Translations under genes and position numbers: made by a program | From: a phage | Assembly (NCBI GenBank): GCA_025289735.1 | Contig: GCA_025289735.1_4764.3 | Reading direction: 5' to 3' (one strand) | DNA length: 17,548 nt | The notes under the pieces: model-generated | Databases searched by the model: none | Told to the model about the DNA's origin: nothing | What the model saw: the letters and a program-made list of their open reading frames with translations, nothing else | Shown: one piece after another, positions 1-17,548 of the stretch | How positions within the stretch are numbered: position 1 is the first letter of the stretch | Layout of the letters: every line of letters starts with the position of its first letter

Positions 1-36
1 ATACTCGGAACTATAACTAATTTTTGAGGTTACTTT

Positions 37-1527
37 ATGGCAGATTTGAAACATGGATCTACTGTAGGCGGATCTCCCATTTGGACGCAAGGAAACTTGA
101 CGATCCAGCCAGCGGGGGATCAGCTTTTCTACAAAGGTCATAAAATCTATACCGCTTTTGATAAACCTTCGGCTGCCGATTTTGATGCTGTTAGTGCATC
201 CGAAGGTGGCACATTTCAAAAGCAAGTTCATTTCGAGGAAGGTTTAAGCGTAGGTAGCGCATCGGCTGGAGAAACCAAAAAGAACGGGATCTTTAAAGGA
301 AATAGTGATGCGGCTAACTTTGATGGTGTAAGTTGGGGTTTCCATTCGTGGAAATCTATTGGTTTTGTTAATGCTCGTGATGATGTTATCATGGCTTATA
401 TTGACACTACCACAGGTGATTTTAAAACTAAAGGGACTATCGAAGGGACAACCATTAAAGACACAGGTCAACGCGTCTATAGCCCTGTTAATAAACCAAC
501 GAATAATGATTTAGATTTGGTGTCTCGTCGCGGTGATACCCTCACAGGAACATATAATTTAAACACTGTCACTGTTAAACTATCGGTTGATTCGAAATTA
601 ATTGCAAGGGAACGTGATTTAATTAATTTTGATGCGACTAAGATCTATTATGGTAACGTTCTTGATACGTTGGTCTTCCGAAGTAAAGATGAGCCTACCA
701 TTTTTGTTAATGGCAGAGAAGGTCGTTTTTATCACACCAACAATAAACCAACTAAAGCCGATGTTGGGCTAGGCAATGTCACCAATGATGCACAGGTTAA
801 ACGTGCTGGTGATATTATGGTAGGTAACTTGCAAGCGCCTAGAATGTTGGCGACAAACGATCCTGCTGGTCCTAATGAATTGGTTCGTTTGAGCTACTTT
901 GAGAGAAAATCAATGGTAGCAAATCCAACCATCATTGGAAACGTTGATTGGAACACTCTTATTAATCGCGGTATCTATCGTGTGGAAAATGCTGGGTCAG
1001 GTACTAATAAACCGTCTGATAGCTATTATAACGGCGTTTTGATGGTATATCGCCCAGAAGATGCGGTCGGTACTCGTCGAATTGTTCAGGTGTATTATCC
1101 TGAATCTATTGACCATCCGATGTGCTGGCGTTCGTGTTCTAATGAATCATGGACTGCATGGAACTATGTAGATCACCGTAAATTGGCTGATATTCGCTAT
1201 GTTAACGTCACTGGCGATACCATGACAGGACCGTTAACTGTTCCGGCTGCAAACGGTGTTAGAACGGCTAGAGGTGCATATAATGGTGATAACTACTATG
1301 CCGGGTTAAATAGTGCTGACGGCACGGCTATGATTCACCGTATCAGCGATATTAAAGCCACTGAAAAATTGGGTATTACACATGATTCGAAAGCTGTTTT
1401 CGTTAAATCGCGTGGAAATACTCAAGCCACAGACCGCTATGAACTTTACCACGAAGGGCATAAACCTACCCCTGCCGAAGTTGGTGCGGTTCCACTTAAT
1501 GCGGTGATTGATTTTGGTACTTTCTAA
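37..1527 (+). CDS. 36: Long tail fiber protein, gp36-like (496 aa)
   Basis: ATG at 37 with GAGGT 7 nt upstream. N-terminus MADLKHGSTVGGSPIWTQGN resembles my recollection of the T4 gp36/gp37 N-terminal family. Repeated fibre-type motifs (VYSPVNKPTNNDLDL, FYHTNNKPTKADVGLGNV, YHEGHKPTPAEVGA). Sits immediately upstream of the gp37-like gene. Much longer than T4 gp36 (about 220 aa). Confidence 0.75.
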   Translation: MADLKHGSTVGGSPIWTQGNLTIQPAGDQLFYKGHKIYTAFDKPSAADFDAVSASEGGTFQKQVHFEEGLSVGSASAGETKKNGIFKGNSDAANFDGVSWGFHSWKSIGFVNARDDVIMAYIDTTTGDFKTKGTIEGTTIKDTGQRVYSPVNKPTNNDLDLVSRRGDTLTGTYNLNTVTVKLSVDSKLIARERDLINFDATKIYYGNVLDTLVFRSKDEPTIFVNGREGRFYHTNNKPTKADVGLGNVTNDAQVKRAGDIMVGNLQAPRMLATNDPAGPNELVRLSYFERKSMVANPTIIGNVDWNTLINRGIYRVENAGSGTNKPSDSYYNGVLMVYRPEDAVGTRRIVQVYYPESIDHPMCWRSCSNESWTAWNYVDHRKLADIRYVNVTGDTMTGPLTVPAANGVRTARGAYNGDNYYAGLNSADGTAMIHRISDIKATEKLGITHDSKAVFVKSRGNTQATDRYELYHEGHKPTPAEVGAVPLNAVIDFGTF

Positions 1528-1531
1528 TTTT

Positions 1532-1558
1532 AGCGGGGATTATCTCCCCGCTTTTCTA
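1532..1558 (+). terminator. Rho-independent terminator or attenuator after the gp36-like gene
   Basis: Hairpin AGCGGGGA-ttatc-TCCCCGCT directly followed by TTTTCT, 5 nt after the stop codon at 1525..1527. Confidence 0.6.
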
Positions 1559-1597
1559 AATAATATTATTCTAATAACCGTTTAAGGATTTTATAAA

Positions 1598-4500
1598 ATG
1601 GCAGATTTAAGCAGAATCCAATTTAAACGCACTAGCACTAAAGGTCGTAAACCTGATGCTAGTACGATGAATCCGGGGGAATTGGCAATCAACCTTGCGG
1701 ATCAATATCTTCTTACTAAAAATGATTCCGGTGCTATTATCAATTTAAGTTGTCCTCCGGTGTATGACCGCGATGTTACAATGGCGGGTAAGGTTAAAGG
1801 AAATAATTATATTTTAAGCAAAACCGCCAACTATCTGGAAGATCAGACAGCGCGAGATCTTAACTACTTTGGTGCTTTCCGTACCAATGGTCTTGATGGT
1901 TTTCTCGAACTAACGCTAAACGTTCCTCATTCTTCCGGTATTCAACATGGTCGAGGATTTACTTTCCAGTATGGACACCTTGGATCGCGTGTAGAAACTT
2001 ATGGTTATAATAAAGAAGGACAAAAAGCATTTAGTTATAAAATGTATCATGAAGGGGATAAACCAACTCCAGGAGAATTGAACGTCTATAGCAAACAAGA
2101 AGTAGATCGGATGTTCCAAAAGACACTTGATTTTGGAATTGAGTCCGGTTGGTTTAAAATCGCTACAGTATATCTACCACAACAATATGGGCGTAGTGCT
2201 AAAATTAGATTGGTTGGTGGTAATGGTTATAATGTAGGACAGACCGGGCAAGCTAATATTATTGAATTGGTTCTGCGTAGCGGGAATGGAAATCCGGTTG
2301 GTGTTGTGTTTAACGCTTATATGACCATCTGGTATATAGACCAGAAGTTTTGTGCTATTCCTACTGGTGGTGACTCTTATGATATATACGGTAGCTATTC
2401 CGGTCATACTGGATTTGTGTTGGCTGAATACCAGACTAGCCCTGACGTTAACCTGACTTTATATGATAACCCACAATTTATAGGAAGTCAATTACCGGAA
2501 GCTGAAACAAAGTTCGATGCTTATACAATCACTTCATTTAGTACTTATCGCAACCACGGGACATTAAATTTTGGTGCTAATTCTCAAGGCCAATATGACA
2601 TTGAGCATTTGAACGAACAACCGACAAATGCTAAAAAGATGTTGCGTCGCTTCCGTAGTTGTGCTCCTGCCACTATCTGGCATGAGACAGTTGATGATAA
2701 CCAGTATCGTCTTGCTACTGGATACGAAGATACAAATCAGGAATTATTGCTGACAGCAACATCCGGGTTACATGTCAAGAAATTAACATTGGATGGCGGT
2801 GTCACTGGAAATTCTGGTATTGATATTCGTCGAGGACCAAACGAAGCAAGCCATTTTAATTTTATGGATTATCGCACTGGACAAGATGTTCGTAATGGCT
2901 GGTTTGGCTTCGGTGATGGTCAGACCAAAGATTTTATTTGGTGGAACGATAACGGTCAAAACTCATTAAATCTTTTAGAAAACGGTGAATTACAGATTTC
3001 TGGTGGTAAAGGCCAGAAAATTGTAATGAATAGCGAAGTTGCATTATCTGAAAATGCTCGTTTGGCTGTTAGAGGTGGTAATTATGGCGTGATATTCCGT
3101 AATGATGGAACGAACTTTCATCTGCTTACTACCGATTTAAAAGATTCTTTTGGAAATTGGAATAATCGTAGACCATTTAGTTATGACTTTGCCGAAGGTG
3201 GATTGGATCTAGGTGGCACAACGACCGCACGTTGTTTGCATCTGGGAATTGATGGTAGTACCCGTATCGAGGATAACTTAGTTTTCAGGGCGGGATCTCG
3301 TCAATCAATGGACTACTTAGAATTTGTTCATTGGGGGGCAAGTAATACCGGACGTAATAACGTTTTAAGTCTTCGTGACTCAAAAGGATTTTTAGCAGAA
3401 TTTGAACGTAAAGGTGATAACACCATTCAAAATACATTCTTCGGAAGATTTAAAGTCAATGGTGGTTCTAACGCTATTACCGTTAATGCTCCTACTGATT
3501 CCGAGTCTGTTTATGTGAAAGGTACTTGTAACGATGTAGATAACTGGTATATAGGTAAAGGTGGTGCTGATAATGCATTAGCCTTTTATAGCTATAAGTC
3601 TAATGCGGCTATTTATCTCACAAATAATGGTGAGGTTTTATTAGCCCCACAAAACACCGCAATTGTTAACGTCAATCGCGACCGTATACACATCAACGGT
3701 ACACAGTGGGTGGCAAATCAGCCACATGGCTGGGGTAATCAGTGGCTGTCCGAAGCGCCTATATTCGTTGATTTTGGTACTGGTATTCCAAATGATACCT
3801 ATATGCCAATCATTAAAGCCCGTAGCCAAATTACTGGCGGTTATGCAACTAAGGCCGATTTTGGTATATATCGTCATGGTACTGATACTTGGGGTGATGC
3901 TGTTATTCGTGTCGGTTCTGCCGAAAGTGGTGATAGTAATCATCCAAACGCAATTTATACTTTCCGGGCAAATGGCGATTTTAAAGCTCCGGCTGGCCTC
4001 CGTGCTGGTGTTAACTTGGGTGTTGGTACTGATCCTGTATTGGGTGGACATTCTATTGCTATCGGTGATAATGACACTGGCTTAGTGTGGGGTGGTGATG
4101 GTCGTATTAACATGTTTGCTAACGGACAGCATATTGCATCATGGGGTACGATGTATCAAGAACACTCAGGACTATGGGGAAGTCATGGTGGTTTGTGGAC
4201 AGAAGTCGATAAAGCGATTATTTCTCATGGTCATCTAGTCCAGGCGAATGACAACTATTCTACATATGTTCGTGACATTTATATCCGTTCGGATATTCGC
4301 GTGAAGAAAGACCTAGTTAAATTTGAAAATGCATCTAAGACACTTTCAAAAATTAACGGTTACAAATATCTTCAAAAGCGCGGGACCAATGAAGACGGTA
4401 GCGAACGTTGGGAAGAAAACGCTGGTTTGATTGCTCAGGAAGTTCAAGCTATTTTGCCGGAATTGGTTGAAGGCGATCCAGATAGCGAAAACCTTCTTCG

Positions 4501-4636
4501 TTTGAACTATAACGGTGTTATTGGTTTAAATACTGCGGCAATCAACGAACACACCGAAGAAATTGCACTTCTTAAAGAAGAAAATAAACTTCTTCGTGAT
4601 CGTCTTGCTGCAATTGAAGCAAAATTATTTGGTTAA
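1598..4636 (+). CDS. 37: Long tail fiber distal subunit, gp37-like (1012 aa), with C-terminal intramolecular chaperone domain
   Basis: ATG at 1598 with AAGGA upstream. N-terminus MADLSRIQFKRTSTKGRKPDASTMNPGELAINLADQYLLTKNDSGAIINL parallels recalled T4 gp37 (MATLKQIQFKR...GELAINL...TKDDSGNIIDL). Length matches T4 gp37 (about 1026 aa). Gly/Asn/Thr-rich fibre composition. C-terminal about 114 aa begin with the S-D-x-R-x-K motif. Confidence 0.9.
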   Translation: MADLSRIQFKRTSTKGRKPDASTMNPGELAINLADQYLLTKNDSGAIINLSCPPVYDRDVTMAGKVKGNNYILSKTANYLEDQTARDLNYFGAFRTNGLDGFLELTLNVPHSSGIQHGRGFTFQYGHLGSRVETYGYNKEGQKAFSYKMYHEGDKPTPGELNVYSKQEVDRMFQKTLDFGIESGWFKIATVYLPQQYGRSAKIRLVGGNGYNVGQTGQANIIELVLRSGNGNPVGVVFNAYMTIWYIDQKFCAIPTGGDSYDIYGSYSGHTGFVLAEYQTSPDVNLTLYDNPQFIGSQLPEAETKFDAYTITSFSTYRNHGTLNFGANSQGQYDIEHLNEQPTNAKKMLRRFRSCAPATIWHETVDDNQYRLATGYEDTNQELLLTATSGLHVKKLTLDGGVTGNSGIDIRRGPNEASHFNFMDYRTGQDVRNGWFGFGDGQTKDFIWWNDNGQNSLNLLENGELQISGGKGQKIVMNSEVALSENARLAVRGGNYGVIFRNDGTNFHLLTTDLKDSFGNWNNRRPFSYDFAEGGLDLGGTTTARCLHLGIDGSTRIEDNLVFRAGSRQSMDYLEFVHWGASNTGRNNVLSLRDSKGFLAEFERKGDNTIQNTFFGRFKVNGGSNAITVNAPTDSESVYVKGTCNDVDNWYIGKGGADNALAFYSYKSNAAIYLTNNGEVLLAPQNTAIVNVNRDRIHINGTQWVANQPHGWGNQWLSEAPIFVDFGTGIPNDTYMPIIKARSQITGGYATKADFGIYRHGTDTWGDAVIRVGSAESGDSNHPNAIYTFRANGDFKAPAGLRAGVNLGVGTDPVLGGHSIAIGDNDTGLVWGGDGRINMFANGQHIASWGTMYQEHSGLWGSHGGLWTEVDKAIISHGHLVQANDNYSTYVRDIYIRSDIRVKKDLVKFENASKTLSKINGYKYLQKRGTNEDGSERWEENAGLIAQEVQAILPELVEGDPDSENLLRLNYNGVIGLNTAAINEHTEEIALLKEENKLLRDRLAAIEAKLFG
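4292..4633 (+). other. Predicted C-terminal intramolecular chaperone domain of gp37 (peptidase S74-like), putative autocleavage after Ser898
   Basis: Sequence ...YIRS|DIRVKKDLVKFENASKTLSKINGYKYL...LLKEENKLLRDRLAAIEAKLFG. The S-D-x-R-x-K start and coiled-coil C-terminal tail match the pattern I recall for endosialidase / T5 pb1-type self-cleaving chaperone domains. Confidence 0.6.
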
Positions 4637-4644
4637 TTTAAATG

Positions 4645-4662
4645 GCGGGGAGAAATCCCCGC
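4645..4662 (+). other. Stable stem-loop (GCGGGGA-GAAA-TCCCCGC) between gp37 and the downstream gene, no U-tract
   Basis: 7-bp GC-rich stem with a GNRA-type GAAA tetraloop 9 nt after the gp37 stop. Followed by TAAGGATCTT (the RBS of the next gene) rather than a T-run, so more likely an RNA stability or processing element than a terminator. Confidence 0.5.
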
Positions 4663-4674
4663 TAAGGATCTTAA

Positions 4675-4971
4675 ATGGGCTATTGGGTAAGTAATGAACA
4701 AGACACTAAAATAGATGCTGTAAAATGGCATGTTTTTGATATTCCTAATGGATATGTTCCCGGTCGTGCTGGTGTTGCCGTTTTGCGGCATACCGCTCGT
4801 GATGGTTGGGGCGATATGCATATTTCCGTTGACGGTGTGGTCGCCGCGCGTCGTCGTGGTGGTGGGGATTGGGGATTTACGGTTAATGCGTTTGTTCCTG
4901 CTGGATGTACTGTCACCTTTGGTCATGGGGGTGTCGGTGGTATTGAATACTTTAAATTTATGGAGTTTTAA
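4675..4971 (+). CDS. Small Gly/Trp-rich protein, paralog A of a tandem triplet (98 aa)
   Basis: ATG with AAGGA 6 nt upstream. Shares MGYWV...FDIPNG...GGGD...G-T-T pattern with the two downstream ORFs. Confidence 0.65.
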   Translation: MGYWVSNEQDTKIDAVKWHVFDIPNGYVPGRAGVAVLRHTARDGWGDMHISVDGVVAARRRGGGDWGFTVNAFVPAGCTVTFGHGGVGGIEYFKFMEF

Positions 4972-4973
4972 TT

Positions 4974-5279
4974 ATGGCTGGTTGGGTTGCTGGAAGAATG
5001 GCTAATGCTATTAGCATTTATGCTAATGGCGGCTGGTTTGGTATCCCTAATGGTTGGGTTACTGATTCATGCGGTATTGTGTCTGTTCATGCCGAAGCCG
5101 TTGGCGGTGGAGGTGACTTGGACGCCGAATTATATGTAAACGGTACTCTAGAATCAGGTCATCACGCTGGTAATGCCGGAAGTTGGGGAGCTAGTTCTTT
5201 AGTTGGTGTTGGTGCTACTGTCAGTTTTAGCATTGGTAAAGGAAGTTTAAACCACTTCCAATTTAGGAGAATGCATTAA
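4974..5279 (+). CDS. Small Gly/Trp-rich protein, paralog B of a tandem triplet (101 aa)
   Basis: ATG 2 nt after the stop of paralog A, GGAG 8 nt upstream. Motifs GWFGIPNGW and GGGGD shared with paralogs A and C. Confidence 0.65.
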   Translation: MAGWVAGRMANAISIYANGGWFGIPNGWVTDSCGIVSVHAEAVGGGGDLDAELYVNGTLESGHHAGNAGSWGASSLVGVGATVSFSIGKGSLNHFQFRRMH

Positions 5280-5578
5280 TGGGATATTGGGTGTATGGCG
5301 TTTTAGACAATAAAGCCGGTAAAGCGAATCAGGGATGGTTTGATATTCCTAACGGTTGGACAGCCGACGCTTTCGGTACGGTTTCATTTGGTGCTCATTC
5401 TTCTGGTGGTGGTGGTGACTCAGAATTGCTTTTGCATGGCTTTTGTGTGTCTGGAAGTCATAAGGGTCATGATTGGGGACAGATCCATTCTTGTATTGTG
5501 CCGCAGGGAGTAACGATCACGGTAACTACAAACAGGGGCATTTCCCATCTTCGTTATAGACGCCAGAGCAACCGTTAA
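5279..5578 (+). CDS. Small Gly/Trp-rich protein, paralog C of a tandem triplet (99 aa)
   Basis: Start overlaps the stop of paralog B (TAATG). AGGAGA 8 nt upstream. Motifs MGYWV, GWFDIPNGW, GGGGD. Confidence 0.65.
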   Translation: MGYWVYGVLDNKAGKANQGWFDIPNGWTADAFGTVSFGAHSSGGGGDSELLLHGFCVSGSHKGHDWGQIHSCIVPQGVTITVTTNRGISHLRYRRQSNR

Positions 5579-5629
5579 AAAGAATTAAGGAAACCTCCCA
5601 CGGAAGGGAACTACTAAGGAGAAACGGCT

Positions 5630-5869
5630 ATGGTCTATAATATCGTCATTGGTGCTTTGTCTAATTTCGGAATGAAACTATTGTCAAAGTTAATTAGTGA
5701 AAAGATGCTCACTAAAATCTTCTTCTATTGCGCTCGTCGTCTTGCGGCTTATACCAATACGCCAATTGATGATCGTTTTGTGGAAGAACTTTATAAGGAG
5801 TTTAATAAAGATCAGTTAGAAGATAGCAACGAGCAAAATAAAAATAGTGATAGTCAAGTACCTAAATAA
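5630..5869 (+). CDS. Hypothetical protein (79 aa) between the fibre module and the holin
   Basis: ATG with AAGGAG 8 nt upstream. Hydrophobic/amphipathic N-terminus and acidic, low-complexity C-terminus. No family recognised. Confidence 0.5.
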   Translation: MVYNIVIGALSNFGMKLLSKLISEKMLTKIFFYCARRLAAYTNTPIDDRFVEELYKEFNKDQLEDSNEQNKNSDSQVPK

Positions 5870-5902
5870 GAGTACACTGTCATAGTTATCTTAGGGCATT
5901 AT

Positions 5903-6559
5903 ATGCAAGTTTCTGAAAAAGGGAAAGACTTTGCTATCTCAAATGTCCTGCGCGCTATTTTCACAACTAAAAGCACGGAGTTGCTCGTACTTCGTGTTTT
6001 TGCTGCCGTCGTGTTGTCCATATTAGCATTTGTCGTTTATAGTAAAAACGAGTTATTTGCCTTGTATAAAGAGACTCGTTATGAGACTTATGCTCACGTT
6101 CTCCAGGTAGAGAAAGACCGCAATTTTGATAATGCAGCACAGGAGCAGTTACAGATAGTTCATGTGTCGGCTGATGCCGATTTTTCTGCTGTTTTTAGTT
6201 TTCGTCCGAAAAACCTAAACTATTTTGTTGATTTGGTGGCATATGAAGGAAAGCTACCGCATACAATCGATGAAAAAAATTTAGGTGGATTCCCTATCAA
6301 TAAAACGAGTGAAGAATATCGTAGGCATCTTTTAGGTAAATCATATTTTACCGATAAAGATTTCCAGTATATTCCATCAAGAGAAAAGAAATTAGAGAGT
6401 ATCGATATAGGGTTTATGTATTCTTGCCCTATATTCAATCTCGATAATGTCTATTCTGGTAGTATCGCCATTGCGTGGAAGAATAAACCGGATATTGACA
6501 TTGAGAATTTAGATACTCTTTGCAATCAATCTGCCAGAATCCTCGGAAGGATTAGATAA
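5903..6559 (+). CDS. t: Holin, T4 t-type (218 aa)
   Basis: Same length as T4 holin T. Single TMD (LVLRVFAAVVLSILAFVVY) after a short N-terminal region, then a large C-terminal domain. Several blocks match my recollection of T4 T: EQLQIVH, ADFSAVxSFRPKNLNYFVD, AYEGKLP, MYSCPxFNLDNxYxG, ARILGR. Confidence 0.9.
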   Translation: MQVSEKGKDFAISNVLRAIFTTKSTELLVLRVFAAVVLSILAFVVYSKNELFALYKETRYETYAHVLQVEKDRNFDNAAQEQLQIVHVSADADFSAVFSFRPKNLNYFVDLVAYEGKLPHTIDEKNLGGFPINKTSEEYRRHLLGKSYFTDKDFQYIPSREKKLESIDIGFMYSCPIFNLDNVYSGSIAIAWKNKPDIDIENLDTLCNQSARILGRIR

Positions 6560-6564
6560 CTTAA

Positions 6565-6597
6565 AGGGGAAGCCTTTCGGCCTCCCCTTCTTTTTAT
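6565..6597 (+). terminator. Rho-independent terminator after holin t
   Basis: 10-bp stem AGGGGAAGCC / GGCCTCCCCT (one mismatch), loop TTTC, followed by TCTTTTTA. Confidence 0.7.
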
Positions 6598-6842
6598 TGG
6601 AGCATAGAAGCCCCTGAATCACATTTTGACGCTGTATGATGAAAACAGGTAGCGTACCAGTCATCGGCTTGTTTGTCTTCGTCAGAAAACGCGTAATTGC
6701 GTTGTATGCCGTTTTCTACTTTGACCAGTGCAATAGCTGTTTCTGGAAGATCAATCAATCGGACAAAATCACCGTCTTCCCACTCCACACGGGCAATATC
6801 ATAGCCCATCTCAAAGTATACAATCGCTTGTTCTAATTTCAT
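6594..6842 (-). CDS. Hypothetical early protein (82 aa)
   Basis: ATG overlaps the upstream stop (ATGA). Last gene of the minus-strand array, ending at the t terminator. Confidence 0.5.
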   Translation of the reverse strand: MKLEQAIVYFEMGYDIARVEWEDGDFVRLIDLPETAIALVKVENGIQRNYAFSDEDKQADDWYATCFHHTASKCDSGASMLQ

Positions 6843-7162
6843 TCTGGAAACTTCCCGTAAACATTCTCTGCCAGCTTACGTGCATCTTTTACAATATCTT
6901 TCATGTAATGACTATAATTTTTAGCTAGATCAATGATGCAATCAACAAAGAAGTAATAGCGTCGCAGTGCTACCAGCTCAACATCTTCAAGATGACCATT
7001 TTCTCCAATCGCTGAAATATGTTTAAATTCCTTTCGGATCGCGTCCATCGCTACATTAACTTCTTTTATAATATCTTTCGTATTATATGCACCTCGACTA
7101 ATCAAAATTTTGGTTAGGTCTTCTGCTTTTTCGTGAAAGTTGTCAATTTCAAACTCGATCAT
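6839..7162 (-). CDS. Hypothetical early protein (107 aa), paralog of 7277..7609
   Basis: Track start at 7168 is a GTG lying inside the SD GAGGTGA. ATG at 7160..7162 with that SD 5 nt upstream is the likelier start. C-terminus ...ARKLAENVYGKFPE resembles the neighbour's ...ARIMTENIFGKF. Confidence 0.55.
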   Translation of the reverse strand: MIEFEIDNFHEKAEDLTKILISRGAYNTKDIIKEVNVAMDAIRKEFKHISAIGENGHLEDVELVALRRYYFFVDCIIDLAKNYSHYMKDIVKDARKLAENVYGKFPE

Positions 7163-7276
7163 AATCACCTCTCATGGTTTAACGCTGTTGTGTCAACATT
7201 TTTTCGTGGTTTGCTAATTCTATACATTGTAATAGCATAACCAGTGCAATTTTCAATGATTCATCATCTTTCATAA

Positions 7277-7609
7277 TCAAAATTTACCGAAAATATTCTC
7301 TGTCATAATTCTTGCTTCGTCGATTATTTTCGTCATGTTCATGGTGTAGTTATGATCATTTAGTGCCTTAATAACAACGAGCAAGGAATCTAAAAACACT
7401 CGATACCGTGTATATTCTACGCTATTTGTGAATACCGATGTTTTCTCGACTTTATCGATCAGATAGCCTAAAACCGATAGCGCCTCGTTTACTTCCCTTG
7501 TTACTTTATCGGCGCTAAAAAGCACCGGATAAAGGCGCGGTGTGATTAACCGCGCTGCCTCTTTCAATTCGGTCGCTTTCCATGATTCATATTTGTCATA
7601 GTTAAACAT
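7277..7609 (-). CDS. Hypothetical early protein (110 aa), paralog of 6839..7162
   Basis: ATG with AAGGAGA 8 nt upstream. Shared blocks EVN-A, RY--F-D, ARxxxENxxGKF with the downstream neighbour. Confidence 0.55.
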   Translation of the reverse strand: MFNYDKYESWKATELKEAARLITPRLYPVLFSADKVTREVNEALSVLGYLIDKVEKTSVFTNSVEYTRYRVFLDSLLVVIKALNDHNYTMNMTKIIDEARIMTENIFGKF

Positions 7610-7621
7610 TGTATAATCTCC

Positions 7622-7954
7622 TTACAGATGAAAACCTGTTACAATCACCGCATCGATCATACCGCTAGGAATAAACGGTTCACCCTCTTTTATTTCAACT
7701 TTGAATTGATGCCATTTCGCTAATACTTCTTCCGGTACACCCAGCGATTCGGCGTCTGCTTTAGTTTCATCCATAATCCAACTAGGCTGCATGAGAGCAT
7801 AGTTTACATAGTCCATTTCTGGGGTCATGTCATCAATGTTAATATATTTGCAGTTGACGCGTTTCAGAATTTCAAATTCTTTATTATCAACCTGTACCAT
7901 GTACAATTCGGTAGTTTCTGGAATCAGTTCCCATACAATCAGTACATTTTTCAT
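7622..7954 (-). CDS. Hypothetical early protein (110 aa)
   Basis: ATG with GAGGTGA upstream, overlapping the stop of the preceding gene. Tight operon packing. Confidence 0.55.
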   Translation of the reverse strand: MKNVLIVWELIPETTELYMVQVDNKEFEILKRVNCKYINIDDMTPEMDYVNYALMQPSWIMDETKADAESLGVPEEVLAKWHQFKVEIKEGEPFIPSGMIDAVIVTGFHL

Positions 7955-7962
7955 AGTTCACC

Positions 7963-8331
7963 TCACTTAACAAAGATTTTCTTTAATGCTTTCAGGATCG
8001 TTGCTTCCGGCGCTTCTTCCGGTGGAGGAAGCAATTCTACCACTTCCTCTTCCAACTCGATATAGTCTACCAGATATTCTACATAGAATGCAAGTGCTTC
8101 CATGAAATTAGATGCTACATCCGATTCACCACACGCGCCTACATGCATTGTATAAACATCACTGCGATCAAGTTTGTGGATACTGCCTAGATAGTTTCGG
8201 TTATACCAGACTTCCCACACTTTCAGCTTTCCGGTTTTGGTTGCTGTTTTATAATCGGTTTCGTAGTGGTGCAATTGACGTTGCAGATCATTGATAATAA
8301 CACATTTTTCGTAATTGTTTTGAATTTCCAT
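7963..8331 (-). CDS. Hypothetical early protein (122 aa), acidic Pro-rich C-terminus
   Basis: ATG with GAGGAT upstream. C-terminus ELEEEVVELLPPPEEAPEA. Confidence 0.55.
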   Translation of the reverse strand: MEIQNNYEKCVIINDLQRQLHHYETDYKTATKTGKLKVWEVWYNRNYLGSIHKLDRSDVYTMHVGACGESDVASNFMEALAFYVEYLVDYIELEEEVVELLPPPEEAPEATILKALKKIFVK

Positions 8332-8341
8332 GATGTAATCC

Positions 8342-8533
8342 TCACTTATCGTTAAGAAGATCTAAAACTTTCTGTCGTACTTTGTCAATATTAGTTGATT
8401 CAAAAACTGTACGGTATCCCCAGCTTTGACCGTATGAGCGGTTGCAATCTCCATATCCCCATTGTTCAACCTGATAGTATTCAAGGAATGGATGCTGCCG
8501 AACTATGATACCATCGCGGTTAAAAATTACCAT
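8342..8533 (-). CDS. Hypothetical early protein (63 aa)
   Basis: ATG with GAGGA 7 nt upstream. Trp/Tyr/Gly-rich small protein. Confidence 0.45.
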   Translation of the reverse strand: MVIFNRDGIIVRQHPFLEYYQVEQWGYGDCNRSYGQSWGYRTVFESTNIDKVRQKVLDLLNDK

Positions 8534-8556
8534 AATATAATCCTCACGTCAACAAC

Positions 8557-8838
8557 TTATTTTCGGTTATACTTCTGCCACTTTCGGTAATACTGCTTGT
8601 AATATTGTTTAATGTTTGGTGGTTCGTCACTATACATGTTATCAACCATCATGTCAATAAGACCTTCCGGTGTTTGATAGTTACCCGCTCGAATGAGTTC
8701 CTTAATCAAAAGATCTTGCGTCGCTTTATACTTGACAATAACAACTGTCTTTTCTGCCTTTCCAATTCCGATCCGGTCGTTAGCTCTCATAGCATCCCAC
8801 CAATCTTTTTTAAACTTCATGTTGTTAAATTTCATCAT
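8557..8838 (-). CDS. Hypothetical early protein (93 aa), basic Tyr/Lys-rich C-terminus
   Basis: Two consecutive ATG codons with AAGAAGGG upstream, overlapping the stop of the 266-aa gene. Confidence 0.5.
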   Translation of the reverse strand: MMKFNNMKFKKDWWDAMRANDRIGIGKAEKTVVIVKYKATQDLLIKELIRAGNYQTPEGLIDMMVDNMYSDEPPNIKQYYKQYYRKWQKYNRK

Positions 8839-9639
8839 TTAACCCTTCTTATATTCGCAAACATATTGAGTACCATAATCATAGCTAATGCGACCTTTCT
8901 CGATGACTTCAAAGCGGATTTCATCGTTTTCCCCTACCCACATTTTGTACTCGTTGAAGTATCCTGCTACATCCGGTTTGCTCATACCAACAACCATATT
9001 TTTATATTGTTTGCTGCGTGTCAGATTTGATTTAAACACTTCGCGCTCATCAACATATACGAAAGAAGACAATTCACCTTCGGTCATGGTCATTTTCAGC
9101 TTGCCGCCCTTGTTGCCATAAGTAGAGTTGCCATACAATGGATCTTTGCGGCTGTCTGTTTCAATACCATCAATGATTTTCCATGTAAATTTTGCAATGC
9201 ACTGGTAAGTGATAGATCCAGAGATTTTCTCTTCTTTCTTCTGTTCTTCCACCACTTTTTCTTCCTGTTTCGGTTGTTCTTCTTCAACCTTCACAGAAGT
9301 CTCTGAATCGCTTTCTGACGCGGTTTCTTCTTTAGGTAATACATTCATCAAGTTTTGGATTTGAGCGTGATATACAGCCTCCAGTGGCTGAATTTTCCCG
9401 ATATTGATCATTGTATCACGAACAGTTTTATTCCAGTTGCGTTGCTCTTGTTTCAGAGACGGATCAATCTTAACAGCCTTAACATATACTTCATGAAGTT
9501 TAGAATCAAGTGCGGAGATAGACTCATTAGCACAAATAAACTTCTCTGATTTGGTAGTAGCTTTAGCGCAATCAAAGGACGCAGCATTAGCACCGAAAGC
9601 AGTAGCAGAAAGAACGATAGCAGCGATAATGTTTTTCAT
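8839..9639 (-). CDS. Secreted protein with N-terminal LprI/DUF1311-like domain, charged linker and C-terminal beta-rich domain (266 aa)
   Basis: ATG with GAGGAA 8 nt upstream, directly downstream of promoter cassette P3. Signal peptide MKNIIAAIVLSATAFGANA|AS. Then FDCAKATTKSEKFICANESISALDSKLHEVY...QEQRNWNKTVRD, fitting the DUF1311 pattern as I recall it (C..A.T..E..IC...LD..L..Y...Q..W...RD). E/K-rich linker. C-terminal domain with two Cys and an SGSITY motif. Confidence 0.7.
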   Translation of the reverse strand: MKNIIAAIVLSATAFGANAASFDCAKATTKSEKFICANESISALDSKLHEVYVKAVKIDPSLKQEQRNWNKTVRDTMINIGKIQPLEAVYHAQIQNLMNVLPKEETASESDSETSVKVEEEQPKQEEKVVEEQKKEEKISGSITYQCIAKFTWKIIDGIETDSRKDPLYGNSTYGNKGGKLKMTMTEGELSSFVYVDEREVFKSNLTRSKQYKNMVVGMSKPDVAGYFNEYKMWVGENDEIRFEVIEKGRISYDYGTQYVCEYKKG

Positions 9640-9673
9640 AATATATTCCTCAGTGTTTTGTCTTGATGGTAGT

Positions 9674-9702
9674 ATGTTACTACTCCCTTAATCCGGTGTC
9701 AA
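9674..9702 (-). promoter_or_regulatory. Sigma70-like early promoter P3 (-35 TTGACA, 17-nt spacer, -10 TAACAT)
   Basis: Minus-strand sequence aaaaagtagTTGACA-N17-TAACAT, about 35 nt upstream of the ATG at 9639. A-rich upstream element. Shares a conserved leader with the other cassettes. Confidence 0.6.
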
Positions 9703-9709
9703 CTACTTT

Positions 9710-9865
9710 TTAAATTTCTTCTACAGTAAAGTCTTCAATGTTGTTGTGCTCGGAGAACGTTGCCAGACCAGCATTCCATGCATCATCCTCAGAGAAGAAT
9801 ACACCGTAACGTTCATATCCCTTAGCGCCTTCAAATTTAACCATTAATTTGTGAGTATGTTTCAT
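9710..9865 (-). CDS. Hypothetical early protein (51 aa), acidic
   Basis: ATG at 9863..9865 with AAGGAG 7 nt upstream, downstream of P4. The track ORF start at 9898 lies inside the promoter. Confidence 0.5.
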   Translation of the reverse strand: MKHTHKLMVKFEGAKGYERYGVFFSEDDAWNAGLATFSEHNNIEDFTVEEI

Positions 9866-9896
9866 TTTGATTCTCCTTAGTTGTCTTGATGAGTTC

Positions 9897-9925
9897 ATTA
9901 TAGGGGATCACCGATCCCCTGTCAA
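9897..9925 (-). promoter_or_regulatory. Sigma70-like early promoter P4 (-35 TTGACA, palindromic 17-nt spacer, -10 TATAAT)
   Basis: Minus-strand GTTGACA-GGGGATCGGTGATCCCC-TATAAT. The spacer is a perfect inverted repeat containing two GATC sites. Confidence 0.6.
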
Positions 9926-9933
9926 CAACTATT

Positions 9934-10146
9934 TTAATGTTTACCCACGCGTAAATTAATGCGCATTTTCTGCATAGCCATGATCTGGTTTACTGCTTCT
10001 TCTTTACGTTCTTGCGTGATAACGTGACCAGATTCCGCAAACTCTCCCGCAACTTCTTCTACAATCTCGCGAACTTGAGAACGTCCAAAGATGCGGTTTC
10101 CTTCGTAGCTCATAAATTCAGTCACTACTTGCTCAATAGATTTCAT
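9934..10146 (-). CDS. Hypothetical early protein (70 aa)
   Basis: ATG with AAGGAG 7 nt upstream, downstream of P1. Confidence 0.55.
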   Translation of the reverse strand: MKSIEQVVTEFMSYEGNRIFGRSQVREIVEEVAGEFAESGHVITQERKEEAVNQIMAMQKMRINLRVGKH

Positions 10147-10178
10147 GTGATTCTCCTTCTTTCGTTTGGTATGGGAGT

Positions 10179-10207
10179 ATATTACTACTCCCGTTTCTTT
10201 ACGTCAA
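10179..10207 (-). promoter_or_regulatory. Sigma70-like early promoter P1 (-35 TTGACG, 17-nt spacer, -10 TAATAT)
   Basis: Minus-strand ctaaaaaccaGTTGACG-N17-TAATAT followed by the conserved leader ATACTCCCATACCAAAC and the RBS. Confidence 0.6.
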
Positions 10208-10214
10208 CTGGTTT

Positions 10215-10457
10215 TTAGAAATTTTTCGCTTCTTCTTCGGTAATCATAACCGCGCATTCGTGCATAACTTTGAAAACCGGATCAATCATGTCGAATGCTT
10301 CGCGGGACAGTTTACGAGAAGCGATTTTGATTGCTTCAACGTCTTCGACTACAGGAACAAAAACAGTTTTCAGTTCATCGAGAACGGCAGCTTCTTTTTC
10401 ATTCAGGAAGATCCCAGCGTCGTACAGTGCAACTTCGATAACATTAACTTTAACCAT
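10215..10457 (-). CDS. Hypothetical early protein (80 aa), acidic
   Basis: ATG at 10455..10457 with GGAGGAAA upstream, downstream of P2. The track N-terminal extension is a translation of the promoter. Confidence 0.55.
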   Translation of the reverse strand: MVKVNVIEVALYDAGIFLNEKEAAVLDELKTVFVPVVEDVEAIKIASRKLSREAFDMIDPVFKVMHECAVMITEEEAKNF

Positions 10458-10491
10458 TTTTATTTCCTCCAGTTCGTTTCGGTATGGGAGT

Positions 10492-10520
10492 ATAATACTA
10501 CCGATGACCTTTGGCGTCAA
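10492..10520 (-). promoter_or_regulatory. Sigma70-like early promoter P2 (-35 TTGACG, 17-nt spacer, -10 TATTAT)
   Basis: Minus-strand acaaaaaactaGTTGACG-N17-TATTAT followed by the conserved leader ATACTCCCATACCGAAAC. Overlaps the 3' end of the upstream gene. Confidence 0.6.
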
Positions 10521-10722
10521 CTAGTTTTTTGTTATTTTCGTGAAAATTTTTCGTCGCCTCATGTGCTTTTCGCTGGGCTTCTTGTTGTGCTTGCTGGCGT
10601 GCTGCCTCTTGCGATGCCATAACAGACGCATTTGCAGCAGTTACAGCCGCGACCATCGCTGCGGTATTAGCATTTACCGTACATGCACTAGCCAGCAAAG
10701 CAATTGCAATCATTTTCTTCAT
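10498..10722 (-). CDS. Small secreted protein or lipoprotein (74 aa) with Gln/Ala-rich helical mature region
   Basis: ATG with AAGGGG 6 nt upstream, overlapping the upstream stop (ATGA). N-terminus MKKMIAIALLASAC has a lipobox-like LASAC; an alternative signal peptidase I site lies at VNA|NT. Mature part QEAARQQAQQEAQRKAHEATK. Confidence 0.6.
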   Translation of the reverse strand: MKKMIAIALLASACTVNANTAAMVAAVTAANASVMASQEAARQQAQQEAQRKAHEATKNFHENNKKLVDAKGHR

Positions 10723-10889
10723 AGTTTCCCCTTTATGTTATCTTCGACCTTCATCCATTCCGCGTATTCTTGTGCGGCTACTTTCGGATTTAAGCCGTCT
10801 TCGTACATTGCATCAAGTAATTCTTTGTCGGTGGGCTTATACCCTAGATAAGCCTCCACCTGATTTTTCCAAATTTTATACCAGTTCAT
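10719..10889 (-). CDS. Hypothetical early protein (56 aa)
   Basis: Internal ATG (MNWYKIWKNQ...) with GGTGAT 4 nt upstream. The longer track ORF would overlap the upstream gene by 65 nt. Confidence 0.45.
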   Translation of the reverse strand: MNWYKIWKNQVEAYLGYKPTDKELLDAMYEDGLNPKVAAQEYAEWMKVEDNIKGKL

Positions 10890-10893
10890 ATTA

Positions 10894-11166
10894 TCACCAG
10901 TCAAGAGCGCGTGTCTCTGCGTCTTCCCATGCTTGGTCCATAACAGCCTTGAAAACATATTCTAAAGTATCATCTTTAGAGAATCCGAAGATTTTAGACG
11001 GAATATCTTCAATTGCTACTCCCGCAACTTCTGCATTACGCGCTTGGCAGTAATGCAACTCTAAGTTATCGAGATAGCGACCGCCTAATTTCTCCATATC
11101 ATCCCAGCATTTCCAGTAACCTACTTTATTTGCAATTGCTAACACTTTGCTGTTTTCGTTGCTCAT
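10894..11166 (-). CDS. Hypothetical early protein (90 aa)
   Basis: ATG at 11164..11166 with AAGGAGA 7 nt upstream, first gene downstream of P5. Confidence 0.55.
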   Translation of the reverse strand: MSNENSKVLAIANKVGYWKCWDDMEKLGGRYLDNLELHYCQARNAEVAGVAIEDIPSKIFGFSKDDTLEYVFKAVMDQAWEDAETRALDW

Positions 11167-11197
11167 CTTTGATTCTCCTTTTGTTTGGTATGTGTGT

Positions 11198-11226
11198 ATT
11201 ATGCGAGGCTGGATTCGTGAAGTCAA
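11198..11226 (-). promoter_or_regulatory. Sigma70-like early promoter P5 (-35 TTGACT, 17-nt spacer, -10 CATAAT)
   Basis: Minus-strand attttaaaaagttGTTGACT-N17-CATAAT followed by leader ATACACACATACCAAAC and the RBS. Lies immediately downstream of the terminator at 11236..11267. Confidence 0.6.
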
Positions 11227-11235
11227 CAACTTTTT

Positions 11236-11267
11236 AAAATAAAAAAGCCGACCACAAGGATCGGCTT
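11236..11267 (-). terminator. Rho-independent terminator (minus strand) after the 131-aa gene
   Basis: Minus-strand hairpin AGCCGA ... TCGGCT (6 bp, 9-nt loop) followed by TTTTTTATTTT. Confidence 0.6.
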
Positions 11268-11276
11268 AATAATCAG

Positions 11277-11672
11277 TTACTTACTAAATTTCTTTTTGGC
11301 TTCGTCTACTGCATGAGATGCCAGTACCGCCGCCGCATGTGCACTTTTATCTGTGTTGCAGAGAACACCCAGATAAACATCACGCCAAAGTTTAATCATC
11401 TCGTAGATCATATCAATATCATTTTCTTGTTTGTTGGCGATGCTATTCGTCGTTATCTGGTAAGGTAACGGCTTAATCTGTACTGGTTCCGCCATCGGGC
11501 TAATAGGTTTCGGATCAGTCATAATAGGTGCTGTTGTGGGTGATGTTTTCCATACGTCATTATTCCACGGTTTAATCGTTGTATCGTAAAGTTTATAAGG
11601 ATTTTTGTCTGGGTCAACCATCCATGCATGATGAGTACCCAAACCATTTGAAGTGATGCGTCGTTCAGTCAT
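11277..11672 (-). CDS. Hypothetical early protein (131 aa)
   Basis: ATG with GGAGGGAAAGT upstream. Start overlaps the 3' end of the upstream gene by 8 nt. Confidence 0.55.
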   Translation of the reverse strand: MTERRITSNGLGTHHAWMVDPDKNPYKLYDTTIKPWNNDVWKTSPTTAPIMTDPKPISPMAEPVQIKPLPYQITTNSIANKQENDIDMIYEMIKLWRDVYLGVLCNTDKSAHAAAVLASHAVDEAKKKFSK

Positions 11673-11868
11673 ACTTTCCCTCCAAAAATTCTTTCATCAA
11701 ATAATCTATCGTTGCTCTGTGTTCTGGTGTGTTTGTTATCTCTGCTAACTTGTTCAGAGATTCAATAGTGATTCGGTTGGCTTCTTCCATAGTCTCAACG
11801 ACCATCGGTACAATCTTTTTATTGTTGTACACGAAAGCCACATAACCGCCTTCTGGATATTCTTTCAT
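11665..11868 (-). CDS. Hypothetical early protein (67 aa)
   Basis: ATG at 11866..11868 with AAGAAGGG upstream. The track start at 11874 is a TTG. Immediately downstream of gene 52. Confidence 0.5.
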   Translation of the reverse strand: MKEYPEGGYVAFVYNNKKIVPMVVETMEEANRITIESLNKLAEITNTPEHRATIDYLMKEFLEGKYD

Positions 11869-11870
11869 AA

Positions 11871-13235
11871 TCAACCCTTCTTAAGTTCTTTAAGATCTTT
11901 CTTATATTCCTTCATTGCGGTCGTCTTTGTCCAATACTCATATTCACTATGATGTTTATCGGCATCTTTGACCAGTCGATCATACTCTTCTTGGGTAACG
12001 CTGTACAATGGCATAGAAACTAGCTTATCGGCGTATGGACGCAGTTTTTCATGTCCATTGATGGATTGCATTACCTCGGCCTTTTTCTTGCCCTGTAGCT
12101 CGATTTCGCCCTTAATTACGCGGTCGATAAATTCGGCTTTAGCCATTGCATAATTGTATGCTTCCAGCGTTTCCGCTTGCATCAATTCAATGCGTTTATC
12201 GACATAGCCTAATCGGATTTCGACGAATCGACGGATCAGATCGCTCGCTTTCTCGAATACTTCTACTAAACCACGTTCATTAACTACTACGATATTCTGG
12301 GCTACTAACTGTGTTAGTTTAAAATCCTTCATGATTTGCTCATGTCGAGCGGATTCATCTTCGCTTTTGAAATAATCACGTTTCAGTGTTACTTCAAATC
12401 TGAATCCGTCCTTAGAGCAACGGTCATTATACGATACAATCAGATCTTTTTCTTCCAGTGCATCCAGTACCGCTACATATTCTTCACGGTCGAACTTATA
12501 AGGAACTTCTGATATTGTCAGTTTAGTCTTGCCGTTTAGTTCATATGTACCCTCAAGAATTACACCATCGCGATCATCTCGCGGGATAACTTTACCCGTG
12601 AATTTCGGGAATTGAACACTAGGTTCTTTATCCAGTTTTCCGGCAAGTGCTAGCTCTGTGCATTCAATGAGGCTTTCCAGTGAATGCGGTAAAATGTCAG
12701 TTTTATACCCTGTAGCAATACCACTAATACCATTAGCCAATACCATTGGCACAACTGGCAAGTAGAACGCTGGCGGGATGTGTTCCAGATCTTCGTGCTT
12801 CGGTGCGCAATTCATATCTTTATAGATTTTAAAGAAGTTTTCATGCACACGAGCAAAGATATAACGTGCCGCACCTGCTTTCTGGACTAAACGCGATCCG
12901 AAGTTACCTTGACCGTCAAGCAGTGGAGTATTATTGCTCCATGTATTCGCCATGAGTGATCCGGCTTCTACGGCATTAGTTTCCCCGTGGTGATAACCCA
13001 ACTCAGCAACACCAGATCCAATATCTGCCATCTTACGGAATTTCTTACGGTCGCCTTTACTCTTTTGCAAAGCACATTCCATAACAAAGCGTTGCACTGG
13101 TTTAAGCCCATCCACTAATTGAGGAATCCCGCGTTCCTCGGCAGAATAGATCGCATATTCCTTAGCTTCATTATGTACAATGCTTTCAAGGCTGCGGTAA
13201 GTAAATGTGTTTACAATTTGACTAATTTTATCCAT
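11871..13235 (-). CDS. 52: DNA topoisomerase II medium subunit, gp52-like (GyrA-like breakage-reunion domain)
   Basis: ATG at 13233..13235 with GAGGTGA upstream; the track start is a GTG. HNEAKEYAIYSAEERGIPQLVDGLKPVQRFV, GYHHGE, LLDGQGNFGS, ARYIFAR and HIPPAFYLP match recalled T4 gp52 / GyrA N-terminal motifs. Confidence 0.9.
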   Translation of the reverse strand: MDKISQIVNTFTYRSLESIVHNEAKEYAIYSAEERGIPQLVDGLKPVQRFVMECALQKSKGDRKKFRKMADIGSGVAELGYHHGETNAVEAGSLMANTWSNNTPLLDGQGNFGSRLVQKAGAARYIFARVHENFFKIYKDMNCAPKHEDLEHIPPAFYLPVVPMVLANGISGIATGYKTDILPHSLESLIECTELALAGKLDKEPSVQFPKFTGKVIPRDDRDGVILEGTYELNGKTKLTISEVPYKFDREEYVAVLDALEEKDLIVSYNDRCSKDGFRFEVTLKRDYFKSEDESARHEQIMKDFKLTQLVAQNIVVVNERGLVEVFEKASDLIRRFVEIRLGYVDKRIELMQAETLEAYNYAMAKAEFIDRVIKGEIELQGKKKAEVMQSINGHEKLRPYADKLVSMPLYSVTQEEYDRLVKDADKHHSEYEYWTKTTAMKEYKKDLKELKKG

Positions 13236-13242
13236 CTTCACC

Positions 13243-13605
13243 TCATACACGCTTACAAATCACATTCTTTACTTTATCAGATTTATCAGCCCAATCCAAT
13301 AGCCATTTTAACGGAAGGATTGACACAATAAACGGGGCAGCAATCAAAGCAAACATGATACACCTGATAATCAGGAAAACGCAAGTGACAAAACTAGCGA
13401 TAGTGATCCCGACAAAACAAAATACCATAGAAAACAGAGTAATGATATAGAAAGGCCAGAATACCCACTCCCGCATCTTAACGCCTTTGTATTCTCTGAA
13501 TTGCTTAAAATCAACAAACAACTCTCGGATAGACGAGTACAGGACCGAAAAATCATCTTTCATTGCTCTGAATGAGCAATCTTCTATTTTAGAATGACCT
13601 AGCAT
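13243..13605 (-). CDS. Small membrane protein (120 aa, two predicted TM helices)
   Basis: ATG with AAGGCGG upstream. Hydrophobic segments WVFWPFYIITLFSMVFCFVGITIASFV and CVFLIIRCIMFALIAAPFIVSILPL. Confidence 0.55.
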   Translation of the reverse strand: MLGHSKIEDCSFRAMKDDFSVLYSSIRELFVDFKQFREYKGVKMREWVFWPFYIITLFSMVFCFVGITIASFVTCVFLIIRCIMFALIAAPFIVSILPLKWLLDWADKSDKVKNVICKRV

Positions 13606-13607
13606 TA

Positions 13608-13901
13608 TTAACCGCCTTTAACCATTGATACAGGAATTGTTTTCTGATTTGTGTATAATTGGCCTACTTCAATTTTTTCTTGAATCACCACGACGTTACA
13701 ATATCCACTGTCTTTAAGTTTTCTGATAATGACTCGCTTTTGTTCGTCGGTGATAGGATTGACTGTTCTCACCAATTCACCGCAAATAATAGCACCATCT
13801 TTACAATTACCAGTAACTTTCATGCTACGACCGTGAACAACAACCACGTCACCGTAAATCACATTTTCGTCGTCGTATTTGGTAATAACCGTGACCGTCA
13901 T
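13608..13901 (-). CDS. Hypothetical early protein (97 aa)
   Basis: ATG with GAGGGA 7 nt upstream. Val-rich, probably beta-rich. No family recognised. Confidence 0.5.
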   Translation of the reverse strand: MTVTVITKYDDENVIYGDVVVVHGRSMKVTGNCKDGAIICGELVRTVNPITDEQKRVIIRKLKDSGYCNVVVIQEKIEVGQLYTNQKTIPVSMVKGG

Positions 13902-13920
13902 AATGTATTCCCTCTAAGAA

Positions 13921-13939
13921 AGGCCGCGCAAAGCGGCCT
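13921..13939 (-). terminator. Intergenic hairpin, possible weak terminator or RNA stabiliser (minus strand)
   Basis: AGGCCGC-gcaaa-GCGGCCT stem-loop between two minus-strand genes. On the minus strand it is followed by TTCTT and then the RBS of the next gene. Confidence 0.35.
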
Positions 13940-13946
13940 ATGTTGA

Positions 13947-14273
13947 TTATTGTTCTACAGTATAGCCGTTGTTTTCAAGCCATGCAATAACAATCTTTTC
14001 GCCAATTTCATCGAGCATTTCATCAGCGCCATATTCTTTAATGAAAGTCGATGGATCATTATTGCTTACTACGTGCTGGATCACAACATGTTCAGGAATT
14101 GCGTCTAGCAGTTCGCTATGATCATACTCATTAACGATATCTTCAACACTAACATTATTAACCAAATCAACATCATCCATAGTCACAGTAACGCGACCGG
14201 ACGGACGCAATGAATATTGACTACTTTCAACTTCAACATGTGCACTTTCGCAAGTAACTTTCATATCAACCAT
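13947..14273 (-). CDS. Highly acidic small protein (108 aa)
   Basis: ATG with AGAGGA 8 nt upstream. About 23 Asp+Glu against about 5 Lys+Arg. Immediately downstream of rIIB. Confidence 0.55.
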   Translation of the reverse strand: MVDMKVTCESAHVEVESSQYSLRPSGRVTVTMDDVDLVNNVSVEDIVNEYDHSELLDAIPEHVVIQHVVSNNDPSTFIKEYGADEMLDEIGEKIVIAWLENNGYTVEQ

Positions 14274-14287
14274 AATTAATTCCTCTG

Positions 14288-15280
14288 TTAGTAATGGCTA
14301 AAACCTTCGGTTACATCTTCAACCACATAGTAACGATGACAGCGCATTTTGGCATTCGCATAATCTTTCGGGATACTTACAACGTGACGCGGATCAACTT
14401 TACATTTAATGATTCGGCCTCGTCCACCGCCATAGTGCGGAATATAGTGTTTCGCTGCAACGTGGAGGCCATTAGAGCAAGTGCGATCATCATCTGGGTC
14501 CACGTCTTTACGCTTCATTTTAACCGTGCGCCCTGGGCTATTATCAAATGTATGCGTAAAGAAATCTTTATAATCAACATCAACACGTTTCCATGCATAG
14601 AAACAACCATCTTCCCCGATCTCAATGTCGTTGTGCTCTAAGAAGTCAAATAGACGATCTACCGCCTTACGGCTAGGGTTTTTCTTGCACTTCTCAAAGA
14701 AGTTCAGATAGTGCGTATATGGCTTATTCTCTTTAATCGACTCCACAACTCGACGAGTCAGATTATTATCAAGAACAATATTATGATAATACACAATACC
14801 ATTTTCGATACGGAAAGCGCCGTGATAATATACTTCAACCGCTTTCTTAATGTCAATCAGCGTAATTGCTTTAATAAAATCATTCTGCTTAATCGCTTCC
14901 AGTGCTTCATTAAAGTTAACATGCGACGGATCAGCAGTATAAACAATGTCGCCGCATGTAATAGTAATAAACTTAGTTGAGGCTATTGCGACGATTTTTG
15001 AGGAAGTAGTCACGGGCTTTTTTGCGCGTTCACCGCCTTTTCCTTTACTGGTTTTACGGCGTGCTTTACGTTTTTCTAGTGCCTTGCGACCTTCCGCTAC
15101 TGCGTCTTTCTGAATCAGTAATACACGGGAGGCAGTACGACGAGATACCCCAAATGCTGCCGCAAGTGCTTCGCGGGTAGTAAACTTACCTTCGCCCCAC
15201 TGTTTAGCCAGTTTGATTTGTTTCGCAGAATCCAGGCATTGAACGTTACGGTCAGAGACGGTGATTTTTGCTTTAGTCAT
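14288..15280 (-). CDS. rIIB: rIIB protein (about 330 aa)
   Basis: C-terminal two-thirds match recalled T4 rIIB blocks: KAVDRLFDFLEHNDIEIGEDGCFYAWKRV, FDNSPGRTVKMKR, TCSNGLHVAAKHYIPHYG, PRHVVSIPKDYANAKMR, YYVVEDVTE. The likely start is the ATG at 15278..15280, 9 nt from AGAGGA; the track start at 15289 abuts the SD. Confidence 0.85.
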   Translation of the reverse strand: MTKAKITVSDRNVQCLDSAKQIKLAKQWGEGKFTTREALAAAFGVSRRTASRVLLIQKDAVAEGRKALEKRKARRKTSKGKGGERAKKPVTTSSKIVAIASTKFITITCGDIVYTADPSHVNFNEALEAIKQNDFIKAITLIDIKKAVEVYYHGAFRIENGIVYYHNIVLDNNLTRRVVESIKENKPYTHYLNFFEKCKKNPSRKAVDRLFDFLEHNDIEIGEDGCFYAWKRVDVDYKDFFTHTFDNSPGRTVKMKRKDVDPDDDRTCSNGLHVAAKHYIPHYGGGRGRIIKCKVDPRHVVSIPKDYANAKMRCHRYYVVEDVTEGFSHY

Positions 15281-15342
15281 AGTATTCATTCCTCTATTAG
15301 TTGGGCGACTATCGCCGCCCGATTCACATCATTATACCAGAA

Positions 15343-15474
15343 TTATTTTGCTTCTACAACCTTGCGGATTGTGCGGTCTGATACATTATAGATTCGTGCC
15401 AGTTCGCCTTTAGTCAAGCCGCGAGCGTATTGTTTACGGATGGTTTCTTTCTGGATAGCGGTCAGTTTAGTCAT
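15343..15474 (-). CDS. Unlisted 43-aa helix-turn-helix mini-protein between rIIA and rIIB
   Basis: Hand translation of the minus strand: MTKLTAIQKETIRKQYARGLTKGELARIYNVSDRTIRKVVEAK. SD GAGGTGA 5 nt upstream of the ATG, overlapping the rIIA stop. Resembles the rIIB N-terminus (MTKAKITV...TTREALAAAFGVSRRTASRVL). Too short to appear in the ORF track. Confidence 0.5.
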   Translation of the reverse strand: MTKLTAIQKETIRKQYARGLTKGELARIYNVSDRTIRKVVEAK

Positions 15475-15485
15475 AATATCACCTC

Positions 15486-17548
15486 TTAAAATTTAACATT
15501 CTTAACCAGTTTCATAAAGTCTTGTGCGCGTTTGTCATTATGAAGAATACGATACCAGTTATCTACAATATCATACAGTAACGGGCTATTCTCTTTAAAC
15601 TTCGCACAAACTGCTTTAATTCGTTCGTTTGCTGCCGTGAATTTTTCGTCACAGATCTTTTTAGTTTCTTCGTCCATGATCCAACGAGTACGAAGGAGTA
15701 ACTTGGAAACCTCTTTATTATAATGACGACCGTACAGTCTGTCAATAAATTCTGGAACACAGCGTTCTAATTCATCGTCATGATACAACATAGTGATCAC
15801 GCCCAGATATTCGCCATACCCCAGATGATTGGTCTTAACCTTCTTAGCCAGACCAGCCAGCTTACCGCGAACAAATTCTAGCGCACATTCCAATTGTTCG
15901 TCAACGAGATATTTTTGTGTCTCGTTTCGAGTAATAATATACTTTGTTACCCCGAAGTAGTCAAGCGCCGTGTGTAATGTATTTTCACTATAGATCGATT
16001 GACGGCTACGGCTTTCGAATGCATCACCTACGCGGAACATATGCAAGCCTGATAACTCGCGAATCTCTGCCGCTTTCATGTGATGGCTGGTTTTATGCCA
16101 ACTGTCACCAATCTTTTCCATGATATACACGTTAGGCAGCTTGGGAGTAGCTTCACGTTGTGTACGCTCGGTCTTCTCCGGTTTAACTGCTTTAGCACGC
16201 AGATCATCGGCCTCAGACACTTTAATCACGGTCATTTCAGAATCATCATAATACTGTTTGATGTACTCGAAAGTCTCCATATGTTTTTCGTTGTTCTGAC
16301 GGAACACCAGTACCTTTTTATTGATGCCGTATTCCTGGACCATGCCGTTAAGAGTCAGTGCACGCAGTTTCGGTTTATCGGTATCATCAATAAGACACGT
16401 AATATCTTCTTTATGCATCCATACAAAATGCGTAATGTTGTATTGACTGCTAACGAAAGCAGGGCGCAATTTACTGATTGTGTGACGAGTACGATACAGA
16501 GTATACACCTGACCTTCTACGTCATTAGGCGAATCTTTACCCGCATTAACAAACTTATTATAGATTGCTACCGGATCATCCCATTGCCCGATCTTACCCA
16601 TCTTGCTAATAATATTTCGTTGCGTCGATGAATACTCGCTCATAAATTGCGCAAGTTTACGCTCTGTTTTAATGTTGGCGATCTTCTCTTTGACCTTTTC
16701 CAACATCATTTCATTGATTTCTGCAATGCGTTTTTCGATGTTCGCTTTAGTCTCAATTGACAAGTGAACTTCTTCACGCGATGGCATCAGGTCCAGATCA
16801 CCCAACTCAAAATTAATGTAAATGGTCTGGTGCTGGCGGTTTACAGCTTCTAACCATGTTCCGCGAACATATTCATACGGGATCGGATACTGGATCTTAC
16901 CCATGATTGCATATACTACATAGGAATCGTTATCACGCCCATTACACACATAATAATTATCAAAGCTAGGGAAATAATTAATTTCGATTGCATTGATATT
17001 AGGTTTGTGTTCCCCAAAATGACGAAGTACAAATTGTGCTTCTCGATGCCATGTCTGAATGTCTTTTTCTTTCACCGGAATAGTGATTTTCAGACCATTG
17101 TCTTCATAGGTCGGTTCGTCGAAAATCTGCACCATTTTCGGCATAGAGTTTTGCACAAATGCCGTAAAGCCATAAGCGCGACCATTGTAGTAGTTTACGA
17201 TTGTAAAGGTGTCAGTATAGCTATAAGCAGACTTCGCACCTAAACCAAAAGATCCGATATAATCATTAGTCTGGTCTTTGGTTGATTCAAAGTAAACCGT
17301 AAACAGTTGTTCTAATTCTTTCTTAGACGGAATACCAGTACCATAATCACGCACAGAAAAATACGGTTCAATTGCGGTAGGCAAATGAATATCAAACGGA
17401 CGATCTAAGGTTCCGGCTTCTTTGTGAGTGTCGGTAGCATTGCACGAATACTCACGGACGCAAGCACGCTCACAATATTGATAAGTGTTCTTAGAAAGCA
17501 CCATAAAAGCCTTGCTACTTGCTTTCAGTGAAAAATCAACCGCACCGC
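15486..17548 (-). CDS. rIIA: rIIA protein, 5'-truncated by the window edge (GHKL-type ATPase fold at the N-terminus)
   Basis: Reading frame stays open upstream of the track Met to the window end (...GAVDFSLKASSKAF-MVLSK...). SKAF, VREYSCNATDTH, DRPFDIHLP, VRDYGTGIP, DYIGSFGLGAKSAYSYTDTF and IEINYFPSFDNYY parallel recalled T4 rIIA N-terminal motifs. Position is upstream of rIIB as in T4. Confidence 0.85.
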   Translation of the reverse strand, partial: GAVDFSLKASSKAFMVLSKNTYQYCERACVREYSCNATDTHKEAGTLDRPFDIHLPTAIEPYFSVRDYGTGIPSKKELEQLFTVYFESTKDQTNDYIGSFGLGAKSAYSYTDTFTIVNYYNGRAYGFTAFVQNSMPKMVQIFDEPTYEDNGLKITIPVKEKDIQTWHREAQFVLRHFGEHKPNINAIEINYFPSFDNYYVCNGRDNDSYVVYAIMGKIQYPIPYEYVRGTWLEAVNRQHQTIYINFELGDLDLMPSREEVHLSIETKANIEKRIAEINEMMLEKVKEKIANIKTERKLAQFMSEYSSTQRNIISKMGKIGQWDDPVAIYNKFVNAGKDSPNDVEGQVYTLYRTRHTISKLRPAFVSSQYNITHFVWMHKEDITCLIDDTDKPKLRALTLNGMVQEYGINKKVLVFRQNNEKHMETFEYIKQYYDDSEMTVIKVSEADDLRAKAVKPEKTERTQREATPKLPNVYIMEKIGDSWHKTSHHMKAAEIRELSGLHMFRVGDAFESRSRQSIYSENTLHTALDYFGVTKYIITRNETQKYLVDEQLECALEFVRGKLAGLAKKVKTNHLGYGEYLGVITMLYHDDELERCVPEFIDRLYGRHYNKEVSKLLLRTRWIMDEETKKICDEKFTAANERIKAVCAKFKENSPLLYDIVDNWYRILHNDKRAQDFMKLVKNVKF

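What the first reader, a model, noticed from the sequence alone, without database searches (positions are those of the whole stretch)
9897..9925. Promoter P4 carries a perfect 17-bp palindrome (GGGGATC-ggt-GATCCCC) with two GATC sites as its spacer
The other four cassettes have non-palindromic spacers. Here the whole -35/-10 spacer is an inverted repeat, which could be an operator for a dimeric regulator, a methylation-sensitive switch through the two GATC sites, or a hairpin that also terminates the upstream gene.
Basis: seen in the sequence. Interest (0 to 1): 0.45.

Follow-up and report, generated by a model that had tools for sequence, protein, structure and literature searches.

The report
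Known phage promoter-terminator cassette (PeSL)
The palindrome is real, but it is an ordinary copy of an already described cassette of RB49-like T4-type phages, in which a consensus early promoter carries a GC-rich hairpin between its two boxes that stops transcripts arriving from the gene upstream.

Summary
On the minus strand, 9925..9897 reads TTGACA-GGGGATCGGTGATCCCC-TATAAT. That is a 12/12 sigma-70 consensus whose 17-nt spacer is a 7+3+7 inverted repeat (8+3+8 with the adjoining A and T) holding two GATC.

The window is a Krischvirus (RB49-like) phage. The element is a PeSL (promoter-early stem-loop), described for RB49 and phi1 by Arbiol et al. 2010 and Comeau et al. 2014. Placing the stem-loop between -35 and -10 is one of the two commonest of five published layouts.

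- The identical 29-mer is RB49's PeSL206/205. That paper tested a PeSL206/205 clone as a promoter, and a sister stem-loop (PeSL211/210) as a terminator.
- Both arms are invariant in 14 orthologous sites; only the loop varies.
- The other four cassettes in the window also carry stem-loops, placed over the -10 or upstream of the -35.
- In GEC-3S, and apparently in about 25 other relatives, the whole P4-plus-ORF module is missing. This fits the published PeSL recombination model.

The GATC pair looks incidental. Sister PeSLs keep the stem while losing one or both GATC, and unrelated phage contigs have G4...C4 spacer hairpins without GATC.

The Dam-switch and operator readings are not excluded but lack support. 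Novelty: already known. Interest is low.

The parts
9863..9936 (-). Whole PeSL cassette 'P4'. It runs from the stop codon TAA (9936..9934) of the upstream 70-aa ORFan to the ATG (9865..9863) of the downstream 51-aa ORFan.
   Evidence: Sequence. The layout matches the PeSL definition in Arbiol 2010. About 80 bp is 80-85% identical to paralogous PeSLs in RB49.
9926..9933 (-). AT-rich stretch upstream of the -35 (aaatagtt g). The indel junctions seen in relatives lie here.
   Evidence: Alignments; blast breakpoints. [quoted passage not shown]
9920..9925 (-). -35 hexamer TTGACA.
   Evidence: 12/12 match. Invariant in 12 relatives.
9903..9919 (-). 17-nt spacer, which is the stem-loop GGGGATC-GGT-GATCCCC. 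The arms are 9919-9913 and 9909-9903, and the loop is 9912-9910. The GATC sites are at 9916-9913 and 9909-9906.
   Evidence: The RNA hairpin has 8 pairs, with an MFE of -14.6 kcal/mol in a 53-nt context and -18.3 kcal/mol in an 80-nt context (z = -2.2). The arms are invariant and the loop is GGT, GGC or GCC in orthologues.
9897..9902 (-). -10 hexamer TATAAT. Most relatives have TATACT and W115 has TACAAT.
9873..9878 (-). Shine-Dalgarno sequence AAGGAG of the conserved 'aaggagaatcaaaATG' box.
   Evidence: The same box follows the PeSLs listed.
9710..9865 (-). Downstream 51-aa ORFan driven by P4 (homologue of RB49p263 / ORF261c; phrog_19699, function unknown).
9934..10146 (-). Upstream 70-aa ORFan (homologue of RB49p264 / ORF262c; phrog_14966, function unknown). 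Its transcript, started at P3, runs into the P4 hairpin 13 nt after the stop codon.

Best explanation
P4 is a PeSL (promoter-early stem-loop) of an RB49-like Krischvirus, of the subclass whose stem-loop fills the -35/-10 spacer. It does three things.

1. As duplex DNA it is a very strong sigma-70 early promoter for the 51-aa ORFan. Transcription starts about 7 nt after the -10 (near 9890, inferred), so P4's own transcript does not contain the hairpin.
2. Transcripts started at the upstream cassette P3 read through the 70-aa ORF into the spacer. There the RNA folds into an 8-bp GC-rich hairpin that terminates or attenuates them. Each ORFan cassette is thereby insulated.
3. The roughly 75-100-bp cassette is repeated many times in the genome. 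It therefore serves as a site of homologous exchange that adds, removes and swaps ORFan modules.

The two GATC are part of the stem sequence of one PeSL sequence family and are not themselves the functional feature.

What is shown and what is inferred:
- Shown in the literature on the same or sister sequences: promoter activity and reduced downstream expression.
- Shown here: membership, conservation, the paralogous copies, and the presence or absence of the module.
- Inferred: that this particular copy terminates transcription.
For: Identity of the phage:
- The window is 95-97% identical to Krischvirus genomes.

Fit to the published element:
- Arbiol 2010 defines PeSLs as an upstream stop codon, an AT-rich stretch, a consensus -35 and -10, a stem-loop often made of polyG then polyC, then an SD and ATG.
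- The paper gives five subclasses by stem-loop position. 'Between -35 and -10' is one of the two commonest.
- Comeau 2014 gives the RB49/phi1 type as TTGACA-N17-TATAAT with a Gn-loop-Cn stem.

Experimental tests on sister copies:
- The RB49 census finds the identical 29-mer at 121736, which is PeSL206/205. It also finds the same stem family at 158969 (the orthologue), 43031, 122881, 123294 (PeSL211/210), 117409, 33335 and 115033.
- A wild-type PeSL206/205 clone gave about 13,000 Miller units.
- The PeSL211/210 stem-loop cut lacZ expression about as much as rrnB T1.

Conservation and annotation:
- Orthologous sites keep both arms invariant, with variation only in the loop.
- The Makalu_001 annotators marked this hairpin as a terminator.

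Recombination:
- GEC-3S lacks exactly the P4-plus-ORF module, with the junction in the AT-rich stretch.
- Phi1 and E26 have an extra ORF inserted immediately upstream of P4. The window has a 523-bp insertion abutting P3.

Stem rather than GATC:
- Sister stems GGGGAG/CTCCCC (a compensatory change) and CGGGGA/TCCCCG carry no GATC.
- In unrelated IMG/VR contigs, the unconstrained inner spacer positions pair in 39 of 68 cases against 25% expected (p = 1e-8), without paired GATC sites.
Against: - The hairpin is followed by UAUAAUGA, with only 3 U in 8. It fails the canonical intrinsic-terminator rule and was not listed by the scan.
- The published terminator test used a sister stem-loop, not this one, and it measured lacZ output rather than RNA 3' ends.
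- I could not see supplementary figure S1. I also could not establish whether the tested PeSL206/205 was the RB49 version (identical core) or the phi1 version (loop ACC, -10 TATACT).
- Invariant arms give no covariation evidence at the orthologous site.
- The G.U versus A.C asymmetry test for function at the RNA level was inconclusive.
Confidence: 0.85

Rival explanations
1. The hairpin works at the RNA level but not as a terminator. It would be a 3'-end protector against exonucleases, or a processing site for the upstream ORFan mRNA. Termination would happen elsewhere or not at all.
For: There is no U-tract after the stem. The published assay measured reduced lacZ expression, not transcript ends. 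The hairpin is stable.
Against: The authors report an effect comparable to rrnB T1 for a sister stem-loop placed between a promoter and lacZ. A pure stabiliser of upstream RNA would not predict that. A hairpin with the same style of stem after a late gene does carry a T-run (1532-1552).
Confidence: 0.08
2. Dam-sensitive switch. The methylation state of the two spacer GATC changes P4 activity. For example, hemimethylation after replication, possibly with SeqA binding, could help shut off this subset of early promoters.
For: Six of 62 RB49 consensus promoters have two GATC in the spacer. The lineage encodes Dam (RB49p063). RB49 cytosines are unmodified. The PeSL papers never mention GATC or methylation, so the idea is untested.
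Against: - All six promoters are copies of one stem family, so they are not independent events.
- Paralogues keep the stem but lose one GATC (GGGGATcacgtATCCCC, GGGGGTC...GATCCCC) or both (GGGGAG...CTCCCC).
- GATC is neither enriched nor avoided genome-wide (observed/expected 1.07).
- Packaged DNA made in the presence of phage and host Dam should be fully methylated when early promoters fire (inference).
- Sigma-70 makes few base-specific contacts in the spacer (established knowledge).
Confidence: 0.04
3. Operator. The inverted repeat binds a dimeric phage or host regulator that represses P4.
For: It is a perfect inverted repeat centred in the promoter, and its arms are invariant in 14 orthologous sites.
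Against: - In other PeSLs the stem-loop sits over the -10, over the -35, upstream or downstream, and has different arm sequences. This fits a structural requirement rather than a recognition sequence.
- Neighbouring ORFs show no DNA-binding domain.
- T4-type phages shut off early transcription by global changes to RNA polymerase (established knowledge).
Confidence: 0.02
4. DNA-level cruciform that attracts a junction nuclease (endonuclease VII, gp49) and so starts the recombination seen at PeSLs.
For: PeSLs are indel junctions. RB49 encodes gp49. The authors saw the stem-loops block sequencing reactions on single strands.
Against: A 7-8-bp stem with a 3-nt loop is short for cruciform extrusion. 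The single-strand DNA fold is only -7.2 kcal/mol. The observed junctions lie in the AT-rich stretch upstream of the -35, not in the palindrome. Plain homologous exchange between ~80-bp repeats is enough to explain them.
Confidence: 0.01

Closest known systems
PeSL (promoter-early stem-loop) cassettes of RB49/phi1, subclass with the stem-loop between -35 and -10 (Arbiol et al. 2010, PMC2839356; Comeau et al. 2014, PMC4122927)
   Same: It has every component in the same order: upstream stop codon, AT-rich stretch, TTGACA-N17-TATAAT, Gn-loop-Cn stem, 'aggagaatcaaa' SD and ATG. It lies in a hyperplastic region between ORFans. Its 29-nt core is identical to RB49 PeSL206/205, and it is orthologous to the RB49 cassette between RB49p264 and RB49p263.
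   Different: There is no difference in kind. This copy has loop GGT and a perfect TATAAT, whereas most orthologues have loop GGC and TATACT. The papers do not comment on the twin GATC.
Canonical rho-independent (intrinsic) terminators
   Same: A GC-rich hairpin lies just after a stop codon.
   Different: No U-tract follows it (3 U in 8), and it was not called by the consensus scan. The terminator-like hairpin upstream of P1 (11267..11245) does have a T-run.
Dam-regulated promoters with GATC in the promoter, such as IS10 transposase pIN and the pap switch (from my own knowledge, not tested here)
   Same: GATC sites lie inside a promoter, in a genome exposed to Dam.
   Different: In those systems the GATC overlaps the -10 or -35, or a regulator site, and is conserved as such. 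Here the GATC lie in the spacer and are lost in sister copies that keep the stem.

Membership tests
PeSL (RB49/phi1 type) | Near-perfect sigma-70 promoter, TTGACA-N17-TATAAT | tested here: met
   12/12 match with a 17-nt spacer. Definition taken.
PeSL (RB49/phi1 type) | Stable stem-loop of Gn-loop-Cn type in one of five positions relative to the promoter | tested here: met
   GGGGATC-GGT-GATCCCC fills the spacer. The predicted hairpin has 8 pairs. The subclass 'between -35 and -10' is listed.
PeSL (RB49/phi1 type) | Intergenic position, with an upstream stop codon and AT-rich stretch before the -35, then an SD and start codon of a downstream ORF(an) | tested here: met
   Stop codon at 9936..9934, AT-rich stretch at 9933..9926, SD at 9878..9873 and ATG at 9865..9863. 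Both flanking ORFs are of unknown function.
PeSL (RB49/phi1 type) | A repeated element: sequence similarity over roughly 100 bp to other PeSLs of the same genome type | tested here: met
   Window 9858-9942 matches three paralogous RB49 PeSLs at 80-85% identity. Each related genome holds 5-10 matching places. The exact 29-mer occurs at non-orthologous sites.
PeSL (RB49/phi1 type) | Location in a hyperplastic region and association with ORF gain or loss between close relatives | tested here: met
   The P4-plus-ORF module is absent in GEC-3S. Phi1 and E26 carry an extra ORF next to P4, and the window has an insertion next to P3.
PeSL (RB49/phi1 type) | Early promoter activity in vivo | not testable with these tools
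   The literature reports about 13,000 Miller units for PeSL206/205. Its RB49 version has the identical 29-nt core.
PeSL (RB49/phi1 type) | The stem-loop terminates or attenuates upstream transcription | not testable with these tools
   The literature reports that the stem-loop of PeSL211/210 (GGGGATcacgtATCCCC in RB49) lowers lacZ about as much as rrnB T1. This copy has not been tested.
Canonical intrinsic terminator | GC-rich hairpin followed directly by a U-rich tract | tested here: not met
   The hairpin is present, but the tail is UAUAAUGA. It is not reported by the scan, which requires at least 5 T in 8.
Dam-methylation-controlled promoter | GATC sites conserved as such at functionally critical promoter or regulator positions | tested here: not met
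   The GATC are conserved at the orthologous site. Sister PeSLs with an intact stem have lost them, and unrelated spacer hairpins lack paired GATC sites.
Dam-methylation-controlled promoter | Promoter activity depends on methylation state | not testable with these tools
   This needs reporter assays in dam+ and dam- hosts.

The most novel reading that the evidence does not exclude
The twin GATC in the spacer of one PeSL family (6 of 62 consensus promoters in RB49) would make these early promoters sensitive to hemimethylation. After the first round of phage replication, they would be bound (for example by SeqA) or weakened. That would give a replication-coupled shut-off of a subset of early ORFan genes in a T4-type phage that has unmodified cytosine and its own Dam.
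Probability: 0.04. Interest if true: 0.55.

Novelty: already known. Interest (0 to 1): 0.12.

Why it matters
It matters mainly for annotation. The five "cassettes" in this window are PeSLs. This explains why small ORFans here each have a consensus promoter and a hairpin, and why gene content differs between close relatives exactly at these sites. Nothing here goes beyond Arbiol 2010 and Comeau 2014, apart from one small unaddressed detail. One PeSL stem family carries two Dam sites in the spacer, which could be tested cheaply with dam+ and dam- reporters.

Tried and rejected
- **Chance.** Rejected on conservation and recurrence.
- **Broad IMG/VR scans.** Two patterns were tried: AGTTGTTGACR-N17-TAYAMT and TTGACR-N17-TAYAMT-RCACMCAT. 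The narrower pattern TTGACRGGG-N10-CCCCTAYAMT worked.
- **G.U versus A.C mismatch asymmetry.** This was meant to show that the stem works in sense-strand RNA. There were too few mismatched stems in RB49, so it is inconclusive.
- **Outer helix.** RNAfold predicted UAGUUGUU pairing with GACAACUA around the hairpin. The upstream arm varies in relatives (AGATG, AGCGG, AATAG) with no compensating change, so I do not treat it as real.
- **Rfam.** No family matched anywhere in the window.
- **Pfam and PHROGs on the flanking ORFs.** No DNA-binding regulator was found that could use the palindrome as an operator.
- **Supplementary figure S1 of Arbiol 2010.** It holds the promoter and terminator assay data, but it is not held as text.
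- **GATC usage.** There is a modest excess in the window (81 observed against 64 +/- 7 in shuffles), but a ratio of 1.07 genome-wide in RB49. This gives no signal of selection for or against Dam sites.

Full report
**1. The observation**

Read on the minus strand, window 9925..9897 is TTGACA GGGGATCGGTGATCCCC TATAAT. The consensus scan scores it 12 of 12 with a 17-nt spacer. It is one of only two such sites in the 17.5-kb window.

The spacer is a 7-bp inverted repeat (GGGGATC / GATCCCC) around a 3-nt centre (GGT). It holds two GATC, at 9916-9913 and 9909-9906. With the last A of the -35 and the first T of the -10, the repeat becomes 8+3+8.

The element sits between two small ORFs:
- Upstream, the stop codon TAA (9936..9934) of a 70-aa ORF.
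- Downstream, the box aaggagaatcaaaATG (ATG at 9865..9863) of a 51-aa ORF.

**2. What the window is**

The region is 95-97% identical to Krischvirus genomes: RB49, phi1, JSE, GEC-3S, the Makalu phages, SSG23 and others. Against RB49 the window spans the distal tail-fibre genes, holin t, a hyperplastic region of small ORFans, gene 52, rIIB and rIIA. Both ORFs that flank the finding belong to PHROG families of unknown function and have no Pfam domain.

**3. What the element is**

Arbiol et al. 2010 (PMC2839356) described about 50 repeated "PeSL" cassettes (promoter-early stem-loop) in each of RB49 and phi1. [quoted passage not shown]

The paper distinguishes five subclasses by where the stem-loop sits. 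[quoted passage not shown] Comeau et al. 2014 (PMC4122927) summarise the RB49/phi1 type as TTGACA...N17...TATAAT with a Gn-loop-Cn stem. P4 meets every one of these features.

The other four cassettes in the window are PeSLs of the other layouts:
- P3 (10207..10179) has GGGAGTA-gtaata-TACTCCC across its -10.
- P5 (9702..9674) has a 6-bp stem across its -10.
- P2 (10520..10492) has an interrupted stem across its -10.
- P1 (11226..11198) is preceded by a canonical terminator hairpin with a T-run at 11267..11245.

P4 is therefore not an exception among the cassettes.

**4. Copies elsewhere**

I joined the whole RB49 genome and listed near-consensus promoters followed by an SD and a start codon. 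There were 62. Spacer-filling stems of the same family occur at these RB49 positions:

| RB49 position | Identity | Stem or note |
|---|---|---|
| 158969 | orthologue of P4 | loop GGC, -10 TATACT |
| 121736 | PeSL206/205 | 29-mer identical to the window's P4 |
| 43031 | paralogue | same stem, loop GGT, -10 TATACT |
| 122881 | paralogue | loop ACC |
| 123294 | PeSL211/210 | GGGGATcacgtATCCCC |
| 117409, 33335 | paralogues | TTGACG then GGGATC-nnnn-GATCCCC |
| 115033 | paralogue | one G.T pair |

GATC-free stems also occur. GGGGAG-gataa-CTCCCC is found at 117165 and 58416. CGGGGA-gaaa-TCCCCG is found at 134549 and 25338.

The exact 29-mer also lies between unrelated genes in two IMG/VR Krischvirus contigs.

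The published experiments used exactly these sister copies. A wild-type PeSL206/205 clone gave about 13,000 Miller units. The stem-loop of PeSL211/210 reduced lacZ about as much as rrnB T1.

**5. Conservation at the orthologous site**

In 12 aligned relatives the -35, both arms and the SD box are invariant. The loop is GGT, GGC or GCC, and the -10 is TATAAT, TATACT or TACAAT. Two IMG/VR orthologues agree.

Variation confined to the loop fits selection on the stem. Because the arms never vary, there is no covariation evidence at this site. Evidence for the stem comes from the paralogues instead. GGGGAT/ATCCCC against GGGGAG/CTCCCC is a change on both sides that keeps the pair.

**6. Recombination**

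Three comparisons show indels bounded by PeSLs.
- GEC-3S lacks the P4 PeSL together with its 51-aa ORF. The 70-aa ORF is followed directly by the P5 PeSL, and the junction lies in the AT-rich stretch upstream of the -35. About 25 further records also seem to lack the module, because their best match to the P4 region is a paralogous PeSL elsewhere in the genome.
- Phi1 and E26 have an extra ORF (263.1) inserted between the 70-aa ORF and P4.
- Relative to RB49, the window has a 523-bp insertion (10209-10731) that abuts the -35 of P3 and holds two ORFans and PeSL P2.

These are the PeSL-bounded indels that the published model predicts.

**7. The GATC pair**

RB49 encodes Dam (RB49p063) and has unmodified cytosine, so the sites are presumably methylated. 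Six of 62 RB49 promoters have two GATC in the spacer, but all six are copies of one stem family.

Several observations point to the stem, not the GATC, as the conserved feature:
- Sister copies keep the stem while losing one or both GATC.
- Genome-wide GATC usage is unremarkable (observed/expected 1.07).
- In 17 distinct spacers from unrelated IMG/VR contigs matching TTGACR-GGG-N10-CCCC-TAYAMT, the four unconstrained inner positions pair in 39 of 68 cases against 25% expected (p = 1e-8). None has paired GATC sites.

The recurring feature is therefore a GC-rich hairpin in the spacer, and GATC is a lineage-specific detail. Neither PeSL paper mentions GATC or methylation. A methylation effect is thus untested, but nothing here supports it.

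**8. Mechanism and its weak point**

The RNA hairpin is stable. It has 8 pairs, with -14.6 kcal/mol in a 53-nt context and -18.3 kcal/mol in an 80-nt context, z = -2.2. It lies 13 nt after the upstream stop codon.

It is followed by UAUAAUGA rather than a U-tract, so it fails the canonical terminator rule. The annotators of Makalu_001 nevertheless marked it as a terminator.

The published test used a sister stem-loop and measured reporter output rather than RNA ends. I therefore keep a modest rival: the hairpin may act as a 3'-end protector or processing site. The operator and cruciform readings have little support (see the rival explanations).

**9. Verdict**

The finding is real, but it is a standard, already published element. 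It is a new copy of a known PeSL subclass in one more Krischvirus genome. Novelty: already known. Interest is low.

Noticed in passing
window ~9705-9931 (minus strand); L298 330-425: The P4 PeSL and its 51-aa ORF form one module. GEC-3S lacks it, and apparently so do about 25 other Krischvirus records. The junction lies in the AT-rich stretch upstream of the -35 of P4 and P5.
   Followed up: partly
window 10209-10731: This 523-bp stretch is an insertion relative to RB49. It holds two ORFans with no PHROG or Pfam match (80 aa at 10457..10218; 74 aa at 10722..10501, with a signal-peptide-like N-terminus) and PeSL P2. It abuts the -35 of P3.
   Followed up: partly
window 10492-10520 (minus strand): The -35 and spacer of P2 lie inside the 3' end of the upstream 74-aa ORF. 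Its stop codon TAG (10500-10498) abuts the -10, so this PeSL is partly coding.
   Followed up: no
window 8839-9639 (minus strand): The 266-aa ORF downstream of P5 has an N-terminal match to Pfam LprI, a lysozyme inhibitor (PF07007, E = 8e-5, 23.4 bits against a cut-off of 22). It also has a hydrophobic N-terminus.
   Followed up: no
window 1532-1552 and 4645-4662 (plus strand): GCGGGGA...TCCCCGC hairpins follow the two large late tail-fibre ORFs. The first has a T-run and the second does not. The stem is the same one used as a promoter spacer in RB49 PeSLs at 134549 and 25338.
   Followed up: partly
window 15717-15745 (minus strand): This is the second 12/12 consensus promoter of the window. 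It lies inside the 3' part of the rIIA homologue, upstream of a 43-aa ORF and rIIB, and it has no stem-loop in its spacer.
   Followed up: no
IMG/VR loci L261, L266, L268, L271, L272, L283, L294: Unrelated viral contigs, some 170-366 kb long, carry TTGACA-N17-TATAAT/TATACT promoters whose spacer is a G4-5...C4-5 hairpin of 6-7 bp, with no paired GATC sites. The spacer-hairpin layout therefore reaches beyond the phages in the PeSL papers.
   Followed up: partly
RB49 121736 vs phi1 PeSL206/205 (L020 8029-8104): At the orthologous PeSL206/205 site, RB49 has loop GGT with TATAAT. Phi1 has the reverse-complement loop ACC with TATACT. This looks like gene conversion from a sister PeSL, or inversion of the loop.
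   Followed up: no

What the first reader, a model, noticed from the sequence alone, without database searches (positions are those of the whole stretch)
10498..10722. Small early secreted protein or lipoprotein, candidate receptor-blocking exclusion factor
A 74-aa product with a signal peptide, a lipobox-like LASAC and a short Gln/Ala-rich helical mature part. Small early phage lipoproteins such as T5 Llp or Cor-type proteins block the phage receptor against superinfection. It is encoded together with the secreted LprI-like protein in the same early array.
Basis: inference. Interest (0 to 1): 0.55.

Follow-up and report, generated by a model that had tools for sequence, protein, structure and literature searches.

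The report
Small exported accessory peptide, Krischvirus phages
This is a real but ordinary small accessory gene of RB49-like (T4-type) E. coli phages that most likely makes a short helical peptide exported to the periplasm; comparison with relatives argues against a lipoprotein, and its function is still unknown.

Summary
The ORF exists on the minus strand (10722->10498). It has a conserved Shine-Dalgarno site and an ATGA overlap with the upstream gene. It is under purifying selection: pN/pS is 0.21 in frame and about 1-2 in the other frames. The window is a Krischvirus (RB49-like) genome. The gene lies in the early hyperplastic region between gene 52 and holin t, among sigma-70 promoter/stem-loop (PeSL) cassettes.

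It is an ORFan. Only Krischvirus-type sequences turned up in 5.8 billion proteins and in a full HMMER scan, and there were no Pfam, PHROG, NCBIfam, PADLOC or PDB hits. About half of Krischvirus genomes carry it. RB49, Phi1 and JSE lack it, and four genomes have an internal deletion.

The N-terminus looks like a Sec signal peptide. The LASAC "lipobox" does not hold up:
- Position -3 is Ala, and the Cys is at residue 14.
- Three alleles have Val at -1.
- Four alleles of a divergent clade have Phe instead of Cys.
- V-N-A|N-T, a signal peptidase I site, is invariant in all 28 alleles.

The invariant part is an Ala/Val/Met helix (residues 19-37). The Gln-rich tail tolerates indels and frameshifts. 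The last 8 residues of the 74-aa form are read-through into the next promoter.

Presence of the gene does not track tail-fibre type. Receptor blocking is unsupported, and an envelope-acting accessory role is only inferred.

The parts
10498..10722 (-). ORF74 coding sequence (74 aa plus TAG) in this window's allele
   Evidence: In-frame pN/pS is 0.21. Annotated as a CDS in relatives.
10727..10734 (-). Shine-Dalgarno site AAAGGGGA, 5 nt before the ATG. The ATG overlaps the TGA of the upstream gene (ATGA, 10722-10719).
   Evidence: The GGGGAAA core is kept in 18 of 20 loci, including the divergent clade whose upstream gene differs.
10669..10722 (-). Codons 1-18: predicted Sec signal peptide MKKMIAIALLASACTVNA, with inferred signal peptidase I cleavage after VNA
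   Evidence: Rule-based features. VNANT is invariant in 28/28 alleles, while residues 11-15 vary. Cleavage itself was not tested.
10681..10692 (-). Codons 11-14, ASAC: the lipobox-like motif of the finding. It is not conserved.
   Evidence: Alleles: 21 ASAC, 3 ASVC, 3 VSTF, 1 VSSF. It fails the classic [LVI][ASTVI][GAS]C pattern.
10603..10677 (-). Codons 16-40: the most constrained part. It includes the Ala/Val/Met-rich apolar helix NTAAMVAAVTAANASVMAS with small-xxx-small spacing.
   Evidence: pN/pS 0.09, with 4 synonymous changes and 1 non-synonymous change. Variability table. Helical wheel.
10525..10602 (-). Codons 41-66: polar Gln/Glu/Arg/Lys-rich helix that tolerates indels
   Evidence: In-frame 4-aa and 22-aa deletions occur in P0002 and P0004. 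pN/pS 0.23.
10498..10524 (-). Codons 67-74 plus stop: read-through tail LVDAKGHR, encoded by the -35 hexamer and spacer of the next promoter. It is absent in the 66-aa alleles.
   Evidence: Residue 67 varies among L, A, E and V.
10525..10551 (-). Frameshift-prone homopolymer runs (A5T4 at 10551-10543, A6 at 10530-10525) that generate three C-terminal forms among relatives
   Evidence: Alignment and allele table.
10492..10520 (-). Sigma-70-like early promoter (TTGACG-17-TATTAT) of the next gene, overlapping the 3' end of ORF74. It is a PeSL-type cassette with only a weak stem-loop.
   Evidence: annotated as a promoter in GEC-3S; fold z-score -1.6; repeat family D1.
10719..10889 (-). Upstream 56-aa gene (PHROG 8655), translationally coupled to ORF74. 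It is fused to the ORF74 C-terminus in PHB13-type deletion genomes.
10894..11166 (-). First gene (90 aa, PHROG 7287) of the three-gene early unit that ends with ORF74
11198..11226 (-). Sigma-70-like promoter (TTGACT-17-CATAAT) that most likely drives the 90-aa, 56-aa and ORF74 unit
   Evidence: Annotated as a promoter at the same place in GEC-3S.
11245..11267 (-). Intrinsic terminator upstream of that promoter, insulating the unit from gene 52 transcription
10209..10737 (-). The 529-bp module (ORF74, promoter, 80-aa gene at 10457-10215) that is absent from RB49, Phi1, JSE and about 20 other genomes
   Evidence: UPWr_E1 has a chimeric promoter at the junction.

Best explanation
ORF74 is a non-essential accessory early gene found only in Krischvirus (RB49-like T4-type) phages. 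It is the last gene of a three-gene unit transcribed by host sigma-70 RNA polymerase from a PeSL-type promoter. It lies in the hyperplastic region between gene 52 and holin t, where promoter repeats drive gain and loss of small ORFan modules.

Its product is most likely exported by the Sec pathway and cut by signal peptidase I after V16-N17-A18. That would release a peptide of about 48 residues (56 in this window's read-through allele) into the periplasm. The peptide has an invariant apolar Ala/Val/Met helix with small-xxx-small spacing (residues 19-37), which I take to be the working part and a helix-packing surface. A polar Gln/Glu/Lys-rich helix follows and behaves as a tolerant, solubilising tail. 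The peptide is not a conserved lipoprotein.

It most plausibly binds an envelope component of the infected cell, giving a conditional advantage such as superinfection exclusion or envelope conditioning at a step after adsorption.

Shown: the gene is real, selected, lineage-restricted and dispensable; the lipobox cysteine is not conserved; the VNA|NT site is invariant.

Inferred: export, the cleavage site, periplasmic location, and all of the function.
For: Gene reality and selection: (pN/pS 0.21 in frame, and 0.09 for codons 16-40).

Krischvirus identity and early-region context. PeSL biology comes from PMC2839356.

ORFan status.

Accessory nature: 28 of 56 Krischvirus records carry the region, 24 lack the module and 4 have an internal deletion.

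Signal-peptide features resemble the neighbouring secreted LprI-like protein.

Allele survey: VNANT is found in 28/28 alleles, and the changes in the first 40 residues cluster at positions 4 and 11-15. That pattern is expected if residues 1-18 are a cleaved signal peptide and residue 19 onward is the mature protein.

Helix prediction. C-terminal indel and frameshift tolerance.
Against: - No signal-peptide predictor (SignalP, LipoP) could be run, and no experiment exists. Export and cleavage rest on rules and on conservation patterns.
- At 18 residues the signal peptide is short.
- All 17 GenBank-type loci examined keep the Cys, so lipidation in that clade cannot be excluded.
- The functional assignment has no direct support: no homolog of known function, no informative structural match, and no co-varying partner gene.
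- Natural loss in half the genus, including well-growing laboratory phages, shows that any benefit is conditional.
Confidence: 0.5

Rival explanations
1. ORF74 is an outer-membrane lipoprotein: Lgt and LspA process it at LASA|C, and Thr at +2 would send it to the outer membrane. It would then block the phage's own receptor from the periplasmic side, like T5 Llp or Cor, preventing superinfection and inactivation of progeny on cell debris.
For: The window allele matches permissive lipobox patterns: the G+LPPv2 pattern and the PROSITE core pattern. 24 of 28 alleles keep Cys14. The size, about 60 mature residues, is similar to Llp and Cor (from memory). The gene is expressed early.
Against: - Position -3 is Ala, not Leu/Val/Ile, and the Cys at residue 14 fails the positional rule.
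- Three alleles have Val at -1, a position that needs Gly, Ala or Ser.
- Four distinct alleles have Phe instead of Cys, yet the rest of the protein is nearly unchanged and under purifying selection.
- No similarity to any PHROG or Pfam family, which would include Llp and Cor families if they are in those libraries.
- The gene is not adjacent to the receptor-binding gene, and its presence is independent of tail-fibre class.
- RB49, reported to use OmpA (bioRxiv 10.64898/2026.04.02.716166), lacks the gene.
Confidence: 0.06
2. The N-terminal hydrophobic segment is not cleaved. It acts as a signal anchor or a releasable SAR-like segment, making ORF74 a small bitopic inner-membrane protein with a periplasmic helix. 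It could modulate a membrane complex, for example as a lysis-timing or antiholin-like factor acting on holin T, or as an Imm-like block to DNA entry.
For: W115's annotators called it a 'putative membrane protein'. Residues 4-36 form one long stretch of mostly weakly hydrophobic, Ala-rich residues, reminiscent of SAR domains (profile; the comparison with T4 RI is from memory). The holin t gene lies in the same genomic neighbourhood.
Against: - The strongly apolar core is only about 11 residues long.
- The best 19-residue window has an unfavourable membrane-insertion sum of +3.9 kcal/mol on the Hessa scale, and contains Asn17 and Asn19.
- The invariant V-x-A|N motif directly after the apolar core is what a cleaved signal peptide needs, not what an anchor needs.
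- ORF74 is 3.9 kb and more than 12 genes away from t.
Confidence: 0.15
3. ORF74 is a functionless passenger: a chance or decaying ORF carried along by PeSL-mediated shuffling, with no role for its product.
For: It is lost in half of the genus. The C-terminus is scrambled by frameshifts and read-through into a promoter. In-frame deletions are tolerated. It has no homologs outside the genus.
Against: In-frame pN/pS is 0.21, and 0.09 for codons 16-40, against about 1-2 out of frame. The start codon and Shine-Dalgarno site are conserved across clades with different upstream genes. None of the 28 alleles has a premature stop within the first 45 codons.
Confidence: 0.05

Closest known systems
PeSL-flanked ORFan cassettes of the hyperplastic regions of RB49/Phi1 (Arbiol et al. 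2010, PMC2839356)
   Same: Same phage genus and same kind of region. It is a small early ORFan flanked by strong sigma-70-like promoters with stem-loops. It shows presence/absence polymorphism, with breakpoints at or in the promoter repeats, including a chimeric promoter in UPWr_E1.
   Different: ORF74 has no promoter of its own directly upstream; it is the third gene of a small unit. The stem-loop of the cassette at its 3' end is weak (z-score -1.6). RB49 and Phi1, the phages studied in that paper, lack this gene.
T4 Spackle (Sp, gp61.3), a small periplasmic superinfection-exclusion protein
   Same: A small early T4-type phage protein with an N-terminal cleavable signal peptide, acting in the periplasm. 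This is a functional analogy only, from my own knowledge.
   Different: No sequence similarity to any PHROG family. Different genomic location. ORF74's mature part is about half the size and is predicted to be a single helix. No evidence for inhibition of gp5 lysozyme.
T5 Llp and Cor (T1/phi80/N15), small outer-membrane lipoproteins that block FhuA
   Same: Small size, early expression or expression from the phage genome, N-terminal export signal, and a Cys close to the end of the hydrophobic segment in most alleles.
   Different: The lipobox is non-canonical and not conserved. No homology. Not adjacent to, and not co-varying with, the receptor-binding protein gene.
E. coli Braun lipoprotein Lpp
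   Same: Similar precursor length (74 vs 78 aa), a helical Ala/Gln-rich mature part, and C-[ST]-x-N-A at the start of the putative lipoprotein form (from memory).
   Different: No detectable alignment by BLASTP. The Cys is not conserved. The C-terminus, which is essential for Lpp cross-linking, is frameshift-variable here.

Membership tests
Bacterial lipoproteins (signal peptidase II substrates, lipobox) | Invariant Cys at +1, the residue that is lipidated | tested here: not met
   4 of 28 distinct alleles have Phe at this position (VSSF, VSTF), while residues 16-34 are identical.
Bacterial lipoproteins (signal peptidase II substrates, lipobox) | Small residue (Gly, Ala or Ser) at -1 | tested here: not met
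   3 of 28 alleles have Val at -1 (ASVC). The window allele has Ala.
Bacterial lipoproteins (signal peptidase II substrates, lipobox) | Leu/Val/Ile at -3 (classic [LVI][ASTVI][GAS]C), and Cys between residues 15 and 35 (PROSITE PS51257 rule, as I recall it) | tested here: not met
   Position -3 is Ala and the Cys is at residue 14. Only the permissive core patterns match.
Bacterial lipoproteins (signal peptidase II substrates, lipobox) | Actual diacylglyceryl modification and globomycin-sensitive cleavage | not testable with these tools
   Needs palmitate labelling and globomycin treatment. No LipoP or SignalP was available.
Sec signal peptide cleaved by signal peptidase I | Positively charged n-region followed by an apolar h-region of about 7-15 residues | tested here: met
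   MKK followed by MIAIALLASAC. The Kyte-Doolittle 9-residue maximum is 2.6 (3.1 in the divergent clade), comparable to the neighbouring secreted LprI-like protein.
Sec signal peptide cleaved by signal peptidase I | Small uncharged residues at -3 and -1 after the h-region | tested here: met
   V16-N17-A18|N19-T20 is invariant in 28/28 alleles, while residues 11-15 vary.
Sec signal peptide cleaved by signal peptidase I | Demonstrated export and cleavage | not testable with these tools
T5 Llp / Cor receptor-blocking exclusion lipoproteins | Sequence or profile similarity to the family | tested here: not met
   No PHROG, Pfam or NCBIfam family at E <= 0.01. The full HMMER scan of 1.84 billion representatives found only the family itself and one spurious repeat protein.
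T5 Llp / Cor receptor-blocking exclusion lipoproteins | Genetic linkage and co-variation with the receptor-binding protein gene | tested here: not met
   The gene is 5.9 kb from the gp37 stop, across holin t and more than 12 genes. Presence vs tail-fibre class gives chi-square p = 0.38.
T5 Llp / Cor receptor-blocking exclusion lipoproteins | Reduced adsorption or infection when the protein is expressed in the host | not testable with these tools
   Needs adsorption and efficiency-of-plating assays.
T4 Sp / Imm superinfection-exclusion proteins | Sequence similarity and syntenic position (sp between 61 and 41; imm next to 43) | tested here: not met
   No PHROG hit. ORF74 lies between gene 52 and t. 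The RB49 annotation shows no gene named imm or sp at the syntenic positions; this rests on annotation only.
PeSL-associated hyperplastic-region ORFan modules (Arbiol 2010) | Small ORFan bounded by sigma-70-like early promoter plus stem-loop repeats | tested here: inconclusive
   A downstream promoter cassette is present and repeated, but its stem is weak. The upstream boundary of the RB49-type deletion lies just before the Shine-Dalgarno site, not in a promoter.
PeSL-associated hyperplastic-region ORFan modules (Arbiol 2010) | Insertion/deletion polymorphism among close relatives, with recombinant promoter junctions | tested here: met
   28 records carry the region and 28 do not. UPWr_E1 has a chimeric promoter at the junction.

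The most novel reading that the evidence does not exclude
ORF74 could be the founding member of a new class of exported 'small-xxx-small' helical peptides. After signal-peptide removal it would pack against a transmembrane or periplasmic helix of a host or phage envelope machine, such as a DNA-entry route, Tol-Pal/OmpA-linked structures, or a membrane-embedded defence sensor. It would then act as the exclusion or anti-defence factor of a T4-type genus in which no imm or sp gene is annotated at the usual positions.
Probability: 0.15. Interest if true: 0.5.

Novelty: new member of a known kind. Interest (0 to 1): 0.2.

Why it matters
As it stands, little. This is one of dozens of uncharacterised small early ORFans in the plastic regions of T4-type phages, and it is already annotated as a hypothetical protein in public genomes.

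The useful result is negative and specific: natural allelic variation argues against the attractive lipoprotein/receptor-blocker reading. That saves effort on globomycin and adsorption experiments designed around it.

If the exported peptide does have an envelope target, natural ORF74-plus, ORF74-minus and internally deleted Krischvirus isolates, plus Cys-less alleles, form a ready-made genetic series for finding it. These phages are widely used in therapy cocktails and in the FL, MIZ and BASEL-type collections.

Tried and rejected
Searches that gave no informative hit:
- PHROGs, Pfam, NCBIfam and PADLOC gave nothing significant for ORF74. The weak NCBIfam hits (E 0.01-0.5) are signal-peptide or low-complexity noise.
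- The word-indexed search of 5.8 billion proteins and the full HMMER profile scan of 1.84 billion representatives found only Krischvirus-type copies. The one extra hit, P0005, is a 651-aa repeat protein and is spurious.
- An IMG/VR scan by protein patterns and by a degenerate DNA pattern found nothing.
- A PDB sequence-profile search found nothing below E = 0.6.
- BLASTP against E. coli Lpp (sequence from memory) and against the neighbouring LprI-like protein gave no alignment. This rejects an Lpp mimic and an origin by duplication of the neighbour's 5' end.
- Rfam on 9600-11400 found no RNA family.

Structure:
- The AlphaFold2 monomer is a single long helix. I did not run fold searches because a lone helix gives meaningless matches.

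Ideas rejected:
- A continuous Ala stripe or coiled-coil periodicity over the whole mature part is not supported (permutation p = 0.75 at period 3.6). Only residues 19-37 have an Ala face opposite a Val/Met face.
- Co-variation with tail-fibre type was absent.

Discarded result:
- My first pN/pS control on the downstream 80-aa gene was run out of register, so I discarded it.

Full report
**What is there**

The ORF lies on the minus strand, with ATG at 10722-10720 and stop TAG at 10500-10498, and encodes 74 aa. The product is MKKMIAIALLASACTVNANTAAMVAAVTAANASVMASQEAARQQAQQEAQRKAHEATKNFHENNKKLVDAKGHR. An AAAGGGGA Shine-Dalgarno sequence ends 5 nt before the ATG. The ATG overlaps the TGA of the upstream 56-aa gene (ATGA), a typical translational-coupling arrangement. 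No Rfam family matches the region.

**Genomic context**

- The window is 92-97% identical to Krischvirus genomes, which are RB49-like T4-type coliphages such as GEC-3S, W115, kaaroe and the MIZ and FL series.
- Its layout is: long tail fibre genes on the plus strand (37-4636), holin t (5903-6559), then a minus-strand early region running from rIIA (17504-15486) and rIIB through gene 52 (13250-11871) down to 6594.
- ORF74 is the third gene of a small unit. The order is an intrinsic terminator (11267-11245), a sigma-70-like promoter TTGACT-17-CATAAT (11226-11198), a 90-aa gene, a 56-aa gene and ORF74.
- Its 3' end overlaps the next promoter, TTGACG-17-TATTAT (10520-10492), which drives an 80-aa gene (10457-10215).
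- No T4 late-promoter motif occurs in the window. Together with the sigma-70-type promoters, this makes 'early' reasonable.
- The secreted LprI-like protein (9639-8839; Pfam LprI E = 8e-5) is on the same strand. It is 859 bp away, with three genes and three promoters in between, so it is a neighbour rather than an operon partner.

**Is it a real gene?**

Yes. Against the most divergent relative (metagenomic contig L007, 85% amino-acid identity), pN/pS is 0.21 in the annotated frame, against 0.98 and 1.96 in the other two frames. Codons 16-40 show four synonymous changes and one non-synonymous change, giving 0.09. The start codon and the GGGGAAA core of the ribosome-binding site are kept even in that clade, where the upstream gene is different.

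**Distribution**

The family is an ORFan of this genus.
- The indexed search of 5.8 billion proteins returned four clusters, all of this type.
- A full HMMER profile scan of 1.84 billion representatives returned only the family plus one spurious repeat protein.
- IMG/VR scans, the PDB, Pfam, PHROGs, NCBIfam and PADLOC gave nothing.

Within the genus the gene is accessory. Of 56 Krischvirus records, 28 carry the whole region. Twenty-four lack a 529-bp module (window 10737-10209: ORF74, promoter and the 80-aa gene); these include the type phage RB49, Phi1 and JSE. Four (PHB13, E26, 011D4, phiS) have a 169-bp internal deletion that fuses the upstream gene to the ORF74 C-terminus.

The promoter regions are repeated, and UPWr_E1 carries a chimeric promoter at the deletion junction. 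This is the 'PeSL' (promoter-early/stem-loop) modular shuffling described for RB49 and Phi1 by Arbiol et al. 2010 (PMC2839356). The stem-loop in the cassette at ORF74's 3' end is weak (z-score -1.6), while the next one is clear (z-score -3.0).

**Signal peptide or lipoprotein?**

The N-terminus has a KK n-region and an apolar core of about 11 residues. It resembles the signal peptide of the neighbouring secreted protein. The window allele matches only permissive lipobox patterns: position -3 is Ala, and the Cys sits at residue 14.

The decisive evidence is natural variation across 28 distinct alleles, gathered from 20 loci and the protein clusters:
- 21 alleles have ASAC.
- 3 alleles have ASVC, with Val at -1, which a lipobox should not tolerate.
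- 4 alleles, from a divergent clade found on several contigs, have VSSF or VSTF and no cysteine at all.
- V16-N17-A18-N19-T20 is identical in all 28 alleles.
- All variation within the first 20 residues falls at positions 4, 11, 13, 14 and 15.

This is the signature of a cleaved Sec signal peptide whose sequence drifts while its cleavage site (VNA|NT, signal peptidase I) and the mature N-terminus are held. It is not the signature of a lipoprotein, whose +1 Cys must be invariant. I could not run SignalP or LipoP, so export and cleavage remain inferences, and lipidation in the Cys-bearing clade is not formally excluded.

**Anatomy of the mature part**

- Residues 19-37 (NTAAMVAAVTAANASVMAS) are almost invariant. 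They form an apolar helix of low hydrophobicity, with an all-Ala/Ser face (A21, A22, A25, A26, A29, A32, S33, A36) opposite a Val/Met face. This is small-xxx-small spacing. It is not hydrophobic enough to be a membrane span.
- Residues 38-66 are a polar Gln/Glu/Arg/Lys helix that tolerates in-frame deletions of 4 and 22 residues.
- The extreme C-terminus is unconstrained. Slippage in the A5T4 and A6 runs (10551-10543, 10530-10525) gives three forms:
  - 66 aa ending NNKN or NNKK, which is also the form in the divergent clade and so is probably ancestral;
  - 66 aa ending NFTKITKN;
  - the 74-aa form of this window.
- In the 74-aa form, the last eight residues (LVDAKGHR) are simply the translated -35 box and spacer of the next promoter.
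- AlphaFold2 predicts one continuous helix with mean pLDDT 79, which adds little.

**Function**

Nothing identifies a function directly. I tested the receptor-blocker idea where I could.
- There is no homology to any known exclusion protein family.
- The gene is not linked to the receptor-binding gene. It lies 5.9 kb from gp37, beyond holin t.
- Its presence is independent of tail-fibre class. Among unique phages the present/absent counts are 20/16, 4/2 and 3/6 for the three classes (chi-square p = 0.38).
- RB49, reported to use OmpA (bioRxiv 10.64898/2026.04.02.716166), lacks the gene.

My best reading is that a small exported helical peptide uses its invariant Ala/Val helix to pack against an envelope protein of the infected cell. 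This would give a conditional benefit, with post-adsorption superinfection exclusion or envelope conditioning as the most likely category. That preference rests on what early exported phage proteins usually do. It also fits the RB49 annotation, which shows no gene named imm or sp at the T4-syntenic positions (annotation only).

I give the structural part (exported, signal peptidase I-processed, not a conserved lipoprotein) a probability of about 0.7, and the exclusion-type function about 0.25. The three rivals are rated separately: an uncleaved membrane anchor or antiholin-like protein, a true Llp-like lipoprotein, and a functionless passenger.

**Comparison with known systems and novelty**

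The closest known category is the PeSL-associated hyperplastic-region ORFan of RB49-type phages. Functionally the nearest analogy is T4 Spackle (small, early, periplasmic), but there is no homology. ORF74 fails the defining features of lipoproteins and of Llp/Cor-type blockers that could be tested here. It is already annotated as 'hypothetical protein' (and as 'putative membrane protein' in W115) in public records.

I therefore rate it as a new, uncharacterised member of a known kind, and of low interest. The main value of this work is that natural alleles already refute the lipoprotein reading.

Noticed in passing
window 6594-6842 (-): The 82-aa early ORF next to holin t matches Pfam PF11195, the Tad2-like (Thoeris anti-defence 2) domain, above the gathering cut-off (27.9 vs 25 bits, E = 3e-6; also flagged in L007). 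It is a possible anti-Thoeris sponge in a Krischvirus.
   Followed up: partly
window 8839-9639 (-): A 266-aa protein has a clear signal peptide (MKNIIAAIVLSATAFGANA|AS) and an N-terminal LprI / DUF1311-type domain (Pfam E = 8e-5; PHROG 14799). Unlike ORF74 it is present in RB49 as well (RB49p262), so it belongs to the genus core.
   Followed up: partly
window 1598-5900 (+): The distal long tail fibre gene (1012 aa) and the four small ORFs between it and holin t are mosaic. No phage record covers 80% or more of window 1-5900. Most Krischviruses match only 41% of it, and the best match (76% coverage, 90% identity) is phage G37-3, which otherwise barely matches the ORF74 locus. This suggests a recent exchange of the receptor-binding module.
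   Followed up: no
window 10161-10225 and 10473-10538 (-); also 9660-9683 and 11184-11207: These are repeated early-promoter cassettes (repeat family D1). The copy at 10158-10216 has a clear 7-bp stem, GGGAGTA/TACTCCC, over the -10 box (z-score -3.0). They are PeSL-type elements and recombination substrates.
   Followed up: partly
L002 1039-1257 (phage PHB13); also E26, 011D4, phiS: A 169-bp deletion creates a 72-aa fusion of the upstream 56-aa protein with the last 20 residues of ORF74. These are natural ORF74 knock-outs that keep the downstream promoter.
   Followed up: yes
L013 (OZ035808.1, 'Krischvirus RB49') vs L005 (NC_005066 RB49): Two records labelled RB49 differ at this locus. OZ035808 carries a 66-aa ORF74 allele, while the reference RB49 genome lacks the whole module.
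   Followed up: no
L023 (RB49 9000-36000): RB49's annotation shows no imm next to gene 43 and no sp (61.3) between genes 61 and 41. Only small hypothetical ORFs and dc1/dc2 are there. I did not check by sequence whether the genus has non-orthologous exclusion genes.
   Followed up: no
window 13243-13605 (-): A 120-aa strongly hydrophobic protein (PHROG 16033) lies immediately upstream of gene 52 and overlaps it. It is probably an inner-membrane protein of unknown function.
   Followed up: no
(tblastn of ORF74 against phages): tblastn with the low-complexity filter missed many true 66-aa alleles, for example GEC-3S. The '21 records' count from that search therefore understates the gene's distribution. 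DNA search gave 28 records.
   Followed up: yes

What the first reader, a model, noticed from the sequence alone, without database searches (positions are those of the whole stretch)
13243..13605. Two-TM membrane protein directly upstream of gene 52
A 120-aa protein with two strong hydrophobic helices sits where T4 carries small membrane or host-interaction genes upstream of 52. It is a candidate for membrane-targeted host takeover or exclusion, and lies in the same transcription unit as rIIA and rIIB, which are themselves membrane-associated exclusion-related proteins.
Basis: inference. Interest (0 to 1): 0.35.

Follow-up and report, generated by a model that had tools for sequence, protein, structure and literature searches.

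The report
Uncharacterised two-helix phage membrane protein
The 120-codon gene just upstream of the topoisomerase gene 52 is a real, already catalogued early gene of RB49-like coliphages that encodes a small inner-membrane hairpin protein of unknown function found only in this phage clade, which makes it an ordinary phage accessory gene with a few testable leads.

Summary
Window 13243..13605 (- strand) is a 120-aa ORF with a 53-residue hydrophobic core (W47-L99) immediately upstream of gene 52. The window is a Krischvirus (RB49-like). The ORF is RB49p270 = RB49ORF268c, for which Nolan et al. 2006 already list TMHMM helices at 48-70 and 77-99. It is also PHROG 16033, 'unknown function'.

It is a real gene: dN/dS is 0.067 among 12 genomes, and it has a good Shine-Dalgarno site.

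The family is tiny. It comprises 59 Krischvirus genomes plus two uncultured sister lineages (34-36% identity), and the gene sits directly before gene 52 in all of them. In the two sister lineages it is the last cistron after rIIB, followed by a terminator.

There is no detectable homology to T4 52.1, Ac, Ndd-region proteins, Imm, holins, any Pfam or NCBIfam family, or any PDB chain.

The predicted topology is N-in/C-in with a periplasmic turn of about 6 residues. The most conserved part is the basic cytoplasmic C-terminal helix. The protein must therefore act within the membrane or on its cytoplasmic face.

An exclusion-related role (RII-associated or Imm-like) is the best guess, but it is inferred only. 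Interest is low.

The parts
13243..13605 (-). ORF120 coding sequence (120 aa plus TGA). It equals RB49p270, RB49ORF268c and phi1 ORF270, and belongs to PHROG 16033.
13612..13618 (-). Shine-Dalgarno-like AAGGCGG, 6 nt before the ORF120 ATG. It overlaps the last codons of orf97, whose stop is at 13610-13608.
   Evidence: It is invariant in 7 Krischvirus genomes and duplicated along with the junction in phage phiS.
13468..13605 (-). Residues 1-46: charged N-terminal domain, predicted to be a cytoplasmic amphipathic helix (about 10-40) with invariant L22, I26 and L29. It ends in a basic cluster, K40 K43 R45.
13396..13464 (-). Residues 48-70: transmembrane helix 1.
   Evidence: TMHMM 48-70 in Nolan 2006 Additional file 2
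13378..13395 (-). Residues 71-76 (SFVTCV): short, uncharged predicted periplasmic turn. The small or polar residues here are kept in all three lineages. The most variable positions within Krischvirus (68, 76) flank it.
   Evidence: AF2 helix break at 73-74, low confidence
13309..13377 (-). Residues 77-99: transmembrane helix 2, containing R81. An Arg is present in helix 2 in all three lineages.
13246..13308 (-). Residues 100-120: basic cytoplasmic C-terminal helix, the most conserved segment across lineages (invariant L103, A106, S109, C117, K118).
13238..13244 (-). Gene-52 Shine-Dalgarno GAGGTGA, overlapping the ORF120 stop codon. The gene-52 ATG is at 13235.
11871..13235 (-). Gene 52, topoisomerase II medium subunit (downstream neighbour).
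13608..13901 (-). orf97 (RB49p271), the upstream neighbour. It is Krischvirus-specific and absent from both sister lineages.
13921..13939 (-). Invariant GC-rich hairpin (7-bp stem, -13.9 kcal/mol) between orf108 and orf97. Some records annotate it as a terminator, but the T tract is poor, and gene 52 has no promoter of its own downstream of it.
13947..14273 (-). orf108 (RB49p272), a very acidic small protein. A 40%-identical homologue lies directly before the ORF120 homologue in L013.
14288..15289 (-). rIIB.
15486..17504 (-). rIIA. The reading frame is complete in the window; the promoters predicted upstream of rIIA in RB49 lie beyond the window end.
11245..11267 (-). Intrinsic terminator that closes the rIIA-to-gene-52 unit. 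It corresponds to the TransTerm site at RB49 159775-159793.

Best explanation
SHOWN: ORF120 is a genuine gene under purifying selection in Krischvirus (RB49-like) phages. It lies in the leftward early gene block (timing inferred from position and published promoter and terminator predictions, not measured) and encodes a small integral inner-membrane protein.

INFERRED FROM SEQUENCE (strong): the protein is a helical hairpin with helices at 48-70 and 77-99.
- Both ends are cytoplasmic. The flanks are net positive, there is no signal peptide, and the turn is uncharged.
- Only about six residues face the periplasm.
- The cytoplasmic side carries a 46-residue amphipathic N-terminal helix and a conserved basic C-terminal helix ending in an invariant Cys-Lys.

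Because almost nothing is exposed to the periplasm, the protein must work inside the bilayer or at its cytoplasmic face. The likely mode is binding a partner through the conserved C-terminal helix and the Arg-bearing second helix.

INFERRED (weak): it is an accessory, lineage-specific factor of the rII module. Ancestrally it was the last cistron of the rIIA-HTH-rIIB operon. It acts in membrane-level exclusion, in one of two ways:
- as a membrane docking partner or modulator for the RIIA/RIIB proteins, which have no transmembrane segment; or
- as an Imm-like factor that changes the inner membrane so that superinfecting DNA cannot enter. RB49 has no imm homologue.

My confidence is about 0.9 for the gene and topology part and about 0.35 for the exclusion-related mechanism. 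The figure given is for the mechanism.
For: Gene reality:
- dN/dS is 0.067, with 23 of 33 variable sites at codon position 3.
- The ORF is intact in all 59 Krischvirus records.
- A Shine-Dalgarno site precedes the aligned Met in all three lineages.

Membrane hairpin:
- Hydrophobicity profiles and the published TMHMM helices 48-70 and 77-99 with no signal peptide.
- AF2 with the 4-sequence alignment breaks the helix at 73-74.
- The hydrophobic pattern is retained at 13-34% identity in the relatives.

Topology:
- Net charge is +3 in the 15 residues before helix 1, +3 in the C-tail, and 0 in the turn, read with the positive-inside rule (established knowledge).

Conserved cytoplasmic tail:
- Identity is 33-53% in residues 100-120, against 13-34% in the hairpin. 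L103, A106, S109, C117 and K118 are invariant.

Link to rII:
- In L014-L017 the homologue starts 4-5 nt after rIIB and is followed by a terminator and a TTGACA/TATAAT promoter before gene 52.
- In L013 it follows the orf108 homologue and is again followed by a terminator.
- RIIA and RIIB of this phage have no transmembrane-grade hydrophobic segment. T4 RII proteins are membrane-associated (established knowledge; see also the record notes).
- No predicted early promoter or terminator separates rIIA from this gene in RB49.

Imm-like option:
- No tblastn-detectable imm anywhere in the RB49 genome.
Against: - There are no experimental data and no relative of known function.
- Early operons of T4-type phages are mosaics, so sharing an operon is weak evidence for a shared function (Nolan et al. 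2006).
- T4 and every other rII-bearing phage outside this clade lack the family, so RII proteins do not generally need it.
- RB49 encodes more than 20 other small two-helix proteins, any of which could be the Imm analogue.
- In Krischvirus itself the gene is packed against gene 52 rather than rIIB, with orf97 and a hairpin in between.
- The AF2 models are low confidence (pLDDT 62-75) and disagree on whether there is a turn.
- The topology was not checked with a modern predictor or by experiment.
Confidence: 0.35

Rival explanations
1. Membrane tether or assembly factor for the phage topoisomerase II (gp39/gp52) or the early replication complex. The hairpin would anchor in the inner membrane and its cytoplasmic helices would bind gp52 or gp39. 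Synthesis would be coupled to gene 52 by termination-reinitiation.
For: - The gene is immediately upstream of gene 52 in all three lineages, while the other intervening genes come and go.
- In Krischvirus its TGA lies inside the gene-52 Shine-Dalgarno, 8 nt before the ATG.
- Tevenvirinae carry a different small hydrophobic hairpin (52.1 type) at exactly the same place.
- gp39 is described as membrane-associated in the RB49 record note.
Against: - In both sister lineages a terminator, and in L014 also a promoter, separates it from gene 52.
- It diverges about four times faster than gp52: 36% and 34% identity against 83% and 74%.
- Most phages with gene 52 lack any membrane protein there: Ndd, gp39, an AAA protein or a secreted protein lies upstream instead.
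- The three lineages are close relatives, so shared position may simply be inherited synteny (the next cultured gp52 is at most 55% identical).
Confidence: 0.15
2. Modulator or inhibitor of a host inner-membrane machine unrelated to exclusion, such as a transporter, a protease like FtsH, the divisome or the respiratory chain. This would be a generic early host-takeover factor that binds a host transmembrane protein through the Arg-bearing helix.
For: - Placement in the early gene block.
- A conserved Arg inside helix 2 with no acidic partner in the protein's own helices.
- Rapid between-lineage divergence with within-genus constraint, typical of host-interaction genes.
- Nolan et al. note that regions of novel ORFs were under-represented in plasmid libraries, suggesting that some are toxic.
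Against: Nothing points to a particular target. The hypothesis is unspecific and shares all its evidence with the other readings.
Confidence: 0.2
3. Small pore-former or lysis-timing factor (class II holin, antiholin or viroporin-like). Hairpins would oligomerise, with Arg lining a polar path, to change membrane potential or tune T-holin triggering.
For: - Two predicted helices, N-in/C-in, with a highly basic C-terminal tail, as in class II holins (holin features from established knowledge).
- It lies beside the 'rapid lysis' genes.
- An internal Met44 preceded by AAGGCG could give a short form in Krischvirus.
Against: - Met44 is Leu or Ile in the relatives, so there is no conserved dual start.
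- The gene is in the leftward early block, not next to an endolysin. RB49 has the T holin, rI and an endolysin elsewhere.
- No holin family is hit in Pfam or PHROGs even at E up to 5-10.
Confidence: 0.07

Closest known systems
T4 gp52.1 (46 aa, 'conserved hypothetical predicted membrane protein') and its homologues in Jiaodavirus, Winklervirus and Tegunavirus
   Same: It is a small protein with two hydrophobic helices encoded immediately upstream of gene 52 on the same strand in the early region. It is also uncharacterised.
   Different: There is no detectable homology: BLAST E is 1.9 and hhalign probability is 10.8%. gp52.1 is a bare hairpin of 46-51 aa, whereas ORF120 adds a 46-residue cytoplasmic N-domain and a conserved 21-residue basic tail.
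T4 Ac (acridine sensitivity, 51 aa) and the ndd.2-ndd.6 small membrane ORFs of the rIIB-to-52 region
   Same: They occupy the same plastic region between rIIB and 52 and are small hydrophobic early proteins.
   Different: There is no sequence similarity, and none of these T4 genes is detectable anywhere in RB49.
T4 Imm (superinfection immunity, 83 aa)
   Same: It is an early, small inner-membrane protein with two hydrophobic helices and a charged C-terminal tail (sequence). RB49 lacks it, so an analogue may exist.
   Different: hhalign probability is 0.3%. The genomic position differs (42-43 region in T4). Imm has no N-terminal soluble domain. The function of ORF120 is untested.
RB43ORF292c (138 aa) of Pseudotevenvirus RB43
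   Same: It has the same architecture: a soluble N-terminus of about 50 residues, two TMHMM helices (51-71, 92-112) and a Lys-rich tail. It is encoded directly after an rII gene, rIIA.
   Different: hhalign probability is 2.5%. It is followed by ndd, not gene 52. It is also uncharacterised.
Class II holins / pinholins (e.g. phage 21 S21)
   Same: They share the predicted two-helix N-in/C-in topology with a basic cytoplasmic C-terminus.
   Different: ORF120 lies in the early gene block, has no conserved dual start and no adjacent endolysin, and hits no holin family. The phage already has the T holin.

Membership tests
PHROG 16033 (unknown function) | Full-length match to the family HMM | tested here: met
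   E = 3.7e-81, residues 1-120 on profile positions 1-120 of 120. The distant relatives P0004 and P0005 also match, at 1.4e-23 and 9.6e-13.
T4 gp52.1 family | Sequence homology to gp52.1 | tested here: not met
   BLASTP E = 1.9. tblastn of T4 52.1 against the whole RB49 genome gives nothing below E = 4. The profile-profile probability is 10.8%.
T4 gp52.1 family | Small hydrophobic hairpin encoded immediately upstream of gene 52 | tested here: met
   The position and two hydrophobic helices are shared. This is positional and architectural analogy only.
T4 Ac / Stp / Ndd / ndd.1-6 / DenB (genes of the T4 rIIB-to-52 region) | Sequence homology | tested here: not met
   No BLASTP hit below E = 0.39. 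There are no tblastn hits in RB49; the best is the 28-aa ndd.6, a 14-residue chance match at E = 0.013.
T4 Imm superinfection immunity protein | Sequence or profile homology to Imm | tested here: not met
   hhalign probability 0.3%. Imm tblastn against RB49: best E = 8.8.
T4 Imm superinfection immunity protein | Blocks DNA entry of superinfecting phage | not testable with these tools
   Needs superinfection and DNA-injection assays with a deletion mutant or an expression clone.
Class II holin / pinholin | Two transmembrane domains, N-in/C-in, with a basic C-terminus | tested here: inconclusive
   This is predicted from hydrophobicity, charge distribution and published TMHMM. AF2 confidence is low and there is no experimental topology.
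Class II holin / pinholin | Late lysis-cassette context and a conserved dual start (holin/antiholin) | tested here: not met
   The gene is in the leftward early block between rIIB and 52. Met44 is not conserved. There is no holin HMM hit. The T holin is present elsewhere.
Any curated protein family (Pfam-A, NCBIfam) or solved structure | HMM match above threshold, or a PDB or BFVD relative | tested here: not met
   The best hits are far below their cut-offs: Pfam E = 0.25 and NCBIfam E = 0.078. PDB phmmer E is above 8. The best Foldseek BFVD E is 5.4.

The most novel reading that the evidence does not exclude
ORF120 is a previously unrecognised membrane adaptor of the Krischvirus clade. It would physically dock the transmembrane-less RIIA/RIIB proteins, or the gp39/gp52 topoisomerase, to the inner membrane through its conserved cytoplasmic helices. 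That would give the first molecular handle on how the rII module (or early replication) is coupled to the membrane. T4's non-homologous gp52.1 would be the positional equivalent.
Probability: 0.12. Interest if true: 0.5.

Novelty: already known. Interest (0 to 1): 0.2.

Why it matters
As it stands it matters little. It is one of about 150 RB49 ORFs without a T4 counterpart, and one of more than 20 small two-helix proteins in that genome. It is already annotated as hypothetical or putative membrane protein and was already listed with its two helices in 2006.

Its value is as a defined candidate. It is compact, strongly constrained, clade-restricted and faces the cytoplasm. It is the only integral membrane protein of the rIIA-rIIB-52 unit, in a phage genus that lacks Imm, Ac, 52.1 and Ndd.

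If it proved to be the membrane partner of RII proteins, or an Imm substitute, it would help with the old question of what RII proteins do at the membrane. It would also bear on how therapeutic Krischvirus phages exclude competitors.

Tried and rejected
- **Family and structure searches.** Homology to T4 52.1, ac, stp, ndd, ndd.1-6, denB and denB.1 by BLASTP found nothing. Pfam, NCBIfam and PHROGs at relaxed thresholds gave only PHROG 16033, for the window protein and for both distant relatives. PDB sequence search found nothing.
- **Large protein databases.** The word-indexed search, with a single sequence and with a profile, returned only the same family. Exhaustive HMMER against 1.84 billion representatives returned only two distant relatives.
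- **Contig collections.** IMG/VR and JGI metagenome scans found only near-identical Krischvirus copies. The GTDB genome scan found no bacterial or prophage relative.
- **tblastn of P0004 and P0005 against cultured phages.** Only Krischvirus matched.
- **Structure prediction.** The single-sequence model (pLDDT 75) gives one long helix 49-119. The 4-sequence model (pLDDT 62) gives a hairpin. Neither is good enough for fold comparison, and Foldseek against BFVD gave nothing. I ran no further search on such a model.
- **Dual-start (holin/antiholin) idea.** Rejected because Met44 is not conserved.
- **Remote homology.** Rejected for RB43ORF292c, T4 Imm and the gp52.1 family by hhalign.
- **Recurrence of a small membrane protein before gene 52.** This holds only for the Tevenvirinae 52.1 family and this clade, not for five other lineages.
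- **Paralogues in RB49.** None found.
- **Literature.** No paper mentions the locus tags or accessions. The RB49 'snapshot' paper (PMC135041) is not held.

Full report
**What the window is**

A 1.3-kb stretch around the finding matches 59 phage genomes at 90% identity or more. All are Krischvirus: RB49, JSE, Phi1, GEC-3S, ECD7, MIZ2-6 and others.

On the - strand the gene order is:
- rIIA (17504..15486)
- a 43-aa helix-turn-helix ORF (15474..15343)
- rIIB (15289..14288)
- orf108 (14273..13947)
- a GC hairpin (13939..13921)
- orf97 (13901..13608)
- the ORF in question (13605..13243)
- gene 52 (ATG 13235 to 11871)
- two small ORFs
- an intrinsic terminator (11267..11245)

**The observation**

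It has 120 codons, starts at ATG and stops at TGA. AAGGCGG lies 6 nt upstream of the ATG.

Residues 47-99 are hydrophobic and uncharged except for R81. The N-terminal 46 residues are charged, and the last 21 are basic. No other protein of the unit approaches transmembrane hydrophobicity, including RIIA and RIIB.

The RB49 orthologue is RB49p270. In the numbering of Nolan et al. 2006 it is RB49ORF268c. I derived this from the terminator entry 'RB49ORF264c<--RB49ORF265c' at 159775-159793, which lies between RB49p266 and RB49p267. Their TMHMM table lists helices 48-70 and 77-99 and no signal peptide for this ORF. RB49p268 itself is only 65 aa, so it cannot be that entry.

AlphaFold2 with four sequences breaks the helix at 73-74, but at low confidence (pLDDT 62). 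The single-sequence model draws one continuous helix. The small or polar patch S71/T74/C75 is kept as H/T/C and S/G/G in the two distant relatives, which fits a turn there.

Both flanks are net positive and the turn is uncharged. By the positive-inside rule the termini are therefore cytoplasmic, and only about six residues face the periplasm.

**It is a real gene**

Among 12 Krischvirus genomes, 33 nucleotide positions vary, 23 of them at codon position 3. The Nei-Gojobori dN/dS is 0.067. For comparison, rIIB gives 0.058, orf108 0.084 and orf97 0.187. My gp52 figure in that call is an alignment artefact caused by different annotated starts and should be ignored.

One phage, Ec_Makalu_001, differs at 15 nucleotides (95.9% identity) but at only one residue.

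**How wide the family is**

- PHROGs places the ORF in phrog_16033, unknown function.
- Pfam, NCBIfam and PDB give nothing.
- tblastn against 50,697 phage records finds only the 59 Krischvirus genomes.
- The 5.8-billion-protein word search finds only near-identical copies, all labelled 'hypothetical' or 'uncharacterized'.
- Exhaustive HMMER against 1.84 billion cluster representatives adds just two relatives: P0004 (123 aa, 36% identity, E = 1e-17) and P0005 (120 aa, 34% identity, E = 2e-7).
- Both relatives hit phrog_16033 and, reciprocally, only Krischvirus among cultured phages.
- Scans of IMG/VR, JGI metagenomes and one genome per GTDB species add nothing new and find no bacterial copy.

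**Context in the relatives**

P0004 and P0005 come from uncultured T4-type phages that are sister lineages of Krischvirus. Their gp52 is 83% and 74% identical to the window's. The best cultured non-Krischvirus gp52 is at most 55% identical.

In L014-L017 the order is rIIA, HTH, rIIB, homologue, terminator, TTGACA/TATAAT promoter, gene 52. In L013 it is rIIB, two ORFs, orf108 homologue, homologue, terminator, gene 52. Three conclusions follow.

- (a) The gene sits directly before gene 52 in all three lineages.
- (b) In the two sister lineages it is the last cistron of the rII operon.
- (c) In Krischvirus the terminator spacer has been lost, so the TGA now sits in the gene-52 Shine-Dalgarno, and orf97 plus a hairpin have been inserted upstream.

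The protein diverges far faster than its neighbours: 34-36% identity, against 62-87% for RIIB and 74-83% for gp52.

Across lineages the C-terminal helix is the best conserved part, with L103, A106, S109, C117 and K118 invariant. An Arg is present in helix 2 in all three lineages, and the hydrophobic face L22/I26/L29 of the N-terminal helix is invariant.

**Transcription**

Nolan et al. predict RB49 early promoters just upstream of rIIA (Pe:2232, Pe:2846). They predict none between there and Pe:159769, and no terminator before 159775-159793.

The hairpin between orf108 and orf97 is invariant (-13.9 kcal/mol) but has a poor T tract. Only 19 nt separate it from the orf97 ATG. Gene 52 must therefore be reached by read-through.

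The 'same transcription unit as rIIA and rIIB' statement is thus plausible, but it rests on prediction. A simple scan also finds consensus sigma-70 hexamers inside rIIA and rIIB.

**Comparison with T4 and others**

T4 has denB, ndd.1-6, ndd, stp, ac and 52.1 between rIIB and 52. None is similar to ORF120. None of them, nor imm, is detectable in the complete RB49 genome.

The gene immediately upstream of 52 differs by lineage:
- a 46-51-aa hydrophobic hairpin of the 52.1 family in T4, Jiaodavirus and Winklervirus, with a similar unannotated hydrophobic ORF in Tegunavirus;
- Ndd in Providencia phage PSTCR6 and Aeromonas phage ZPAH1;
- gp39 in Klebsiella phage ALF_ER54;
- unrelated soluble or secreted proteins in Nanhuvirus and Schizotequatrovirus.

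Profile-profile comparison of the ORF120 family gives 10.8% probability against the 52.1 family, 0.3% against T4 Imm, and 2.5% against the architecturally similar RB43ORF292c. None of these is significant.

**Mechanism**

What the anatomy allows: with a six-residue periplasmic turn, the protein cannot act on periplasmic targets. It must act in the bilayer or at the cytoplasmic face, most likely through the conserved C-terminal helix and the Arg-bearing second helix.

I rank the possible mechanisms as follows.
- Exclusion-related role, about 0.35. This means either an RII-associated membrane partner or an Imm-like block.
- Another host inner-membrane target, about 0.2.
- Tether for topoisomerase II, about 0.15.
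- Pore or lysis-timing role, about 0.07.

All four are inferences; none is shown.

**Verdict**

The gene and its two-helix prediction are already on record (RB49ORF268c in Nolan et al. 2006, PHROG 16033, and 'putative membrane protein' in phage W115), and its function is unknown.

- evidence of strong purifying selection;
- two distant homologues;
- the conserved rIIB-X-52 arrangement, with a likely ancestral terminator after X;
- a topology argument that confines its action to the membrane or cytoplasmic face;
- negative tests against every obvious known family.

Interest is low (0.2).

Noticed in passing
window 15343-15474 (-): A 43-aa helix-turn-helix ORF lies between rIIA and rIIB (Pfam CENP-B_N 7e-6, Sigma70_r4-like). 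It also hits the RIIB PHROG profile (phrog_609) at the same profile region as the N-terminus of RIIB, so it looks like a free-standing copy of RIIB's N-terminal HTH. It is 84% conserved in the metagenomic sister lineage L014.
   Followed up: partly
window 13947-14273 (-): orf108 (RB49p272) is extremely acidic (net charge -18, pI 4.1), a DNA-mimic-like composition. A 40%-identical homologue sits directly before the ORF120 homologue in L013. It has no family beyond PHROGs 14049 and 7311.
   Followed up: partly
window 13921-13939: A GC-rich hairpin (7-bp stem, -13.9 kcal/mol) between orf108 and orf97 is invariant in seven Krischvirus genomes. GEC-3S and Makalu annotate it as a terminator, but it has a poor T tract and TransTerm did not call it in Nolan 2006. 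It may be an attenuator or an mRNA-stability element in front of orf97-ORF120-52.
   Followed up: partly
L008 (phage phiS) 2169-2200, equivalent to window ~13606-13611: A 30-nt perfect tandem duplication of the end of orf97 plus the Shine-Dalgarno site lies immediately before the ORF120 ATG. It leaves both reading frames intact.
   Followed up: no
L013 1587-1626; L014 8364-8466: In both uncultured sister lineages the ORF120 homologue is followed by a strong intrinsic terminator. In L014 a consensus TTGACA...TATAAT promoter follows, in front of gene 52. Krischvirus has lost this spacer, so the ORF120 stop codon overlaps the gene-52 Shine-Dalgarno.
   Followed up: yes
L023 5540-5956 (RB43ORF292c): Pseudotevenvirus RB43 encodes a 138-aa protein directly after rIIA and before ndd. 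Its architecture is the same (soluble N-terminus, TMHMM helices 51-71 and 92-112, Lys-rich tail), but there is no detectable homology.
   Followed up: partly
RB49 whole genome (L025-L028, L001): RB49 has no tblastn-detectable homologue of T4 imm, ac, 52.1, stp, ndd, ndd.1-6 or denB, although it keeps rI, t, rIIA and rIIB. Nolan 2006 lists more than 20 small two-helix ORFs in RB49, many in a tandem block (ORF103c-124c).
   Followed up: partly
window 15717-15745 (-) and 14827-14856 (-): A perfect TTGACA-17-TATAAT lies inside the 3' part of rIIA, and an 11/12 match lies inside rIIB. These may be internal early promoters feeding the HTH-rIIB and the orf108-to-52 parts of the unit. The T4-type early-promoter HMM of Nolan 2006 did not call them.
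   Followed up: no
L032 1-393 (Yersinia phage TG1): The 393 nt upstream of gene 52 are unannotated. They contain two small, strongly hydrophobic ORFs (about 49 and 51 aa) resembling the ac and 52.1 pair of T4, so these genes were probably missed.
   Followed up: partly

What the first reader, a model, noticed from the sequence alone, without database searches (positions are those of the whole stretch)
13947..14273. Strongly acidic 108-aa protein next to rIIB: candidate DNA-mimic anti-defence protein
Net charge is roughly -18 (about 23 D+E against about 5 K+R), with acidic residues spread along the sequence as in known DNA mimics such as Ocr, ArdA and T4 Arn. In T4 this stretch, between rIIB and gene 52, holds denB and ndd; here it holds three unrelated ORFs.
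Basis: inference. Interest (0 to 1): 0.55.

Follow-up and report, generated by a model that had tools for sequence, protein, structure and literature searches.

The report
Acidic early phage protein, function unknown
The very acidic 108-residue gene next to rIIB is real, and it belongs to an uncharacterised family of small acidic early proteins shared by three kinds of enterobacterial phage. A DNA-mimic or decoy role is plausible but unproven, and the protein shows no relationship to Ocr, ArdA or Arn.

Summary
Window 13947-14273 (- strand) encodes 108 aa with 23 D+E against 5 K+R, net -18 and pI 4.1. It is the most acidic of 111 ORFs called in 67.5 kb of Krischvirus DNA.

The window is an RB49-like T4-type coliphage, and the gene is RB49p272, annotated 'hypothetical'. 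It is a real gene: it is intact in 59 phage genomes, dN/dS is 0.07-0.38, and it has a good ribosome-binding site.

It carries a significant internal duplication of a roughly 30-aa helical module (IVxEYGxxxLLDxIGxxxVIxWLExxGYTV) behind an N-terminal beta-hairpin. Single-module homologues of 70-84 aa occur in Kagunavirus and in many lambdoid prophages of Yersinia, Serratia, Providencia and Pectobacterium. In the prophages they sit in the early-left operon, between cI/N and cIII/gam/recombination genes. All members are strongly acidic, with net charge -9 to -20.

No Pfam, NCBIfam, PADLOC or PDB match was found by sequence or fold. hhalign against T7 Ocr and T4 Arn gives probabilities below 1%.

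Published data show that the Krischvirus TB34, which carries a 98% identical copy, is restricted by BREX and rescued by Ocr supplied in trans. The protein is therefore not an Ocr equivalent against that system.

Best reading (confidence about 0.4): an early cytoplasmic decoy or inhibitor of a DNA-binding host or defence protein. The target is unknown.

The parts
13947..14273 (-). CDS of 108 aa (RB49p272 orthologue). Net charge -18, pI 4.09. Long, duplicated form of the family phrog_14049.
14175..14246 (-). Codons 10-33, a predicted beta-hairpin (strands 10-17 and 26-33). Its loop (residues 16-27) carries the indels and most substitutions among Krischvirus orthologues.
   Evidence: AF2 secondary structure; alignments; dS 0.73 in codons 1-48 against 0.07-0.13 in neighbouring genes
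14061..14153 (-). Codons 41-71, helical repeat 1 (VSVEDIVNEYDHSELLDAIPEHVVIQHVVSN).
   Evidence: Internal repeat score 48 against shuffles 18.9 +/- 3.9, 0 of 5000 shuffles as high; helices 43-49, 52-58, 61-71
13965..14057 (-). Codons 73-103, helical repeat 2 (DPSTFIKEYGADEMLDEIGEKIVIAWLENNG). This is the most conserved part of the family (L87, I90, W98, E100, G103).
   Evidence: helices 74-81, 83-90, 92-101
14280..14285 (-). Shine-Dalgarno GAGGAA, 6 nt upstream of the ATG and 2 nt after the rIIB stop (14288-14290). Implies co-transcription with rIIB.
   Evidence: Read directly from the sequence
13921..13939 (-). GC-rich stem-loop (7 bp stem, 5-nt loop; centroid -13.6 kcal/mol) directly after the stop codon. 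It is followed by UUUCUU and the RBS of the next ORF. Terminator-like or an mRNA-stabilising hairpin.
   Evidence: a 'terminator' is annotated under this region in phage G2248
15717..15745 (-). Perfect sigma-70 consensus TTGACA-17-TATAAT inside the 3' end of rIIA. Candidate early promoter for the transcript 43-aa HTH ORF, rIIB, acidic ORF.
   Evidence: 12 of 12 consensus matches; function inferred, not shown

Best explanation
The ORF is a real, cytoplasmic, early-expressed accessory gene of RB49-like (Krischvirus) phages. It is the duplicated, two-module member of an uncharacterised family of small, strongly acidic proteins. Each has an N-terminal beta-hairpin followed by one or two three-helix modules carrying the motif IVxEYGxxxLLDxIGxxxVIxWLExxGYTV. 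The family moves between virulent phages (Krischvirus, another T4-like lineage, Kagunavirus) and temperate lambdoid phages of Enterobacterales.

The most likely mechanism is stoichiometric inhibition. The hydrophobic positions build a small scaffold. The conserved excess of surface carboxylates lets the protein occupy the basic, nucleic-acid-binding surface of a host or defence protein early in infection, acting as an electrostatic decoy or nucleic-acid mimic. The duplication in the T4-like forms would give two binding modules.

Shown: gene reality, acidity and its conservation, the repeat architecture, the distribution, the early-operon position, and the absence of relationship to known families.
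Inferred: early transcription, cytoplasmic location, decoy mechanism, and the anti-defence or host-takeover purpose. The target is unknown.
For: 1. Net charge -18, the most acidic of 111 Krischvirus ORFs.
2. All roughly 60 family clusters keep a net charge of -9 to -20 although identity falls to about 30-40%. The invariant positions are mostly hydrophobic, plus E49, D88, E100 and G103. So overall charge is maintained rather than particular acidic sites.
3. Purifying selection, dN/dS 0.07-0.38.
4. The gene follows rIIB by 14 nt with its own SD sequence, downstream of a perfect sigma-70 promoter, which points to an early transcript.
5. In 8 Yersinia prophage loci, and in most of the 28 non-Krischvirus, non-Kagunavirus IMG/VR loci, the homologue lies on the cI/N strand, downstream of cI and N where these were detected. 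It lies 0.2-4 kb upstream of cIII/gam/recT/erf/exo. This is the interval where lambda has ral, orf28 and ea10.
6. Between the window and phage UPWr_E1 the flanking genes are 96-100% identical, but this gene is 88%. In a more distant T4-like contig rIIB and gp52 are 87% and 83% identical, but this gene is 40%. That is typical of accessory genes that interact with the host.
7. The same early block of the window carries a Tad2-like anti-Thoeris gene.
8. The equivalent T4 'D region' is dispensable and holds host-takeover and restriction-related genes: denB, ndd, stp.
9. RB49 DNA has unmodified cytosine (PMC4041780), so protein-based counter-defence would be useful to it.
Against: No direct evidence exists for any binding partner. 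The structural model has only moderate confidence (pLDDT 74.5, pTM 0.33) and no coordinates were available, so a DNA-like charge array is untested. Acidic small proteins are common in T4-type early regions: several others in the window have net charges of -7 to -11, so acidity alone is weak evidence. Krischvirus TB34, with a 98% identical copy, is still restricted by BREX and by a type I RM + DarTG2 island. Any decoy activity is therefore not broad in the way Ocr's is. The elevated divergence reflects mosaic recombination (dS is also high), not demonstrated positive selection. No neighbour gene is conserved across the three phage lineages that could point to a target.
Confidence: 0.4

Rival explanations
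1. It is an Ocr/ArdA-type anti-restriction DNA mimic that blocks type I restriction-modification and BREX.
For: High negative charge spread along the sequence. RB49-type DNA has unmodified cytosine and is exposed to RM systems. Prophage homologues occupy the lambda ral interval, and no ral homologue was detected in any of 41 loci.
Against: No Ocr or ArdA Pfam match for any of 23 family members. hhalign against T7 Ocr gives probability 0.7%. No fold match was found. TB34 carries the gene, yet Salmonella BREX restricts it 10-100-fold (much more in a brxL deletion) and Ocr or Sp6 Gp5 in trans fully rescues it. TB34 also loses about 4 logs on a type I RM + DarTG2 island.
Confidence: 0.1
2. It is an early regulator, host-takeover factor or inter-phage competition factor acting through a specific protein-protein contact. 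Possible targets include RNA polymerase, a protease or a division protein. On this view the acidity serves solubility or is incidental, and there is no nucleic-acid mimicry.
For: The invariant residues are mainly hydrophobic plus a few acids, a pattern typical of a small folded interaction module. The lambda interval concerned also holds non-mimic effectors such as cIII and kil. Many T4 early proteins are acidic. No known mimic fold was found.
Against: Net charge of -9 to -20 in 70-108 aa is kept in every member despite strong sequence divergence. That is more than solubility would require.
Confidence: 0.3
3. It is a RecBCD inhibitor analogous to lambda Gam or T7 gp5.9.
For: In lambdoid prophages it sits just upstream of the recombination module. 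In Kagunavirus ST20 it lies two genes before a PD-(D/E)XK nuclease. Gam and gp5.9 are small, acidic DNA mimics (established knowledge; mentions both as RecBCD inhibitors).
Against: Lambda Gam homologues co-occur about 1 kb downstream in at least 7 of the loci. It is therefore not a replacement for Gam. No sequence similarity to Gam families was found.
Confidence: 0.08
4. It is a chance ORF or a mis-annotation with no protein product.
For: None beyond its small size and the lack of annotation.
Against: 59 intact orthologues. dN/dS well below 1. Homologues in three unrelated phage lineages. A canonical RBS. A PHROG family match at E 5e-66.
Confidence: 0.01

Closest known systems
T7 Ocr (gp0.3), a DNA-mimic inhibitor of type I RM and BREX
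   Same: Small (117 aa against 108 aa), very acidic, first-wave early gene, largely helical.
   Different: No sequence relationship (hhalign probability 0.7%; no PF08684 hit) and no fold match. The target has an N-terminal beta-hairpin and a tandem repeat. A phage carrying it is still BREX-sensitive and is rescued by Ocr.
T4 Arn, a DNA mimic that inhibits McrBC and binds H-NS
   Same: A small acidic protein of a T4-type phage, encoded in the same hyperplastic part of the genome. T4 arn lies about 2.3 kb beyond gene 52.
   Different: hhalign probability 0.25% and no structural match. RB49-type DNA has no hmC, so McrBC is not an obvious threat to it.
Lambda early-left accessory genes between N and cIII (ral, orf28, ea10), and gam
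   Same: The prophage homologues occupy this same interval and strand. Lambda orf28 is also extremely acidic.
   Different: No detectable homology to ral, ea10, orf28 or gam. Gam co-occurs with the family rather than being replaced by it.
PHROG families phrog_14049, phrog_7311 and phrog_11519 (all 'unknown function')
   Same: The target is a full-length member of phrog_14049 (E 5e-66) and weakly matches phrog_7311 (E 4.5e-7). The short homologues match all three.
   Different: None of these families has any annotation, so membership gives no functional information.
T4 'D region' genes between rIIB and 52 (denB.1, denB, ndd, stp, ac)
   Same: Same syntenic slot. The region is dispensable and carries host-interaction genes.
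   Different: Unrelated sequences. hhalign against denB.1 gives probability 0.07%. Krischvirus lacks denB and ndd.

Membership tests
Ocr (Pfam PF08684) | Sequence homology to T7 gp0.3 | tested here: not met
   No Pfam hit at E<=1 for the target or for any of 23 family members. hhalign of family profile A2 against T7 Ocr: probability 0.7%, 8 aligned columns.
Ocr (Pfam PF08684) | Elongated helical dimer fold mimicking bent B-DNA | tested here: inconclusive
Ocr (Pfam PF08684) | Neutralises type I RM and BREX during infection | not testable with these tools
   The literature bears on this. Krischvirus TB34 (98% identical orthologue) is restricted by Salmonella BREX and rescued by Ocr in trans (PMC11341690). 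It is also restricted about 10^4-fold by a type I RM + DarTG2 island (PMC12255303).
ArdA (Pfam PF07275) | Sequence homology to ArdA | tested here: not met
   No Pfam hit. No PDB sequence hit below E 0.05 with the family profile.
T4 Arn | Sequence or fold homology to T4 Arn | tested here: not met
   hhalign probability 0.25%. Arn does not appear in the PDB sequence or fold searches.
DNA-mimic proteins (functional class, unrelated folds) | Large net negative charge, conserved among homologues | tested here: met
   Net -18 in 108 aa. Every family member has a net charge of -9 to -20.
DNA-mimic proteins (functional class, unrelated folds) | Surface carboxylates arranged with the spacing of a DNA phosphate backbone | not testable with these tools
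   Only the secondary structure and confidence of the model are returned. pTM of 0.33 means the tertiary arrangement is unreliable.
DNA-mimic proteins (functional class, unrelated folds) | Binds a DNA-binding protein in competition with DNA | not testable with these tools
   Requires biochemistry or reliable co-folding.
Lambda Gam / RecBCD inhibitors | Homology to Gam, or mutual exclusivity with Gam in the recombination module | tested here: not met
   No Pfam Gam hit. Gam homologues co-occur in loci L015, L016, L022, L024, L026, L027 and L033.
phrog_14049 (uncharacterised phage protein family) | Full-length profile match | tested here: met
   E 5.2e-66, residues 1-108 matched to profile positions 1-108 of 108.

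The most novel reading that the evidence does not exclude
The family is a new-fold nucleic-acid mimic or electrostatic decoy, shared horizontally by virulent T4-like and Kagunavirus phages and by lambdoid prophages of Enterobacterales. It would neutralise a conserved DNA-binding defence or nucleoid protein that is not BREX, for example an H-NS-like silencer or a nuclease-type defence. The tandem duplication in T4-like phages would provide bivalent binding.
Probability: 0.3. Interest if true: 0.6.

Novelty: new member of a known kind. Interest (0 to 1): 0.35.

Why it matters
Only about a dozen DNA-mimic anti-defence proteins are catalogued (11 of 268 in EVADES), and each has its own fold. A confirmed new family would add a counter-defence tool and probably reveal its target. 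This one spans virulent and temperate enterobacterial phages and sits in the classic lambda early-left accessory slot. It is small, easy to clone, and has natural one-module and two-module forms. Krischvirus phages are used in therapy cocktails and have unmodified DNA, so knowing their protein-based counter-defences has practical value. As it stands, the finding is a well-delimited candidate, not a discovery.

Tried and rejected
- Single-sequence AF2 gave an unusable model (pLDDT 40).
- AF2 with a 23-sequence alignment gave pLDDT 74.5 but pTM 0.33.
- Pfam, NCBIfam, PADLOC and PDB sequence searches were empty, with both single sequences and the family profile.
- Homology to T4 Arn, T7 Ocr and T4 denB.1 was rejected by hhalign.
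- I tested whether the conserved 316-339-aa gene downstream in Yersinia prophages (phrog_1376) is related to rIIB, which would have given a conserved partner. There is no similarity, and the gene is absent from some loci.
- I tested whether the family replaces Gam. It does not, since the two co-occur.
- Literature searches for the locus tag, the accession, the PHROG id and peptide motifs found nothing. Searches for Krischvirus anti-defence work also found nothing.
- Rfam found no RNA family in the window.
- Positive selection was considered as the cause of the divergent N-terminal half. It was rejected in favour of mosaic recombination, because dS is raised as well.

Full report
**What the window is.** The 2.1 kb around the finding is 98-99% identical to 59 RB49-like coliphages of the genus Krischvirus (family Straboviridae), including MIZ6, JSE and RB49 itself. 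The gene order on the - strand is:
- rIIA (15486-17504)
- a 43-aa helix-turn-helix ORF (15343-15474)
- rIIB (14288-15289; phrog_609, E 1.8e-106)
- the acidic ORF (13947-14273)
- a 97-aa ORF (13608-13901)
- a 120-aa membrane ORF (13243-13605)
- gp52 topoisomerase (11871-13250)

In RB49 the acidic ORF is RB49p272 / NP_891843.1, annotated 'hypothetical protein'.

**Checking the observation.** The ORF lies at exactly the stated coordinates, on the minus strand. It encodes 108 aa with D+E = 23, K+R = 5, net charge -18 and pI 4.09. Every 12-residue block contains acidic residues.
- I called ORFs in the window plus the first 50 kb of RB49, 111 in all. This ORF is the most acidic per residue (-0.167, z = -3.3). 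The runner-up is -0.126.
- It is a real gene. tblastn finds it intact in 59 phage records at 86-100% identity.
- Pairwise dN/dS against four orthologues is 0.07-0.38.
- A GAGGAA Shine-Dalgarno sequence lies 6 nt before the ATG and 2 nt after the rIIB stop.
The T4 rIIB-52 interval holds denB.1, denB, ndd.6 to ndd.1, ndd, stp, ac and 52.1. This is the dispensable 'D region', and Krischvirus lacks denB and ndd (PMC12115623).

**Anatomy.** The protein contains a significant internal duplication. Residues about 46-71 align with residues 77-102 at a score of 48. Composition-preserving shuffles give 18.9 +/- 3.9, and none of 5000 reached 48. Two distant long homologues show the same duplication.
- The single-sequence AF2 model was useless (pLDDT 40).
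- With a 23-sequence family alignment the model reached pLDDT 74.5 but pTM only 0.33. Local structure is therefore credible and global packing is not.
- The predicted elements are a beta-hairpin (strands 10-17 and 26-33) followed by two three-helix units (43-49, 52-58, 61-71 and 74-81, 83-90, 92-101). The two units coincide with the sequence repeats.
- The family motif is IVxEYGxxxLLDxIGxxxVIxWLExxGYTV.
- In a 64-sequence family alignment the strongly conserved positions are mostly hydrophobic, plus D36, E49, D88, E100 and G103. Other positions are acid-rich but variable.

**Relatives.** A word-indexed search found only close Krischvirus copies. An exhaustive HMMER scan of 1.84 billion representatives added four distant relatives. 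Two profile searches brought the family to about 60 clusters. The family has two forms.
- Long, two-module forms (103-108 aa) occur in Krischvirus. They also occur in another T4-like contig, in the same slot before gp52 (L002), and in a 135-kb phage contig among small early genes (L011).
- Short, one-module forms (70-84 aa) occur in the virulent siphovirus Kagunavirus ST20. They are also found in chromosomes of Yersinia, Serratia, Pectobacterium, Providencia, Proteus, Izhakiella and Cedecea, with a weak hit in Vibrio.
- Every source names them 'hypothetical protein', and none has a Pfam domain.
- All genuine members have a net charge of -9 to -20. The acidity is a conserved property of the family, not a peculiarity of this copy.

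**Context of the relatives.** In eight Yersinia loci with precomputed Pfam labels the gene lies in a lambdoid prophage. It is on the same strand as cI and N, after N. It lies 0.1-1.5 kb before cIII and the Erf/RecT/YqaJ recombination genes.
- I marked 33 IMG/VR loci with proteins from those loci and from phage lambda. Most show the same arrangement: cI lies 1.5-5 kb upstream, or recT/erf/exo lie 0.7-4 kb downstream, or both. Two loci are Krischvirus (rIIB upstream, gp52 downstream) and three are Kagunavirus-like.
- In lambda this interval holds ral, orf28 and ea10.
- No ral homologue was seen in any of the 41 loci.
- Lambda Gam homologues co-occur about 1 kb downstream in at least seven loci. 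The family is therefore not a substitute for Gam.
- No neighbouring gene is conserved across the three phage lineages. The 316-339-aa gene that often follows it in Yersinia prophages (phrog_1376, unknown function) is absent from some loci and unrelated to rIIB.

**Evolutionary behaviour.** Between the window and Krischvirus UPWr_E1 the flanking genes are 96-100% identical in protein, but this gene is 88%. In the more distant T4-like contig L002, rIIB and gp52 are 87% and 83% identical, but this gene is 40% and the adjacent membrane ORF is 36%.
- The extra divergence is concentrated in codons 1-48. It affects synonymous sites too: dS is 0.73 there against 0.07-0.13 in the neighbouring genes.
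- It therefore reflects mosaic recombination of the N-terminal half, not demonstrated positive selection.

**Expression signals.**
- A perfect TTGACA-17-TATAAT lies at 15745-15717 (- strand) inside the end of rIIA, and an 11-of-12 match lies inside rIIB.
- The tight rIIB-ORF junction implies co-transcription.
- Directly after the stop codon is a 7-bp GC-rich hairpin at 13921-13939 (centroid -13.6 kcal/mol, z = -2.3) followed by UUUCUU.
- Early expression is inferred from these signals and from the prophage positions. It has not been shown.

**Comparison with known families.**
- Pfam, NCBIfam, PADLOC and PDB sequence searches return nothing significant for the protein, for 23 family members, or for the family profile.
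- PHROGs places it in phrog_14049 (E 5e-66), with weaker links to phrog_7311 and phrog_11519. All three have unknown function.
- hhalign of the family profile gives probability 0.25% against T4 Arn, 0.7% against T7 Ocr and 0.07% against T4 denB.1.
- The fold searches are weakened by the low pTM. Even so, nothing supports membership of the Ocr, ArdA, Arn or Gam families.

**Published phenotypes that bear on function.**
- RB49 DNA contains unmodified cytosine (PMC4041780), so these phages are exposed to restriction.
- Krischvirus TB34 carries a 98.1% identical copy of this gene (H54). Salmonella type I BREX restricts it 10-100-fold, and far more in a brxL deletion. T7 Ocr or Sp6 Gp5 supplied in trans fully restores plating (PMC11341690).
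- TB34 also loses about four logs on an EPEC island combining a type I RM system with DarTG2 (PMC12255303).
- So the native protein does not give Ocr-like protection against that BREX system, and any anti-type-I activity is at best incomplete.

**Interpretation.** The firm conclusions are these. The gene is real. It is the duplicated member of an uncharacterised family whose strong acidity is conserved. The family is exchanged between virulent and temperate phages of Enterobacterales. It sits in early accessory regions that are rich in host-interaction genes. For example, the same block of this window encodes a Tad2-like protein (PF11195, 27.9 bits against a cut-off of 25).

The most likely mechanism is a stoichiometric electrostatic decoy for a nucleic-acid-binding host or defence protein. 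I put this at about 0.4. It remains an inference from charge conservation and position.

The rivals are:
- a non-mimic protein-protein effector (about 0.3)
- an Ocr/ArdA-like anti-restriction mimic (about 0.1, weakened by the TB34 data)
- a RecBCD inhibitor (about 0.08, weakened by co-occurrence with Gam)
- a chance ORF (about 0.01)

**Verdict.** This is an ordinary kind of object, a small acidic ORFan in a T4-type hyperplastic region. It now has a clearer definition, a family, a repeat architecture and a testable set of hypotheses. Novelty: at most a new member of the known kind 'acidic decoy or anti-defence protein'. Interest: 0.35.

Noticed in passing
window 6594-6842 (-): An 82-aa acidic ORF (net -9) matches Pfam Tad2-like, the Thoeris anti-defence 2 domain, above the gathering score (27.9 against 25 bits). 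The orthologue in contig L002 carries the same weak label. This is a recognised anti-defence family in the same early block as the finding.
   Followed up: partly
window 8839-9639 (-): A 266-aa ORF has an N-terminal match to the Pfam LprI lysozyme-inhibitor domain (23.4 bits against a cut-off of 22). This is unexpected for a T4-type early region.
   Followed up: no
window 15343-15474 (-) and 15300-15345: A 43-aa ORF between rIIA and rIIB consists of little more than a helix-turn-helix (CENP-B_N, E 7e-6; phrog_15481). It is followed by an extended -10-like TGGTATAAT and a GC-rich hairpin (GGGCGGCGATAGTCGCCC) just before rIIB. The rIIB N-terminus (residues 37-57) also gives weak HTH matches.
   Followed up: no
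window 13243-13605 (-): The 120-aa ORF before gp52 is a multi-pass membrane protein by its sequence. It diverges as fast as the acidic ORF (36% identity in L002, where gp52 is 83%). It may be the functional counterpart of the T4 membrane ORFs ac and 52.1.
   Followed up: partly
window 14130-14273 (-), codons 1-48 of the acidic ORF: Against phage UPWr_E1 the synonymous divergence here is 0.73, compared with 0.07-0.13 in the flanking genes. There is also a 3-codon indel in the hairpin loop. This is a recombination mosaic boundary inside the gene.
   Followed up: yes
proteins P0007 and P0008 (metagenomic Krischvirus contigs): One variant is frameshifted after residue 75 and has an unrelated C-terminus. 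Another is truncated to 78 aa. These are either assembly errors or evidence that the second repeat can be lost.
   Followed up: no
L048 (RB49) 40734-41165 (-), RB49p064: This is the second most acidic ORF in the sampled Krischvirus DNA (143 aa, net -18). It lies immediately downstream of the dam methyltransferase gene. It is another candidate decoy, and it is outside the window.
   Followed up: no
L003 8518-9537; also L004, L005, L006, L007, L010 and many IMG/VR loci: A 316-339-aa protein rich in charged coiled-coil sequence (phrog_1376, no Pfam) follows the short acidic homologue in many Yersinia-type lambdoid prophages. It is missing in L008 and L009.
   Followed up: partly
L052 (lambda) 3472-3558, orf28: Lambda orf28, next to ral, is a 28-aa peptide made almost entirely of acidic and aromatic residues (MEEEFEEFEEHPQDVMEQYQDYPYDYDY). 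It sits in the interval that the acidic family occupies in other lambdoid phages.
   Followed up: no

What the first reader, a model, noticed from the sequence alone, without database searches (positions are those of the whole stretch)
15343..15474. Unlisted 43-aa HTH mini-gene inserted between rIIA and rIIB, apparently a duplicate of the rIIB N-terminal module
The rIIA stop and rIIB start are separated by about 200 bp carrying a short ORF with a strong SD that overlaps the rIIA stop, so it is translationally coupled. Its product starts MTK like rIIB and shares the pattern K-x-Y/W-x-x-G-x-x-T-x-x-E-L-A-x-x-x-x-V-S-x-R-T-x-x-R-V with the rIIB N-terminus. The same interval also holds a TATAAT box and a small hairpin just upstream of rIIB, so it may carry regulatory signals too. 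In T4, as I recall, the two rII cistrons are nearly contiguous.
Basis: partly seen in the sequence, partly recalled or inferred. Interest (0 to 1): 0.7.

Follow-up and report, generated by a model that had tools for sequence, protein, structure and literature searches.

The report
Free-standing rIIB-type HTH mini-gene
Between the rIIA and rIIB genes of this RB49-like (Krischvirus) phage sits a real, conserved 43-codon gene for a tiny three-helix DNA-binding-type domain that occupies the spot where rIIB normally begins. It looks like a detached extra copy of the rIIB N-terminal domain, is already annotated as a hypothetical protein, and its function is untested.

Summary
A 43-aa ORF lies at 15343..15474 on the minus strand. 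A strong SD (GAGGTGAT) abuts the rIIA stop, and a TGgTATAAT box and a 7-bp G/C hairpin follow before rIIB.

The window is a Krischvirus. The ORF is present in all 59 Krischvirus records and is annotated in nearly all of them (RB49ORF272c, phrog_15481), so it is not "unlisted". It folds as a three-helix HTH (pLDDT 92).

The "duplicate of the rIIB N-terminus" reading is partly supported:
- BLASTP against its own rIIB finds nothing.
- Profile comparison does (hhalign 95%).
- The peptide is much closer to canonical rIIB N-termini (JD18 53%, E 1e-8).
- It starts 11 nt after the rIIA stop, as T4 rIIB does.
- A relative's rIIB carries three tandem copies of the module.

This HTH type is widespread, and one HNH homing-endonuclease HTH matches better (55%), so rIIB descent is likely but unproven. 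The promoter plus hairpin fits the known PeSL cassette of RB49 and phi1.

Verdict: a real gene and a new variant of the rII locus, of moderate interest. Its function is inferred, not shown.

The parts
15486..17548 (-). rIIA coding sequence (3' part). Its 5' end runs off the window: the gene is 2109 nt (702 aa) in RB49.
   Evidence: ORF list. Annotated as rIIA in RB49 and KFS-EC. Weak GHKL ATPase Pfam hits.
15717..15745 (-). Perfect sigma-70 consensus promoter-like site (TTGACA-N17-TATAAT) inside the 3' end of rIIA. It could drive a transcript covering the mini-ORF and rIIB.
   Evidence: 12 of 12 hexamer matches. Both hexamers are invariant in 11 Krischvirus sequences while flanking and spacer sites vary. 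Function not tested.
15478..15485 (-). Shine-Dalgarno GAGGTGAT of the mini-ORF. It lies directly after the rIIA stop TAA (15488..15486) and 3 nt before the ATG.
   Evidence: Read from the sequence. Invariant in 6 Krischvirus sequences. Same stop + 11 nt + ATG geometry as the T4 rIIA-rIIB junction.
15343..15474 (-). 43-aa mini-gene (RB49ORF272c homologue) encoding a three-helix helix-turn-helix protein of the rIIB N-terminal type.
15331..15359 (-). Predicted promoter for rIIB: -35 TTGTAG (15359..15354, within codons 39-41 of the mini-ORF), 17-nt spacer, extended -10 TGgTATAAT (15339..15331).
   Evidence: Annotated as a promoter in GEC-3S. Read from the sequence. The -35 is only 3 of 6 here (TTGTCG, 4 of 6, in most relatives). 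Spacing is destroyed by an 11-bp deletion in phage G37-3.
15303..15320 (-). G/C stem-loop: 7-bp stem GGGCGGC/GTCGCCC (one G-U pair in RNA) and a 4-nt loop. It lies downstream of the -10 and is not followed by a T-run.
   Evidence: Predicted in the MFE and centroid folds. Stem invariant, with the only two substitutions in the loop. The promoter + G/C stem pattern is unique in the window. Fits the PeSL stem-loop description (PMC2839356).
15290..15294 (-). Shine-Dalgarno GAGGA of rIIB, 9 nt before the ATG at 15280.
   Evidence: Read from the sequence. Invariant.
14288..15280 (-). rIIB coding sequence (330 aa from the ATG at 15280). It is not in frame with the mini-ORF, and the rIIB frame is closed upstream by TGA at 15331..15329.
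   Evidence: phrog_609 E 1.8e-106. PF26926 on identical products. Frame analysis.
15119..15250 (-). The diverged HTH module that is fused within rIIB (residues 11-54).
   Evidence: 31.0 bits against the rIIB N-terminal profile. hhalign 98.8% to canonical rIIB N-termini and 95.1% to the mini family. AF2 on the single sequence predicts helices 18-30, 36-43 and 47-53 (pLDDT 68).

Best explanation
The 43-codon ORF is a functional gene of the rII operon of Krischvirus-type phages. It encodes a free-standing three-helix HTH domain of the type that forms the N-terminus of RIIB in nearly all T4-like phages.

Likely origin (inferred). It is the positional descendant of the ancestral 5' end of rIIB, because it starts 11 nt after the rIIA stop exactly as T4 rIIB does. 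A partial duplication, or the split of a multi-HTH rIIB, then left a second and now strongly diverged HTH fused to the RIIB core. The two cistrons are separated by a PeSL-like cassette, the element type reported to mediate module shuffling in RB49 and phi1. The cassette comprises an AT-rich stop, an extended -10 promoter, a G/C stem-loop and an SD.

Likely way of working (inferred, not shown). The peptide is translated from the rIIA message through its strong SD at the rIIA stop. It acts in trans as an extra copy of the RIIB HTH module, binding the same ligand as the tethered module. By fold analogy that ligand is most probably DNA. It therefore serves as a small accessory subunit or modulator of the RIIA/RIIB system rather than as an unrelated regulator.
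For: Real gene under selection:
- Present in 59 of 59 Krischvirus records, with 54 identical proteins.
- Variable sites within the ORF are almost all synonymous third positions. All 6 variable sites in 11 sequences are third positions, as are 53 of 61 in rIIB. There are 6 synonymous changes against 1 non-synonymous (I7T) in records chosen by DNA similarity.
- An 11-bp deletion in G37-3 keeps the ORF and its stop intact.
- 42-45-aa homologues at 69-86% identity keep 28 invariant residues, mostly in helices 2 and 3.
- These homologues share exact contig lengths with the three closest rIIB relatives, which are only 54-62% identical. The peptide therefore evolves more slowly than rIIB.

HTH fold:
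- Pfam CENP-B_N 26 bits, above the cutoff of 21.2.
- AF2 pLDDT 92.3 with three helices.
- Foldseek TM 0.8 to the IstA, CENP-B and resolvase HTHs.

rIIB-type module:
- 53% identity to the JD18 rIIB N-terminus, E 1e-8, and T4 E 5e-4.
- Among 50,697 phage records the best non-self tblastn hits shown in the spread listing lie mostly on rIIB N-termini.
- 44.2 bits against the rIIB N-terminal profile.
- hhalign 99.2% to canonical and 95.1% to the fused Krischvirus-type module.

Position: the stop + 11 nt + ATG junction is identical in layout to T4, and rIIB abuts rIIA in JD18 and Metamorpho.

Module mobility in this protein family: P0009 has three tandem modules plus, apparently, a mini-gene. L023 carries the module at the C-terminus of an rIIB core.

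PeSL fit: searches compared with the descriptions in PMC2839356 and PMC4122927.
Against: - Direct similarity to its own rIIB N-terminus is weak (BLASTP E=26; Smith-Waterman z=4).
- The module type is widespread. A search of 1.84 billion representatives returned 138 hits, none with an rIIB core.
- The best single-domain match is a NUMOD4-HNH endonuclease HTH (45.8 bits against 34.7 for JD18).
- The rIIB N-terminal profile scores unrelated HTH repeats at 30-45 bits.
- The peptide's best score against rIIB N-termini is only at the 95th percentile of 224 generic modules.
- Adjacency of the diverged homologues to rIIA and rIIB could not be checked.
- There are no expression, DNA-binding or interaction data. 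No functional role of the RIIB HTH itself was found in the literature searched.
Confidence: 0.6

Rival explanations
1. The peptide is a domesticated remnant of the C-terminal DNA-binding HTH of a homing endonuclease (NUMOD4-HNH type) that once inserted at the rIIA/rIIB junction. Its resemblance to the rIIB N-terminus reflects only membership of the same broad HTH superfamily.
For: The best single-domain match in 1.84 billion representatives is P0198 (NUMOD4 + HNH_3), at 55% identity over 40 aa and 45.8 bits, better than any rIIB. P0218 is also HNH_3 + HTH. From general knowledge, homing endonucleases are common between conserved genes of T4-like phages.
Against: - There is no room for nuclease remnants and no trace of them: 11 nt upstream and 62 nt downstream.
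- The ORF starts at the module boundary, 11 nt after the rIIA stop, exactly as rIIB does in T4.
- The P0198 HTH itself is only average against rIIB N-termini (68, against 86-96 for the mini family).
- The listed top relatives of P0198 in phages are not T4-like coliphages.
- The best hit out of 1.84 billion is expected to be high for any HTH.
- The module is seen duplicating within rIIB in a close relative.
Confidence: 0.12
2. Whatever its origin, the peptide works as an autonomous small transcription regulator rather than as part of the RII machinery. For example, it could bind the promoter/stem-loop cassette just downstream to tune rIIB expression, or bind PeSL G/C stem-loops genome-wide.
For: - It has an HTH fold.
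- PHROG profile hits to late transcriptional activators and DNA-binding proteins are stronger than to the long rIIB profile.
- It sits immediately upstream of a promoter + inverted-repeat cassette.
- Arbiol et al. speculated that PeSL stem-loops may be targets of a specific DNA-binding protein (PMC2839356).
- Iyer et al. treat rIIB itself as a specific transcription factor (PMC7824862).
Against: - A single 43-aa HTH with no evident dimerisation or effector domain usually binds weakly on its own (general knowledge).
- G37-3 lost the promoter spacing but kept the ORF, so the ORF is not tied to that promoter.
- No repeated operator-like motif was found. The promoter + G/C stem pattern occurs once in the window.
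- There are no experimental data.
Confidence: 0.2
3. The ORF is a chance or decaying reading frame in a regulatory spacer, and the real feature is only the promoter/hairpin cassette.
For: It is very short. No experimental evidence of expression was found.
Against: - Substitutions are nearly all synonymous.
- Length is conserved in homologues down to 69% identity, with helices 2 and 3 invariant.
- The SD is strong.
- The fold is predicted with high confidence.
- A Pfam hit lies above its gathering score.
- The ORF survives a deletion that damages the promoter.
Confidence: 0.03

Closest known systems
N-terminal HTH domain of RIIB (T4 rIIB, JD18 rIIB and other Straboviridae)
   Same: It has the same three-helix module and motif (L-x-x-x-Q-K-x-x-I ... 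G-x-T-K-x-E-L-A-x-x-Y-x-V-S-x-x-T-I-R-x-V). It begins at the protein's first residues. Its start codon has the same position relative to the rIIA stop. Identity is 53% to JD18 and 41% to T4.
   Different: It is a separate 43-aa protein that ends two residues after helix 3. It is not joined to the linker and core domain, and a second, diverged copy remains fused to RIIB in the same phage.
PeSL cassettes (promoter-early stem-loop) of RB49/phi1, Arbiol et al. 2010 (PMC2839356) and Comeau et al. 2014 (PMC4122927)
   Same: The spacer has the described layout. The upstream stop codon lies in an AT-rich stretch, followed by a sigma-70-type promoter, a G-run/C-run stem-loop placed downstream of the -10 (one of the five described subclasses), an SD and an ATG. 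It occurs in an RB49-type genome.
   Different: The -35 is weak (3-4 of 6), whereas near-perfect consensus is described. The cassette lies within the conserved rII locus rather than a hyperplastic region. Neither paper mentions rIIA or rIIB, so it is not shown to be one of their listed PeSLs.
C-terminal HTH of NUMOD4-HNH homing endonucleases (e.g. P0198)
   Same: It is the best pairwise match to the peptide (55% over 40 aa) and has the same tri-helical module.
   Different: No nuclease domain or remnant is present here. The peptide is N-terminal or stand-alone rather than C-terminal, and the P0198 HTH is not especially rIIB-like.
Simple tri-helical HTH domains of transposases and recombinases (IstA N-terminal HTH, gamma-delta resolvase/Hin HTH_7, CENP-B N-terminal domain)
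   Same: The predicted fold superposes at TM about 0.8 and rmsd 1.1-1.6 A. Pfam CENP-B_N scores above its cutoff and HTH_7 gives a weak hit.
   Different: In those proteins the domain is tethered to catalytic or oligomerising domains. Here it is the whole protein.

Membership tests
rIIB N-terminal HTH module | Sequence matches a profile of rIIB N-termini | tested here: met
   44.2 bits, E 5e-10 at Z=1e6, against an HMM of 95 non-Krischvirus rIIB N-termini. hhalign 99.2%, E 1.2e-19. BLASTP E 1e-8 to JD18.
rIIB N-terminal HTH module | Closer to rIIB N-termini than to HTH modules of other protein families | tested here: inconclusive
   Among sequenced phages the best non-self hits listed lie mostly on rIIB N-termini. 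Against 1.84 billion representatives, however, an HNH-endonuclease HTH scores higher. The rIIB profile scores generic HTH repeats at 30-45 bits. The peptide is at the 95th percentile of 224 generic modules.
rIIB N-terminal HTH module | Encoded immediately downstream of the rIIA stop codon | tested here: met
   The ATG lies 11 nt after the rIIA TAA, the same layout as T4. In JD18 and Metamorpho the genes abut.
rIIB N-terminal HTH module | Covalently joined to the RIIB linker and core domain | tested here: not met
   The ORF ends with TAA at 15345..15343. rIIB is in another frame, which is closed by TGA at 15331..15329. It is therefore a free-standing paralogue, not an RIIB.
Tri-helical HTH DNA-binding domain (CENP-B_N / HTH_7 / homeodomain-like) | Profile match above the curated threshold | tested here: met
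   PF04218 CENP-B_N 26.0 bits against a cutoff of 21.2. Many other HTH families match below their cutoffs.
Tri-helical HTH DNA-binding domain (CENP-B_N / HTH_7 / homeodomain-like) | Three-helix fold with helix-turn-helix geometry | tested here: met
   AF2 single-sequence model with pLDDT 92.3 and helices 6-17, 22-28 and 33-41. Foldseek TM 0.79-0.84 to the IstA and CENP-B HTHs, with weak E-values because the query is so short.
Tri-helical HTH DNA-binding domain (CENP-B_N / HTH_7 / homeodomain-like) | Binds DNA | not testable with these tools
   Needs EMSA, ChIP or similar.
PeSL regulatory cassette (RB49/phi1) | Strong sigma-70-like promoter between the upstream stop and the downstream ATG | tested here: inconclusive
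   The -10 is perfect with an extended TG, but the -35 is 3 of 6 (4 of 6 in most relatives) and was not picked up by the consensus scan. Activity not tested.
PeSL regulatory cassette (RB49/phi1) | Stable stem-loop with a G-run / C-run stem next to the promoter | tested here: met
   7-bp stem GGGCGGC/GUCGCCC in the MFE and centroid folds. The stem is invariant and the loop varies. Its position downstream of the -10 is one of the described subclasses (PMC2839356).
PeSL regulatory cassette (RB49/phi1) | Member of a repeated family dispersed in the genome and listed by the authors | not tested
   Only one such pattern occurs in this 17.5-kb window. The whole genome was not scanned, and the papers do not mention the rII locus.
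Homing endonuclease (NUMOD4-HNH) or remnant | Nuclease domain or recognisable remnant adjacent to the HTH | tested here: not met
   There is no Pfam nuclease hit on the peptide. Only 11 nt and 62 nt of non-coding flank remain.
Translationally coupled cistron pair (rIIA to mini-ORF) | Stop codon of the upstream gene within or next to the SD and start of the downstream gene | tested here: met
   The sequence reads TAAGAGGTGATATTATG. Actual coupling of translation is not testable here.

The most novel reading that the evidence does not exclude
The 43-aa peptide is a genuine third subunit of the RII counter-defence system: the RIIB HTH module working in trans, made in step with RIIA.

If so, Krischvirus-type phages would be a natural experiment. 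In them the long-unexplained N-terminal domain of RIIB can be removed, titrated or swapped without touching the RIIB core. That would make its ligand directly testable, whether that is DNA, RIIA, RexAB or a host sensor such as the RIIB-triggered CARD/gasdermin system.

A bolder variant is that the peptide is the sequence-specific binder of PeSL G/C stem-loops that Arbiol et al. postulated for module shuffling.
Probability: 0.15. Interest if true: 0.7.

Novelty: new variant of a known kind. Interest (0 to 1): 0.4.

Why it matters
RIIA/RIIB is one of the oldest unsolved phage systems. It overcomes RexAB exclusion and triggers a bacterial CARD/gasdermin defence (bioRxiv 10.1101/2023.05.28.542683), yet its mechanism is unknown, and no functional study of the RIIB N-terminal HTH turned up in the literature searched.

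Three findings suggest that this HTH is an autonomous and evolutionarily mobile part of the system. One phage clade keeps a free-standing, strongly conserved copy at the ancestral rIIB start. A relative's rIIB carries three tandem copies. A distant protein has the module at the other end of the core domain.

This gives a simple genetic handle for asking what the HTH binds. It also adds a concrete example, within a conserved locus, of the kind of PeSL-type cassette proposed to drive gene shuffling in RB49-like phages.

If the peptide turns out to be inert, the finding is only an annotation refinement.

Tried and rejected

2. Scans of IMG/VR with the mini family and with the Krischvirus-type rIIB alignment found only near-identical Krischvirus loci plus unrelated HTHs. 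L006 is an unrelated phage. The single metagenome scan recovered one identical locus, an unrelated 176-aa protein (L024) and the permuted protein in L023.

No full-length RIIB model was made.

4. No solved structure of RIIB was found by sequence. The mini family gives only marginal PDB sequence hits.

5. A read-through or frameshift fusion of the mini-ORF to rIIB was rejected. The two are 194 nt out of register, and TGA at 15331..15329 closes the rIIB frame.

6. The hairpin as an intrinsic terminator was rejected, because no T-run follows it and it was not found by the terminator scan. PeSL stem-loops were nevertheless reported to terminate (PMC2839356).

7. The ATG at 15289 as the rIIB start was rejected for lack of SD spacing.

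8. NCBIfam gave nothing above its cutoffs.

9. Literature searches for the ORF, for an rIIB HTH study and for Krischvirus transcriptomics found nothing specific.

10. The NJ tree of 43-column modules was used only descriptively. It has no support values.
Full report
**What is there.** The window is an RB49-like phage (genus Krischvirus, Straboviridae). A 1.5-kb stretch around the finding matches 59 phage records at 97-99% identity, all of them Krischvirus.

On the minus strand the order of features is as follows:
- rIIA, from 15486 to beyond the window end;
- a 43-codon ORF at 15343..15474;
- rIIB at 14288..15280;
- three small ORFs;
- the topoisomerase II gene.

The ORF encodes MTKLTAIQKETIRKQYARGLTKGELARIYNVSDRTIRKVVEAK. 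The rIIA stop TAA (15488..15486) is followed at once by GAGGTGAT, an 8-nt match to the anti-SD, and the ATG comes 11 nt after the stop.

After the ORF's TAA comes a 62-nt spacer. It holds TTGTAG-N17-TGgTATAAT (15359..15331), an 18-nt stem-loop GGGCGGC-GATA-GTCGCCC (15320..15303), GAGGA, and then the rIIB ATG at 15280. GenBank records start rIIB at this ATG (330 aa). The upstream ATG at 15289 has no spaced SD.

**It is a real gene, and it is already annotated.** The ORF is annotated as a hypothetical protein in RB49 (RB49ORF272c), in KFS-EC and in nearly all other Krischvirus records. One record calls it a 'DNA binding HTH domain protein'. It has its own PHROG of unknown function (phrog_15481).

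All 59 records carry it, and 54 have the identical protein. Several lines of evidence point to purifying selection:
- In 11 aligned Krischvirus sequences, all 6 variable sites in the ORF are third codon positions, as are 53 of 61 in rIIB. Part of that sample was chosen by exact protein identity.
- In records chosen by DNA similarity there are six synonymous changes and one replacement, I7T.
- Phage G37-3 has an 11-bp deletion that preserves the last codons and the stop while wrecking the spacing of the downstream promoter.
- Public metagenomes hold 42-45-aa homologues at 69-86% identity. Helices 2 and 3 (TKGELAR.YNVSDRTIR.VVE) are invariant and changes are confined mostly to helix 1.
- Three of these homologues come from contigs whose lengths (17,491, 3,420 and 36,474 bp) equal those of the contigs carrying the three closest rIIB relatives, which are only 54-62% identical to this rIIB. 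The peptide has apparently been kept next to rIIB over substantial divergence and evolves more slowly than rIIB.

Adjacency there is therefore inferred, not seen.

**What the protein is.** Pfam CENP-B_N scores above its gathering threshold, at 26 bits against 21.2. A dozen other HTH families match weakly.

AlphaFold2 on the single sequence gives a confident three-helix bundle, with pLDDT 92.3 and helices 6-17, 22-28 and 33-41. Foldseek puts it closest to the N-terminal HTH of IstA transposase, the CENP-B domain and the gamma-delta resolvase HTH. TM is about 0.8 and rmsd 1.1-1.6 A, with weak E-values because of its size. It is a minimal tri-helical HTH.

**Relation to rIIB.** The direct comparison is weak. 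BLASTP finds no N-terminal alignment (E=26). Smith-Waterman gives a score of 41, z=4.0.

The wider picture supports a family relationship:
- Nearly all of about 120 rIIB homologues begin with the same module, of the form M.VK.L...QK..I.....G.tK..LA..fgVS..TI.RV.
- The peptide is 53% identical to the JD18 rIIB N-terminus (E 1e-8) and 41% identical to that of T4 (E 5e-4).
- In a tblastn of 50,697 phage genomes, most non-Krischvirus hits shown in a spread listing of the ranking lie on rIIB N-termini, including the strongest ones.
- A profile of 95 non-Krischvirus rIIB N-termini scores the peptide 44.2 bits and this phage's own rIIB residues 11-54 at 31.0 bits.
- hhalign gives 99.2% (mini family against canonical), 98.8% (Krischvirus-type fused module against canonical) and 95.1% (mini against fused).
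- A modest single-sequence model of rIIB residues 1-65 shows the same three-helix pattern, shifted by about 12 residues.

Krischvirus therefore has two copies of the module. The free one is close to the consensus. The fused one is divergent, with an N-terminal extension (MTKAKITVSDRNVQCL) and a long basic linker. In an unbootstrapped NJ tree the two fall in separate clades. Any duplication is therefore old, or the copies come from different lineages.

**Position.** In T4 the rIIA stop is followed by 11 nt (TAAGGAAAATT) and then the rIIB ATG. Here the rIIA stop is followed by 11 nt (GAGGTGATATT) and then the mini-ORF ATG. In JD18 and Metamorpho rIIB abuts rIIA. The mini-ORF thus occupies the ancestral start of rIIB.

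A close relative's rIIB (P0009, 459 aa) carries three tandem modules, scoring 55, 45 and 39 bits. A distant metagenomic protein (L023) has the rIIB core first and the module last. The module is evidently mobile within this family.

**Caveat on specificity.** A HMMER search of 1.84 billion representatives returned 138 hits, none with an rIIB core. They are tandem multi-HTH proteins and HNH homing endonucleases with a C-terminal HTH.

The best single domain is in P0198 (NUMOD4 + HNH_3). It is 55% identical and scores 45.8 bits, better than JD18 rIIB at 34.7 bits. The rIIB N-terminal profile also scores generic HTH repeats at 30-45 bits. The peptide's best score against rIIB N-termini (86; family range 86-96) lies at about the 95th percentile of 224 generic modules.

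Sequence alone therefore does not prove descent from rIIB, and the case rests on sequence plus position. Several points argue against the endonuclease-remnant rival:
- There is no nuclease remnant and no room for one.
- The ORF starts at the module boundary.
- The P0198 HTH is not rIIB-like.
- The listed top phage relatives of P0198 are not T4-like coliphages.

**The spacer.** GEC-3S annotators marked the same -35 and -10 as a promoter. The layout runs as follows: an upstream stop in an AT-rich stretch, a sigma-70-type promoter, a G-run/C-run stem-loop downstream of the -10, an SD and an ATG.

This layout matches the PeSL ('promoter-early stem-loop') cassettes described in RB49 and phi1. Those cassettes were reported to act as promoters and terminators and to mediate module shuffling (PMC2839356, PMC4122927).

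The stem is invariant and the only two substitutions fall in the loop. Differences from the description are a weak -35 (3-4 of 6) and the location in a conserved locus. The papers do not mention rII. I therefore call it PeSL-like.

A perfect TTGACA-N17-TATAAT lies inside rIIA at 15745..15717, with invariant hexamers. It could give a transcript covering the mini-gene and rIIB. The mini-ORF and rIIB are out of frame, and the rIIB frame is closed upstream, so no fusion protein is expected.

**How it most likely works.**

Shown:
- a conserved, selected ORF with a strong SD at the rIIA stop;
- an HTH fold;
- membership of the module type used by the RIIB N-terminus;
- the ancestral rIIB start position;
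- a promoter/stem-loop cassette before rIIB.

Inferred:
- The peptide is translated from the rIIA message, possibly by coupling.
- It acts in trans as an extra RIIB-type HTH and binds the same ligand as the tethered module, probably DNA.
- It is therefore an accessory of the RIIA/RIIB system, whose own mechanism is unknown. RIIA/RIIB overcomes RexAB, and RIIB triggers a CARD/gasdermin defence (bioRxiv 10.1101/2023.05.28.542683). Iyer et al. regard rIIB as a transcription factor (PMC7824862).

Rivals are an autonomous small regulator acting on the adjacent cassette or on PeSL stem-loops, a domesticated homing-endonuclease HTH, and a non-functional ORF. The last is effectively excluded.

**Verdict.** The gene is already annotated as a hypothetical protein. 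Its reading as a free-standing RIIB-type HTH at the ancestral rIIB start, separated from rIIB by a PeSL-like cassette, did not turn up in the literature searched. It is a new variant of a known locus, of moderate interest, and it offers a clear genetic test.

Noticed in passing
L023 2764..4044 (+): A metagenomic 426-aa protein has the rIIB core domain at its N-terminus and an rIIB/mini-type HTH (ELARAYNVSDRTIRRI) at its C-terminus. This is the reverse of the usual domain order.
   Followed up: partly
P0009 (459 aa; ENA contig of 17,491 bp, not retrievable): This rIIB relative (54% identical) has three tandem N-terminal HTH modules (55.5, 45.5 and 39.4 bits). Modules 2 and 3 are 64% identical to each other. 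A 43-aa mini-gene homologue (P0005) comes from a contig of the same length.
   Followed up: partly
window 15717..15745 (-): A perfect sigma-70 consensus TTGACA-N17-TATAAT lies inside the 3' end of rIIA. Both hexamers are invariant in 11 Krischvirus sequences while neighbouring sites vary. It is a possible internal promoter for the mini-gene and rIIB, as T4 is said to have inside rIIA (from memory).
   Followed up: partly
L025 1..220 (phage vB_EcoM_G37-3, MK327941): An 11-bp deletion (ATAATTCTGGT) between short AAATAAT repeats removes the -35/-10 spacing of the predicted rIIB promoter but leaves the mini-ORF and its stop codon intact.
   Followed up: yes
window 15280 vs 15289 (-): The rIIB start codon is ambiguous. 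The longest ORF starts at 15289 (MNTMTK...), and phage SSG23 is annotated that way. The SD spacing and most records favour 15280 (MTKAK..., 330 aa).
   Followed up: yes
P0076, P0102 (Aeromonas phage phiAS5-type rIIB, about 432 aa): These rIIB proteins start with two repeats of a different HTH-like unit (…LGRGVLARELNI.ES.ARKMIE…). This suggests repeated N-terminal module duplication in other rIIB lineages as well.
   Followed up: no
window 13921..13939: A G/C-rich palindromic stem-loop (AGGCCGCGCAAAGCGGCCT) sits in the 45-nt gap between the 108-aa and 97-aa ORFs downstream of rIIB. It may be another PeSL-type stem-loop.
   Followed up: no
window 15472..15474 and 15278..15280 (-): The mini-ORF and rIIB both begin with the identical nine bases ATGACTAAA (MTK). 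This is too short to be evidence of a duplication, but it is the only DNA-level resemblance seen.
   Followed up: no
search of 1.84 billion representatives: Many proteins of 200-700 aa consist of 4-9 tandem repeats of this HTH module type. Some end in an HNH nuclease domain (P0130, P0133). No function for this repeat architecture was looked up.
   Followed up: partly
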